A stretch of 54,204 nucleotides of DNA from an uncultured Ignavibacteriales bacterium. GTDB taxonomy: Bacteria; Zixibacteria; MSB-5A5; GN15; JAAZOE01. The first letter of the stretch is position 1, and every line of letters starts with the position of its first letter. The stretch is from the NCBI GenBank assembly GCA_964611355.1, contig CAZSYD010000014.1, forward strand, positions 1 to 54,204. Direction: 5' to 3'. The notes under the pieces were generated by a model, which saw only the letters and a list, made by a program, of their open reading frames with translations, was not told the DNA's origin and did no database searches. Positions 1 through 54,204 of the stretch are shown piece by piece. The position numbers were made by a program, and so were the translations under genes.

Positions 1-1216
1 TGAGAGCCAAAAGGTTGGTCTGGTCGGCAATGTCGTCAATAACCCCGATAATCTCACCGATTTTGTCAGAGGCTTGTGCCAACTCGCCGACGATTTTACC
101 GGAATCCTTGGCCGATTCGGCAATCTTGACCATGCCGTCTATGGTTTCGCCGACTATCTTCTGACCATCGCCGGATGTACTGGAAGCGTTTTCCGAAGCC
201 TCTTTAGCCTCGCCAGCGTTCTTGGCGGACTCGATGATCGTGGCTGTCATCTCTTCTACGGCGCTGGAGACCTGGGCCGCCTGGTCTGTCTGGCTCTTGG
301 CGCCGGTGGCCATTTCCTCCGAGGCCGAGGATATTTCATTGGCTGCCGAAACCAGCTCATTAGCGTTGCCGCGCAGTTGTTGGACAACAATATCAAGGTT
401 TTCCACCATCTTCTTGAAAGATCTACCCAGAACGTCCGTCTCAGACTTAGGCTCTACCTCAACGGTCAGGTCGTTGGCAGCTATTCGATCTGCTGCATCG
501 GCCATGCCCTTCAGGTAGTCTATCAGCTTGTGGAATGCTGATGCGAGTACTCCGATTTCATCCCGGGAAGTAATCTCCACCGACTTATTGACATCACCAA
601 CAGCCACTCCTTCAGCAACATCGACCAAGAGAGTAATCGGTCTTGTTATCTTTGTTGCATAAATGAAAATAACCACGGCTGCCAAGACAAGAATTATAAC
701 TCCAGCTACAGTGCTATACTTAATTATTTCCGAACGAGGTTTCGCCAGAAAATCGTCTTCAAATGCACCTGCCACTATTATCCAGTTCCACTCTTCAAGA
801 TATCTAAATGCAGCCAGCTTATACGTCTTAGTCTCAGGTGAAAGATACCTCAAGGTCCCATCTTTTCTTTCCAAGATTTCCTTTATGTGTGGTTTGTTTC
901 TCCAATTCTCGCCCTCGGCTTTCTTATGGATTAACAAGTTCCCTTCGGGATCAACCACGAAAATAAACCCTGTTTTCCCTACTGTTATCTGCTCGTTACA
1001 CATTTTTCTTATCACGGCCCATTCCATATCCGGATTCGCTTCCGCAAAAATATAGAACTCATCTACCATGGATTTCAGATCTGCAATCGCACTTTCTCTT
1101 AATGGAGTTATCATGCTTCGAATAGTTGAAAAACCTGTTCCCACTATTGCAACCAGCACTGTAGAGAGAAACACTAAAAGCAGTTTGCTTCTCAAACCCA
1201 TTCCTTTCTTGAACAT
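1..1216 (-). CDS. Methyl-accepting chemotaxis protein (TM-Cache-TM-HAMP-HAMP-signalling), 3' end runs off the window
   Basis: Not in the ORF track because there is no stop in the window. Manual translation from ATG 1216 (AAGGAG RBS at 1225-1230) gives MFKKGMGLRSKLLLVFLSTVLVAIVGTG..., a Cache-like GKTGFIFVVDPEGNLLIH, and ends in the MCP hairpin signature KIGEIIGVIDDIADQTNLLAL at the window edge. Confidence 0.93.
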   Translation of the reverse strand, partial: MFKKGMGLRSKLLLVFLSTVLVAIVGTGFSTIRSMITPLRESAIADLKSMVDEFYIFAEANPDMEWAVIRKMCNEQITVGKTGFIFVVDPEGNLLIHKKAEGENWRNKPHIKEILERKDGTLRYLSPETKTYKLAAFRYLEEWNWIIVAGAFEDDFLAKPRSEIIKYSTVAGVIILVLAAVVIFIYATKITRPITLLVDVAEGVAVGDVNKSVEITSRDEIGVLASAFHKLIDYLKGMADAADRIAANDLTVEVEPKSETDVLGRSFKKMVENLDIVVQQLRGNANELVSAANEISSASEEMATGAKSQTDQAAQVSSAVEEMTATIIESAKNAGEAKEASENASSTSGDGQKIVGETIDGMVKIAESAKDSGKIVGELAQASDKIGEIIGVIDDIADQTNLLAL

Positions 1217-1335
1217 TCTTTCATCTCCTTGTTTTGTATCCCTTTTTTTGAAGAGTCCGACCCTGGAGCGGCAGAAGCCAGGTCCTCCATGGCGGGACTT
1301 TCAAGGGTCACTTTGTTCATCACGAAACTTGGTGT

Positions 1336-2238
1336 TTAGTACGCAACGAGCCCGGCTTCTTTCCAGGCTATAAAGCCGCCTTTAATACGATGGACATCTT
1401 TGTATCCCATTTCCTGCAGTTGTTGTGCAACAAGGGCTGATCTGCTCCCTTTTTTACAGATAACAAGTAGCGTTTTATTGGCATCATGAACCTTTTTCTT
1501 AATATTGAACACGACCTTGCCGTGTTCCATTACCAAAGCCCCATCAATTGCACCCTGAGACTCTATTTCTTGTGCACTCCTGATATCGAGAAGGACGGCA
1601 TCTTTTGCACCCATCATTTGCTTTGCATCAGAAGGGCTTACTGCTTTGACTGCTCTATTGGCTTCAGCCACAAAATCGTCTGCTGATTTGCCGGCTGGCA
1701 TTTTACCTTTAGGTACTACTGGGGCTTCGGCTATTTTAGAATTCCCTGATTTTTCTACAGGCAATCCTTTTCTTATCCATCCCAGTATTCCACCGTCAAG
1801 CCACATAGCATTTTCATACCCAATCTGTTTCAGTTGATAAGCAACCAATGTTGATCTCTTACCCTTTTTACAGTAAACGATGATAGGAACATCATTGTTG
1901 GGAACTATCTTAGTAATATTGAATATTACAGTACCATGGGGCAAGACTGTTCTGCCTGGTATCCATCCATGCTCTTTGAACTCTGCAAAGGAGCGAATAT
2001 CCAGCAGAACAACATTATCAGTGCCATCCATAAGCTTTTTTGTCTCTTCCGGTGAAATGCCCTGAATATGTGCTTTGGCCTCATTAACGAAGTCTTCTGC
2101 TGTTTTACCTTTTGGTATCTCAATGGCAAACACAGAGGCTGAGAGTGCAAGAATGAGACTCACACTCAAGATCATAACCAGGACGATCCCGAAGTCGATA
2201 TACAACTTCTTCCCGATTTTCAGGTCTTTCCAACTCAT
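1336..2238 (-). CDS. Exported tandem-rhodanese sulfurtransferase (Sud-like), with an MCP-like N-terminal leader
   Basis: Two internal repeats (GKTAEDFVNEAK..LLDIRS..YCKKGKRS..LDGGILGW and GKSADDFVAEAN..LLDIRS..ICKKGSRS..IKGGFIAW), each with a rhodanese active-site Cys. Hydrophobic N-terminus ends in VFA. GGAGGAGG RBS. Confidence 0.88.
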   Translation of the reverse strand: MSWKDLKIGKKLYIDFGIVLVMILSVSLILALSASVFAIEIPKGKTAEDFVNEAKAHIQGISPEETKKLMDGTDNVVLLDIRSFAEFKEHGWIPGRTVLPHGTVIFNITKIVPNNDVPIIVYCKKGKRSTLVAYQLKQIGYENAMWLDGGILGWIRKGLPVEKSGNSKIAEAPVVPKGKMPAGKSADDFVAEANRAVKAVSPSDAKQMMGAKDAVLLDIRSAQEIESQGAIDGALVMEHGKVVFNIKKKVHDANKTLLVICKKGSRSALVAQQLQEMGYKDVHRIKGGFIAWKEAGLVAY

Positions 2239-2296
2239 GGTTTCTCCTCCTCCTTTAATAATTCTGTAGCTTGACGAAGTTATTTCCTGTTTGCTT

Positions 2297-2323
2297 TTAT
2301 CGTCCTCTATAAAACCGGCATGA
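2297..2323 (-). promoter_or_regulatory. Putative sigma28 (FliA)-type promoter for the rhodanese-MCP unit
   Basis: Minus strand TCATG-N14-GACGATAA, compared with the FliA consensus TAAAG/TCAAG-N14-GCCGATAA. It lies upstream of a chemotaxis gene. Confidence 0.5.
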
Positions 2324-2343
2324 GGGGAGAAGATGAGTGACTG

Positions 2344-2366
2344 AAGGAGTATCCGAAATACTCCTT
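2344..2366. promoter_or_regulatory. Perfect inverted repeat, candidate LuxR/NarL-type operator
   Basis: AAGGAGTAT-ccgaa-ATACTCCTT. Half-site TACTCCT fits the NarL-type heptamer TACYNMT. No U-tract, so a terminator is less likely. Confidence 0.45.
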
Positions 2367-2431
2367 ATTGGTATGCTCTCATTCCGCTGCGGGAAACCAA
2401 AACGAGGGCAGGCAGAGTATTAGACAGGCTT

Positions 2432-3394
2432 TTAACGGTTGACGGAACCTAACTGCCAAAGATAGGAACGCAGGTTGGTTTTTTCGTTGGTGATATTCAG
2501 CTTCTTCCGAATATTCTGCCTTTGTTTGCGAACCGTCTCAACTGAGATATTCAGTAAAGCCGCAATCTGCTTGGATGTCATGCCGTTTTTTACCATGTTG
2601 CAGATTTCCATCTCGCGCGGTGCAAGCCGGGCGCGATTTTTTTCCAGTTGATTGATAAATGGCGATGTTATATTGGACAGGCAGTTTTCCAGCAGAGAGA
2701 TATAATGTTTTCCGTCAGTGTCGGATCTTTCTCCAAGAATCTGGAGAATTGGGAAAACAATCTTTTCAATATTAGATTGAATTTGAAGGGCAATCTGTGT
2801 TTTTTCCCGGTCAATTTGATCGAGAACCTCTTTGAGCGCAATGTTCTTTTCATGCAGCGCCTTTTGTTCGATCTCCAGCCTGGTATTAGTATCTTTCAGG
2901 GTTTTTTCTGTTTGCCTACACTCGGTAACGTCGCGGCTTATCACCAGCGAAGAGATAGTTCCATCCGGATTCTTTATCGGAGTACCAACCAGTTCGTAAA
3001 TCCTGTCAGTCTCGGCGATATGGCATTCCCAGTGCACCGTCTTGCCGGCAAAAATGCCCCCGTTTCGGCAGTAACCGCATGGTTGATCCAGATGGTGGAA
3101 ATACTGATAACATTTGTCGCCTGTACTCGACGGAAAATCCTTGGACAGCGCGGGGTTGATATACTGAAGAGTATACTCGCTATCGATTATGTACGCTCCG
3201 TCTTCCATCGCCTCAAGCACATTTACGAGGCTATCTCTCAGGTGCTGTAACGCTTCCTCTGCCTTATGGCAGTCTTTAGCCGAAAAGACACCTTGTGCGA
3301 ACCCGGGCATATAGCTGTTAATATCCTGTTCAGACAGCCGAATAGCCTGCTCGGACTGCTTTTTAAGGCTCAGGCGTTTCGCTTTAGAAGTCAT
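2432..3394 (-). CDS. PAS-domain LuxR-family transcriptional regulator
   Basis: PAS-like segment with CYQYFHHLDQPCGYC, a coiled coil, then a C-terminal LuxR HTH (LAPREMEICNMVKNGMTSKQIAALLNISVETVRKQRQNIRKKL). Confidence 0.88.
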   Translation of the reverse strand: MTSKAKRLSLKKQSEQAIRLSEQDINSYMPGFAQGVFSAKDCHKAEEALQHLRDSLVNVLEAMEDGAYIIDSEYTLQYINPALSKDFPSSTGDKCYQYFHHLDQPCGYCRNGGIFAGKTVHWECHIAETDRIYELVGTPIKNPDGTISSLVISRDVTECRQTEKTLKDTNTRLEIEQKALHEKNIALKEVLDQIDREKTQIALQIQSNIEKIVFPILQILGERSDTDGKHYISLLENCLSNITSPFINQLEKNRARLAPREMEICNMVKNGMTSKQIAALLNISVETVRKQRQNIRKKLNITNEKTNLRSYLWQLGSVNR

Positions 3395-3439
3395 AACTAT
3401 CAGCCAACAGAAAAAGTATATTATAATCCGTTATGGCTT

Positions 3440-3466
3440 TTATCGGCAGAATTGAATAAGGTTTTC
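3440..3466 (-). promoter_or_regulatory. Putative sigma28 promoter of the PAS-LuxR gene
   Basis: Minus strand GAAA-N15-GCCGATAA, a perfect sigma28 -10 octamer about 45 nt upstream of the ATG. Confidence 0.6.
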
Positions 3467-3668
3467 AGGGCAACAGGAGAAATTGCGGCAATAAAATGAA
3501 AATCCGGATAACGAAAAGTCAGATTGTCAAGGCGTGCCGAAATTATGATTATCGTACAATTCCGCTATCGCATCAGGCGGTTCGACTGATATTAGAATGC
3601 GCCGCGTTTAGGACAGTTAAAAAGGAATTAAAATATTTTAGTAGTTTATGAATACCCGTAAATCGTAT

Positions 3669-5919
<2,251 letters not shown>

Positions 5920-6063
5920 TATGCCAACTCCCAAAACGACTTAAGCGACAATGTATAATATAAAATAACCCATCCGTGGGTTTACGGCAAGAAAAAAACG
6001 TGTCTAATTGAAAAAAGAGATGCTTATATTTGATTGATTAGCAGGGTGTTACGGCAATCGCAG

Positions 6064-6717
6064 TCATAATCCGGGACCCAGCGGCCCTCTTTGATTAAAA
6101 TCGTGGAAATTACGGCGACGACGTGGCGGCCGAGGGTTTCTAACGCTTGGAATATAAAGATCCGGGCCCTCCTTGCGTCTTATCCGAATCGTGTAATCCT
6201 GGAACGACCGGCAACGGCGGATAAGATGAGCATCCTCTTTTTTTACCCAGCGATATTTGACATGCTTCGGGCCATAAACCGGGCTCCTGATTATTTCACA
6301 TCCATTCGAAGGATCATCGTTGTTAAAAAACCTCGGTCCTGTGGCGACTTCGTCGGTGCCGCGATAATAAAGAGCCGGCCCCGCGCATCTTTACATCGAG
6401 GACATATAGACAACCCGCCTGCCTCTTTGGGCTCGTCTCCGCAGATGGGGCAGACATCTTTTTCATAATGCGTGATTAAATCAGGTGATGCTCATATCCG
6501 CGCCTTCGGCATCCACGGCATAGACGACCTTTCCGTGGAACGAGCGGGTCAGTTTATCGATTAGCCGCTTTTCCAGAATGGTTGTGGTGCCTTTGGAATT
6601 GTAGATTATTGCCTTCCCGCCGCAGTGGATTATCGCCAGTAAAGAAGCGATGCCCGGATAGAATAAATCATTATCCTTGATTAAGGGGTAACTGGCTATA
6701 TCGAAGGCGATTTTCAT
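6064..6717 (-). pseudogene. Probable doubly frameshifted gene for a Cys-rich/Zn-ribbon hypothetical protein
   Basis: Three abutting protein-like segments: 6717-6481 (MKIAFDIASYP...), a start-less shifted frame containing CPICG..CPRCK (6452 downward), and a start-less 108-codon open frame 6390-6064. Confidence 0.5.
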
Positions 6718-7017
6718 CAAGGACAGTCTTTGCAAAGGACATGCCCCCGCTGGTAAGACGGCGTAAGATGCCGAGATATCGCCTGTTAATAGGTATGGCG
6801 TAACTGCTCCAGACAGATAAAAGGCCAAAAAAAATGGGATTTACCCTATAATTATTGGAAATCCGGCATGACCTGATAATCATCAGCAGATGCTGCGCAA
6901 AAACCCTTGCGCGGTGAGTGGCGGGGGTCTATATTGTTTTTTTATGCGAAAGCCGGCGGAACCACCGGTCATCCGGGTGGTAGAATATCGCCGGAGCGGA
7001 ACATTCAAGGAGAAACA

Positions 7018-8751
7018 ATGAGACAAAATATTTTAACGGTTCTGTTATGCTTGTTGATACTGGCGGTTGTTCCGCCTTTTTCCGGCTGCAGTAAACAAAC
7101 CGGACACGTGGTGGCCAAAGTCGGTGACCGGGAAATTCTTATTGAGGATATTGACGCCATAATAGCCGGAGCCGGTTTCCGTTTTGCTTCAGCGGAAAAT
7201 GAACTTGAAATCCGGCAGGCTCTGCTTGATACCCTGATTAATCGAGATCTTTTGATAATCGGAGCCTACGAAAAGAACCTTGATTACCAGGAAGAAGTCC
7301 TCCGCGTGATTGACGGCGAAAAAAACAAGTTTCTCCTCGATGTCCTTTTCGAGGAAAGAATCATCGCCCGGGCCGAACCGTCGGAAGCGGAAATAAAGGA
7401 CTGGTACGTCAGGATCGGCGAGGAAATAAAGGCTTCGCATATCCTGGTTGATTCCGAATCGGTCGCCCGGGAGGTACTGGCGAAATTGAAAGAGGGGGTT
7501 TCCTTTGAGGAATTAGCCGTCAAGTATTCTATTGATCCCAGCGTCAAACGCAATCAGGGCGATCTGGGATGGTTTACGTGGGGGACTATGGTTGACAATT
7601 TCCAGGAGGCTGTTTTCCGCATGCAGCCGGGTGAGGTTTCGGCGCCGGTCAAATCCGAATTCGGCTATCATATCATCAAGTTGGTCGATCGCCGCAAGGT
7701 GGAGCATCGCCCCGAATACGCCGAAGCAAAAGACCAAATCCGGAGTATGATTATCGAGCGGCGCAAGCGGAGCCTGATGCAGGAATACGCCGAAGAACTC
7801 AAGGAAAAATATCCGATTACGGTGGAAAAGGCCACCTGCCAGTTCGTTTTAAAAAAGCTTGAATTTCTATACCCACCCATGATTGGTAACAAGCCGCGCT
7901 GGCGCAACAACATCGACCCGGCCCAGCTTGACCAGGACGAACACGCGCTGGTACTGGGCCTCTACGATGGCGGCGAACTGACTCTGGGCGACTATTTATT
8001 GAGACTGCGGCGTATACCCGAGGAGAACCGCCCGGATTTCGATAACTACGATTCTCTGGCTGAGATCATTTTCCGAATGTCATTTATGGATATCCTGGTG
8101 CTGGAAGCGAAAGATATGGGGATAGAGAACAACGAAAAATACAAAAAGAAATTAAAGCTTTTCAAAGAAATGACCATGGCGGACATCATGCGAAACGATT
8201 CTATCCCGTATAATCTCGATATTACCGAAGACGATATCCAGGCGTATTATGAAGCCCACCCAGAGGAGTTTACCGCCCCATTGCGTTTTCATCTTTTGGA
8301 GATTCAGGTGGCGGAAGAGGAAAAAGCAAAGAAATACAAAAACAGCATCCGTTCGGAAGCGGAATTCCAGAAAATTGCCGCCCGGGAAACGCTCCGTCCC
8401 GGTAAAAGGCAGAACTCGGGCAATCTGGGCGTTGTCCTGCGTGAACAATACCCGGCCCTGTTTGAGGCGGCCGAGAACCTGAAACGAGGGCACATCGCCG
8501 GCCCGGTCAGGACCATGGGTAAATACTCTATCGTATGGGTCAAGCAAAAGCTGGAACCCGAACTGCAGTCCCTGGATATGTCCAAGAAGAAAATAATCGA
8601 GACTATTACAAGGCAAAAGAGCGATTCGCTTTGTGGCGAATGGCTGGCCAAAATGAGAAAAAGAATTCCCGTCGAGACATACGAGGATGTCCTGATAAAC
8701 AGCGTGGAAAAGGGAAAATACGTCCAGGCCGACACCCTCCAGTCGGAATAA
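7018..8751 (+). CDS. PrsA/SurA-like parvulin peptidyl-prolyl isomerase, probable lipoprotein
   Basis: ATG 7018 after AAGGAG. Signal with FSGC lipobox. Parvulin motifs IKASHILV, FEELAVKYS, GDLGWF, PVKSEFGYHII, plus a second degenerate parvulin domain. Confidence 0.88.
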   Translation: MRQNILTVLLCLLILAVVPPFSGCSKQTGHVVAKVGDREILIEDIDAIIAGAGFRFASAENELEIRQALLDTLINRDLLIIGAYEKNLDYQEEVLRVIDGEKNKFLLDVLFEERIIARAEPSEAEIKDWYVRIGEEIKASHILVDSESVAREVLAKLKEGVSFEELAVKYSIDPSVKRNQGDLGWFTWGTMVDNFQEAVFRMQPGEVSAPVKSEFGYHIIKLVDRRKVEHRPEYAEAKDQIRSMIIERRKRSLMQEYAEELKEKYPITVEKATCQFVLKKLEFLYPPMIGNKPRWRNNIDPAQLDQDEHALVLGLYDGGELTLGDYLLRLRRIPEENRPDFDNYDSLAEIIFRMSFMDILVLEAKDMGIENNEKYKKKLKLFKEMTMADIMRNDSIPYNLDITEDDIQAYYEAHPEEFTAPLRFHLLEIQVAEEEKAKKYKNSIRSEAEFQKIAARETLRPGKRQNSGNLGVVLREQYPALFEAAENLKRGHIAGPVRTMGKYSIVWVKQKLEPELQSLDMSKKKIIETITRQKSDSLCGEWLAKMRKRIPVETYEDVLINSVEKGKYVQADTLQSE

Positions 8752-10050
8752 ATGAACATGAAAAATACCTTTGGCAAAACGGCCCTGATGACCATCGGGG
8801 CCTTATTGCTTTCGGCGGCGGTTTTCGCCGAAACGGTTGAACGGATCGCCGCCGTGGTTGGAGATAAGGTTATCCTGACCTCGGAACTGGCCAGCCAGGT
8901 ACAGATGTACCTCTTCTCGCTCGGGGAAAACGCCGAGGCTGATCCGCAGGAAGTCTCCCGTGAAATGCTCAACCAAATGGTCAATGATGAGTTGATTCTT
9001 CTGGCCGCGAGGGATGACACCACCATCACCGCCACGGACGACGAGATTCAAACCGAACTTAACGCGCATATCGCTTCGCTGGCGGCGCGCTTTCCTTCGG
9101 AGGAAGCGTTCCTCGAGCAATTACACCGTGAGGGAATGACCAAGCGGAACCTTGAGAAAAGGTACTATCCTCAGATAAAAGACCAGATATTGAAGCAGAA
9201 AATAATCAATAAGAAGCTTTCCAAAATTTCCGTGTCCCGCCAGGAGGCGGAGCAGTTCTATATCCGCCACGCCGATTCTCTGCCGAAAGTTCCCAGCCGG
9301 ATTCGACTGGCCCATATTCTGGTCAAATTCAAGGTATCACCTGCGACCAGGGATTCTCTCCGCCGGATTGCCGAAGAAGCCCGTCAGTTGGCTCTGCAGG
9401 GAACTGATTTCGAGGAGGTGGCCAAAGAATATTCCGATCGGAGCCACGATGTTGTTGGTGGACGTATCGGCTTTGTACGCCGCGGCGAACTGGTAGAGGA
9501 GTTCGGCAGGACTGCCTTTAACTTGCAGCCGGGTTCCATCTCCGGGCTGGTATTGACCGAATATGGATGGCACATAATCAAAAGTCATACCCGATTCCGA
9601 GACAGCGTAGACGTCAGCCAGATACTTTTTCCGATGGCGCCGTCTATGGGTGATTCGATCCGGGCCGGAACGCTGGTCGATTCGTTGTATAGCGAACTTC
9701 AGGCCGGAGCCAGCTTCAAAGAATTGGCCAAACTACATTCCGACGACGATTCTTCCCGGAGCGTCGGCGGCGAGTTGGAACCGATGACACTCGATCAACT
9801 CCGCCCGGAATTTGTCGCTTCCCTGGAAGGGATCGATACCGGCCGGATTGCGCCACCGGTCATATCGCAGCGCGGTTATCATATCCTCAAGCTTCTGGAA
9901 CGGGAAGAAAGCCGCCAGTTGAATATCGACACTGATTTTGACATAATTCGAAACATCGCCCGGCAGGAAAAAACGGCGCAGATGGTCGAAGACTGGGTGA
10001 CCGAACTGAAGAAGAAGACCTATATCGATATCCGGGATCTTAGCTATTAG
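8752..10050 (+). CDS. surA: SurA-like periplasmic chaperone/PPIase
   Basis: Signal peptide, SurA N-domain start ERIAAVVGDKVILTSEL, and two parvulin domains (RLAHILV..EYGWHIIK; FKELAKLHS..RGYHILKL). Confidence 0.82.
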   Translation: MNMKNTFGKTALMTIGALLLSAAVFAETVERIAAVVGDKVILTSELASQVQMYLFSLGENAEADPQEVSREMLNQMVNDELILLAARDDTTITATDDEIQTELNAHIASLAARFPSEEAFLEQLHREGMTKRNLEKRYYPQIKDQILKQKIINKKLSKISVSRQEAEQFYIRHADSLPKVPSRIRLAHILVKFKVSPATRDSLRRIAEEARQLALQGTDFEEVAKEYSDRSHDVVGGRIGFVRRGELVEEFGRTAFNLQPGSISGLVLTEYGWHIIKSHTRFRDSVDVSQILFPMAPSMGDSIRAGTLVDSLYSELQAGASFKELAKLHSDDDSSRSVGGELEPMTLDQLRPEFVASLEGIDTGRIAPPVISQRGYHILKLLEREESRQLNIDTDFDIIRNIARQEKTAQMVEDWVTELKKKTYIDIRDLSY

Positions 10051-10052
10051 TA

Positions 10053-10322
10053 ATGCGGCTGGATAATTTCGTATCCGATCTCGGTATTGTCAAACGGCGG
10101 ACAGCGGCCAAGGAACTTGCCGACGGCGGACGGATAAAAGTCAACGACCGGAAAGCCAAACCGGCGCACAAGGTGAAAATCGGCGACATTATCGAAATTA
10201 CCGGCCGGCAGCATATCAAAATCCGCGTAAAAAATATCCCATCCAAATCAGTCCCCAGAGAATCCCGTCCCGAGTATTTTGAAGTCCTGATTAAGGAACG
10301 CGCGGACGATATAGGTATCTAA
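10053..10322 (+). CDS. Stand-alone S4-domain RNA-binding protein (Hsp15/RqcP-YabO-like)
   Basis: MRLDNFV..IVKRRTAAKELADGGRIKVN..KPAHKVKIGDIIEI, 89 aa. Confidence 0.88.
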   Translation: MRLDNFVSDLGIVKRRTAAKELADGGRIKVNDRKAKPAHKVKIGDIIEITGRQHIKIRVKNIPSKSVPRESRPEYFEVLIKERADDIGI

Positions 10323-10517
10323 ACTTTCGTAACCATCTATTGTAAGAAATATCGGGGTATTCCTGATGAAATGGGATATGTTCGAAGTTGAAAAGATCGG
10401 CGACCGGTTTTACGTTTTCCGTGAAGTGCGCTGACAGTAGCGCAGGGCATTTTCTGACCGGCAACCGTCGCCCAGTTGCTTCTTGACTTAACGTGATCAA
10501 GGCCCGTTAATTGAATC

Positions 10518-11846
10518 ATGTTTGCCCGGCGGAAAGCGGCTCCCGCCGCAATCCTTTTTACCACCCTTACGCTTTTGGCGGTCAACATCGGCTGGTGGTG
10601 GTATTACAGGTCAATTACCACCTATCTGGAAGAACAGCTCTCGCAAAGGGTGACCGGCGTCGTAGCTGTGGCCGGCCTTTACATAACCGCCGACCAGGTG
10701 GAAAATCTTTTGATCGATGACCTCGACGTTTATGCCAATCTTCTGCTTTATCTTGATTCGCTGGTCATTATCGATTCCCTTTCCGAAGCGGCGGTTATTG
10801 ATCTCGATTTCAATTACCTGATATCGACCCGATCCGACCTGGTCGAGGGCGGGTATCTTCTGACCCGGCCTAACTTCGACTCGCTTCATCAAGCGGCGCT
10901 GGGACGACCGACGGCTTCCGCATTATACGACATTGACGGCACCTACCTGAAATCAGCTTACGCCCCGCTTTATAATTCCGACGGTGACGTCGCCGCGGTG
11001 CTTGTCGCCGAAGCCGGGGCGGGGTATTTCGACCTTCTCGACACCCTGCGCCGGAACCTCTTCTTTCTTGCAGGCGGATCCGCAGGGGCGGTTGTAATTC
11101 TACTAATTTTCTATATCATCTACAGCCGCCGCCTGGCGGCGGCCGAGGAAAAAATCTACCAAGCCGGTTCGCAGGCGGCTCTGGGCCGGATGGTCGCCGT
11201 AGTCAGCCACGAAATCAAAAACCCGCTAATGATCATTGCCGCCGCCGGAGAACGGCTCGAAAAGAAACACGCTGACCCGGAAGCGTCATTTATCACCGAG
11301 GAAGTTGCCCGGCTGGACAGCATCGTTTCCGGCTATCTTTCCTTTGCCAGAGGAGACAAAACCATCAATCCCGAAACGGTTGATCTGGCCACGCTCTGCG
11401 GCAAAATCATCGCCGAATTTAGACCGCAATTCGATCAGGAAAACGTTGAGCTTCAAACCAAAATAGACGATTCGCTGCCGCCGTTTGAAGCTGACCGAAT
11501 CGGCCTCCGCCAGGTATTGATTAACCTGTTGCTCAACGCCCTCCACGCCGTTACGGGAGAACAGAATAAAAGACGGGAGAAACTCGTATTGCTTGAGGTA
11601 CTAATATCAGATAAATTGCCGGACAAGGTAATCATACGCGTATGCGACAGCGGACCCGGAATAAAGCCCGCTCATCGCGAGCGGCTGTTTGAGCCTTTTT
11701 TTACAACCCGGATCAAAGGCTCGGGACTGGGTCTTTACCTGAGCCGACGCATAATCGAATCGCATAACGGAACCGTCAGGATTACCGATGATAAAGAGGG
11801 TATGACAATGTTCGAGGTTATCCTGCCGGCGGGAGAATCGGAATGA
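10518..11846 (+). CDS. Membrane sensor histidine kinase
   Basis: Two TM helices around a periplasmic domain. H-box SHEIKNPL, N-box QVLINLLLNA, DSGPGI, FEPFFTT, GSGLGL. Confidence 0.94.
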   Translation: MFARRKAAPAAILFTTLTLLAVNIGWWWYYRSITTYLEEQLSQRVTGVVAVAGLYITADQVENLLIDDLDVYANLLLYLDSLVIIDSLSEAAVIDLDFNYLISTRSDLVEGGYLLTRPNFDSLHQAALGRPTASALYDIDGTYLKSAYAPLYNSDGDVAAVLVAEAGAGYFDLLDTLRRNLFFLAGGSAGAVVILLIFYIIYSRRLAAAEEKIYQAGSQAALGRMVAVVSHEIKNPLMIIAAAGERLEKKHADPEASFITEEVARLDSIVSGYLSFARGDKTINPETVDLATLCGKIIAEFRPQFDQENVELQTKIDDSLPPFEADRIGLRQVLINLLLNALHAVTGEQNKRREKLVLLEVLISDKLPDKVIIRVCDSGPGIKPAHRERLFEPFFTTRIKGSGLGLYLSRRIIESHNGTVRITDDKEGMTMFEVILPAGESE

Positions 11847-13174
11847 GCAGGATTTTGATTGTCGATGACGAGCCGAAAATGACGATGATGATATCATCCA
11901 GCCTGGACGAGGCCGGATATACCACTGAAACGGCCGCCAGCGGCAAAAAGGCGATGGATAAGCTTTTGAAGACGGCTTATGATCTGGTCGTTACCGATAT
12001 CAGGTTGCCGGCCCCGGACGGACTGGAAATACTCGACTGGATTTCCAAAAACCGTCCCGAAACGATAGTCATCATGATAACCGCATTCGCCGAGGTTAAA
12101 ACGGCGGTGGAAGCTTTGCGCAAAGGCGCCGCCGACTACCTGATCAAGCCGTTTCCGCTCGAAGAGCTAACCCTGCAAATTAAAAGGCTCCTCAAGCAAC
12201 GCCACACCGAGCAGTTGAAAGAGTTACGCGAAAAAGACTATGACAATCTCGCCTATGATGAGTTTATCGGCATGTCGCCTGCAACCAGGGAATTTCTTGA
12301 TCTAACTGAAAAAGTTGCCGTCACCGACACAACCGTCCTGATTACAGGGGAATCAGGAAGCGGCAAAGAACTGGCTGCCCGGATGATCCACAACCTTTCC
12401 CCGCGAAAAAACAAACCGTTCATTGCGGTCAACTGCGCCGCACTGACCGAAACGCTTCTGGAATCGGAACTGTTCGGGCACGAAAAGGGCGCCTTTACCG
12501 GAGCAGTAGCGCGCAAGCCGGGACGGTTTGAACTTGCCGACGGCGGCAGCATTTTCCTCGACGAAATCGGAGAAATGTCGCCCGCTCTTCAGGCCAAGCT
12601 GCTGAGAGTTCTGGAAGAGCGCAAAATGGTCAGAGTAGGCGGAGTTGACGTTATCGATATTGATATTCGATTAATCACCGCTACAAACCGCAATCTGAAA
12701 GAGATGATCAAAGAACGTACCTTCAGGGAAGACTTGTATTTTCGAATAAATATATTCCCGATCGCTCTGCCGCCCCTGAGGGAACGGAGAGAGGATATCC
12801 CGCTTCTGACCCGTTATTTTCTCGAAAAGAAGAACTTCCCCCACCCGGAGCTTGATGGTGAAGTAATGGAATTATTGAAAAGCTATCATTGGCCCGGTAA
12901 TATCCGCGAACTGAAAAACATTCTTGATCGGGCTATAATCCTCTCGGGTGGCGAGCCTATTAACGCGGGGTGTGTCGGGATAGATGATGAGGATATGGAG
13001 GCATCGGAATTGCTTGGGATAACCGCCGGAAAATCGCTGGGCGAAGCCGAAAAACAGCAGATTCTGGATGCCCTGAAGCGGGCCGAAGGGAGCAAAACGG
13101 AAGCGGCACGGCTTCTGGGAATAACACGGCGCAGGCTCTATTCCCGGATGAAAATACACGGAATAAATCCATAG
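11843..13174 (+). CDS. Sigma54-dependent response regulator (NtrC/AtoC/ZraR family)
   Basis: Receiver domain, GESGSGKE, GAFTGA, FLDEIGE, WPGNIREL, Fis-type HTH. ATGA overlap with the kinase. Confidence 0.96.
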   Translation: MSRILIVDDEPKMTMMISSSLDEAGYTTETAASGKKAMDKLLKTAYDLVVTDIRLPAPDGLEILDWISKNRPETIVIMITAFAEVKTAVEALRKGAADYLIKPFPLEELTLQIKRLLKQRHTEQLKELREKDYDNLAYDEFIGMSPATREFLDLTEKVAVTDTTVLITGESGSGKELAARMIHNLSPRKNKPFIAVNCAALTETLLESELFGHEKGAFTGAVARKPGRFELADGGSIFLDEIGEMSPALQAKLLRVLEERKMVRVGGVDVIDIDIRLITATNRNLKEMIKERTFREDLYFRINIFPIALPPLRERREDIPLLTRYFLEKKNFPHPELDGEVMELLKSYHWPGNIRELKNILDRAIILSGGEPINAGCVGIDDEDMEASELLGITAGKSLGEAEKQQILDALKRAEGSKTEAARLLGITRRRLYSRMKIHGINP

Positions 13175-13176
13175 AC

Positions 13177-13311
13177 TGTCCGTTACGGTACATCTGGCCG
13201 CGAGGGTACATACAAGAGGGCAATTGAAGCAGGCGAAGAATGTTTAATTTGTTGCTAAACAATGCAATAACCCATATCTGCGAGGGAAAAGGAACCGGCA
13301 CGGTAATTGAA
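13177..13311 (+). promoter_or_regulatory. Sigma54 promoter region: tandem enhancer boxes, IHF-like site and -24/-12 element
   Basis: TGTCCGTTACGGTACA (13177-13192) and TGGCCGCGAGGGTACA (13195-13210). IHF-like TAGCAACAAATTA on the minus strand (13245-13257). CCGGCACGGTAATTGAA (13295-13311; GG-N10-GA variant). Confidence 0.62.
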
Positions 13312-13344
13312 GCTGTATCAGGTGGAGAAGAAAGGACAGGTTAT

Positions 13345-14367
13345 ATGAGATATGGGTTAATGATATTCGCTTTTCTTGGCCTTCTGCTTATAAGCGGGGT
13401 TTCTCTGGCGCAGAATGATAACATTGCAGCCCTGAATACGGCCATGGAAAGGACCTATCAGGCCATCGAAAAGGCCAAAGATGTGGTAGGTAAAAGCAAT
13501 TCCGAACGGGCCAAGTACCTTCTGGAAGTTGCCATAAGGCTCCAGGAGCATGCCGATCAATTGAGAAAATCGGAGCGGTTCGGTAGCGTAGCCCAAGCCG
13601 GGAAATACACTTTCAGCGCCCGTGAAAAAGCCTTGCGGGCTATCGCCATTGCCCGTCAGGCGACCGAAAACGAGGATTACATCCTCCGCCGCCTGGAACG
13701 GACCGATGATTTAATCCGGCGAATCGAGGAAAAGGCAGGACCTGACACGCCCGACAAAATCATGCTTATTCTTGACACCGCCCGCAAGAAACAGCAGCGA
13801 GCCGTGGAGCTTTTTCGCAATCGGCGCTTTAAGATGGCCCTGCAGTTGACCATGCAGGTGGAAAAATCACTGGAAAAGATAATCGAGCAGGTTGGCGGAT
13901 ATGTAAAAACCAGGAAGCGGTTCGAATCGCTTCAGGGAAGGTATTACACTCTTCTGGATCGAATTGAAACCGGCGGTTTCGGCGATGACGCTAAGACCGG
14001 AACTCTGATTGAACGGGCTGAAAGCCTTTGTGCCGAAGCAGAAAAACTTGCCGATAATGGCGCGATTGCCAGAGCTGAGAAGACGATGCAAAAAGCGGTT
14101 GAAATACTCCTGAGAATAGCGGAAAATCAGAAGGAGCCGGGCAAAATAAAAAGGGCGCTGGAACATCTGAAAAGGCGCGCGGATATACTCAAAGAGAAAA
14201 TCGACGCTTCCGGCTACCGGCAGGCCGGCAAACTGCATCAAAACGCCGTGGAGCACCTCGAAAAGGCATCGGCTTTATATCAGGAAGGCAATTATGAATC
14301 TGCCGCCACTCAACTCCAAGCCGCCCGGCAGATTCTGGCCCGAGTGGAAAAGCTGTTGGAAAAATAG
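13345..14367 (+). CDS. Secreted all-helical repeat protein of unknown function
   Basis: ATG 13345 after AAGGA. Signal peptide ending SLA. About four loosely repeated amphipathic helical-bundle units. Confidence 0.75.
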   Translation: MRYGLMIFAFLGLLLISGVSLAQNDNIAALNTAMERTYQAIEKAKDVVGKSNSERAKYLLEVAIRLQEHADQLRKSERFGSVAQAGKYTFSAREKALRAIAIARQATENEDYILRRLERTDDLIRRIEEKAGPDTPDKIMLILDTARKKQQRAVELFRNRRFKMALQLTMQVEKSLEKIIEQVGGYVKTRKRFESLQGRYYTLLDRIETGGFGDDAKTGTLIERAESLCAEAEKLADNGAIARAEKTMQKAVEILLRIAENQKEPGKIKRALEHLKRRADILKEKIDASGYRQAGKLHQNAVEHLEKASALYQEGNYESAATQLQAARQILARVEKLLEK

Positions 14368-14377
14368 AGGATAATCG

Positions 14378-15700
14378 TTGCCGGCTACGTTCAACAGGTT
14401 CGCCTTATTTATATCTTTAGCGGCAGCCGCCCCTGCGGTTGCCGCCAATTTTTATGATAACAGGGGCCTCTCGGCTGACGCCGGTCTGGAATATCAACTT
14501 ATCACCCAGGAATACTATAACGCCATTATAGACACGACATCGCTGGATCCGATTGAAAACTGGATTCTCTCCAAAGATGAGATTGATGACTTCATCTTCC
14601 GCACTAATATCGATTACGGCTACAAGAGTTCCGGGAAACTCTTTGATGCCCTTGCCGATCTGGAAATATCAGCCGACCGTTTCCTGGGGCGAGCAGAAGG
14701 ATCATACAGGCTCGGCGATTTCGACAATAATATCAAAGCTTACGGCAAATTCGAAAACAAAACCCCACTTGACGATGCCAAAAACCGAAATGACGGGTAT
14801 AACTACATCCAGACCTATCTTAAGGCGGATCGCAGGCTTTCTTCATTGATCAGTCTGAATCTGAAAACCAGCTTCGAAACCGTATTGTTTGATGAATTGG
14901 ATACCGCCGAATCAGGCAACAGCGAAACAACATCTTACCGGGCATATAATTTCGATTATTCCATTCTTTCGGCCAGATTTGGGGGAGAGTTGACCCTGTC
15001 GGAGCCGGCCAGCAATATTTACTGGTACGGAGCTGTTTATCATCGCCATGTCCCGGATTCCGCCGAGGCAAGGTATGACGACTACCGTTTTAACGTCGAG
15101 TACAGCGCTTTTAGTATCAACAGGTATCTCAGCCTGGAAGGCGAAATACGACACAAGGATTATAACCAGCCGGACAATCAGGATGATTATACTGCTCTGA
15201 ATTTTCACAGCCGATTGAACAAAACGCTGAACAGTGAAATCGAGGGGTCTCTGGCTCTCATATACGAGAATTACTGGTTTGGAAAATCTGATGTTATTAA
15301 TCGCGATTACCGGCTCTTCAGGACGGAACTTAAAGTAACGCAACAGATTTCAGATCTGAGCCTTGGCCCGCTGGCAAGATTTGAATTTAGGGATGAAGAT
15401 GAATCCGGCTATACCTCCGAATCATACGGCCAATGGGAATTTGGAGGCGCCGCCGGGCTTATCGGTAAAGACCGTCTGTTTTTTGACGTGGAAACAACCT
15501 ATGGAAAAAGGGATTACCAGGACAAAGAGGGGACTTTGAGTTCCTATACATTTGTCTCAGTATCCCTGATGGCAAATTATGCCTTATGGAAAGAAATATC
15601 GATAAATGCTATATTTGACGGTGACTTCGAAAGCCATGAGAAGGCCGAGGATGACTCCAATCTTTACCTTCTTACGATCGGTATGAGCGCCCGTTTTTAG
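14378..15700 (+). CDS. Putative outer-membrane beta-barrel protein
   Basis: Signal peptide, alternating Tyr/Phe-rich strands, C-terminal LLTIGMSARF (terminal Phe, beta-signal-like). Confidence 0.72.
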   Translation: MPATFNRFALFISLAAAAPAVAANFYDNRGLSADAGLEYQLITQEYYNAIIDTTSLDPIENWILSKDEIDDFIFRTNIDYGYKSSGKLFDALADLEISADRFLGRAEGSYRLGDFDNNIKAYGKFENKTPLDDAKNRNDGYNYIQTYLKADRRLSSLISLNLKTSFETVLFDELDTAESGNSETTSYRAYNFDYSILSARFGGELTLSEPASNIYWYGAVYHRHVPDSAEARYDDYRFNVEYSAFSINRYLSLEGEIRHKDYNQPDNQDDYTALNFHSRLNKTLNSEIEGSLALIYENYWFGKSDVINRDYRLFRTELKVTQQISDLSLGPLARFEFRDEDESGYTSESYGQWEFGGAAGLIGKDRLFFDVETTYGKRDYQDKEGTLSSYTFVSVSLMANYALWKEISINAIFDGDFESHEKAEDDSNLYLLTIGMSARF

Positions 15701-15733
15701 GGTTCCGCCGCAGAACTTAATCCAAGAAAACGC

Positions 15734-16066
15734 TTGACAAATCGGGACAATATATTAGATTGCAATTGTCTAGGGATAAGTTGTGTTTTTACGCACCTTA
15801 AAAGCTTCAATAGCACCTTAGTAGCTTAATACCTGCCTAAAGTTTGCAGGTTACCAACTTGCTCTTACGAAAGCCCTTTTTACTGGTACTAAAAAAGTAC
15901 TGAAGTAACCATTGTAGGCTTTTCTTCAATCGAGGAAATTTTCCTGGGTTGGATAAAAGGCTTGAGATACTTAAACCAATTCAAATGAGGTTTTAAGTAA
16001 AAAGGTGACTTCATTACGGCATCTTAAAACGGATGCTGTATTGAATTAAATTAAAGGAGCAATGTA
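15734..16066 (+). promoter_or_regulatory. Sigma70 promoter followed by a long structured 5' leader
   Basis: TTGACA-N16-TAGATT (15734-15761), then about 300 nt with several hairpins and an AAGGAG RBS. Confidence 0.55.
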
Positions 16067-18724
16067 ATGAAGCATAACAAGCTACTTACATTATCATTGC
16101 TGGTCTCGTTTCTGATTCTGGCTTCGGCTTCTTTTGCTCAGGATTCGTTCACTTACGGTACTGTCAGTTCTCGTCCGTATCCCGCCGGTGCAACCGTCGA
16201 GGTTCCGGTTTATATCAATAACACCGTTGCTGTAGCGGCCTTTGACGCGGTCGGCACGACCGGGACCGACGGCAACGTTGAAATCGCGGTAGCCGGTATA
16301 GTCTTCGACAACGACATGGCCGATCTGAATGTCCTTAATGACCGTTTTGGCATTCAGGATCTTGGCAGCGGCAAGTACCGTTTTGGCGCCGTTAAGACTG
16401 ACGCCGTGGACGGTCTGGATCTGCCGGTGGGTAATGGTCAGGTTGCCACGCTGACGTTTACGTTTGTTTCAGGCTGTAAGCTGGGCACGGCAACCATTGA
16501 ACCGACCGACGGCGAGTGGAACGGCCATCCGGTTGTTAACAATATGGTCGCTTCAACAGGCGATCCGATTGATCCTCTGGACATCGTCAATGGCGCTGTA
16601 AATGTCATCGATGAGGCTCCGTTCATCACCAACTGCCCGACTGAACCCTTCGTGGTCTACTGGAACAGTGATCCTCAAAATGTGGTGTATCCCATAGAAG
16701 CCGACGACTATGACCTGCCTTGCGGCTGCGACGTGTTGAACTATAATCTTCTGGACGGCCCGGGAGATCTCGCGGGTAATATCTATTCGTGGAATCCCAC
16801 CGGCCCGGACGTTGGTTGTCATCATGTCATAGTCGAAGTTGTGGATCGTTACATGCTTGCAGTTACCTGCGAGTTTGACATCGAAGTCCTGAACAAGCCG
16901 CCGGTGATCACCTGCCCAGAATATGCCGAGGGCGAAATTGCTTTCCATGTTCTGATGGGTGATCTTATCACGGAGACGGTTACGGCCATCGATCCTGACG
17001 CCGGTCCTCTGGGCATGACCTACTCGCTCGGCACAGCCACAACAGCAGGCGGCTCAATTGGCGCGACCAGCGGCATATACGAGTGGAATGTTCCTGACGA
17101 TCCCTCTTATATCGGCGATTACCTAGTCGAAGCAATCGTTACGGACGGGGCCAATCTCGATCCGTGCAATAAAGAGAATGCCGACACCTGTTACTTCACG
17201 ATCACCGTCATGCCTTCGTACCGTGTTTCCATCGAGTACAAGACTGACGATGGCAAGGGTGCGGGTGTCACTCAGGGTCATTATCATGACCTCTCCATTA
17301 CTCTTGACGATGCTTACACCGTCATGGAGATGGGTGGTTATGATTTCCTGATCTCCTATGAGCATTCCCTTGGCGCCCTGACCTTCATGAGCGCCGCGAT
17401 GGGTGACCTTCTGGTTGACGGTGAGTGGGAATATTTCACTTACCGCTTCGGACCTTTCGGTAATTGCGGCAGCGCCTGTCCGTCAGGTTTGGTTCGTCTG
17501 AATGCCATGGCCGAGACAAACAACGGCAGCCACGTGGCCACCAATTTTGACAATTCGCACGGCTTCAATGAGCTGGCGGTTATGACATTCTATGTCTCAA
17601 ATGACCGCACTTATAACTGCTCATATGCGCCGGTCGAGTGGTTCTGGATTGATTGTGGCGATAACACCATCTCCTCCAAGTATGGTGATACCCTCTTCAT
17701 CGAGAGGGAAATCTATACTTACGAGGGCGATCCGGTGGGTGACCCGCCGAGCGGCTATGACCTTCTGCCCGGTTACTGGGGTGTTGGCGACGATTGTCTC
17801 TTGGGAACAGACAAAGGCTACCCGATTCGTGGAATCGACTTCACGAACGGCGGGTTCCTGATCATCTGTTCCGACAGTATCGATGCCATTGGTGATATTA
17901 ACATCAACGGCATTCGGTACGAGGTCGCCGATGCGGTCATGTACACGAACTACTTCATCGAAGGCCTGTCCGCCTTTTATGGTCATGTCGAGGCCTCGAT
18001 TGCGGCTTCTGATGTGAATGCCGACGGTATTACCCTGTCCGTGTCTGACCTGGTTTACCTGGTCCGCGTGGTTGTTGGTGACGCTCTGCCATACGCCAAG
18101 CTGACTCCCGGGGTTGACAACATCAATGTTGCCACCCAGTTGGTCGGCAGCGATATGGCCGTGACGTACGACGCCAGCACCGATATCGGCGCCATGCTGA
18201 TGATCTATAAGATCGACGGCACTATTGGCGAGCCGACTCTCGGCAGCGGCGCGGCAGACATGAATATCGTTTACGGGATTGCAGGCAATGAACTTCGTGT
18301 CCTGATCTACAATATTGGAAAGAACGCCATTCTGGGCGGCCGCCACGACCTGGTTAACATCCCGGTTGATGGTTCGCTCGAGCTCAAGAGTGTGGAGGTG
18401 GCTGACTACTTTGGTAATGCCATGGAAGCCTCCGTTCGTGTTCTGCCCACTACGTTTGATCTGGCACAGAACTATCCTAACCCGTTCAACCCCACCACCA
18501 CTATTGAGTTGTCTCTGCCGGTAGCATCCGACTACAATGTCGTGATCTACAATATTGCAGGTCAGCTCATCCGGACCTACAACGGTTCGGCCGAGGCTGG
18601 TGTGGTCGAGGTCGTGTGGGATGGTAGGGACGCTTCCGGTAACCAAGTGGCTTCCGGTATGTACTTCTACAAAGGTACCGCCAGTCACTTCTCGGCTACC
18701 AAGAAGATGATCCTTATGAAGTAA
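16067..18724 (+). CDS. Large secreted surface protein: cohesin-like and Ig-like domains, dockerin-like EF-hand pair, C-terminal FlgD-Ig/T9SS-like domain
   Basis: Signal peptide. GATVEVPVYI cohesin-like start. GDININGI..VADAV and SDVNADGITLSVSDLVYL dockerin-like loops. C-terminal LAQNYPNPFNPTT..WDG..VASGMYFY..KKMILMK. Confidence 0.85.
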   Translation: MKHNKLLTLSLLVSFLILASASFAQDSFTYGTVSSRPYPAGATVEVPVYINNTVAVAAFDAVGTTGTDGNVEIAVAGIVFDNDMADLNVLNDRFGIQDLGSGKYRFGAVKTDAVDGLDLPVGNGQVATLTFTFVSGCKLGTATIEPTDGEWNGHPVVNNMVASTGDPIDPLDIVNGAVNVIDEAPFITNCPTEPFVVYWNSDPQNVVYPIEADDYDLPCGCDVLNYNLLDGPGDLAGNIYSWNPTGPDVGCHHVIVEVVDRYMLAVTCEFDIEVLNKPPVITCPEYAEGEIAFHVLMGDLITETVTAIDPDAGPLGMTYSLGTATTAGGSIGATSGIYEWNVPDDPSYIGDYLVEAIVTDGANLDPCNKENADTCYFTITVMPSYRVSIEYKTDDGKGAGVTQGHYHDLSITLDDAYTVMEMGGYDFLISYEHSLGALTFMSAAMGDLLVDGEWEYFTYRFGPFGNCGSACPSGLVRLNAMAETNNGSHVATNFDNSHGFNELAVMTFYVSNDRTYNCSYAPVEWFWIDCGDNTISSKYGDTLFIEREIYTYEGDPVGDPPSGYDLLPGYWGVGDDCLLGTDKGYPIRGIDFTNGGFLIICSDSIDAIGDININGIRYEVADAVMYTNYFIEGLSAFYGHVEASIAASDVNADGITLSVSDLVYLVRVVVGDALPYAKLTPGVDNINVATQLVGSDMAVTYDASTDIGAMLMIYKIDGTIGEPTLGSGAADMNIVYGIAGNELRVLIYNIGKNAILGGRHDLVNIPVDGSLELKSVEVADYFGNAMEASVRVLPTTFDLAQNYPNPFNPTTTIELSLPVASDYNVVIYNIAGQLIRTYNGSAEAGVVEVVWDGRDASGNQVASGMYFYKGTASHFSATKKMILMK

Positions 18725-18758
18725 GCTTGGTCTGACCTACACAAGACTGCTAACGATT

Positions 18759-18794
18759 GCCCCGCTTTCTTAACTGAAAGCGGGGCCTTTTTTT
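18759..18794 (+). terminator. Rho-independent terminator
   Basis: GCCCCGCTTTC-ttaact-GAAAGCGGGGC followed by a T7 tract. Confidence 0.9.
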
Positions 18795-18847
18795 ACCACC
18801 GACAGACGACAATTGACTTGAATGAAGTTTTTCTGTAGTTTTGAGCG

Positions 18848-19291
18848 ATGAAAGAGAAACGGTTTCTCGGCCTTGATTTCGGCCAAAGAAGGATCGGCGT
18901 TGCCGTCTCCGATCCGAGCGGACTTATCGCAGGGTCTCTTAAAACCCTGATCGTTAAAAATACCGACGATGCCCTTCAGCAGGTTTTAGAGCTTGTCTCG
19001 GAGCATAATATCGCCGGAATCGTCCTGGGACTGCCTTTGAATCTGTCTGGCGACGCTTCCGAAGTGTCAAAAGAGGTCGAAGCGTTTGCGGGAAGACTTC
19101 GATCCTCTTGCGACGTGCCGGTCTTTCTCGAAGATGAACGGCTAAGTTCCCGATTGGCGGAATCGGTTCTCCACGCGCACGGCAAAAGAATAAAGGGACA
19201 CAAGGGGAAAATCGATCGGATTGCGGCAGTAATAATACTCCAATCGTTTCTTGACCGGCAAAATATGCAAAGGGATAGGGATCAGGATTGA
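18848..19291 (+). CDS. ruvX: RuvX/YqgF pre-16S rRNA nuclease
   Basis: LGLDFGQRRIGVAVSD, VLGLP, DERLSS, IDRIAAVIILQSFL. Confidence 0.94.
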   Translation: MKEKRFLGLDFGQRRIGVAVSDPSGLIAGSLKTLIVKNTDDALQQVLELVSEHNIAGIVLGLPLNLSGDASEVSKEVEAFAGRLRSSCDVPVFLEDERLSSRLAESVLHAHGKRIKGHKGKIDRIAAVIILQSFLDRQNMQRDRDQD

Positions 19292-19476
19292 CAGGTCGCA
19301 ATGATGTCAGTGAAGAAAGAACCGCCATGCGTCCGCGGCTGCCGGCGAGGTATCGTAAAACCCTCAGGGCCCGGCTGCACTATCTTTTCTTGAGCCTCGT
19401 CCTGCTGCTTCTGTGGCCGTTGTCGATAATATTCAGAGGAATCGAAAAACTGCTTCGACATGAAAAGCAAGATTAA
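19288..19476 (+). CDS. Possible small membrane protein bridging ruvX and mltG
   Basis: Fills the gap exactly, overlaps both neighbours, and has one hydrophobic stretch. No recognisable family. Confidence 0.3.
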   Translation: MTGRNDVSEERTAMRPRLPARYRKTLRARLHYLFLSLVLLLLWPLSIIFRGIEKLLRHEKQD

Positions 19477-20464
19477 GAGATACCTGCTCGCCCTGACGGT
19501 TGTAACGGCCGTTTTCATTATTGCCTTTGGCTGGTGGCTATTTGACCGCCATGAAATCTATCCGGCCTCGATTATTGTCGAACACGGAGAACCGTTTTAC
19601 AAGATCGTCGTCAAGCTTAAAGACCGTGAAGTGATCGGTTCGCCCTGGCTTTTTTCAAAGATCGGCATTCTGGCCGGGTTCGACCGCAAGGTGATTCCCG
19701 GGCGGTACGATTTCGGCCGCAAGGTTTCCAACTTCGACGTCCTGCGTAAACTATGGCGGGGCGATATCGCCGTTATGAGCTTTACGGTTCCGGAAGGGTA
19801 TAATCTGAAGCAGATCCGACAACTTCTCCACCAGAGATGCGGCGCCGACCCGGATACCTTCGACAGCCTTGTGCGCGATTCGCAATACCTGGCCGCGCTG
19901 GGTATAGAGGCCGGTTTCGCCGAGGGATATCTTTTCCCGGAGACCTATAATTTTCAGTGGGGTGTCACGGCGATCGAGGCTGTCGAAACCATGATCGGCG
20001 AACTTTTTTTGCACGTTAACGATTCGATAACGGCTCGTTGCAACGGCCTCGATTATACTCTCCATGAACTTTTGACAATGGCCTCAATCATTGAGCTTGA
20101 AGGTACGGCCGCAGACGAATTCGGGAAAATCGCCTCGGTTTATTCCAATCGGTATAAAACCGGAATGAAATTGCAGGCTGATCCGACCGTCATTTACGGA
20201 ATGGGCGGCCTTGACCGGGAACTCAGGGTCAAGGATTACCAGTTTCCCTCACGATATAATACTTACCTGCATAAAGGGTTGCCCCCCACGCCGATTTGCT
20301 CGCCGGGCCTGAGAGCGATCATGGCCGCCCTGTACCCCGATTCCACCGATTATTATTATTTCGTCGCCGATGGCAACGGACGACACGTCTTTAACAAGAA
20401 TTATAAACAGCATCTGAAAGATACCCGAAGAATCAAAAGAGAATTAAAAAGACAGGGAAGATAG
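19460..20464 (+). CDS. mltG: Endolytic transglycosylase MltG
   Basis: N-terminal TM, TVPEG, EGYLFPETY, MASIIELE, LQADPTVIY, YNTY..GLPPTPI. Confidence 0.94.
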   Translation: MKSKIKRYLLALTVVTAVFIIAFGWWLFDRHEIYPASIIVEHGEPFYKIVVKLKDREVIGSPWLFSKIGILAGFDRKVIPGRYDFGRKVSNFDVLRKLWRGDIAVMSFTVPEGYNLKQIRQLLHQRCGADPDTFDSLVRDSQYLAALGIEAGFAEGYLFPETYNFQWGVTAIEAVETMIGELFLHVNDSITARCNGLDYTLHELLTMASIIELEGTAADEFGKIASVYSNRYKTGMKLQADPTVIYGMGGLDRELRVKDYQFPSRYNTYLHKGLPPTPICSPGLRAIMAALYPDSTDYYYFVADGNGRHVFNKNYKQHLKDTRRIKRELKRQGR

Positions 20465-20480
20465 GTTTTTACCCGTTTCG

Positions 20481-21041
20481 CTAAGCGTGTCGGGCCGGGC
20501 TATTAAGCATTTCGCCCAGTTTTTCAACAAAATCCGCCACCATGCCTTCGCCTATACCCTCAAGATAAAGGCCGAAAACTGATTCATTGACCGAGGCCAG
20601 AGACAGAAGTCCCATTCTAACTCCCTCGAACACCAGCGGCACAATCAAAACCGAACGAGCGCCGGAGGAAAGAAGAATCTTTTTTTCGATGATATTGCCG
20701 GAGATATGTTCCGGGTAATTATCGGAGACGGGATACCCCTGCATCAGAACCTGATACATGGTTGATCTTTTGACAGAGAAATTAAGCGCCAGACCGGCTT
20801 TCAGCGACCTGTTTTCGTATATATGGGTTACCCGCAAACGTCCGGTTGTGCCATCATAGAAGGAAAGAGAAGCTTTGTCAATGGCATAGAATCTGCCGAG
20901 CCGGTTGATGAGCTTGCTGAATAGAGCGCCAAGCTCCCTGCTTCCCGACAGCCCGGCGCTTGGATTTATCGTATCCGCCCCGGCGAACGAGTCCGGAGTC
21001 CGGTCCGGACCGTCGTAATCATTAAATATATTATCAGACAT
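20481..21041 (-). CDS. Stand-alone GAF-domain protein
   Basis: GARSVLIVPLVFEGVRMGLLSLAS is a typical GAF C-terminal strand pattern. Confidence 0.7.
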   Translation of the reverse strand: MSDNIFNDYDGPDRTPDSFAGADTINPSAGLSGSRELGALFSKLINRLGRFYAIDKASLSFYDGTTGRLRVTHIYENRSLKAGLALNFSVKRSTMYQVLMQGYPVSDNYPEHISGNIIEKKILLSSGARSVLIVPLVFEGVRMGLLSLASVNESVFGLYLEGIGEGMVADFVEKLGEMLNSPARHA

Positions 21042-21063
21042 CGTTTCCCCCTTTAACTCCTGT

Positions 21064-22437
21064 CTATGGCCCTTGCCCGACCGCCGCCGGCTGTTTTAGA
21101 TTAAACCTCTTTACCTTTCGCCAAAGGGTGGTTCGCCCGATGCCCAACTGATTGGCGGTCAGAGAATAATTCCAGTTGTTTTCCTCCAGCATCTTCAGGA
21201 TTTGCTGCTTCTGGTTTTCAATAAGCGATCTTCCGCGTGGCGGCGGTGAAGACAGCCGCGGTTTGATTTCCCTGGGCGAGATAAATACTATATCCTCGTA
21301 CCTGATCTGCTCGCCTCCCGATAGCGCCACTGCCCGTCTTAACGTATTCTCCAACTCACGCACGTTGCCCCGCCATTCATGCTTTAGAAGAATCTCCAGG
21401 CTGTCCGCCGAGAGAGACACGATGGGACGGTCGTATTCCTTCTGAATCCGGCGCAGGAAGTACTCAATCAGGACGGGAATATCCTCGGGCCGTTCGCGCA
21501 AGGGCGGAATATGAATCGGCATGACATTCAGCCGATAGAATAAGTCTTCCCGAAATTCACCCGCTCTGACCTTCCGGGATAGGTTCGCATTGGTGGCGGC
21601 TATGACGCGCATGTCAATGGCCCGGGTAGTGTTGCCGCCGATGGGACGAATTTCCCTCTCCTGTAAGACCCTGAGTAGCTTGGCCTGAATTGAGTATGGC
21701 AGGTCGGCCACTTCATCCAGGAAAAGCGTGCCGCGGTCGGCTTCCTCGCACAGCCCTCGCTTGTTGGTCACGGCCGATGTAAAAGCCCCTCGGACATGTC
21801 CGAAAAGCTCCGACTCCAAAAGGCTTTCCGGGATGGCGGAGCAGTTAATCGGGATAAACTGTTTATCCCGCCGCCGTGAATGATGGTGAATCACCTTGGC
21901 CAGCAACTCCTTGCCGGTTCCCGACTCGCCGGTTATCAGCACGGCGATATCGGTGTCGGCTATGCGGCCGACGATCTTTTTTAAATCGTCGATAGCCTTG
22001 GAATTACCGATTATATTATCAAACCCAAACCTGTTGGCCACCTCCTGTCGCAGGTACCTAACCTCATTTCGCAGGTCGATCCGTTCCAGCGCCCGGTTTA
22101 CCTTAAACAGAAGCTCTTCGTTCTTGAAAGGCTTGGTGATGTAGTCGGCGGCGCCGTTTTGAATGGCCTCAACAGCAGACTGCACCGAAGCAAAAGCTGT
22201 CATGATGATAACTTCAGTCTCGGGGTGAAGCCGTTTGCTGACTTCCAGAATCTTCAGTCCAGAGCCGGTATCCAATCGCAGGTCTGTCAGGATCAGATCA
22301 TAAATAGTCGTTTCGAGACGGGATGCGGCTTCTTTATATTCTCCGGCTTCCGTAATCTCATAACCATCCTTGATAAGCAATCTTGACAGGGTTTTTCGCA
22401 GAGCAATATCATCGTCAATTATAAGAATCGAAGACAT
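21064..22437 (-). CDS. Sigma54-dependent response regulator
   Basis: Receiver domain, GESGTGKE, GAFTSA, FLDEVAD, WRGNVREL, HTH LGIGRTTLWRK. Confidence 0.95.
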   Translation of the reverse strand: MSSILIIDDDIALRKTLSRLLIKDGYEITEAGEYKEAASRLETTIYDLILTDLRLDTGSGLKILEVSKRLHPETEVIIMTAFASVQSAVEAIQNGAADYITKPFKNEELLFKVNRALERIDLRNEVRYLRQEVANRFGFDNIIGNSKAIDDLKKIVGRIADTDIAVLITGESGTGKELLAKVIHHHSRRRDKQFIPINCSAIPESLLESELFGHVRGAFTSAVTNKRGLCEEADRGTLFLDEVADLPYSIQAKLLRVLQEREIRPIGGNTTRAIDMRVIAATNANLSRKVRAGEFREDLFYRLNVMPIHIPPLRERPEDIPVLIEYFLRRIQKEYDRPIVSLSADSLEILLKHEWRGNVRELENTLRRAVALSGGEQIRYEDIVFISPREIKPRLSSPPPRGRSLIENQKQQILKMLEENNWNYSLTANQLGIGRTTLWRKVKRFNLKQPAAVGQGP

Positions 22438-22445
22438 CCTGGTGA

Positions 22446-23162
22446 TTACTCCTCATATTGGCTTATTAAGGAGAATTTTAAAGCAACTTTGGCGCCCCCC
22501 TCCTCACGGGAAGCGATAGTGATAACGCCGTTATTGGCCCGGGCCATCCTCTCAGCAATGGCCAGTCCCAAGCCGGTTGTACCGGGACGCGAGGTGGTAA
22601 ACGGTCTGAAAATGTTTTCAAAAAGCCCGGGAGGAAACCCGTCCCCGGTATCGGCCACGCTGACTATAATCGCTTTATTTGTGGCGCTGGTTTTGAGCCT
22701 GACGGCGCCGTCTTGTTTGATACTCTGAAAGGCGTTACGAATAATATTTGACAGGATTAATCTGACCTGAGACGGATCGCATTCGATTTCGGGGAGTGTT
22801 TCGTCCAATTCCGTTTCAAAGCGGATATTCTCGAACTCGGCGGCAACCTCTCGCAATTCGGCGCTACAAAGGCCATTAAGGTCAACCTTTTCTTTCCGAG
22901 AAGCTCCGGGACAGGCAAACTGCGTGAAACGGTTGAGGATATCCTCAATTCGGTCGGCGGCCTTGAGAACCGCCTGCAGATACGGCTTTTCCTCATCGCT
23001 CAATTTATCGGCTGCCACGTTTTCCAATTGGCTTGCAGCCGTAGTTATCACGCTCAGGGGATTACGCAGCTTGTGCGTTAATCTTTCGGCTAATTCGGCT
23101 AATTGCGGCCGCGACTGATTGCCCGCGTGGACCGGCTGTTCCGGAACAACCTCGGCTTTCAT
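22446..23162 (-). CDS. Cytoplasmic histidine kinase core with no sensor domain
   Basis: H-box THKLRNPL within the first 35 aa, NIIRNA, DTGDG, FRPFTTS, GTTGLGL. No TM segment. Confidence 0.82.
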   Translation of the reverse strand: MKAEVVPEQPVHAGNQSRPQLAELAERLTHKLRNPLSVITTAASQLENVAADKLSDEEKPYLQAVLKAADRIEDILNRFTQFACPGASRKEKVDLNGLCSAELREVAAEFENIRFETELDETLPEIECDPSQVRLILSNIIRNAFQSIKQDGAVRLKTSATNKAIIVSVADTGDGFPPGLFENIFRPFTTSRPGTTGLGLAIAERMARANNGVITIASREEGGAKVALKFSLISQYEE

Positions 23163-23371
23163 CCGGCTTGATGTCCGTCTGTTTCAAACTGCAACATAAT
23201 GTCTATATCGGAGCAATTTTGAAACAGTTAACGCTTCCCGTCGTTTTTGGCTATCTCCCTTTTTGGCTTTATTCTGAAATATAGCGGTGTCCAAAGATGG
23301 AATCGGACATACTCAGGCGGTTTAATCCTGATTTTACTTGACAGAAAAATTCATTTTTAATAGATAAACAT

Positions 23372-23652
23372 ATGCCTGTTCCGAGAGAGGCAATTGCCCA
23401 TATCGCCGAACTTGCCCGGTTGAAGCTTACGCCTGCCGAACTCGACAGATACTCGACGGAACTGGTTCGGGTCGTTGAGTTTTTTGATTGTTTGGCCGCG
23501 GTTGATACTGAAGGAATCGAGGTTAGTACCCCGTTTATCAAGGGCCGCCACGTCTTTCGCGACGATGAAATCCGCCCGTCTCTGCCGGTTGAAGAGGTAT
23601 TAAGAAATGCACCTGAAACAAAGGATAACTACTTTATTGTACCGCGAGTGAT

Positions 23653-23656
<4 letters not shown>
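23372..23656 (+). CDS. gatC: Asp/Glu-tRNA amidotransferase subunit C
   Basis: IAHIAELARL, VDTEGIE, FRDDE, NAP..YFIVPRVI. Confidence 0.92.
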
Positions 23657-26080
<2,424 letters not shown>

Positions 26081-26205
26081 TTGTATAAGGATAATCTCAA
26101 AGATTAGACCGCATTTGCCGTCGGATGAGGGCGATCGCAGACCACGAGCAATAGGGCTACAGATTTCGGCGCTGACGGTAATTTAAAGCGCGAAATAGAG
26201 TATTC

Positions 26206-26943
26206 CTAAGATTCCATATTTCCGCTGTTAAACCTTATAAGTCTTTCCCAATTTATTTCACCGTTATCACAAAAATCTCTTATAAATTCGGATGTAAACA
26301 GATTTATTACCTTGCTTTTTTGTCTGATAAAATTCTGGTTTTGCTGTCTCGCCCTATGACCCAGCGGTTTTATTATATCCACATATAAATTTTTGTCATC
26401 ACTTATAAGATGCCAGAAACTTTGCCCCATTACCTTCATGTAACCCTTAATGAAGCTGGTTCTTGATTTGCCATAGCAAATACCCAGTACCGGTTGAATA
26501 TTGGTCGAGGAGTCATGTTGCTTTAAGACTTTGACCGCCTTTTCGAAATCAATTTTCAATTTGCCGTATTGCGAACTGTTTCCCCAGTTTGGCCCGGATT
26601 TTATGGAGACAAGATAACGAATGGAATCCTTCTGAAAATCAAGATCTATTCCGGTTGTTGATGACTTTTGGCCGTTGTAGGTTCTCCCTGCAATGAAAAT
26701 CGCCAGTTCTTCAAGGAAATCGCCGAAGATTTTTTCTTCTGACGACGAAAGATGCGCTTCCAGAAAGCTCGATATAAGTTCAGACGCCGTCGTAATGTTC
26801 TTGGCTTTGAACAGATATGGATTTTTGCGCTTCAAAATATCTTTTAGCTTGAGTTTCTCCAAAGACTTTATTCTGATGGAATGGAACGTTCCTATATTAT
26901 CATTCACGAATTTCCTGACATCGGCAAGATCGAGGCCGCTCAT
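26206..26943 (-). CDS. Type II restriction endonuclease (EcoO109I/PmeII-like)
   Basis: KRKNPYLF, SSEEKIFGDFLE, GIDLDF..LVSIKSGPNWGNSSQ (PD-(D/E)XK-like). Coupled to a methyltransferase. AT-rich. Confidence 0.75.
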   Translation of the reverse strand: MSGLDLADVRKFVNDNIGTFHSIRIKSLEKLKLKDILKRKNPYLFKAKNITTASELISSFLEAHLSSSEEKIFGDFLEELAIFIAGRTYNGQKSSTTGIDLDFQKDSIRYLVSIKSGPNWGNSSQYGKLKIDFEKAVKVLKQHDSSTNIQPVLGICYGKSRTSFIKGYMKVMGQSFWHLISDDKNLYVDIIKPLGHRARQQNQNFIRQKSKVINLFTSEFIRDFCDNGEINWERLIRFNSGNMES

Positions 26944-27606
26944 AGAATAGACTCCTGCCGGGCAATTCCACGCAGGGAATTGTCAGCCATCTCACAATAC
27001 TCACGCAATATTTCAATCCCGATGTAGTCCCGACCCAGCTTCTTGGCGGCCACAGCCGTCGTTCCCGACCCGATGAACGGATCAAGCACTATATCGCCTT
27101 TGGAGGTAAACAGTTTTATAAACCATTCCGGCAGAGCCCCTGGAAAAGTGGCGCTATGATTCTTATTGGAACATTCCGTCGCCAGATGCAAGACATTTGT
27201 TGGATAGGCCATTTTTCGTCCCACCCACCGGGAAACGTTTTTTCCGAAACCGCTATTGACTTTTGATTCATCCCTTATTTTATCGATATCACTCAAATTC
27301 CTTAGTCGAGTCTCCGCCCAGTCACCCATCGGAACCATCACGCTTTCTTGAAACATCTTAAACTTTTTTTTCTTATTAAACTGCAAACATCTTTCCCAGG
27401 CATCTCGAAACCTGTTTGGCCATTTTCCAGGATAACAATTCTTCTTGTGCCATACATATTCCTCCGTCCAAAGCCAGCCTTGTTCTCTTAAAGCGAGAAT
27501 CAANNNNNNNNNNNNNNNNNNNNNNNNNNNNNNNNNNNNNNNNNNNNNNNNNNNNNNNNNNNNNNNNNNNNNNNNNNNNNNNNNNNNNNNNNNNNNNNNN
27601 NNNCAT
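26940..27606 (-). CDS. N4-C/N6-A DNA methyltransferase (beta class), interrupted by an assembly gap
   Basis: HSATFP..LPEWFIK, motif I VLDPFIGSGTT, YIGIE at the C-terminus. The catalytic N-terminal part falls in the N-run. ATG at 27606 directly borders the gap, so the start is uncertain. Confidence 0.85.
27504..27603. other. Assembly gap (100 N placeholder)
   Basis: Run of N characters. Confidence 0.99.
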
Positions 27607-27674
27607 AATGCTAAATATATCGAAATTCTGCTACTTTTAACAATCACATTTCCGGTTCAAGTGTCTGTTTGACC

Positions 27675-30173
27675 CTAATTCTGCGACTCTTCGACTAAAG
27701 CCGCATAATTTTTTATTATCCGATTGACGGTTTCTTCCGATTCGGCTTCGGCGAGGACTTCGAATGACGCCCGCAGGCGATCCGGCGCGACCAGTACCCA
27801 GCCGCCGTTTTCGAACACCCGCACGCCGTCGATAAGCTGCCGGTTTTTGTCCTCGGTCGAATTGATGAGCGTCCGCATGACCTTACCCTTTTTGCTCCAG
27901 GGGCATGGAATCGAAACCGTTTTACGAATATAACCGGAGAACCGAGTGCGCAAATCACAGAGCCTGACATCGGTTTTGGTCATCATCTCCAGAAGATGAA
28001 CGAGAGCATACATGGCATCAGCGCCGATTTGGAAGTTGGGGAAGATAAAGCCGCCGCGGGTGCCGCCGACGAAATCGGCAGCGCCGTGGATATGCGCATC
28101 CATCATCGCAAGGTGGTCGTTGCGCACGCGCACAACTTCAACGCCGAATTCGTTGGCGATTTTTTCCACGCCCATCGAGGCCGAAACCGGCACGGCAATC
28201 CGGCGGGCCTTGTGCGTCCGCAGATAAAGATCGGTCACCATCAACAGCAACAATTGGTTGCCGATCACATGACCCTTTTCATCAATAACGATCATTTTTT
28301 CGGCGGCCGGATTGATCACAATCCCAAGATTAGCCGAGAGTGAAGTCACAATGGTGGCCAGTTGGTTTACCTGCGAATTATAATGGCTGGAATGACCGGC
28401 CGCTCGAGCCGGATTGGGATAGGCATTGACGCTTAAGACATCGATATCAAGAGCCGATGTAATCTCCGGGAAAAACTGGCCGGCCGACCCGTAAGCATAG
28501 TCAATAACTATCCGGAAACCGGCGTCGCGCACCAGATCCTCGTTAATTGTCTCAAGAAAATCCTCTTTATAAATATCAAAGAGCCGATTTTCCTGCTCCA
28601 GGTGCCCGGTTTCAGCCATCGACGAACGGGGGAAATCCTCGTTGATAAACGAACGCTCAACTTTTCGCGACTTGGCGGTCGGCAGGTCCAGGCCGTTGCT
28701 GTCGAAAAAGATCATATCGATCATGTTATAGTCGGCGGGGTTGTGACGGATATAGATTCCGGCCGCATAGTTGCCGGTTTTCAGGGCGCGGCGCATAACG
28801 GGCGTCGGCAGGATTTCGAGGTCGTCGACATCAACACCGGTGGCCATTAATCCGCACATAATCGACCGCTTCAGGAGACGGGTGGCATCAGAAGCGTCGC
28901 GGCTGGCAATGATACGCTGTTTCTTACCCAGCGAAGCGCCGAAAGCCGCCCCCAATTTGACTGCCATTTCAGGGGTTATTTCGGTAAGACCCAGACCGGA
29001 CACTTTCGAATCGGTAAAAAGCTCCCGATTCCATTTTTCGCCCCAGACGATAGAGGAGGAGACCACGGCACCGTCATCAACCACTTTACCCGGCCAGATT
29101 TTGCAGTTGGCCCGAATGGTGGCGCCGTTTCCGATCCGGCAGTCATCGGCAATAATCGCTCGGTCGAGTACCGACACCTCGCGACCGATATGCACACGGC
29201 TGGTGACTATCGAGGAATAAATCGATGATAACGGCTGCACTACCGTGTCGCCCCAGATAACGGAACTGGAAACCTCCGCTTCGGGACCGATCTTTACGCC
29301 GGCCCCAATGATGGAATTGGCCAGCTTGGAGCCCTTGCCGATCCGGCAACTGTTCCCCAGCATGACGGTACCGTTAAAAACAACGTCTTCGGCAATCTCG
29401 ACGTTTTTACCCCTATATATTACCGCGCCGTTGCGTTCGATTCGTTCCGACTTAAAGTCGAGCCTGACGTTACCTTCCAGGATATCCCGGTGAGCGTTAA
29501 CGTACTCGTCGATATTGCCGACGTCGCGCCAGTAACCGTCGGCGATCTTTCCCAGAAGCTTCATTCTCTTCTGCAGCATAACCGGATAAAGGTTCTTGGA
29601 GAAATCGAAATTAGTTTTGGGAGGAATCAGCCGGACCGTTTCCGGCTCCAGGATATAGACGCCGGTGTTGATGGTATCCGAAAACATTTCCCCCCACGAT
29701 GGTTTTTCGAGGAACCTAGTAATACGGTTCTCGGCGTCGGTGATAACGATGCCGTAGGCCAGCGGATTATCCATGCGGGTCAGCAAAATTGTGGCATCGC
29801 CATTATTTTCCTTGTGGAAACGAAAGGCGGTTGAAAGATCGAAATCGGTCAGAAGATCGCCCGATATTACCAGAACCGTCTCATCGCAAAAGTCGGCGGC
29901 ATACCTGACTGCTCCGGCCGTGCCGTAATCCTGATCAGGCAGAAGATATTCCATCTTTACGCCGAATTTCCTGCCGTCCTTGAAATGGTTCCTGATTATA
30001 TCGGATTGAAAAAATAAAAGGGAAACGATCTCGTCAAAGCCGTGTCTTTTTAGAAGACTGACGACGTGTTCCATCATCGGCAGGTTGCCGATCGGAACCA
30101 TCGGCTTGGGGATGTTTATCGTCAACGGCCGCAGACGGGTACCGAACCCTCCTGCCATGATTATCGCTTTCAC
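27675..30173 (-). CDS. Sugar-phosphate (mannose-1-P guanylyltransferase-like) nucleotidyltransferase fused to hexapeptide repeats and a degenerate PGM/PMM domain
   Basis: KAIIMAGGFGTRLRPLT..PKPM, FLEKP, YWRDVGN, left-handed beta-helix repeats, then a phosphohexomutase fold (DGVRV..WVLVAP). Confidence 0.9.
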   Translation of the reverse strand: MKAIIMAGGFGTRLRPLTINIPKPMVPIGNLPMMEHVVSLLKRHGFDEIVSLLFFQSDIIRNHFKDGRKFGVKMEYLLPDQDYGTAGAVRYAADFCDETVLVISGDLLTDFDLSTAFRFHKENNGDATILLTRMDNPLAYGIVITDAENRITRFLEKPSWGEMFSDTINTGVYILEPETVRLIPPKTNFDFSKNLYPVMLQKRMKLLGKIADGYWRDVGNIDEYVNAHRDILEGNVRLDFKSERIERNGAVIYRGKNVEIAEDVVFNGTVMLGNSCRIGKGSKLANSIIGAGVKIGPEAEVSSSVIWGDTVVQPLSSIYSSIVTSRVHIGREVSVLDRAIIADDCRIGNGATIRANCKIWPGKVVDDGAVVSSSIVWGEKWNRELFTDSKVSGLGLTEITPEMAVKLGAAFGASLGKKQRIIASRDASDATRLLKRSIMCGLMATGVDVDDLEILPTPVMRRALKTGNYAAGIYIRHNPADYNMIDMIFFDSNGLDLPTAKSRKVERSFINEDFPRSSMAETGHLEQENRLFDIYKEDFLETINEDLVRDAGFRIVIDYAYGSAGQFFPEITSALDIDVLSVNAYPNPARAAGHSSHYNSQVNQLATIVTSLSANLGIVINPAAEKMIVIDEKGHVIGNQLLLLMVTDLYLRTHKARRIAVPVSASMGVEKIANEFGVEVVRVRNDHLAMMDAHIHGAADFVGGTRGGFIFPNFQIGADAMYALVHLLEMMTKTDVRLCDLRTRFSGYIRKTVSIPCPWSKKGKVMRTLINSTEDKNRQLIDGVRVFENGGWVLVAPDRLRASFEVLAEAESEETVNRIIKNYAALVEESQN

Positions 30174-30205
30174 TACACTATCCTCCCGAGGGGTAGTTTA
30201 TGGAT

Positions 30206-30877
30206 TTATTTAGCCAGTAGGTCCTTTAATGTCTCGGTAATTCCGGCAAAATCGTCAAAAAGGTAACAGCCAATTCCGCTTTGCCGGCAGTATTCCGCCA
30301 GAAAACCCTTGGCGAAAATCAGGTCGGCTTCCGGCAAAGCACACAAATCGGATTTGCCGTCGCCTATATATACGGCCTTGTATCTCGGTTCGCGAAGCCG
30401 CCTGATGTGATACCCCTTGCAGTTGGCGCAATGACCGCAGCTTTCATCATAATACGGCCAGGTAAAACTCAAACGGCCGCCGTTCAATTTTGCCCGGTTG
30501 GCAAAAAACGGCAGGCCATCAAAGCCGTTATTTTTCAGCAAACGATTGATGTATATGTCAAGACCGTCTGATAATATATACAAAGGCAGGTCGTTGTCAC
30601 GACTAAAATCGACAAATCGGCTAAAAGAGGGATCGATTTTGAACGAATCGATAAAGGCAAGAAGCTCTTTTTCGGTTACCTGCCGCATCGCCGCCGCTTC
30701 CTCCAGAAGACACTGCCTGGAACCGATCTCTCCGGCCAGCCAGCGAGCTACCGGTTCATCCGACTTCCCATCGGAAAAGTGATGAAAAAGGCGATTCCCG
30801 ACATCTTTGGTCGAAATTGTCCCGTCGAAATCGGAAAACAGTATCAGTCTATCGGCGGTGAGTTTCTTCTCTGTCAT
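30206..30877 (-). CDS. HAD-IB phosphatase (MtnX-like)
   Basis: FSDFDGTI, ILSDG, CGHCANCKG, YIGDGKSD, FAKG. Confidence 0.88.
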   Translation of the reverse strand: MTEKKLTADRLILFSDFDGTISTKDVGNRLFHHFSDGKSDEPVARWLAGEIGSRQCLLEEAAAMRQVTEKELLAFIDSFKIDPSFSRFVDFSRDNDLPLYILSDGLDIYINRLLKNNGFDGLPFFANRAKLNGGRLSFTWPYYDESCGHCANCKGYHIRRLREPRYKAVYIGDGKSDLCALPEADLIFAKGFLAEYCRQSGIGCYLFDDFAGITETLKDLLAK

Positions 30878-31042
30878 GAATCACCGGGACTTTGCAATAA
30901 TTGAGCAACTCGTAAAACCCCCAAACAACGTCCCCCGTTTTTTTATGCCGCTTTCAGGCGCATGATTGTTCAACATAACCGTCGGTTCCAATAAGATCGG
31001 CTACGGCCTAATAATAATCGGTGGTCTCATACGAAGGCGATA

Positions 31043-31741
31043 CTACTTGTCGGCATCCGGTTTGTCTTTATCGCCTTCATTGGACGGAGAAGTATCGACA
31101 AGGCGAACGACCTTTTCAATTACGACCGGCTTAACCGGCACGTTCCTGTATCCCTGGCGGGAGGCGGTCTCCACATTCCTGATCTTGTCAACGACATCCA
31201 TACCGTCCACTACCCGGGCAAAAACGGCATAGGCGGCTCCGTCCCCTGGTTTATCGAGGCTGGGGTTATCTTTCACGTTAATAAAGAATTGGCTGGTGGC
31301 CGAATTGGGCTTACCACCGAGGCGGGCCATAGACAGCGTTCCACGAACGTTTTTCAGCCCGTTCTGCCATTCGTTTTCTATCGGAGCTTCAGTCGGTTTT
31401 TTCTGCATATCACTGGCAAACCCTCCCCCCTGAATGACAAAATGCGGGATGACGCGGTGAAAGATAGTTCCATCGTAGAACTTTTTGTCGATATAATTCA
31501 GGAAATTGGCGCAGGTTACAGGAGCCTTTTCGCGATCAAGTTCGATAACGATATCGCCCAGCGTGGTTTTCATAACAACCCGTACGGGTGACATGTCCTG
31601 CTTTTTATCTTTGTCCTGTCCTTTGAGCTTGGACTCCGGTTCATCCACCTGGGCAACACAGGTAACCGCAAGAATAATTGCGGGAATGAGACAGGCGAGT
31701 GCAATCCTGCTTAGTGACTTGCCGCTCTTTCTTCTTAGCAT
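31043..31741 (-). CDS. Periplasmic cyclophilin-type PPIase
   Basis: APVTCANF, FYDGTIFHRVI..IQGGG, GTLSMAR, SATSQFFIN. Signal peptide. ATG 31741 after GGAGGAGG. Confidence 0.93.
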   Translation of the reverse strand: MLRRKSGKSLSRIALACLIPAIILAVTCVAQVDEPESKLKGQDKDKKQDMSPVRVVMKTTLGDIVIELDREKAPVTCANFLNYIDKKFYDGTIFHRVIPHFVIQGGGFASDMQKKPTEAPIENEWQNGLKNVRGTLSMARLGGKPNSATSQFFINVKDNPSLDKPGDGAAYAVFARVVDGMDVVDKIRNVETASRQGYRNVPVKPVVIEKVVRLVDTSPSNEGDKDKPDADK

Positions 31742-31854
31742 AATTCCTCCTCCTGCAGATAAAGATAGCACGAAATAATTATATCAGACCAACACCCAAA
31801 ATACGAAAATTTCTTGCTGGAATCAATTGTCTTTATGCAGCAATGGATGAAATA

Positions 31855-33435
31855 TCACATCGAATCGGAATCAGACGCCAAAAGCGCACGATAACGTTCG
31901 CTGTCGCTCAATATATCTGTTGCGAGGCGGATTTCAGCCTGCCCCGGAACGAGAACATAGCGATACATTGCCTGGCGGCCGCTTTTTTGCTCCACCGCCA
32001 CCCGGCGGATATAGAATTTAAGTAAATCCGCATGGCGATAAAAAACGTTCCGGTCGGTTACTCGGGAAAGCTCTATCATTTCATCAAGATACCGGACAAC
32101 CTCTTCGGACGCCTGTTCCAGACCATGGCTGACCCGGATCAGGTCCAGCGTTTCGGTCAGCCATGATTGATAGTCGATACCTCGCGAACGGACATACTCC
32201 GCAAACAGATCAACGACCGTATCAGGGTAGTTGAACCGGTCGGGATAATCAGAAAGCAGTTCCCTGTGGCTATCAACAAAATCGTAAATGAGAAACCGGG
32301 AGAAAATCATCTCCCGAAAGGCAGCCTCTTCCTGACGCTTATAAACAATATCAGGCGCCAGACCGGAAAAAGTCAATTCCTTGTTGGGCGGATTGAGATA
32401 CCGGCCGTCGGCGAAATAGTAGCGCGACGTAGTCAGCCGCAGGGCTTCGCCGTTGGGAAGATCGAAAAGGGTCTGCACCAGTCCTTTGCCAAAAGTGGTA
32501 TCGCCGACCGCCACTCCCCGGCCCGCGCCGCGCAATGCGCCGGTGAAAATCTCAGCCGCCGAAGCGCTGCCCTTATCGGTCAGGATCACCACCGGTTTGC
32601 TTGTTAACGGTCGCGAACGGGAAAAATATTTGCGGCTGTCCCAGCGGGATCGGCAGTCGGTCCCGACGATCAATTCACCCTTGTCAAGAAACAGGTCGGC
32701 GGCGGCGATCGCCTCATTCAGATACCCGCCCGGATTGCTCCTGAGATCGATTATGTAACCGAATGGAGACTGCTTTTCCAGATTTTTAACAGCATCTTCC
32801 AGATCATCAGCCGTCCCGGTTTCAAAATCGGCAACCCGGACATAGGCGATCTCTTCATCGGTCATACCATAATACGGGAGATGCTCGAGCTTGATATTGC
32901 TGCGAGTCAACGTGAGCGGAATAGTATCCCTGATAGCTGGCCTGTATATCGTTAATGATATCTTGCTGCCGGAAGGTCCTCTAATCATGCCAACAGCCTT
33001 CGACGGATCGGCCGACGGAACTTTTTCTCCGCCAACGGCGATAATCAGGTCGCCGCTTTTCATGCCGACCGCATAAGCCGGACCGCCTTCGCGCACCGTA
33101 ACCACCATAAGGGCCGTATCCCGCGCAACCACGGTGATGCCAATGCCGCCGTATTCGCCCGATGATTCTTCGAGCAGGTGATTGTATTGATCCTTTTCGA
33201 GACGATACGAGAACGGGTCAAGCTGGTTGAAAAGAGCCTGTTCGGCATAGTCAAAGGCGTCGTGTTCGGAAAACGGCATCGGATAAACCCCCGCGACGGA
33301 CCGTGCGGTAACACTGAAGATAATCATCTCCCGAAGCACCGGATCGCTGCCCAAATACAGCCCAGAAAAAAAGACGGTCAAAAAAATCACCGTCGCCGAA
33401 ACAAAGCCGGTGATGATTTCTTTCTTATCCGGCAC
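31855..33435 (-). CDS. S41A carboxy-terminal processing protease (CtpA/Prc-like)
   Basis: LDPFS, PDZ (GGIGI), IDLRSNPGG, GSASAAEI, TFGKG. Confidence 0.93.
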   Translation of the reverse strand: MPDKKEIITGFVSATVIFLTVFFSGLYLGSDPVLREMIIFSVTARSVAGVYPMPFSEHDAFDYAEQALFNQLDPFSYRLEKDQYNHLLEESSGEYGGIGITVVARDTALMVVTVREGGPAYAVGMKSGDLIIAVGGEKVPSADPSKAVGMIRGPSGSKISLTIYRPAIRDTIPLTLTRSNIKLEHLPYYGMTDEEIAYVRVADFETGTADDLEDAVKNLEKQSPFGYIIDLRSNPGGYLNEAIAAADLFLDKGELIVGTDCRSRWDSRKYFSRSRPLTSKPVVILTDKGSASAAEIFTGALRGAGRGVAVGDTTFGKGLVQTLFDLPNGEALRLTTSRYYFADGRYLNPPNKELTFSGLAPDIVYKRQEEAAFREMIFSRFLIYDFVDSHRELLSDYPDRFNYPDTVVDLFAEYVRSRGIDYQSWLTETLDLIRVSHGLEQASEEVVRYLDEMIELSRVTDRNVFYRHADLLKFYIRRVAVEQKSGRQAMYRYVLVPGQAEIRLATDILSDSERYRALLASDSDSM

Positions 33436-34063
33436 GGCCGATTCCCCTGCTCCGAATCAGGCGCATCGTCCTAGCTCTCACTTCATCAGAGATCGAATCG
33501 ATATCCTTTCTCCCATCAATCAGCGTCGTCATCCTCTTTGATGCCAGAGATCGGAACCCTTTGCGGACACGGTTGAAGAAAGCCTTCTTTTCTATCTCCA
33601 GCCTGTCCGGTTTTTTGCTCCGGCGCATAAGCGAAGTCTTGTAATCGACGTCAAGAATAAAAGTCAGATCGGGTTTGATACCGGGAGACGCGGCTCGATT
33701 AAGACGTTCGACCAAACGAATGTCAATTCCCCGGCCGTACCCCTGATAAGCCGTGGTCGAATCGAAATACCGATCACAAATAACAATCTGTCTTTTATCA
33801 AGAGCCGGAACGATCACCGATTCGGCCAGTTGCGACCGAGCCGCCTCATAAAGAAACAGCTCCGTCAATGGCGATATATCCAGCCTGCGGTCAAGAAGGA
33901 CGCGGCGGATTTTCTCCGAAACCGGCGTTCCACCCGGCTCGCGAAGAAGCATGACCGAGTATCCTTTTTTCTTCAGGCGAGCATAAAGCTTCTTTGCCTG
34001 GGTCGACTTGCCGCTGCCGTCGATCCCTTCAAAAGCGATAAATATGCCGTGACGTTTCTTCAT
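33425..34063 (-). CDS. tmk: Thymidylate kinase
   Basis: FEGIDGSGKSTQ, REPGGT, ICDRYFDSTTAYQGYGRG. Confidence 0.97.
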   Translation of the reverse strand: MKKRHGIFIAFEGIDGSGKSTQAKKLYARLKKKGYSVMLLREPGGTPVSEKIRRVLLDRRLDISPLTELFLYEAARSQLAESVIVPALDKRQIVICDRYFDSTTAYQGYGRGIDIRLVERLNRAASPGIKPDLTFILDVDYKTSLMRRSKKPDRLEIEKKAFFNRVRKGFRSLASKRMTTLIDGRKDIDSISDEVRARTMRLIRSRGIGRAG

Positions 34064-34076
34064 ATCACAATATCAC

Positions 34077-34106
34077 AAAAAAAGGCGACCTTCATCAGGC
34101 CGCCTT
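34077..34106 (-). terminator. Rho-independent terminator after ino1
   Basis: Minus strand AAGGCGGCCT-gatga-AGGTCGCC followed by T7. Confidence 0.75.
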
Positions 34107-34122
34107 CAAGGTACAAAATCAA

Positions 34123-35319
34123 TCAGACCGTTTCAGCAACTTTTTTCCGGCGTGCAGTCTTTTTGGCTTTTACTGTCGTTTTATTTTTCGCAGCGCTTTT
34201 GTCTTTGAGGACAAGTCTGCGAGTCGGCTTTTCGGCCTTTTTCTTACCGTATTTCCGAATGAACTCCTCGACCATTTCGCGGGCCTCGGAATCGGTATAT
34301 TGAACCGGCGGAGATTTCTTGAAGTACGCCGACGGCTCCAGCAGGGCTCCCTTCAGACCGTTGTCGAGGGCCAGCTTACAGCAGCGGACGGCATCGATGA
34401 CCACCCCGGCTGAATTCGGACTATCCCAGACTTCCATCTTGAATTCAATGTTTAAGGGCACGTTGCCGAAAGTGGTTCCCTCCATCCGGATATATGCCCA
34501 CTTGCGGTCGTCGAGCCACTCGACATAGTCTGACGGCCCGATGTGGATATTTTTGCTGCCGATGTCGTAGTCGAGTTGGCTGATGACGGCGTTGGTTTTG
34601 GAAATCTTTTTCGATTCCAGCCGTTCACGTTCGAGCATGTTCAAAAAGTCGGTGTTGCCGCCAACGTTAAGCTGGCTGGTACGCTCCAGCTTGACGCCCC
34701 GCTCGCGAAAAAGCCGCGTCAAAACACGGTGCGCGATGGTGGCGCCAACCTGCGATTTGACATCGTCGCCGATGACCGGCAGGCCTTTTTCCTCGAAACG
34801 CTTCTGCCAGTACTGTTCCCTGGCGATAAAAACCGGGATACAGTTGACCAAGCCGCAACCGGCTTCAAGAATCTGCTCAACATACCACTTCGTGGCATGC
34901 TCGGAACCTACCGGCAGATAATTGACAACTATGTCGGTGCCCGTATCTTTCAGCAACTTGACGATATCGACCGTGTCGCCCGGAGCTTTCTTGATAATCT
35001 TCTTGAGGTATTTCCCCAGGCCGTCATGAGTCATGCCGCGCTGTACAATCACGCCGGTTTTGGGAACGTCGCAGAATTTATATGTATTGTTGGGCCACGT
35101 AAAGATCGCCTCGGACAGATCTTTACCTACCTTGTTGGCGTCAATATCAATGGCGGCCGAAAACTCGATATCCGATATATGATATCCTCCCAAATTAACG
35201 TGCATCAGGCCGGGAACAAAATCATCATCCCTGGCATCGCGATAAAAATGAACTCCCTGTACAAACGAGGACGCACAGTTACCCGCCCCGATAATCGCCA
35301 CTCTTACCTTGTCGCTCAT
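34123..35319 (-). CDS. ino1: Inositol-3-phosphate synthase with a Lys-rich C-terminal tail
   Basis: [59 protein letters not shown]. Confidence 0.95.
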
Positions 35320-35424
35320 ACTTGCTCCTTCTCTCTGATTTATTCCTTTGACGTTTTATTGTCTCTCAAATGTGAGCGAAAATATAGGCCCGTCTTTTTA
35401 TAAAGGCAAACGAAATCAATAAAA

Positions 35425-35626
35425 TATTATATGTATATACAACAATTATCCCTTATAGCTATTAATATCGTGCATGCCGATAATAGAGGCTGTCGGCGTA
35501 AATCGCACCAAATATCAGCATATTATGTTTAATATCAATGAATTATACGTATCTTATGAATAGTTGGGTACCACGAAAACTTCATTATAAACCTCCTTGA
35601 CATTATGATTGTATATACATATAATA
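35425..35626. promoter_or_regulatory. Divergent promoters sharing an 18-bp operator; consensus sigma70 promoter of marR
   Basis: TATTATATGTATATACAA (35425-35442) is the exact reverse complement of TTGTATATACATATAATA (35609-35626). TTGACA-N17-TATAAT at 35597-35625. Confidence 0.8.
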
Positions 35627-35634
35627 GTTACGCA

Positions 35635-36177
35635 ATGGATAATCTCAATGAGAAACTTGATAAAGCATTAGGCACTAAATGGGCCGCACGGTCAACACTC
35701 CTGAGAGAATTATTGAAAAAGGCGCCAGGGGGCAGGCAGGCAGGGTTGGGTAAAAAATCGCTTCGACCATCCGCAGGACATCTAACGCCGGAACAGTTGA
35801 CGGTTATTGCCGTGCTTGATTCATACGGCTACGGCGTGGCGGTGAAGGAAATAGCGGAAGAGATTGAACTTCCCCATGCCAACATAACCCGGACGCTGGA
35901 TAAGCTGGAGAAAAAAGGTCTCATCAGTCGCACCCAGGATAGGGCGGATCGTCGGCGGATAATTGTCAGGTTGACTCTGGAAGGTAATAAAACCGCCCGC
36001 CGCCTGTCCGGCATTCGCCAAAAACTGCACTCGGCGCTGTGGGATATATATGATGACCGGGAGAAAATACTCCTGCTGGAACTTCTGTCCCGAAAATCGG
36101 ATACATGGTTTATAGCCGGTTCGTTTTCCCGTAGCATCGACCAAAAAGGAGAAGATGATGATGGTCGAGAAGATTAA
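35635..36177 (+). CDS. MarR-family transcriptional regulator
   Basis: LTPEQLTVI, VKEIAEEI..NITRTLDKLEKKGLI.R..DRR..VRLT.EG. Start moved to ATG 35635, downstream of the promoter. Confidence 0.88.
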   Translation: MDNLNEKLDKALGTKWAARSTLLRELLKKAPGGRQAGLGKKSLRPSAGHLTPEQLTVIAVLDSYGYGVAVKEIAEEIELPHANITRTLDKLEKKGLISRTQDRADRRRIIVRLTLEGNKTARRLSGIRQKLHSALWDIYDDREKILLLELLSRKSDTWFIAGSFSRSIDQKGEDDDGRED

Positions 36178-36811
36178 AGCGGAATACAGGCGCATCAAAA
36201 AGGAAAAAGGGAAAATCATTACGCCCGATATACGTGGAATTTCCAGGCGGTATTTCAGCGAATTAAAGGATAAGCCCAAAAAGGAAATCTTTGTGCTGTG
36301 CAATGAGCTGCTCGAAGCCGGCTTTACCGCTATTCCATTCGATTGGGCTTACAGGCTCGGCAGTCAATTTACGAGATCCGATTTTCGCGTCCTTGAATCA
36401 TGGCTGAAGAAATATGTTGACGACTGGGGCAAGTGTGACGATTTATGCACCCATTCTCTCGGCGTTTTTATTTACCGATTTCCCGAAATAGCCGCCAAAA
36501 CCGAGAGATGGGCTTATTCTAAAAATCGCTGGCAGCGGCGCGCCTCGGCGGTGGCGCTTATTTATAGTATCAGGCGCAGGCATGGTTTAAGGGAGATTTT
36601 CAAACGGGCTGATATTCTTCTGGCCGACAGCGACGATATGGTGCAGAAAGGTTACGGCTGGATGCTCAAGGAAGCCGCCAACCATTTCCCAAAAGAGGTT
36701 TTCGATTATGTCATGAAGCATAAAATGGTGATGCCTCGCACCGCCCTGCGTTACGCCATCGAAAAAATGCCACCCTCGTGGAAAAAGAAGGCGATGAAGA
36801 AGGACTGGTGA
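36155..36811 (+). CDS. DNA alkylation repair protein (AlkD-like HEAT repeat)
   Basis: VDDWGKCD, WAYSKNRWQRRAS, DMVQKGYGWMLKE, MPRTALRYAIEK. Confidence 0.88.
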   Translation: MMMVEKIKAEYRRIKKEKGKIITPDIRGISRRYFSELKDKPKKEIFVLCNELLEAGFTAIPFDWAYRLGSQFTRSDFRVLESWLKKYVDDWGKCDDLCTHSLGVFIYRFPEIAAKTERWAYSKNRWQRRASAVALIYSIRRRHGLREIFKRADILLADSDDMVQKGYGWMLKEAANHFPKEVFDYVMKHKMVMPRTALRYAIEKMPPSWKKKAMKKDW

Positions 36812-36868
36812 AACAAAGGAGAATATATAAATCGCCTGCGATGCTTGCTATAATACTCGACGGGCAGC

Positions 36869-37387
36869 CTACCGCTTCTTCAAACATTGTATCACCTGGC
36901 CGATATACATCCGGTGGTAGTCCCTGTCAGGATATTGCTTCTCGATGGATGGATCAAGAAAATTGGCGGGGTTAATATCGTGAAAATAAATTTTTCGGCA
37001 TTCCATAACCAGCCGCGCCTCGGCAAAATAAACCGACCCCGATTCGGTTTCAACCGGCATGATCTTCGTCTCGGCGATCTTGTCGACATCGCGCCCCGAT
37101 TCGGTGCCGCAAAACTTGAGCACATGCCGATACTTTTCCTCGAAAAACGATAAAGTAAACGTTTTAGCTTCTTCCATGAATCCATAAGTGTACCGCACCG
37201 GTCGAACAAAACATATGCAGATATTTTTGTGCCACAACTCGCCAAAGGCGCCCCACGAAGCCGTCATCGTATTGAACGATTTGATATTTCCGGCTGTCAC
37301 CAGCATCCAGTCCAAAGCGATCAACTTGAAGGCGTTGTCCTTTATCAGACACGGGTCAATTGGTACAAACCTGTCAGTCATTTTCAC
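36869..37387 (-). CDS. Flavin reductase-like FMN-binding protein
   Basis: WMLVTAG..FNTMTASWG, FVRPVRYT, CGTESGRDVDK, DYHRMYIG. Confidence 0.88.
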   Translation of the reverse strand: MKMTDRFVPIDPCLIKDNAFKLIALDWMLVTAGNIKSFNTMTASWGAFGELWHKNICICFVRPVRYTYGFMEEAKTFTLSFFEEKYRHVLKFCGTESGRDVDKIAETKIMPVETESGSVYFAEARLVMECRKIYFHDINPANFLDPSIEKQYPDRDYHRMYIGQVIQCLKKR

Positions 37388-37595
37388 CTCGCCAAAGACA
37401 TCCGGAAAGTATCATTCAAGGATACGGGGAAAATAACTTTCCTGCAACTCAAAACATACAGAACGGGTAGCCCCCTGCTTCAGTCGGAGGAAAAACGCGG
37501 AAGCGTGGTTCCTGTCTCCCACCAGATAATAATCATTTAGACATTCAGGCGGATTTTGCATATATTAATCAGGCAATCAAAAAGCATGGGGAAAT

Positions 37596-38411
37596 ATGAT
37601 ACGACCAATTATCCTCTGGATACTGGCGGCTATTATAACCATCACCGCGGCCGCATACCAGCGAAAAACCGGCCCGACCTGCCCGATTGAGGGCGAAACT
37701 GATATTTCCGGTCAGACGACTGCGTATCGTCTGGAAAGAAGTCACGGCGGGGAAGGCGACCAGAAGGTTGTGATCGTAGCTCCTGATTCGCTGATCCGCG
37801 GAAGCCTTCATTATAAACGTTATAAATCGCCCGATTCGTTCACGGTCAAACCGATGGAGCGATTCGGCGACACGCTGGTTGGCTACCTGGCGCATCAGCC
37901 TATGGCCGGAAAGCTGGAGTATTATGTTGAGTTAATTTATAACGATTCATCAATTATCATCCCCGGCCGGCAAACGGTAGTCATACGCTTCAGAGGCACC
38001 GTGCCTCCTTCTGTGCTTTCACTCCATATTTTATTTATTTTTGCCGCCATGTTTCTTTCCACCCGCACCGGCCTGGAGGCAATATCCCCCGGGGGCAAAA
38101 CAAAATATCTGACGTTGTGGACAACGCTGTTTCTGATGTTGGGCGGGATGATTCTCGGGCCGGTAGTACAAAAATACGCTTTCGGCGCTTTCTGGACCGG
38201 CGTACCGTTTGGCTGGGACCTGACTGACAATAAATGTCTGATCGCCTTTATTTGCTGGGTAATAGCGCTGGCGCGTCATAAGTTCAACCCGTTACCCAGA
38301 TATTGGGTTATTGCCGCGGCCATAATTCTTCTGGTGATATATTTAATTCCCCACAGCATGATGGGCTCAGAACTCGATTATGCCACCGGCGAAGTCAAAT
38401 CGGGTTGCTGA
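37596..38411 (+). CDS. Hypothetical multi-pass membrane protein
   Basis: N-terminal TM, a soluble domain, then about four TM helices (GPVVQKYAFGAFWTGVPFGWDLTDNK). Confidence 0.75.
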   Translation: MIRPIILWILAAIITITAAAYQRKTGPTCPIEGETDISGQTTAYRLERSHGGEGDQKVVIVAPDSLIRGSLHYKRYKSPDSFTVKPMERFGDTLVGYLAHQPMAGKLEYYVELIYNDSSIIIPGRQTVVIRFRGTVPPSVLSLHILFIFAAMFLSTRTGLEAISPGGKTKYLTLWTTLFLMLGGMILGPVVQKYAFGAFWTGVPFGWDLTDNKCLIAFICWVIALARHKFNPLPRYWVIAAAIILLVIYLIPHSMMGSELDYATGEVKSGC

Positions 38412-38438
38412 AGACAGATAAGTCTCATTCGATTAGAG

Positions 38439-40856
38439 TCAAATATCGAAGCCAATCGAAAAAGCGAAAGGCTCGGTATCATATGCCGATAACTGCCACG
38501 TGAAATACGCGGACAGGTTAAACGGCATCATAAACGGCGTCAGGTTGGTCAGCCCGAAGCCAATTTCGGTATAAGCCGTCGGGGCGGTTCTAAGTGAAAT
38601 GTCAACGGGGCTGTTTTTAAATTCCGACCAAAACGCGCCGCCGTAAACGGCAAAGCCGAACGGGATTTTTTTCAACAGCTCTACGCCGCTGTTTCTGGAC
38701 ATGTACTTGCCGAAGTCATGACAGGCATATATCAGGGCGATCCGGTCGCCGCCGAAGTTATTTTCACCAAAAGTACTGAAACTCAGTTTTTTGAACATAT
38801 ACGGATCGTTATAATCGGCGACAAAAAGTCTCTGCTGTGGCATTTCCCAATCGGATGATCCCAGGTAACCGAACAGCGACATTATTCCCAGTTCCGGGAT
38901 TCGATATCGCCCCCGCATTTCCAAATAATAGCGCCGGAAATGGAAATCGTTATCGATAATATCGGGCGACGCGTATTCGATTCCCGCTTTGGCCCGAGTA
39001 TATCGGTTATAAAATGAAATAAAATCGCGCCCCTTGCTTTTTATCAGCTTGCGCGAGTCATAACTTAACGAGGCCGTCACCGTGCGCATCTTTCCTTCGA
39101 CAATGGCGGGGTTTTCACGAGGGTCGATGCGCCTGCGAAAAATACCGTAACCGGTTTGTTTTGATTTTATCAATTGTCTGAAATCACGATAGCCGACTTG
39201 CAGGCGAGTATGGTTGACCGGTTTAACGGAAGCCAAAACTTCGTACCCTTTCTCCCGGTAATAATCAAACGGATCGGTCTTGAAAAGGAGGGCATTGAAA
39301 GTCGGATTGAATGACGGTTTTGAGATAATTGTCGCGCGATGGACAATTTCATCTTTGACGGTAACTACCAGCCATAATTTCTGCCGCCTGTGCAACCGGT
39401 AACTGATACCGTATCTGTATTGCCATCTTTTATCTTTGAAGGCGTATCCGGTTTTAAGTTGTAGCCTGGCGTTGTGATTCAATCGGTCGAGTTCAAATTT
39501 TGGGCCAAGGTACAATCCTTCCACCCGATTGTAATGAAACAGGTCATAATCGCCCAACGCAAATAACAAAGCCGCGGCCAAAAATCCCCTGGCCACCTTT
39601 TTTCCGATCGGTTTGGGCAGATTTTCAAGCGAATCAAGGCGCTTATAGCCGTGCTGTTCATCGTCCGTGAGTGGAATCGTCTGGCGCGCGGCCCAGGCGG
39701 CGGAGTCTATGTCGTCGGCATCGTCGTTTATTACGATCTCGTATTCATCAAAAGTCCCTTTCGGGTGACCGGTTTCAATCTGATAGCTGTAGATCGACGC
39801 CACCTGCTCGAAATCCAGAACCGACGGCACGCCGGGCAACGGCATATTAAAATCAATCTGTCCCGAAAAACCGATCTGGACGGGCAGCCAGTATCCGCCT
39901 TCGATTGGCGCCAGATGCTGATAGTAACGAGCGTTTTTGATAAAAGGGAAATTCAGGCCTTTGCTGAAGCTCCCATCAACGCGAACGACCTCAAAGGTGG
40001 AATCGATGATATGAATCTCGCCCGCCAGAAGCGGTTCGTATTCATTTTTCGGTTCCATCTCAAGAACAAAAACCGCCCTCTCGTCGTAATAAACGGTATC
40101 GAGCAGGTAATAATTATAATGGTCCATGGCGTCGGTGGCGGTCGGCGAAACTACGCTGTAATCATCCAGTTCGATCCGGTTCTTATTAAAGTTCAGCATT
40201 TCACCGACGACCATTATGACATCCGCGTTGGAGGGGATATTGGCCGACTGCTGGCGGGCGGTTATAACCTCTTTGTACTTGTCCGGCCGTTCCCAGTAGG
40301 ATGTCGTCTGCGATTCGATGATAATAAAGATATTTTCCGAATCCGCTTTGGCGGGGTCGCTCAGGACGAACTTGGCATAGGAATCGTAGCTGTAATCGTG
40401 GAATCGGGAGAGAATATCTTTTTTGCGGGCGATTGCCGCGGCGATAATCTTCTGGGCCGGGTCATAGGCGCGTGTATAAACTTTGCGTTCGCCCATGTAA
40501 ATCACCAGCGGCGTTAGCCTGACATCTATAGTCAGCGATGAGTCAGTCAGCGATGCTGTGAACTTTTCCGAATAATGCCCGACATGGCTGACCTTGATAT
40601 CATAGTCGCCTTTTTCCAGAACCAGTCTATAGCGTCCGTCGGCATTGGTCGGCATCGCCTTTTTGGCACCGAGCACCTGCACGGTTGCGCTCGGAATCGC
40701 TTCGCCGGTATCGTTATCATAGGCCGTACCTTCAATGACAAAACGATTACTTTTTATTACAGAGGTTGTATCCTGATCGTCAGCGTGCGCATTGCGCTGT
40801 GCGAAAAATAACCCGAATGCAAGGAGAACAAGCAAAGAAATGAAAGGCCTTTTCAT
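38439..40856 (-). CDS. Outer-membrane protein with N-terminal carboxypeptidase-regulatory-like domain (DUF5686-like)
   Basis: Signal peptide. IEGTAYDNDTGEAIPSATV..TNADGRY..VSHVGH. YNRVEGLYLG. Beta-strand-rich C-terminus. Confidence 0.8.
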   Translation of the reverse strand: MKRPFISLLVLLAFGLFFAQRNAHADDQDTTSVIKSNRFVIEGTAYDNDTGEAIPSATVQVLGAKKAMPTNADGRYRLVLEKGDYDIKVSHVGHYSEKFTASLTDSSLTIDVRLTPLVIYMGERKVYTRAYDPAQKIIAAAIARKKDILSRFHDYSYDSYAKFVLSDPAKADSENIFIIIESQTTSYWERPDKYKEVITARQQSANIPSNADVIMVVGEMLNFNKNRIELDDYSVVSPTATDAMDHYNYYLLDTVYYDERAVFVLEMEPKNEYEPLLAGEIHIIDSTFEVVRVDGSFSKGLNFPFIKNARYYQHLAPIEGGYWLPVQIGFSGQIDFNMPLPGVPSVLDFEQVASIYSYQIETGHPKGTFDEYEIVINDDADDIDSAAWAARQTIPLTDDEQHGYKRLDSLENLPKPIGKKVARGFLAAALLFALGDYDLFHYNRVEGLYLGPKFELDRLNHNARLQLKTGYAFKDKRWQYRYGISYRLHRRQKLWLVVTVKDEIVHRATIISKPSFNPTFNALLFKTDPFDYYREKGYEVLASVKPVNHTRLQVGYRDFRQLIKSKQTGYGIFRRRIDPRENPAIVEGKMRTVTASLSYDSRKLIKSKGRDFISFYNRYTRAKAGIEYASPDIIDNDFHFRRYYLEMRGRYRIPELGIMSLFGYLGSSDWEMPQQRLFVADYNDPYMFKKLSFSTFGENNFGGDRIALIYACHDFGKYMSRNSGVELLKKIPFGFAVYGGAFWSEFKNSPVDISLRTAPTAYTEIGFGLTNLTPFMMPFNLSAYFTWQLSAYDTEPFAFSIGFDI

Positions 40857-41045
40857 AATTCGCCTTTAATTTTACTTTTTATCAGACTGTACAGATATTT
40901 TAATATATCCTACGTGGAAATGGTCAAAATGTTCTGACATTGTTTGGTTCGTTGCGCTTCACCCTACGTAGCGGCTCGCACAGAAATCCACACATAACCA
41001 AAACCTCCGGGGGGTAGATTCTGTGCGCGGCGTATCCTTCCCGCT

Positions 41046-42671
41046 TCAGGACAGCCTGTCCGAATGCGCCCGCGATAGACTGCGAACCCGGGGATATCTC
41101 AGGGCCAGCTTGTTGACTTTTCCTGATTGATGTTTCGGAAGTGAATCGACAAATTCGATATATTTCGGCACCTTGTGGTGGGCCAGCGCGGCACGACAAT
41201 GGTTCCGGATGTCCCCGGCACTGGCGGTTTGACCTTTCCTGAGCACAACGACTCCCTTTATGGCCTCGCCAAGGACATTGTCCTCGATTCCGATGACTGC
41301 GACTTCCAGCACCTTCCGGTGTTCGAGTATCCTTTCTTCGATCTCTTTGGCGCTGACACGGTTGCCGCCGACTTTGATGATTTCTTTTTTGCGCGAGACG
41401 ATGAAAAGAAAACCGTCATTGTCCCAGCGGGCGAGGTCGCCGGTGTAAAGCCAGCCATTTTTCAGAACCTGGCCCTGTTCCTCCGGTTGATTCCAGTAGC
41501 CCAGCATAACGCAATCGCCCGATACGATTATTTCTCCCACCTCGCCGGGAGGGACCTCATCGCCGTTTTCATCGGCGACTTTGATCTCGATCCCCGGAAC
41601 CGGGATGCCGATCGAGCCGACCTTGTCCTTGAGAAGTTCCGGGGGAAGATACGAGATGCGCGGTGAAGCTTCCGTCTGGCCGTACATAATGAAGATTTCC
41701 TTATCGGGGAAAGCTGCCATAACCTTCCTGATTACCTCCGGCGCCATGGATCCGCCGGCCTGTGTCAGGTAGCGCAGATGTTCGAGCTTCCCCGATGTGA
41801 AGTTGGAATTGCCCAAAAGGATCATAAAATTGGAGGGAACGCCGGAGAAACCAGTAACCCGTTCCTTTATCATTGTCTCGAGAACCACCTGCGGGAGAGC
41901 AAACCTGTTGTCAATGACCAGCCGTCCCCCCATCAGCAGGTGCGTCAACAGCAGGGAATTGCCGTAAATGTAGTAAAAGGGAAGAATTACTATCACCGAG
42001 TCGTCCCGGGTAAGATGCAGGTATTCCACCGTTGCTATCGTGTTGGAGATCAGGTTGCGATGCGACAGCATCACACCTTTGGGAGTGCCCGTGCTGCCGG
42101 AGGTGTAAAAGATTGCGGCCGGTTCATTGGGGCAGCCCGTCATGTTCTCATGCGTCAGCCTTTCGAACGGTGCGACCTCATTAATATCGGCTATCAGGTT
42201 ATCGAATTCGATTGTATGACCGGTTCGATCGAAAATATCGGGCAATGTTTCGATTCTGACGGCGGGTTGTTTGATATCAATTCCCTTATCGGAGATGATA
42301 AACTCCACCGGAGAGTTGTCGCCAAGCAACTCGGAAATGAATCTTTTATACCTGGCCTGAATCATGAGGACCCTGGCGCCGCAGTCATTCAATATAAATC
42401 GCAGCTTTTCCGGTCTCAGCGAAGTATCCATCGGAACGGCGATATGACCGGCTTGAAAAACGGCAAAAAAGAGGATCACATACTCAATTGAGTTTTCATA
42501 TAAAATGGCCATAGGTGAACCGGGTGGAATCGCCAGTTCGCTCAGGTAACGGGAAACTCTTTCTGACGAGAGAAGCAGATCCCGGTATGATATTTTCCGC
42601 TTCCCGTGAACGAGGGCCGTTTTATCAGGGGAAGTTGCCGCGCCTCTTTTCAGCAGGTCAAATAGTTTCAT
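41046..42671 (-). CDS. AMP-forming acyl-CoA synthetase / adenylate-forming enzyme
   Basis: YTSGSTGTPKG, YGQTE, YTGDL, RKKEIIKVGG, LPKHQSGK. Confidence 0.93.
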   Translation of the reverse strand: MKLFDLLKRGAATSPDKTALVHGKRKISYRDLLLSSERVSRYLSELAIPPGSPMAILYENSIEYVILFFAVFQAGHIAVPMDTSLRPEKLRFILNDCGARVLMIQARYKRFISELLGDNSPVEFIISDKGIDIKQPAVRIETLPDIFDRTGHTIEFDNLIADINEVAPFERLTHENMTGCPNEPAAIFYTSGSTGTPKGVMLSHRNLISNTIATVEYLHLTRDDSVIVILPFYYIYGNSLLLTHLLMGGRLVIDNRFALPQVVLETMIKERVTGFSGVPSNFMILLGNSNFTSGKLEHLRYLTQAGGSMAPEVIRKVMAAFPDKEIFIMYGQTEASPRISYLPPELLKDKVGSIGIPVPGIEIKVADENGDEVPPGEVGEIIVSGDCVMLGYWNQPEEQGQVLKNGWLYTGDLARWDNDGFLFIVSRKKEIIKVGGNRVSAKEIEERILEHRKVLEVAVIGIEDNVLGEAIKGVVVLRKGQTASAGDIRNHCRAALAHHKVPKYIEFVDSLPKHQSGKVNKLALRYPRVRSLSRAHSDRLS

Positions 42672-42717
42672 CGATATCCACCGCTTTGGATTTTTGATAA
42701 TATAGACGTTTATAGAT

Positions 42718-42744
42718 GTATCGTCAAATAATCGCCCTGCTTAA
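42718..42744 (-). promoter_or_regulatory. Possible sigma28 promoter of the acyl-CoA synthetase
   Basis: Minus strand TTAAG-N14-GACGATAC. Confidence 0.4.
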
Positions 42745-43383
42745 TGTTCCCCTCGAATTGCCTCAGGACAGGCGCCTATATGTGCCGGGATAATACGGTT
42801 CGCAGATGCGATAAATGCGGACATTTAGCGCACACGGAAGAAATGGGTTTGTTTTGTCATATTTTACTTTTCGTTCTATCGGTTTTGTGGTGATTCTCGT
42901 ATGACGTTGAAACTGAAGGCGTTTGAGAAATCTATAGGCGCGGCGAGATCGCCAAAGGCAGTTGGCAATGAGTCGTTTTTTGCGTATAGACATATTTATA
43001 TCCCTGGTATAATTACCCATTAATAGGGGAAGACAAAGAAATAGCGGCGATTGTGCATCGAAACTGATGATGTTGTGTCATAATATACAAGCGGGAACCC
43101 ACCCGCCGTTGGCGGGATGGGCCAGCGGTCATAAAATAGTCGAAACCGTCTTTCGCAAGGCTCATGGCAGGTCCTTCACCTTGTTCAGGATTTGTGACAG
43201 GGGTTTGATCTACGGAATATTTTGTGTTAACCGAGATTGTTATTAGTATTTTGGCCAGCAATCAAATTCACATAGTACCCCACCAAACGGGTAAGTCTAC
43301 AATCCGGTTAATATGCCCACACCGAATAATATACCGATTAGAATCTGACGGCCAAAAGATTAATGCGTCGAGAAAATTCAAAA

Positions 43384-43467
43384 TGCCGAAGGGGGGATTC
43401 GAACCCCCACGCCCAAAAGGACACTGCGCCCTGAACACAGCGTGTCTACCAGTTCCACCACTTCGGC
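43384..43467 (-). tRNA. tRNA-Leu (anticodon CAG), CCA not encoded
   Basis: GCCGAAG/CTTCGGC acceptor stem, TGGTAGAC D-loop, CTGTG-TTCAGGG-CGCAG anticodon arm, long variable arm, GGGGG-TTCGAAT-CCCCC T arm. Confidence 0.96.
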
Positions 43468-43653
43468 ATCTTTACCGAACATCAAATATATATAAATAAT
43501 CGCCCCCGGCAACTGTTTTCTTGAAGGTCATAAATACACCCGACAATACAGGAACAAAACCGCCATCTGCCGAATAATAATAAGTAGCTGATTTTAGTTG
43601 TCCGGCTGCGGGAAGAAAGCTATCCTGCCGCCGTTCAACCTTAAGGAGAGATA

Positions 43654-45057
43654 ATGAAATCACCGGTTACAGTTTCTCTTGCGATAATATTGTTTGCCGT
43701 TTCGACCCTGTCGGCCCTGGCGGGCACACAATACCAGGAACAAATATACCAGGCCCGCGACCGGGTGCTGCCGGCTTTGATTCATATCCAGCCGGTCGTT
43801 TTCGATTACCTGACCGGCCGGGAAAAGAAGCTTTCGGTGGTTGGGTCAGGGGTAATAATTTCCACCGACGGTTATGCCGTGACCAACTATCATGTTGCCG
43901 GGCGGGCCGAAAGAATCATTTGTACTCTTCATGACCGGGAACAGGTCCCGGCCGAACTTATCGGCGGCGATCCGGCGACCGATCTGGCCGTTATAAAACT
44001 CGATATCTCGGAATACAAAGGCAGTTTGATAGCCGCAAAATTGGGCCGATCCGAAGATCTCCAGGTAGGGCAGACGGTTCTTGCCATGGGTTCGCCGCTG
44101 GCTCTTTCGCGGTCGGTATCGATGGGTGTTATCTCGACCGTCAACCGGTTCTTTCCTGGAGATATCCGGCTGCCCTCGGGCGAGAAAACCGGGCAGTATA
44201 ACACGTGGCTGCAAACCGACGCCGCCATCAACCCCGGCAATTCGGGCGGGCCGCTGGTCAATCTGAAAGGCGAAGTCGTCGGCATAAATACACGGGGAGT
44301 CTTTTTCGCCGAAAATATAGGCTTCTCAATCCCCGTAGATGTCGTTAAAGAAATTACCGGGAAGCTGATCAAAAACGGAAAAGTCGAACGCAGTTGGATC
44401 GGCGTGCACGCTCAGCCGTTGCAGGACCTGGAATCGTTTTTCGGCGCCGAAACCGATCGCGGCGTGCTGGTGGCCTCCATTGATCCCGGCTCCCCGGCCG
44501 AAGCGGCCGGACTCCGCGCCGGAGAGATTATCCTCAGCTTTAACGGCACTGAAGTTTCCGCCCGGTTTGAAGAAGAACTGCCCCATTTCTATCAGTTGAT
44601 TGCTTCCGCGACGGTCGGCAGAAAAGTGGAAATGGTAACTTTTGCGGACGGAAAAGAAAAGCGCAGCAAAATTACGCCCCGCCTGCTGGGCGATCTGCTG
44701 GGCCGCGACTTTGATTTCGATAAATGGAAATTCACGGGGAAATCAATCACCAATCAAATGGCGATTGACGACCGCCTGAAGGATACTCTCGGCGTTTATG
44801 TTACGCAGGCCAAATCGCCGGGACCGGCTTACAAGGGTGGTCTGCGCCGTGGCGATGTCATCGGAAAGATAAACAACCGGACAGTCAACAACATGGAAGA
44901 TTTGAAATCGCTTTACGACTCACTGATCGATGAAAAAAAGGTCCTTCTCACCGTCAACCGCCAGGACGAAATTCGTTACGTGCTGCTCAAGCTCGATATC
45001 GCCGAGCCGGATATGGATAGTTCAGGCCCTGAACAGAAAGAAGGTAACGATGAATAG
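43654..45057 (+). CDS. HtrA/DegP-family serine protease with PDZ domains
   Basis: Intact triad: TNYHV, TDLAVIK, INPGNSGGPL. Two PDZ domains. Signal peptide. Confidence 0.95.
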   Translation: MKSPVTVSLAIILFAVSTLSALAGTQYQEQIYQARDRVLPALIHIQPVVFDYLTGREKKLSVVGSGVIISTDGYAVTNYHVAGRAERIICTLHDREQVPAELIGGDPATDLAVIKLDISEYKGSLIAAKLGRSEDLQVGQTVLAMGSPLALSRSVSMGVISTVNRFFPGDIRLPSGEKTGQYNTWLQTDAAINPGNSGGPLVNLKGEVVGINTRGVFFAENIGFSIPVDVVKEITGKLIKNGKVERSWIGVHAQPLQDLESFFGAETDRGVLVASIDPGSPAEAAGLRAGEIILSFNGTEVSARFEEELPHFYQLIASATVGRKVEMVTFADGKEKRSKITPRLLGDLLGRDFDFDKWKFTGKSITNQMAIDDRLKDTLGVYVTQAKSPGPAYKGGLRRGDVIGKINNRTVNNMEDLKSLYDSLIDEKKVLLTVNRQDEIRYVLLKLDIAEPDMDSSGPEQKEGNDE

Positions 45058-46471
45058 ATTCGTACTCGTCACTTTCACATTCGCCGCGTTGTGGGCCGCT
45101 TCCGCTGCGTCAGGAGAAGATAAATCGATAGCCGACCAACAGAAGATTTACGAAAAAATCGACCGGGCGCTGGTAACGGTTGAGTACAATGCCAAAATGA
45201 CCTTTATGGGTCAGAGCGAAGATATTGAAGGACGGGTTATGGGAATTTACACCGGCCCGGACGGGATGATTATATTTGACGGCGCTACCCTCGGGACCGG
45301 ACTCGGCATCGGCGACGAATCTTTTGGCTCCCCCCGTGTCGAAAAACCCCGAACGCTGAAAGTAATCGACTACCGGGACAGGGAGTTCGAAGCAGAATTT
45401 ATCGGCGTCGATCAATACAGCTCCATCGCCTTCGGCCGCCTTCCCGATTCCGTCAGAGACGAAATTGAAACGGCGGATTTTGGAAAGACCGACCTGAAGC
45501 TGGGCGAGGAGGTTTTCGTTTTCTGGATGCTGCCGGAAAACTACCGGCCCCGCTTTCAAATGGCTCGGACTATCATCACCGGAATACTGGATAAACCGGA
45601 AAAACATTTTCTAACCGGCGAACTGACACAAGACTTTATTATGGCTCCGGTGGTAACCAAAGAGGGCCGGTTGGCCGGTATTATTACGCCGGTCGCCCAT
45701 TCGGGAGGATCTTATTCCCGTTACGACTATGGCACCATCTTCGGCAACCCGGTCGGCATCATGCCTCACGACCGGTTTATTGAGCTATTGGCCAAACCGC
45801 CTGCTCCGGGCGAATTCAAACGCGGATGGCTGGGCATTGCCCTGCAGGCACTCGACCCGGAGATCGCCGAGTTCTGGGGTATCGACGTGTCGGGCGGGAT
45901 CATCGTTTCGGACGTTATCCCTTACACGCCGGCGGAAAAAGCCGGTCTCAAAAAGGGCGACTTTCTCGTGGAACTGGACGGCGAGCCGCTTGATATCAAG
46001 AAAGACGCCAATTTGACTGTTTTTCAGAAAATGATCTCCGAGCGAGGAACCGGCTCCGAGTTGAACGTTACCGTTATCAGGCCCGAGGACGAAAAGGCCG
46101 AGACTTTGTATGTCTCGATAACTCTGGGCGAGACGCCGATTGCCCCCGGTGATGCGCCGACGTATGAAGACAAAAACTTCGATTTAACCGTGCGCGACAT
46201 GGTTTTCTCGGACTATAACGCCGACAACCTCGATCCTGACGAAATCAAGGGCGTTATAGTGGACAGACTGGAACCGGGCGGCTGGGCCGCCGTAGGAGGC
46301 CTTCGGCCGGGCGACATTATTACGACAATTAATGGTGGCGCCGTAAGTTCAGCCGATGAAAGCAGGGGAATTTTTACCGAAATCGAAAAAGGGAAAAAGC
46401 GCGAAGTGGTCTTTATGGTCTGGCGCAATCACAGAACCCAATTCGTAAACGTGAAAACGCATTGGAAATGA
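45050..46471 (+). CDS. HtrA-like PDZ protein with an inactive protease domain
   Basis: ATG 45050 overlaps the upstream stop. Signal peptide. Trypsin-like scaffold lacking His, Asp and Ser. RGWLGI PDZ1 and a second PDZ. Confidence 0.82.
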   Translation: MNRFVLVTFTFAALWAASAASGEDKSIADQQKIYEKIDRALVTVEYNAKMTFMGQSEDIEGRVMGIYTGPDGMIIFDGATLGTGLGIGDESFGSPRVEKPRTLKVIDYRDREFEAEFIGVDQYSSIAFGRLPDSVRDEIETADFGKTDLKLGEEVFVFWMLPENYRPRFQMARTIITGILDKPEKHFLTGELTQDFIMAPVVTKEGRLAGIITPVAHSGGSYSRYDYGTIFGNPVGIMPHDRFIELLAKPPAPGEFKRGWLGIALQALDPEIAEFWGIDVSGGIIVSDVIPYTPAEKAGLKKGDFLVELDGEPLDIKKDANLTVFQKMISERGTGSELNVTVIRPEDEKAETLYVSITLGETPIAPGDAPTYEDKNFDLTVRDMVFSDYNADNLDPDEIKGVIVDRLEPGGWAAVGGLRPGDIITTINGGAVSSADESRGIFTEIEKGKKREVVFMVWRNHRTQFVNVKTHWK

Positions 46472-46486
46472 TTTCCCCGTAAATAG

Positions 46487-46515
46487 ATAAAGGCGGGCAA
46501 AAAGCCCGCCTTTAT
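46487..46515. terminator. Bidirectional terminator between convergent genes
   Basis: ATAAAGGCGGGC-aaaaa-GCCCGCCTTTAT. Confidence 0.85.
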
Positions 46516-46520
46516 GTCTT

Positions 46521-47918
46521 TCAAAAGTTATATTTTACCCACAGGCGCATGTTGCGTCCCCCGTCGGTACGTGATGAGGAGTCGGAAGATAAATTCACGG
46601 AACTGCTGTTGTCGCCGCCGGAATCTCCATCCGCTGCCGATACGTTTTCTTCCCTGACGCTGATCGGAAAAAGTTGGGAGATATTGTAACCGATCAGAAA
46701 ACGTCCGATCATTTTGGTCAACCGTATTCGTGCCCGGCCAAAATCGATCCGCTCATACTTATCACTGTAGCGATCCATATCGTCAACGCCAAATATCATA
46801 AACGGCGGCATCCAGTCAACAAAGCGAAGCTCAGGATGTACCCGATAAAGATCAACCGTCGCGAAAAGCTCCGTCCCGGCAATAAAAGCGGTCTTTCCCC
46901 GACCCGAAAGACGCCAGAGGGAAACCTCGGCATTACCCTTGAAATTTCGTCGCAATCCCAATAAGTTCACGAGCGGATCGGTAAACGGCCAGCTTTCGAC
47001 ATGACCGGCAAACTCAGCTTTACCTTTCAGCCTTTCCAGTGCAAGGTACCAATTATGCGACCAGCGAGGCAATCCGGCGGCAAATTGCCACCGTTTACAC
47101 TCTCCCCGGAATTTGGCAATCTGCCCGAATCGTGTACTGTTTCGATAGAAATCCAGCCTGCCCGCCCCCTTGAAATCGCTGAACATCAGTTGGAGATAAG
47201 CCTTGTCTGTTTTTCCAAGAATAATCCCCTGATGGCGATATTCAGCCGAACCGAATATTTGGGAATTGAATCGCTGATCCGGTTCCGATTCGGTTTCGTC
47301 AAACTCCAGGTCCTTATAACCCGCCAACACGGCGACATTTTCAAAAATTTCCAATCGTCCCGACAAGCCGCTGACGGTTCGATCGGTACGGAAAGAAACC
47401 GATATAGGCTCGCCCCAAAAAATACCATCCAGATCAAACATCTCTCCGGTATGTCCGGTATGCAGGTCCAAATCGACAAAACCAAAAAGCCGCGCCGCCA
47501 GCCTGGAATCATAGACCGGAAGGGTCTTGTCGCCATGGCGCGCCAGCCCTGAGTTGGTAACAAGAGTAACTTTATCTCCCCATAACGGCAGGGATATACC
47601 GATTCGCGCAATTTCATTCTTGCCGGTCAGTTTGAAATCGATATTGGTTAATGCCTGCTCGTGCAGCATAAAATCCCCGTGCATGTACTTCCATCGCATC
47701 GAGGCGCCTTCGAACGGCAACTTATCCAGCGCTCCCTCGAACTCCGATACGATCAGATGGGCGCGTTGCCTGTCAACGTCAAGCAGGTTATAGCGGTTAT
47801 GCGAGCTGTAAAAGCCTTCACCGCTCCAGAGGTCGCTTTGCAACGGCTCCATTGCTTTCGATATGGGAGCGGTTGCAGGAAGCAAAGCCAGCAGCCATAT
47901 GATCGCCATGCGTTTCAT
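46521..47918 (-). CDS. Putative outer-membrane beta-barrel protein
   Basis: Signal peptide, amphipathic strands, C-terminal LWVKYNF. Confidence 0.7.
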   Translation of the reverse strand: MKRMAIIWLLALLPATAPISKAMEPLQSDLWSGEGFYSSHNRYNLLDVDRQRAHLIVSEFEGALDKLPFEGASMRWKYMHGDFMLHEQALTNIDFKLTGKNEIARIGISLPLWGDKVTLVTNSGLARHGDKTLPVYDSRLAARLFGFVDLDLHTGHTGEMFDLDGIFWGEPISVSFRTDRTVSGLSGRLEIFENVAVLAGYKDLEFDETESEPDQRFNSQIFGSAEYRHQGIILGKTDKAYLQLMFSDFKGAGRLDFYRNSTRFGQIAKFRGECKRWQFAAGLPRWSHNWYLALERLKGKAEFAGHVESWPFTDPLVNLLGLRRNFKGNAEVSLWRLSGRGKTAFIAGTELFATVDLYRVHPELRFVDWMPPFMIFGVDDMDRYSDKYERIDFGRARIRLTKMIGRFLIGYNISQLFPISVREENVSAADGDSGGDNSSSVNLSSDSSSRTDGGRNMRLWVKYNF

Positions 47919-47951
47919 CGTCTGATTCCCAAGTCGGTCACTCCGGGCCTT

Positions 47952-49310
47952 CTAAAAATGCATCCTCAGTTCTTCCTGCTTGGACCAACTATCTTCGGTT
48001 AATCCGAATAATTCCTTGAACTTGGCGTCGGTGTTTATATCGGGAAGAATACCATTGACGCCGGGATCAGGTATTACCCATTCGCCGAAACTGTTGGCTT
48101 CCCAGGTGATGGTAACGATAATTATCGTTTCATCAGCCTGATTCACTTCGGCGGTATAGAGCGGCAGAAGCGAAAATATGCCGTCTATCGGGTTGTCAAA
48201 CATTACGGCGGCATCAACCCTGACCGAATCTTCAAACCCATCATTGTTAAAATCCGCGTACACCCATTGAGGAATAGCCATATACCCTTCGACCGAATCC
48301 ACGATGTCGTGCGCATTATCGTACTCGCTCGACGACCAATCGGCTTTTATCAGGTCATTGGACTGATTTAGGTCGGTTGACTGTTCGGTCTCGAGGGCAT
48401 TGAGAGCGTTGTCAACCAAATCAACCGCATCCAGGAAAGCCGTTTTGGCCGTGGCCATGTGCGACGCGCCGTCGGCGTAAAGCGACATCCAATTGCTGTC
48501 CTGGTCGAGCATATAGACGATACCCGCCGAATCGTAACTCGGCAGATCCACGTCATAGGTAACCACGATATGAAAGAACGATTTGATGACATTAAGACCG
48601 GCGGCGAAAACAAGGAAATCAGCCCTGTCGATTTCAACAGAGTCGGATTCGGTTTCGCCCGTCATTTCCGGCGTTACCCAGAAAACATAGCCGGGGCTGG
48701 CAAGGATATTATCGAAATATCCGATGGCGGCATCAACGGCCGGGATGAATTCTTCCCTGACAACATCCTGTATCTCGGAAAACTGCGGCGGATCAGCCAT
48801 AGCCTTTGCCATGACGGCAAAATACGACTGGGCCAGGAAGTTCGATTCAATCCCGGACGAAGTTATCTCGGTCGGGAAACGAAGCATCTCACCTCGACCG
48901 GAGAACTTTGCCGGATTCGGGACATATCCCTTGAAAAACCACCAGTCATCCACGGCCGCTATCGTATCGATAAGAACATCTATGTCTTCACTGGCGCTGA
49001 GCGTTAATATGGAAGTCATTGCACAGCCAAAACTGGCCGCCGGGTCATTCGGATGGGCATTCAGGTAATCGGTAAAAATCTGGTGCAGCCCTGAAAAATC
49101 AAAATCGGCAGGACGAGCGTTTTCGTTTTCCGCCATCGTATCAATCATGGTTTCCATCAGGCTGGCCAGTTCCTGAAAGGCGGAATCAAGACCAGCTTCG
49201 GTCCCGTTACCGTTACCGCCGGTAACAGTGTCATCCTCGGTGCATCCATAAATGAGGAAAATGCCCATAATAAATAAAAGTAAACACCCCTTAAGAAATC
49301 TTGAATTCAT
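47952..49310 (-). CDS. Acidic lipoprotein of unknown function
   Basis: IYGC lipobox, Gly/Asn linker, very Asp/Glu-rich, DFNNDG Ca-binding-like loop. GGAGG RBS. Confidence 0.8.
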   Translation of the reverse strand: MNSRFLKGCLLLFIMGIFLIYGCTEDDTVTGGNGNGTEAGLDSAFQELASLMETMIDTMAENENARPADFDFSGLHQIFTDYLNAHPNDPAASFGCAMTSILTLSASEDIDVLIDTIAAVDDWWFFKGYVPNPAKFSGRGEMLRFPTEITSSGIESNFLAQSYFAVMAKAMADPPQFSEIQDVVREEFIPAVDAAIGYFDNILASPGYVFWVTPEMTGETESDSVEIDRADFLVFAAGLNVIKSFFHIVVTYDVDLPSYDSAGIVYMLDQDSNWMSLYADGASHMATAKTAFLDAVDLVDNALNALETEQSTDLNQSNDLIKADWSSSEYDNAHDIVDSVEGYMAIPQWVYADFNNDGFEDSVRVDAAVMFDNPIDGIFSLLPLYTAEVNQADETIIIVTITWEANSFGEWVIPDPGVNGILPDINTDAKFKELFGLTEDSWSKQEELRMHF

Positions 49311-49412
49311 AATATCCTCCTTTCCGGAGTAGAGGTTAGTCTCCGGGTTAGCTTATTACTGAATATACAAGAAACGTAATCTTGCCTTAAATATCTGTAA
49401 TGCCGTTTATAT

Positions 49413-49445
49413 AATCAAGTATTTCCGGCGGCATACCGTTTGCGC
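49413..49445 (+). promoter_or_regulatory. Putative sigma54 -24/-12 promoter
   Basis: CGGCATACCGTTTGCG (GG 49430-31, N10, GC 49442-43), preceded by IHF-like AATCAAGTATTT. Confidence 0.55.
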
Positions 49446-49526
49446 TATACCTTTCGCGGATAGACAGAAAGAAGGTCAATTCGTTAAGAGAACGACGATT
49501 GGAATGGAAATAAAAATCAGAAAGGA

Positions 49527-50375
49527 TTGATACCGATGAAAAACGTGATAAAAGGTTTCATCCTGAGTGCAATATTTTTCACTCTTTGCGCTCCGGTCAT
49601 AGGCGGAACCGCCTTCAACGGCGATATCAGCGTCGGCTCCGCCGAAGTCGCTCCCGGTCACCAGGTTATCATACCGGTTTATCTGAGCGGCAATGATATT
49701 GATATTATGGCATTGACGGTGCCCCTGCAACACAACAGCACCGATTTGTCGGTAGATTCGGTTTCCTTTGTCGGCACTCTGATAAAACCGGGTATGAGCC
49801 CCCTGGTCCAGATTGACAACCCCAACCAGTTCGTGAAGTTCACCTACTCTCCTACCAGCGGCCTGCCGCTTATTAACGAAGAAAGCGGTCTTCTGGCCAG
49901 CATTTATTTTTCGGCAGGAGCCTCATCGCCCGACCAGATGGTCTCAATCGATTCGGTTTGCCGGCTTGAATATGTCGGTCCCCCTCAACTATGGACCAGG
50001 GTAGAGATTGCCGACAGTTCCGGAAGCAGTATTTTCTTCCCGACGTTCACCGCCGGATACGTCCAAGTCAAGACCGCCACAGGCACCGACGATGGCGGCC
50101 TGGTCTTGCCGATGGCTCTGGAGTTAAAACAGAACTACCCAAATCCGTTTAATCCGACGACGACTATTTCGTTTTCCCTGCCGGAGCGGTCTCATGTCAC
50201 CCTGAAGGTTTACAATATCCTGGGGCAGGAAGCCGAGACTCTTATCGACGATGTCCTGAATCCGGGAGAGCACGATATTGTCTGGAACCCCTGTAATAAT
50301 GCCTCAGGTGTTTACTTCTATCGTCTTGCTTACAAAAACAAGGTGCTGACCAAAAAAATGGCGCTTCTTAAGTAA
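49527..50375 (+). CDS. Secreted cohesin-like protein with C-terminal FlgD-Ig/T9SS-like domain
   Basis: Signal peptide. PGHQVIIPVYL..DSVSFVGT..GLLASIYF. C-terminal LKQNYPNPFNPTT..ASGVYFYRL..KKMALLK. Start may be ATG 49536. Confidence 0.82.
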   Translation: MIPMKNVIKGFILSAIFFTLCAPVIGGTAFNGDISVGSAEVAPGHQVIIPVYLSGNDIDIMALTVPLQHNSTDLSVDSVSFVGTLIKPGMSPLVQIDNPNQFVKFTYSPTSGLPLINEESGLLASIYFSAGASSPDQMVSIDSVCRLEYVGPPQLWTRVEIADSSGSSIFFPTFTAGYVQVKTATGTDDGGLVLPMALELKQNYPNPFNPTTTISFSLPERSHVTLKVYNILGQEAETLIDDVLNPGEHDIVWNPCNNASGVYFYRLAYKNKVLTKKMALLK

Positions 50376-50400
50376 AAAAATCGACACCGACTTCCGAAAG

Positions 50401-50442
50401 AATAGAGAGGGACAGGCGCTTGCCCACCCTCTCTATTTTTTT
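50401..50442 (+). terminator. Rho-independent terminator
   Basis: AATAGAGAGGG...CCCTCTCTATT followed by a T-tract. Confidence 0.75.
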
Positions 50443-50457
50443 ATTGGCAGGAGACCT

Positions 50458-52140
50458 ATGCCACAGCCGGAAGTTGCCAAAAAATCGGCGCCCACAATCG
50501 GCGATTATGAAATTCTGTCCAAAATCGGGCAGGGCGGGATCGCCGAGGTGTACAAAGCCAATCAGATATCTCTTCAACGTGAAGTCGCCATCAAGGTTCT
50601 CTCCCCTGAATATACCCATGATTCCGAAATCGTTAAACGATTCGAGCGAGAGTCGCTTCTTATTGCCCGCCTGAATCATCCCAATATTGTTCACGTGATA
50701 GATAAAGGTATCAAGGGCGGCCGCTACTACTTCGTCATGGAGTACGTCGACGGCGCCAATTTCAAGACCGTCATCAACAATCCCGATATCGACATCAAAG
50801 TCAAAATAGAAATGCTGATTATGGTCTGCAAGGCGCTTGATTTTGCCCATAAAAACGGCGTCGTCCATAGGGACATCAAGCCTGCCAATATCCTCGTCGA
50901 TCGTCAGGGTAATGCCCTGCTGGCCGATTTCGGCATCGCACAATTGCGCCGCAAAACTGACGTGGAGATGACCTCTTCCGATATAGTAATGGGCACCGTA
51001 GCGTATATGTCGCCGGAACAGAAATTCTCAGCCGCAGGGGTTTCCGGGGCCACGGATATCTACGCGCTTGGCATCATCCTTTACGAAATCTACTGCGGGC
51101 GAAAACCGGAGGGACGCTTCAAGCTCCCGTCCGAAATTAATCCCAAAGCATCCAGGGCAATAGATGAAATCATCGTTATGTGCCTATCGGAAAATCCCGG
51201 CGATCGGTTCCCGTCGGCCGCCGCCCTGAAGGATGCCCTGCTCAACGCCTTTTCCGGCCAGATATACACATCCGGACAGGCGGAAGCAACCATTGCCCGG
51301 GTCGAATCATTCATGGGAAAGTGCCGTTTCCTCGATACTATTCGTGAAGACCGGCACGGGGCCACCTATATGGTCGAAAACAAGGAAACCAACAAGCTAT
51401 ATATCATAAAGAAAAAATCAAAAGGCGAGGCCGGGCTCAAAGAAGCGCGTATCCTGGCCAGGTTGCGCCATAAGAACATCATAAGCATTCTGGGCGCCGG
51501 GGGCGACAATACCAAAACGGTTATCGTTACCGATTACGCTCAGGGCGGTTCCCTGGCCGATCGTCTCGCCAGGAATTATTCCTGGAAAGAGGCGATGAAT
51601 GTCGCTATACAAATCGCCGAAGGTTTGGATTTCGCCTATAAAAACAACATTATTCACGGTAACCTGCGCCCCTCCAATATTCTCTTTGACCAGGATGAAG
51701 TGGTTAAGCTGACCGATTTCGGTCTGCCGCCTCATTACGCCACCCCGAAGGACTGGTTCACTCCGCCGGAAAGAAAAAGGACCAAACAGGGCGATATGTA
51801 CTCACTGGGCGTCATACTCTTTATGATGCTAACCAACAAAATCCCTCAACACGACCGCAACGACAACCCCTACCTGAATGAACTGGAAACAAGAGTTCCG
51901 AAAAAGGTTCGACAGATTCTCAGCAAGTTGCTCAGTATCCGCGCCATCCGGCGTTACCAGTCGATGGAAGAGATGCTGACGGAGTATTCCGAATTCCTGG
52001 AAGTCGAAAGCAAACCGAAAGTCAAAATTGGCGGGCCTCCGGAGACCAAAAAGAAAAATTACCTGCCAGCTATTATTATCGCCTCGGCAATCCTCATCGG
52101 CGTTCTGCTGGCCGTCTTCTGGGAAACATTGTTTAAATAA
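50458..52140 (+). CDS. Hanks-type Ser/Thr kinase with a second degenerate kinase domain and a C-terminal TM anchor
   Basis: Domain 1: GQGGIAEVY, VAIK, HRDIKPAN, DFG, YMSPE. Domain 2: HKNII, HGNLRPSN, DFG. Terminal hydrophobic helix. Confidence 0.92.
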   Translation: MPQPEVAKKSAPTIGDYEILSKIGQGGIAEVYKANQISLQREVAIKVLSPEYTHDSEIVKRFERESLLIARLNHPNIVHVIDKGIKGGRYYFVMEYVDGANFKTVINNPDIDIKVKIEMLIMVCKALDFAHKNGVVHRDIKPANILVDRQGNALLADFGIAQLRRKTDVEMTSSDIVMGTVAYMSPEQKFSAAGVSGATDIYALGIILYEIYCGRKPEGRFKLPSEINPKASRAIDEIIVMCLSENPGDRFPSAAALKDALLNAFSGQIYTSGQAEATIARVESFMGKCRFLDTIREDRHGATYMVENKETNKLYIIKKKSKGEAGLKEARILARLRHKNIISILGAGGDNTKTVIVTDYAQGGSLADRLARNYSWKEAMNVAIQIAEGLDFAYKNNIIHGNLRPSNILFDQDEVVKLTDFGLPPHYATPKDWFTPPERKRTKQGDMYSLGVILFMMLTNKIPQHDRNDNPYLNELETRVPKKVRQILSKLLSIRAIRRYQSMEEMLTEYSEFLEVESKPKVKIGGPPETKKKNYLPAIIIASAILIGVLLAVFWETLFK

Positions 52141-52237
52141 CCATCCGCTTTCCATTGCAGGCTCAAGCCGGGGAAAACGTATTTTTCTTGACAATCAGGG
52201 TAATAAGGCTATTTTGACACGCTGTAAGGATTTGTGC

Positions 52238-52314
52238 GTCCCCATCGTCCAGCCCGGTTAGGACTCCGGTTTTTCAAGCCGGCAACAGGGGTTCAAATCC
52301 CCTTGGGGACGCCA
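52238..52314 (+). tRNA. tRNA-Glu (anticodon TTC), CCA encoded
   Basis: GTCCCCA/TGGGGAC acceptor stem, CCGGT-TTTTCAA-GCCGG anticodon arm, AGGGG-TTCAAAT-CCCCT T arm, GCCA end. TTGACA-N16-TATTTT promoter upstream. Confidence 0.95.
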
Positions 52315-52668
52315 TTTTTATAATCGACTGTATTTCAATAGGTTACAAGGGCACCCTTTTGTCTATTTCGAAATCGTTTTCCATAAGTTGCTGCTTCTTC
52401 AAAAGAAGCATCTTTCACGATTTTACAAATTCTATAACTTCCGGAAGATAAAAGTATTGTTGTCCTGCCCCTTGGGCTGTTTGGCTTTATACCCAAATTG
52501 GCGATTCAGTTATTAAAGAATAAGAAACTTTATAACCGTTGTCTCCATTTCAATTTCTGCTAATAATCTCGATGAGAATGATATTTGCACTGATGGTTTT
52601 AATATGCCATATTTCAACCGAGACCTTACAAGTCCATCACTACAAATAGTTACATGGAGGAGACTATC

Positions 52669-53916
52669 ATGTTTATTCGCAAACCTGCTGGTTTTATTCT
52701 TCTGACTTTGATTATCGTTTTATTATGCAGCCAGGCATTCGCAGTTGAATTTACTGCCGATCTGTACATCACTCGGCCGAATGACAGTATCACCATTAAA
52801 TTGTACGTTCGTGATTATTTGTACCGGGTGGAAAAGCTCGATGGTGATGATCAATTTCTCGCTATTGAGAATCGAAAAACCGACATGACAACAGCTATGA
52901 ATCCAGAGGAAAAAACCTACAAGGAACTTAAAGGCCCTGGAGGGGCTTTCGCCAATCCGGTTAAGGGGTGGGAGTACATGGCCAACGACACCGAGGAAAA
53001 ATTGATCGGCACCGAAACAGTCAACGGGTTTGAATGCGATCATTATACCTATACCTACCCGGAACAAGCTGAACCAATTCTGGAGCTCTGGAAATCAAAA
53101 AAACTGGATCACTTTATCAAATACGTAGTGCATTATGGCGGTAGTAACGGCGACGGATCCATGGAAATTATGAACGTGGTTGAAGGGCCGATCGATGACG
53201 AACTGTTCAAAGTGCCCGATAACTACACCCGTAAAAAAACAGAGGACGAAATCGAAATGGATCGTCCGGCGCTATCATCGCAAGCAATTACCGAGACTCC
53301 GGTCGGACGGCGTATGGCTCCCGGTGGCGAATTAAGGGTAAAGGCCAATCCGGAAATGACTATCCGGGTTAAGCTCAAAAACCTCATCAAGGATACCTCA
53401 AGCTGTCAGATATTTATTTATAAAGACGGGCAGAAAATCGATTTTGGTAACATTACTCCACCCAAGGAAGAAAACTTCTCGCTAATTTACAAGGGAAAAC
53501 GTAAAGAGTCGATGTACGGCAGCCAATACCATGCCGATGAAGTCCGAATTATGCTTGACCGGGGAAGAATGATGGTGACGGTTTATCAGGAGTATTCCTC
53601 ATTCGATGCAGTAGTGCGTAATGAATATTATGTGAATCCTCCCGGTCGGGGAATAGCTGCCATTGAGGGACACGGCCTTAATATAAAAATGATCGGTGAC
53701 AGTCCTTTCGCGGAAGTTTCCAGAGTGAGGCTCCATGTTTACGAGCAGGTTTTTGTGGACGGCCTGGAGCAGAAAAACACGATCGATCAAATTGAATTTG
53801 ATCTCAAAAACAACGAGGTCAAAACCCTGCAATATTCTGTTGAGAAAAAAGCCGATTATATGAATATCAAACTTGACGAAGGCGGCGGAATAAAGCTGTT
53901 TACCGAACAACCTTGA
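52669..53916 (+). CDS. Secreted protein with an N-terminal DUF4412/LolA-like domain and an unknown beta-rich C-terminal region
   Basis: ATG 52669 after GGAGG. Signal ending AFA. EFTAD, IGTETVNGFECDHY, DELFKVPDNY. Confidence 0.72.
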   Translation: MFIRKPAGFILLTLIIVLLCSQAFAVEFTADLYITRPNDSITIKLYVRDYLYRVEKLDGDDQFLAIENRKTDMTTAMNPEEKTYKELKGPGGAFANPVKGWEYMANDTEEKLIGTETVNGFECDHYTYTYPEQAEPILELWKSKKLDHFIKYVVHYGGSNGDGSMEIMNVVEGPIDDELFKVPDNYTRKKTEDEIEMDRPALSSQAITETPVGRRMAPGGELRVKANPEMTIRVKLKNLIKDTSSCQIFIYKDGQKIDFGNITPPKEENFSLIYKGKRKESMYGSQYHADEVRIMLDRGRMMVTVYQEYSSFDAVVRNEYYVNPPGRGIAAIEGHGLNIKMIGDSPFAEVSRVRLHVYEQVFVDGLEQKNTIDQIEFDLKNNEVKTLQYSVEKKADYMNIKLDEGGGIKLFTEQP

Positions 53917-54204
53917 TTAATTAATATTACGGACACGGTAAACTAAAATTCGATAGGCCATTGAAACTGAGGGCCTTCAGGCAATTTGGATCTGAGAACA
54001 AGTACGAAGCGCTTGGATCATTTGTAGCGTCAACTGGAATATGTCAGTAAAAGCGGCTGCTGCTTGACAGGGAGCTTTTTAGATAAACCAAAGACAATAT
54101 AGACCAAACGGTTCGCGGACAAAATATATAAGCCTATAGTATATGAGTCGCTTAAAATATCCCGTACAAATAATGTGACTATCTTGTGACCGGATCGCTC
54201 TGTT

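Follow-up and report, generated by a model that had tools for sequence, protein, structure and literature searches.

A tandem rhodanese, probably exported, and a chemoreceptor with an sCache_2 sensor are encoded side by side in the contig analyzed here, and partner and receptor are in conserved genetic association across several bacterial phyla. We analyzed a 54,204-nucleotide stretch (the window) from the genome of an uncultured member of the Zixibacteria. We give an even chance to the reading that the rhodanese is an accessory linking periplasmic sulfane-sulfur chemistry, namely that of thiosulfate or polysulfide, to the sCache_2 receptor, the two genes forming a conserved module. Sulfur gradients guide the movement of bacteria in sulfidic sediments. 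Our literature search found no description of a chemoreceptor for thiosulfate or polysulfide, nor of a rhodanese-receptor pair, in agreement with the initial annotation of this DNA, which knew of no such system. The host genome encodes flagellins, one CheA and only two methyl-accepting chemotaxis proteins (MCPs), and with so few chemoreceptor genes the stimulus of this MCP would be central to the organism's navigation.

The rhodanese open reading frame (Table 1) matches PF00581 in two stretches (118.7 bits; cut-off 22.2), which places it in the family, and each domain singly also scores above the cut-off in a genome-wide Pfam scan. Both catalytic cysteines are intact and the two repeats start as the initial annotation had described. 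In rhodaneses of the sulfurtransferase type, the cysteine opens a six-residue C-X4-R loop, whereas the Cdc25/Acr2 phosphatases have a seven-residue C-X5-R loop. The loops CKKGKR(S) and CKKGSR(S) satisfy the six-residue rule and, judging by sequence, this strongly basic CKKG-x-RS loop is of the type found in thiosulfate and polysulfide sulfurtransferases. Domain 2 is the conserved catalytic domain, with Cys261, Gly264 and Arg266 unchanged in 43/43 homologues. Cys123 of domain 1 is present in 37 of the 43 aligned homologues; the other six have A, S or G there. About 58 clusters of homologues share at least 42% identity with the rhodanese. In one clade, a four-domain protein of 565 amino acids consists of two fused copies and is still encoded ahead of the sensor gene. 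Each of the four genomes checked has a single copy of the window-type rhodanese, beside an MCP.

Export had also been proposed in the initial annotation, and inspection of the N-termini by eye is consistent with it. Orthologues begin MNKLTTTLTKRSL and their signal ends in VFA followed by IE, a typical Sec signal. A signal-like N-terminus is present in the window rhodanese and in six fully read orthologues, L008 having the variant YAFDLE; in remoter family members the signal ends in SVSA followed by IE or in LFA followed by QVE. The rhodanese is thus a putative Sec-exported, periplasmic protein. Its first ~21 residues (MSWKDLKIGKKLYIDFGIVLV) are those with which members of a Zixibacterial MCP family normally begin, here a graft on the signal peptide of the rhodanese; MSWKDLKIAKKLYIGFG opens 15 MCP genes. 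The genome's second MCP (on C97) was ruled out as the source of the graft, since it starts MKFNLKL.

Table 1. Features of the rhodanese-chemoreceptor locus, in window coordinates
Feature	Positions	Strand	Basis
MCP gene truncated by contig start, coding for residues 1-405 of 560	2-1216	-	ORF, Pfam
HAMP, residues 187-236	509-658	-	Pfam, E 5.1e-16
Periplasmic sCache_2 sensor, residues 31-170, flanked by two predicted membrane helices	707-1126	-	Pfam, AlphaFold, Foldseek
Rhodanese-MCP spacer, 119 nt	1217-1335	-	No terminator-like site on this strand
Tandem rhodanese, 300 aa, predicted to be exported	1336-2238	-	ORF; Pfam Rhodanese twice, E 1.7e-34
Rhodanese domain 2, loop CKKGSRS, Cys261 = codon 1456-1458	1354-1638	-	Pfam
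Rhodanese domain 1, loop CKKGKRS, Cys123 = codon 1870-1872	1771-2055	-	Pfam
Putative N-terminal export signal, residues 1-38, likely cleavage after SVFA	2125-2238	-	Judged by eye
Rhodanese upstream intergenic region, with perfect 9+9 palindrome (2344-2366) and -10-like GACGATAA (2297-2304)	2239-2431	-	
PAS-LuxR (GerE HTH) regulator, directly upstream of rhodanese	2432-3394	-	Pfam PAS_4, GerE

The receptor gene runs off the start of the contig. The C-terminal half lies on another contig of the assembly (G000:C67), joined by a 55-nt exact overlap, and an identical full-length copy (P0090 and L036) has 560 amino acids. Matches of P0090 to MCPsignal (181 bits), HAMP (56.6 bits) and the Cache families, together with membrane helices judged by eye, identify it as an MCP. 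The Cache-HAMP architecture that had been read from the DNA holds for the window copy as well: Cache_3-Cache_2/sCache_2 covers residues 75-158, ahead of HAMP, and MCPsignal begins at residue 339. The sensor scores 34.8 bits for sCache_2 (cut-off 25) and 63.2 bits for Cache_3-Cache_2 (cut-off 27.7). The cytoplasmic part of the receptor occurs in two architectures, with and without HAMP, that are 14 residues per arm apart; HAMP is missing from the orthologues in L007-L009.

A search of the sensor profile against solved structures by sequence gave nothing significant (best E 0.054), so the fold was searched instead. The best Foldseek matches of the AlphaFold model (pLDDT 84) were the single-Cache chemoreceptor domains 2qhk/4exo, TlpB, Adeh_3718 (4k08) and 5g4y. 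These single-Cache domains bind pyruvate, urea, acetate or propionate directly, and match the model with TM scores of 0.5-0.75. When the sensor was mapped by hand onto the PscD residues named in PMC5062169, His97, Tyr124 and Lys133 corresponded to PscD His103, Tyr143 and Lys156, and Phe84, Phe86 and Ser126 occupied the positions of Tyr90 and the sandwiching Trp pair. The sensor therefore seems to retain a His/Tyr/Lys anion pocket, much of the PscD-type triad, and from its modeled fold looks able to bind a small ligand unaided.

The pairing of the two genes extends well beyond the window. An orthologous sensor lies directly downstream on the same strand in 6/6 close rhodanese homologues from reference genomes (65-87% identity), so the neighborhood search proposed with the initial annotation found the homologues next to MCPs throughout, and a further genome (G244) has the same arrangement. 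Among 285 genomes of the phylum, the rhodanese occurs in five and the sensor in the same five, on the same contigs, an identical pattern of presence and absence. Together with the adjacency in all six homologues, this pattern supports a functional link. In a sample of 401 genomes of a second phylum, both genes occur together in G287 only, and the one extra weak match for each query falls in a different genome. The pair could have moved as one piece of DNA, in which case its co-occurrence across phyla is not independent evidence. Two candidate family members were rejected: L082 (G645) is an ordinary double-Cache receptor, and L075 (G313) is a 44%-identical rhodanese fragment with a stop. Within the families, which comprise ~58 rhodanese and 66 sensor clusters, identity falls to 42% for the rhodanese and 52% for the sensor, and the flanks differ between loci (LuxR, porin, CheA/CheW, other MCPs, argG/argH and hydrogenase-like genes) while the pair stays. 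All rhodanese family members with a visible neighborhood, a set that excludes the subclade P0049-P0053 in which the domain-1 cysteine is lost, lie directly upstream of the sensor family. In a tree of 33 sensors, intact rhodaneses occur in every major clade, which indicates that the pairing is ancestral.

The main alternative interpretation is linkage without shared function. The MCP would directly bind a common small ligand in its sCache_2 pocket, in all likelihood a short carboxylate or some other small anion, the rhodanese would be a periplasmic sulfurtransferase in its own right, handling or detoxifying sulfane sulfur where the surroundings are sulfidic, and their adjacency would result from co-inheritance and co-transfer alone. 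We regard this as possible but somewhat improbable. Four remoter rhodaneses (27-37% identity) have no MCP nearby, and the phylum has other exported multi-rhodanese proteins encoded away from MCPs, such as the triple-rhodanese lipoprotein in L034; both observations fit linkage alone. Nevertheless, an independently useful enzyme should at least sometimes occur in other contexts, and each family rhodanese with a visible neighborhood precedes a family sensor. The identical distribution over 285 genomes and the persistence of the pair while its flanks and the receptor's output module were swapped likewise argue for more than linkage.

Further observations on the side of linkage alone come from metagenomes. 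Thirty-one loci were reached through the sensor, and 27 of these were informative; L066-L073 were left out of the counts because their matches are confined to sensor residues 23-74, with 34-47% identity. The rhodanese is intact in 12/27 loci, two of which belong to the window's own organism. It is broken in three (a stop interrupts L038 at the signal-peptide junction, and the 5' end is missing from L051/L052), reduced to a remnant of ~50-85 amino acids between cheW and the MCP in five, and absent in seven. The receptor frame is open in all 15 loci with a broken, remnant or missing rhodanese, and the losses are spread over the sensor tree, which indicates that the receptor can do without a rhodanese next to it. 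The rhodanese, although ancestral, is dispensable. That the receptor outlives its neighbor is expected under linkage alone, as are the small-ligand fold with its seemingly retained triad and the spacers of 92-251 nt found in most loci. The functional partnership put forward in the initial annotation is supported as a link by the pairing, but the 15/27 losses and the small-ligand fold weaken the case for an obligate one. In our preferred reading, with the rhodanese as an accessory, the repeated losses are explained by a receptor that has a working small-ligand pocket and is functional alone.

Under this accessory reading, the Sec-exported rhodanese would acquire periplasmic sulfane sulfur, with thiosulfate or polysulfide as the donor, and make this chemistry visible to the chemoreceptor encoded downstream. 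The receptor would then signal to the flagellar motor by way of CheA, of which the cell has one. We infer the sulfur substrate, the rhodanese-receptor contact and the behavioral output of this scheme. If the link is real, we lean towards contact, with the rhodanese either docking on the Cache domain or handing sulfur to it. Also given a real link, we find it plausible, though not quite probable, that the rhodanese interconverts sulfur species and that a small oxyanion, thiosulfate or sulfite for example, binds the His/Tyr/Lys pocket of the receptor. A more specific proposal is that the chemoreceptor senses how far its dedicated rhodanese is loaded with sulfur, the signal being a protein persulfide and not a free ligand. 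We consider this doubtful, and for the docking of a persulfide-loaded rhodanese on the Cache domain, as originally suggested, we found nothing in support. A complex prediction for the putative mature rhodanese (residues 39-300) with Cache residues 33-163, based on alignments of 43 rows for the rhodanese and 51 for the Cache domain, gave scores of 0.12 and 0.02 compared to a mark of 0.32, and is evidence neither for nor against contact.

A covalent route could also be envisaged, in which the rhodanese adds or removes sulfane sulfur at Cys73 of the sensor, persulfidation being either the signal or damage in need of repair. Cys73 is the sole cysteine of the periplasmic domain, lies beside an invariant Asn, and is present in 50/51 sensor family members. 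It is absent from L065, which is the most divergent sensor and also lacks a rhodanese, and the catalytic Cys261 of the rhodanese is invariant, all in favor of such a relay or maintenance function. However, loci from which the rhodanese is gone keep Cys73 just as well, and in more remotely related sensors the position is taken by Phe, Leu or Ile, a buried-core pattern that suggests a buried residue rather than a reactive thiol. By our own reading of the model, Cys73 lies in helix 2 and probably outside the elements that form the PscD pocket. We therefore judge a covalent role for Cys73 very unlikely. The motif ANPDM(D/E)W...C is specific to the sensor family and is missing in remoter relatives.

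Co-transcription of the rhodanese and the MCP is possible. The shared strand, the short gap and the absence of a terminator-like site within it uphold part of the earlier description of a single minus-strand unit, but a single transcript is unsupported, and no RNA run is listed among the sequencing runs that contain window positions 300-2500. Across other loci the spacer measures 12-251 nt (12 nt in L053 and L064), and the 92-251 nt seen in most of them leaves room for separate promoters. The fold of the 119-nt spacer has a z-score of -1.7, with 16/200 shuffles folding equally well, and Rfam has no match across window positions 1-3700, spacer included.

The sigma28-like promoter reported earlier upstream of the rhodanese is rejected here as unsupported. 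The octamer GACGATAA matches the sigma-28 -10 consensus GCCGATAA at 7/8 positions, but TAAA is absent at the -35 position. GGACGAT[AT] occurs 295 times genome-wide, and the full pattern TAAA-N14-16-G[CA]CGATA[AT] has 18 matches in the genome, none of them upstream of the rhodanese. A likeness between the rhodanese and flagellin upstream regions (TA-A-AGGACGAT) was also discarded, because it involves two sequences only and the octamer is common. A sigma-70 scan found no promoter-like site at threshold within 2239-2431, and neither spacer contains GG-N10-GC, inspected by eye for a sigma-54 promoter. The PAS-LuxR protein encoded upstream may regulate the pair; its paralogues precede the genome's other MCP gene and MCP genes in relatives, and it is not a conserved member of the module. 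The two LuxR-MCP spacers share the 11-mer ATTTCGGATAC, which has seven copies in the genome, the other five in coding-like sequence.

What the host encodes elsewhere bears on the possible role of the rhodanese. The genome, which is 96% complete, has no match for NrfD/PsrC or DsrA, making it unlikely that the rhodanese feeds a polysulfide reductase in the manner of Sud; one molybdopterin oxidoreductase is encoded elsewhere. In L006, L033 and L064, and partly in L005, the gene immediately upstream of the rhodanese encodes an anion-selective Porin_O_P; the host genome has no homologue of this porin at E 1e-4. Beyond a run that may be the source sample, five salt-marsh metagenome runs contain 54-80% of sampled words, although all date from 2019 and may represent one campaign.

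The pair is a concrete candidate for cloning, with a soluble enzyme of 260 residues and a sensor domain of 135. A real link would make the rhodanese a new type of chemoreceptor accessory, a covalent sulfur carrier, and would offer a way into sulfur sensing among uncultured Zixibacteria and their neighbors. Should the receptor indeed read a persulfide, taxis to polysulfide or thiosulfate would gain its first described receptor, and a chemoreceptor would for the first time have an enzyme as its co-sensor instead of a solute-binding protein. If the link is not real, the two genes have stayed adjacent across phyla despite repeated decay of one member, a caution for guilt-by-association annotation.

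The best solved relative of the rhodanese is 6mxv (E 9.6e-29), a tandem "rhodanese-like family protein" for which the searchable portion of the literature yielded one naming paper, a docking benchmark. Both 6mxv units align to both window domains and each is preceded by the same helix, but the 6mxv loops are CGGGFRS and CGSGFRS compared to CKKG-x-RS in the window protein. The resemblance to Sud of Wolinella succinogenes noted in the initial annotation is genuine but distant: Sud (1qxn) ranks fourth among solved relatives, behind the tandem 6mxv, and aligns to domain 2 only (E 1.6e-11). Sud is a homodimer that serves polysulfide reductase (PsrABC). The two proteins share the rhodanese fold and a single catalytic cysteine in a basic loop, CKTAARA in Sud and CKKGSRS here, and the signal peptide suggests that the window protein would also resemble Sud in being periplasmic. 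Sud has one domain, whereas the window protein has two and that of one clade four, and the window gene goes together with a chemoreceptor and not with a reductase, in a host without an NrfD/PsrC match.

Several receptors sense their ligands through a periplasmic partner, including Tar with maltose-binding protein, Helicobacter pylori TlpB with AibA/AibB, and Pseudomonas aeruginosa CtpL with PstS. Similarly, a separately encoded periplasmic protein would here add a signal to a direct-binding receptor. The window sensor has TlpB among its closest structural matches, and the receptor would go on working if its partner were lost, in line with the pattern of decay. In contrast, the known partners are solute-binding proteins that close on their ligand and are usually encoded with transporters, whereas the candidate partner here is an enzyme that would hold its ligand covalently on a cysteine and is encoded directly upstream of the receptor gene. 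The sCache_2 carboxylate receptors (PscD, McpP, Adeh_3718 and the Vibrio parahaemolyticus MCP 2qhk/4exo) have the same fold and fall in the same Pfam families as the window sensor, but share only 13-17% sequence identity with it. A related gene order is found in Deferribacter desulfuricans, where, according to PMC2885270, an anion-selective Porin_O_P and a rhodanese lipoprotein are encoded beside the psr genes as a proposed polysulfide route into the periplasm. The same order of porin and rhodanese occurs in L006, L033 and L064, but the client in the D. desulfuricans system (PMC2885270) is polysulfide reductase, whereas here it would be a chemoreceptor.

The comparative evidence, drawn from sequence, gives solid support to a link between the tandem rhodanese and the chemoreceptor (MCP) encoded after it, and clear evidence that this link is not obligatory. 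With the rhodanese as query, a search across genomes, one for each species, gave 25 loci. In all six loci with close homologues (65-87% identity) the orthologous Cache receptor gene lies directly downstream on the same strand; the four with distant rhodaneses (27-37% identity) contain no MCP, and the remaining 15 are MCP genes matched only through a grafted N-terminus. When all 285 genomes of the phylum were searched, the rhodanese was present in five, including the window's genome, and in none of the 13 other genomes of the organism's own family. The sensor, that is, the periplasmic sCache_2 domain of the receptor, was found in exactly these five genomes and on the same contigs. The conserved rhodanese-MCP neighbourhoods that the initial annotation had proposed to look for were thereby found. 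In a sample of 401 genomes from a second phylum (that of locus L009), both genes occur together in a single genome, G287, and each query has one extra weak match, in different genomes. The rhodanese is single-copy in the four genomes checked. Genomes with the pair are labelled Zixibacteria, Thermodesulfobacteriota and Planctomycetota, with Omnitrophota added from protein records; this patchy, rare distribution is consistent with the two genes having been transferred together. In database searches both families are small and of similar size, the rhodanese with ~58 clusters at no less than 42% identity, below which nothing appears until 28%, and the sensor with 66 clusters at 57% or more; the 6 to 8 representatives at 50% clustering separate clearly from a second tier of relatives. 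No family rhodanese was found away from the sensor in the neighbourhoods viewed from the rhodanese side, namely those of the six reference loci plus one further genome.

Searching metagenomes with an alignment of six sensor sequences returned 39 loci, of which eight (L066-L073) were left out because their match, at 34-47% identity, is confined to residues 23-74. The receptor reading frame is open in all 31 retained loci. Upstream of it the rhodanese is intact in 12 (two from the window's own organism and four, L059, L060, L061 and L063, with a four-domain form), broken in three (L038, where a stop codon falls at the junction with the signal peptide; L051 and L052, with stops and no 5' end), reduced to a remnant of ~50-85 aa between a cheW gene and the MCP gene in five, and absent from seven; in two loci it is cut by the contig edge, and in two the upstream sequence is too short to say. 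Decay beside the intact receptor is thus graded, from a premature stop through loss of the 5' end to a 3' remnant (L040, L041, L042, L046 and L047). Because a tree of 33 sensors has intact rhodaneses in every major clade and scattered losses, with at least 3-4 changes forced by well-supported branches, the pairing is ancestral, and repeated losses of the rhodanese have left the receptor in place. One interpretation of these losses, and of the intact small-ligand fold of the sensor, is that the two genes are linked without a shared function; against this stand the conserved, exclusive and ancestral pairing and the invariant catalytic loop, and we hold this interpretation to be possible, if somewhat doubtful.

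The genes flanking the pair vary by locus and include LuxR, an anion-selective Porin_O_P porin, CheA/CheW, other MCPs, argG/argH and hydrogenase-like genes. The periplasmic part of the receptor is 59-88% identical among seven orthologues, yet comparison of the window's receptor with L007-L009 places one sensor domain on two cytoplasmic modules. In one form HAMP is present and the signalling domain is longer; in the other (L007-L009) there is no HAMP, each arm is 14 residues shorter, and L007 and L009 have a C-terminal tail ending DFKDF or DFGEF. The difference points to a domain swap immediately behind the second membrane helix; what is conserved as a unit is therefore the rhodanese together with the sensor domain, not with the entire receptor. 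In one clade the rhodanese is doubled into a single 565-aa, predicted exported protein with four rhodanese domains, located between argG and argH with the sensor still directly downstream. In three loci (L006, L064 and L033) a Porin_O_P gene lies immediately upstream of the rhodanese, and in eight other Zixibacterial loci (L014, L015, L016, L020, L022, L025, L027 and L028) one lies immediately upstream of an MCP gene of the MSWKDL type; pairing of porins with chemoreceptors may be a recurrent feature of the phylum. No Porin_O_P homologue was found in the window's genome at E 1e-4.

In domain 2 of the rhodanese Cys261, Gly264 and Arg266 are invariant (43/43), and the domain-1 Cys is kept in 37 of 43 proteins and replaced in six, with an accompanying Gly-to-Asp loop change; because of this pattern, domain 2 is the predicted catalytic domain. 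The subclade without the domain-1 Cys (P0046, P0049, P0050, P0051, P0053 and P0040) has AQKDKRS, SKKDKKS or CGQKDKRS as its loop and keeps the domain-2 site; its gene neighbourhood was viewed in L009. We take the basic six-residue loop to be of the thiosulfate/polysulfide sulfurtransferase type. The predicted sensor model (pLDDT 84) matches single-Cache chemoreceptor domains (2qhk/4exo, TlpB, 4k08 and 5g4y; TM 0.5-0.75, 13-17% identity) that bind pyruvate, urea, acetate or propionate. Mapped by hand onto the PscD pocket as given in an excerpt of PMC5062169, sensor His97, Tyr124 and Lys133 correspond to His103, Tyr143 and Lys156, whereas Tyr90 and two Trp are replaced. Since the His, Tyr and Lys are kept in this mapping, the pocket looks fit for a small oxyanion. 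Cys73, the single periplasmic Cys of the sensor, is kept in 50 of 51 sensors, and the rhodanese could serve it as a sulfur relay or repair factor. This is very improbable, because the position is Phe, Leu or Ile in more distant relatives and the Cys is kept also in loci without the rhodanese.

At the locus itself, the initial annotation was largely right apart from its promoter. The rhodanese has two domains with both catalytic loops as quoted, CKKGKRS (Cys123) and CKKGSRS (Cys261), and the downstream receptor has a single Cache domain (residues 75-158, sCache_2 and Cache_3-Cache_2 over cut-off), HAMP (187-236) and the start of the MCP signalling domain by Pfam. A full-length identical receptor copy on a metagenome contig (P0090, L036) has 560 aa. 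The genome (2.57 Mb, 96% complete), in which the window makes up the first 54,204 bases of contig C14, encodes flagellins and a single CheA; its MCP genes number only two, and both break within the conserved signalling domain at contig ends (start of C14, end of C97, start of C67). C67 has the C-terminal half common to both MCP genes and overlaps C14 by 55 exact nt. The breaks look like assembly collapse of a repeat, so the C14-C67 join is probable rather than certain. Among sequencing runs, no RNA run was found to contain the locus; apart from a possible source sample, 54-80% of the sampled words occur in five metagenome runs from salt marsh, all from 2019 and maybe one campaign. No sulfur-metabolism genes were seen among the scanned ORFs at 3.6-19 kb of the window.

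Coordinates of features in the window and in related loci
Feature	Location	Strand	Description
gyrB	3669-5645	-	
PAS-LuxR regulator	2432-3394	-	
Palindrome	2344-2366		perfect 9+9, between LuxR gene and rhodanese
Unsupported sigma28-like promoter	2297-2304		-10-like octamer
Rhodanese	1336-2238	-	300 aa; two Pfam Rhodanese stretches, E 1.7e-34
MCP-type 5' end	2176-2238	-	~21 codons opening the rhodanese gene
Chemoreceptor (MCP)	2-1216	-	405 aa, off contig start
Receptor part compared with L007-L009	2-696	-	
Histidine kinase + sigma-54-dependent response regulator pair; large protein with type-IX-secretion C-terminal sorting domain	10518-13174 and 16067-18724	+	
Broken rhodanese	L038 2980-3870		
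Broken rhodanese	L051/L052 3012-3902		
Porin_O_P gene	L006 3594-4814		
Porin_O_P gene	L064 12-1205		
Porin_O_P gene	L033 2015-3007		
Four-domain rhodanese	L059 2192-3889		
Nearest paralogue	L034 288-1514		genome G104

The rhodanese is predicted, from our own reading of its sequence, to be exported. Six orthologues have an ordinary Sec signal at the start, MNKLTTTLTKRSL...VFA/IE, and begin MNKLTT. The window rhodanese differs at its extreme start, where ~21 residues, MSWKDLKIGKKLYIDFGIVLV, are the N-terminus typical of a large MCP family in Zixibacteria (MSWKDLKIAKKLYIGFG at the start of 15 loci), fused in frame to the hydrophobic core and VFA/IE site of the rhodanese signal. It seems that the rhodanese gene acquired the 5' end of an MCP gene formerly located after the LuxR gene, probably along with its promoter. 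The sigma28-like promoter did not hold up: the -10-like GACGATAA is not preceded by TAAA at -35, the genome contains the octamer GGACGAT[AT] 295 times, and none of the 18 genome matches to the full sigma-28 pattern is at this locus. A sigma-70 promoter and terminator scan found nothing on the minus strand in the spacers upstream of the rhodanese or between rhodanese and MCP; the latter, of 119 nt, has no unusual structure (z -1.7), and Rfam gave no match at the locus. The rhodanese-MCP gap is 12 nt in L053 and L064 and 92-251 nt in the remaining loci, and co-transcription is possible. The palindrome (AAGGAGTAT-5 nt-ATACTCCTT) has a core 11-mer, ATTTCGGATAC, that recurs just after the LuxR paralogue preceding the genome's second MCP (C97 near 1185); five of its seven genome occurrences, those outside the two LuxR-MCP sites, resemble coding sequence. 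The palindrome may serve as a LuxR operator, form a hairpin of the terminator type or be left over from a duplication.

The resemblance to Sud noted in the initial annotation stands for domain 2 only. Among solved structures the best match is 6mxv (a tandem rhodanese, E 9.6e-29), then 1yt8, 2hhg and Sud (1qxn, E 1.6e-11, loop CKTAARA). The nearest paralogue, a lipoprotein of 408 aa, has three rhodanese domains (CKKGSRA, CKTGGRA and CKKGGRA), is ~40% identical and does not adjoin an MCP. One molybdopterin oxidoreductase lies elsewhere in the genome, and a Sud-like role feeding a polysulfide reductase appears unlikely here because NrfD/PsrC and DsrA have no match in this 96% complete genome. That the rhodanese works for the receptor is suggested by a pairing that is conserved, exclusive and ancestral, and also by its invariable active-site loop, by the anion porin seen at some loci and by the missing respiratory client. 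We give an even chance to its being an accessory that links sulfane-sulfur chemistry to the receptor, either through rhodanese-receptor contact or through conversion of a ligand. Since the rhodanese has been lost repeatedly and the small-ligand fold is intact, the receptor probably senses something by itself, and the rhodanese would therefore be at most an add-on. As a hypothesis, the proposed sulfur taxis with a persulfide-loaded rhodanese as receptor partner is reasonable. A full-text literature search found no paper linking a rhodanese to a bacterial chemoreceptor and no description of a thiosulfate or polysulfide chemoreceptor; in the excerpts of PMC3543383, PMC2885270 and PMC9938260, the two terms stand in unrelated sections of each paper. 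In its excerpt, PMC2885270 proposes a porin and a rhodanese lipoprotein, beside psr genes, as a polysulfide route, and this porin-rhodanese order is paralleled by relatives of the window pair.
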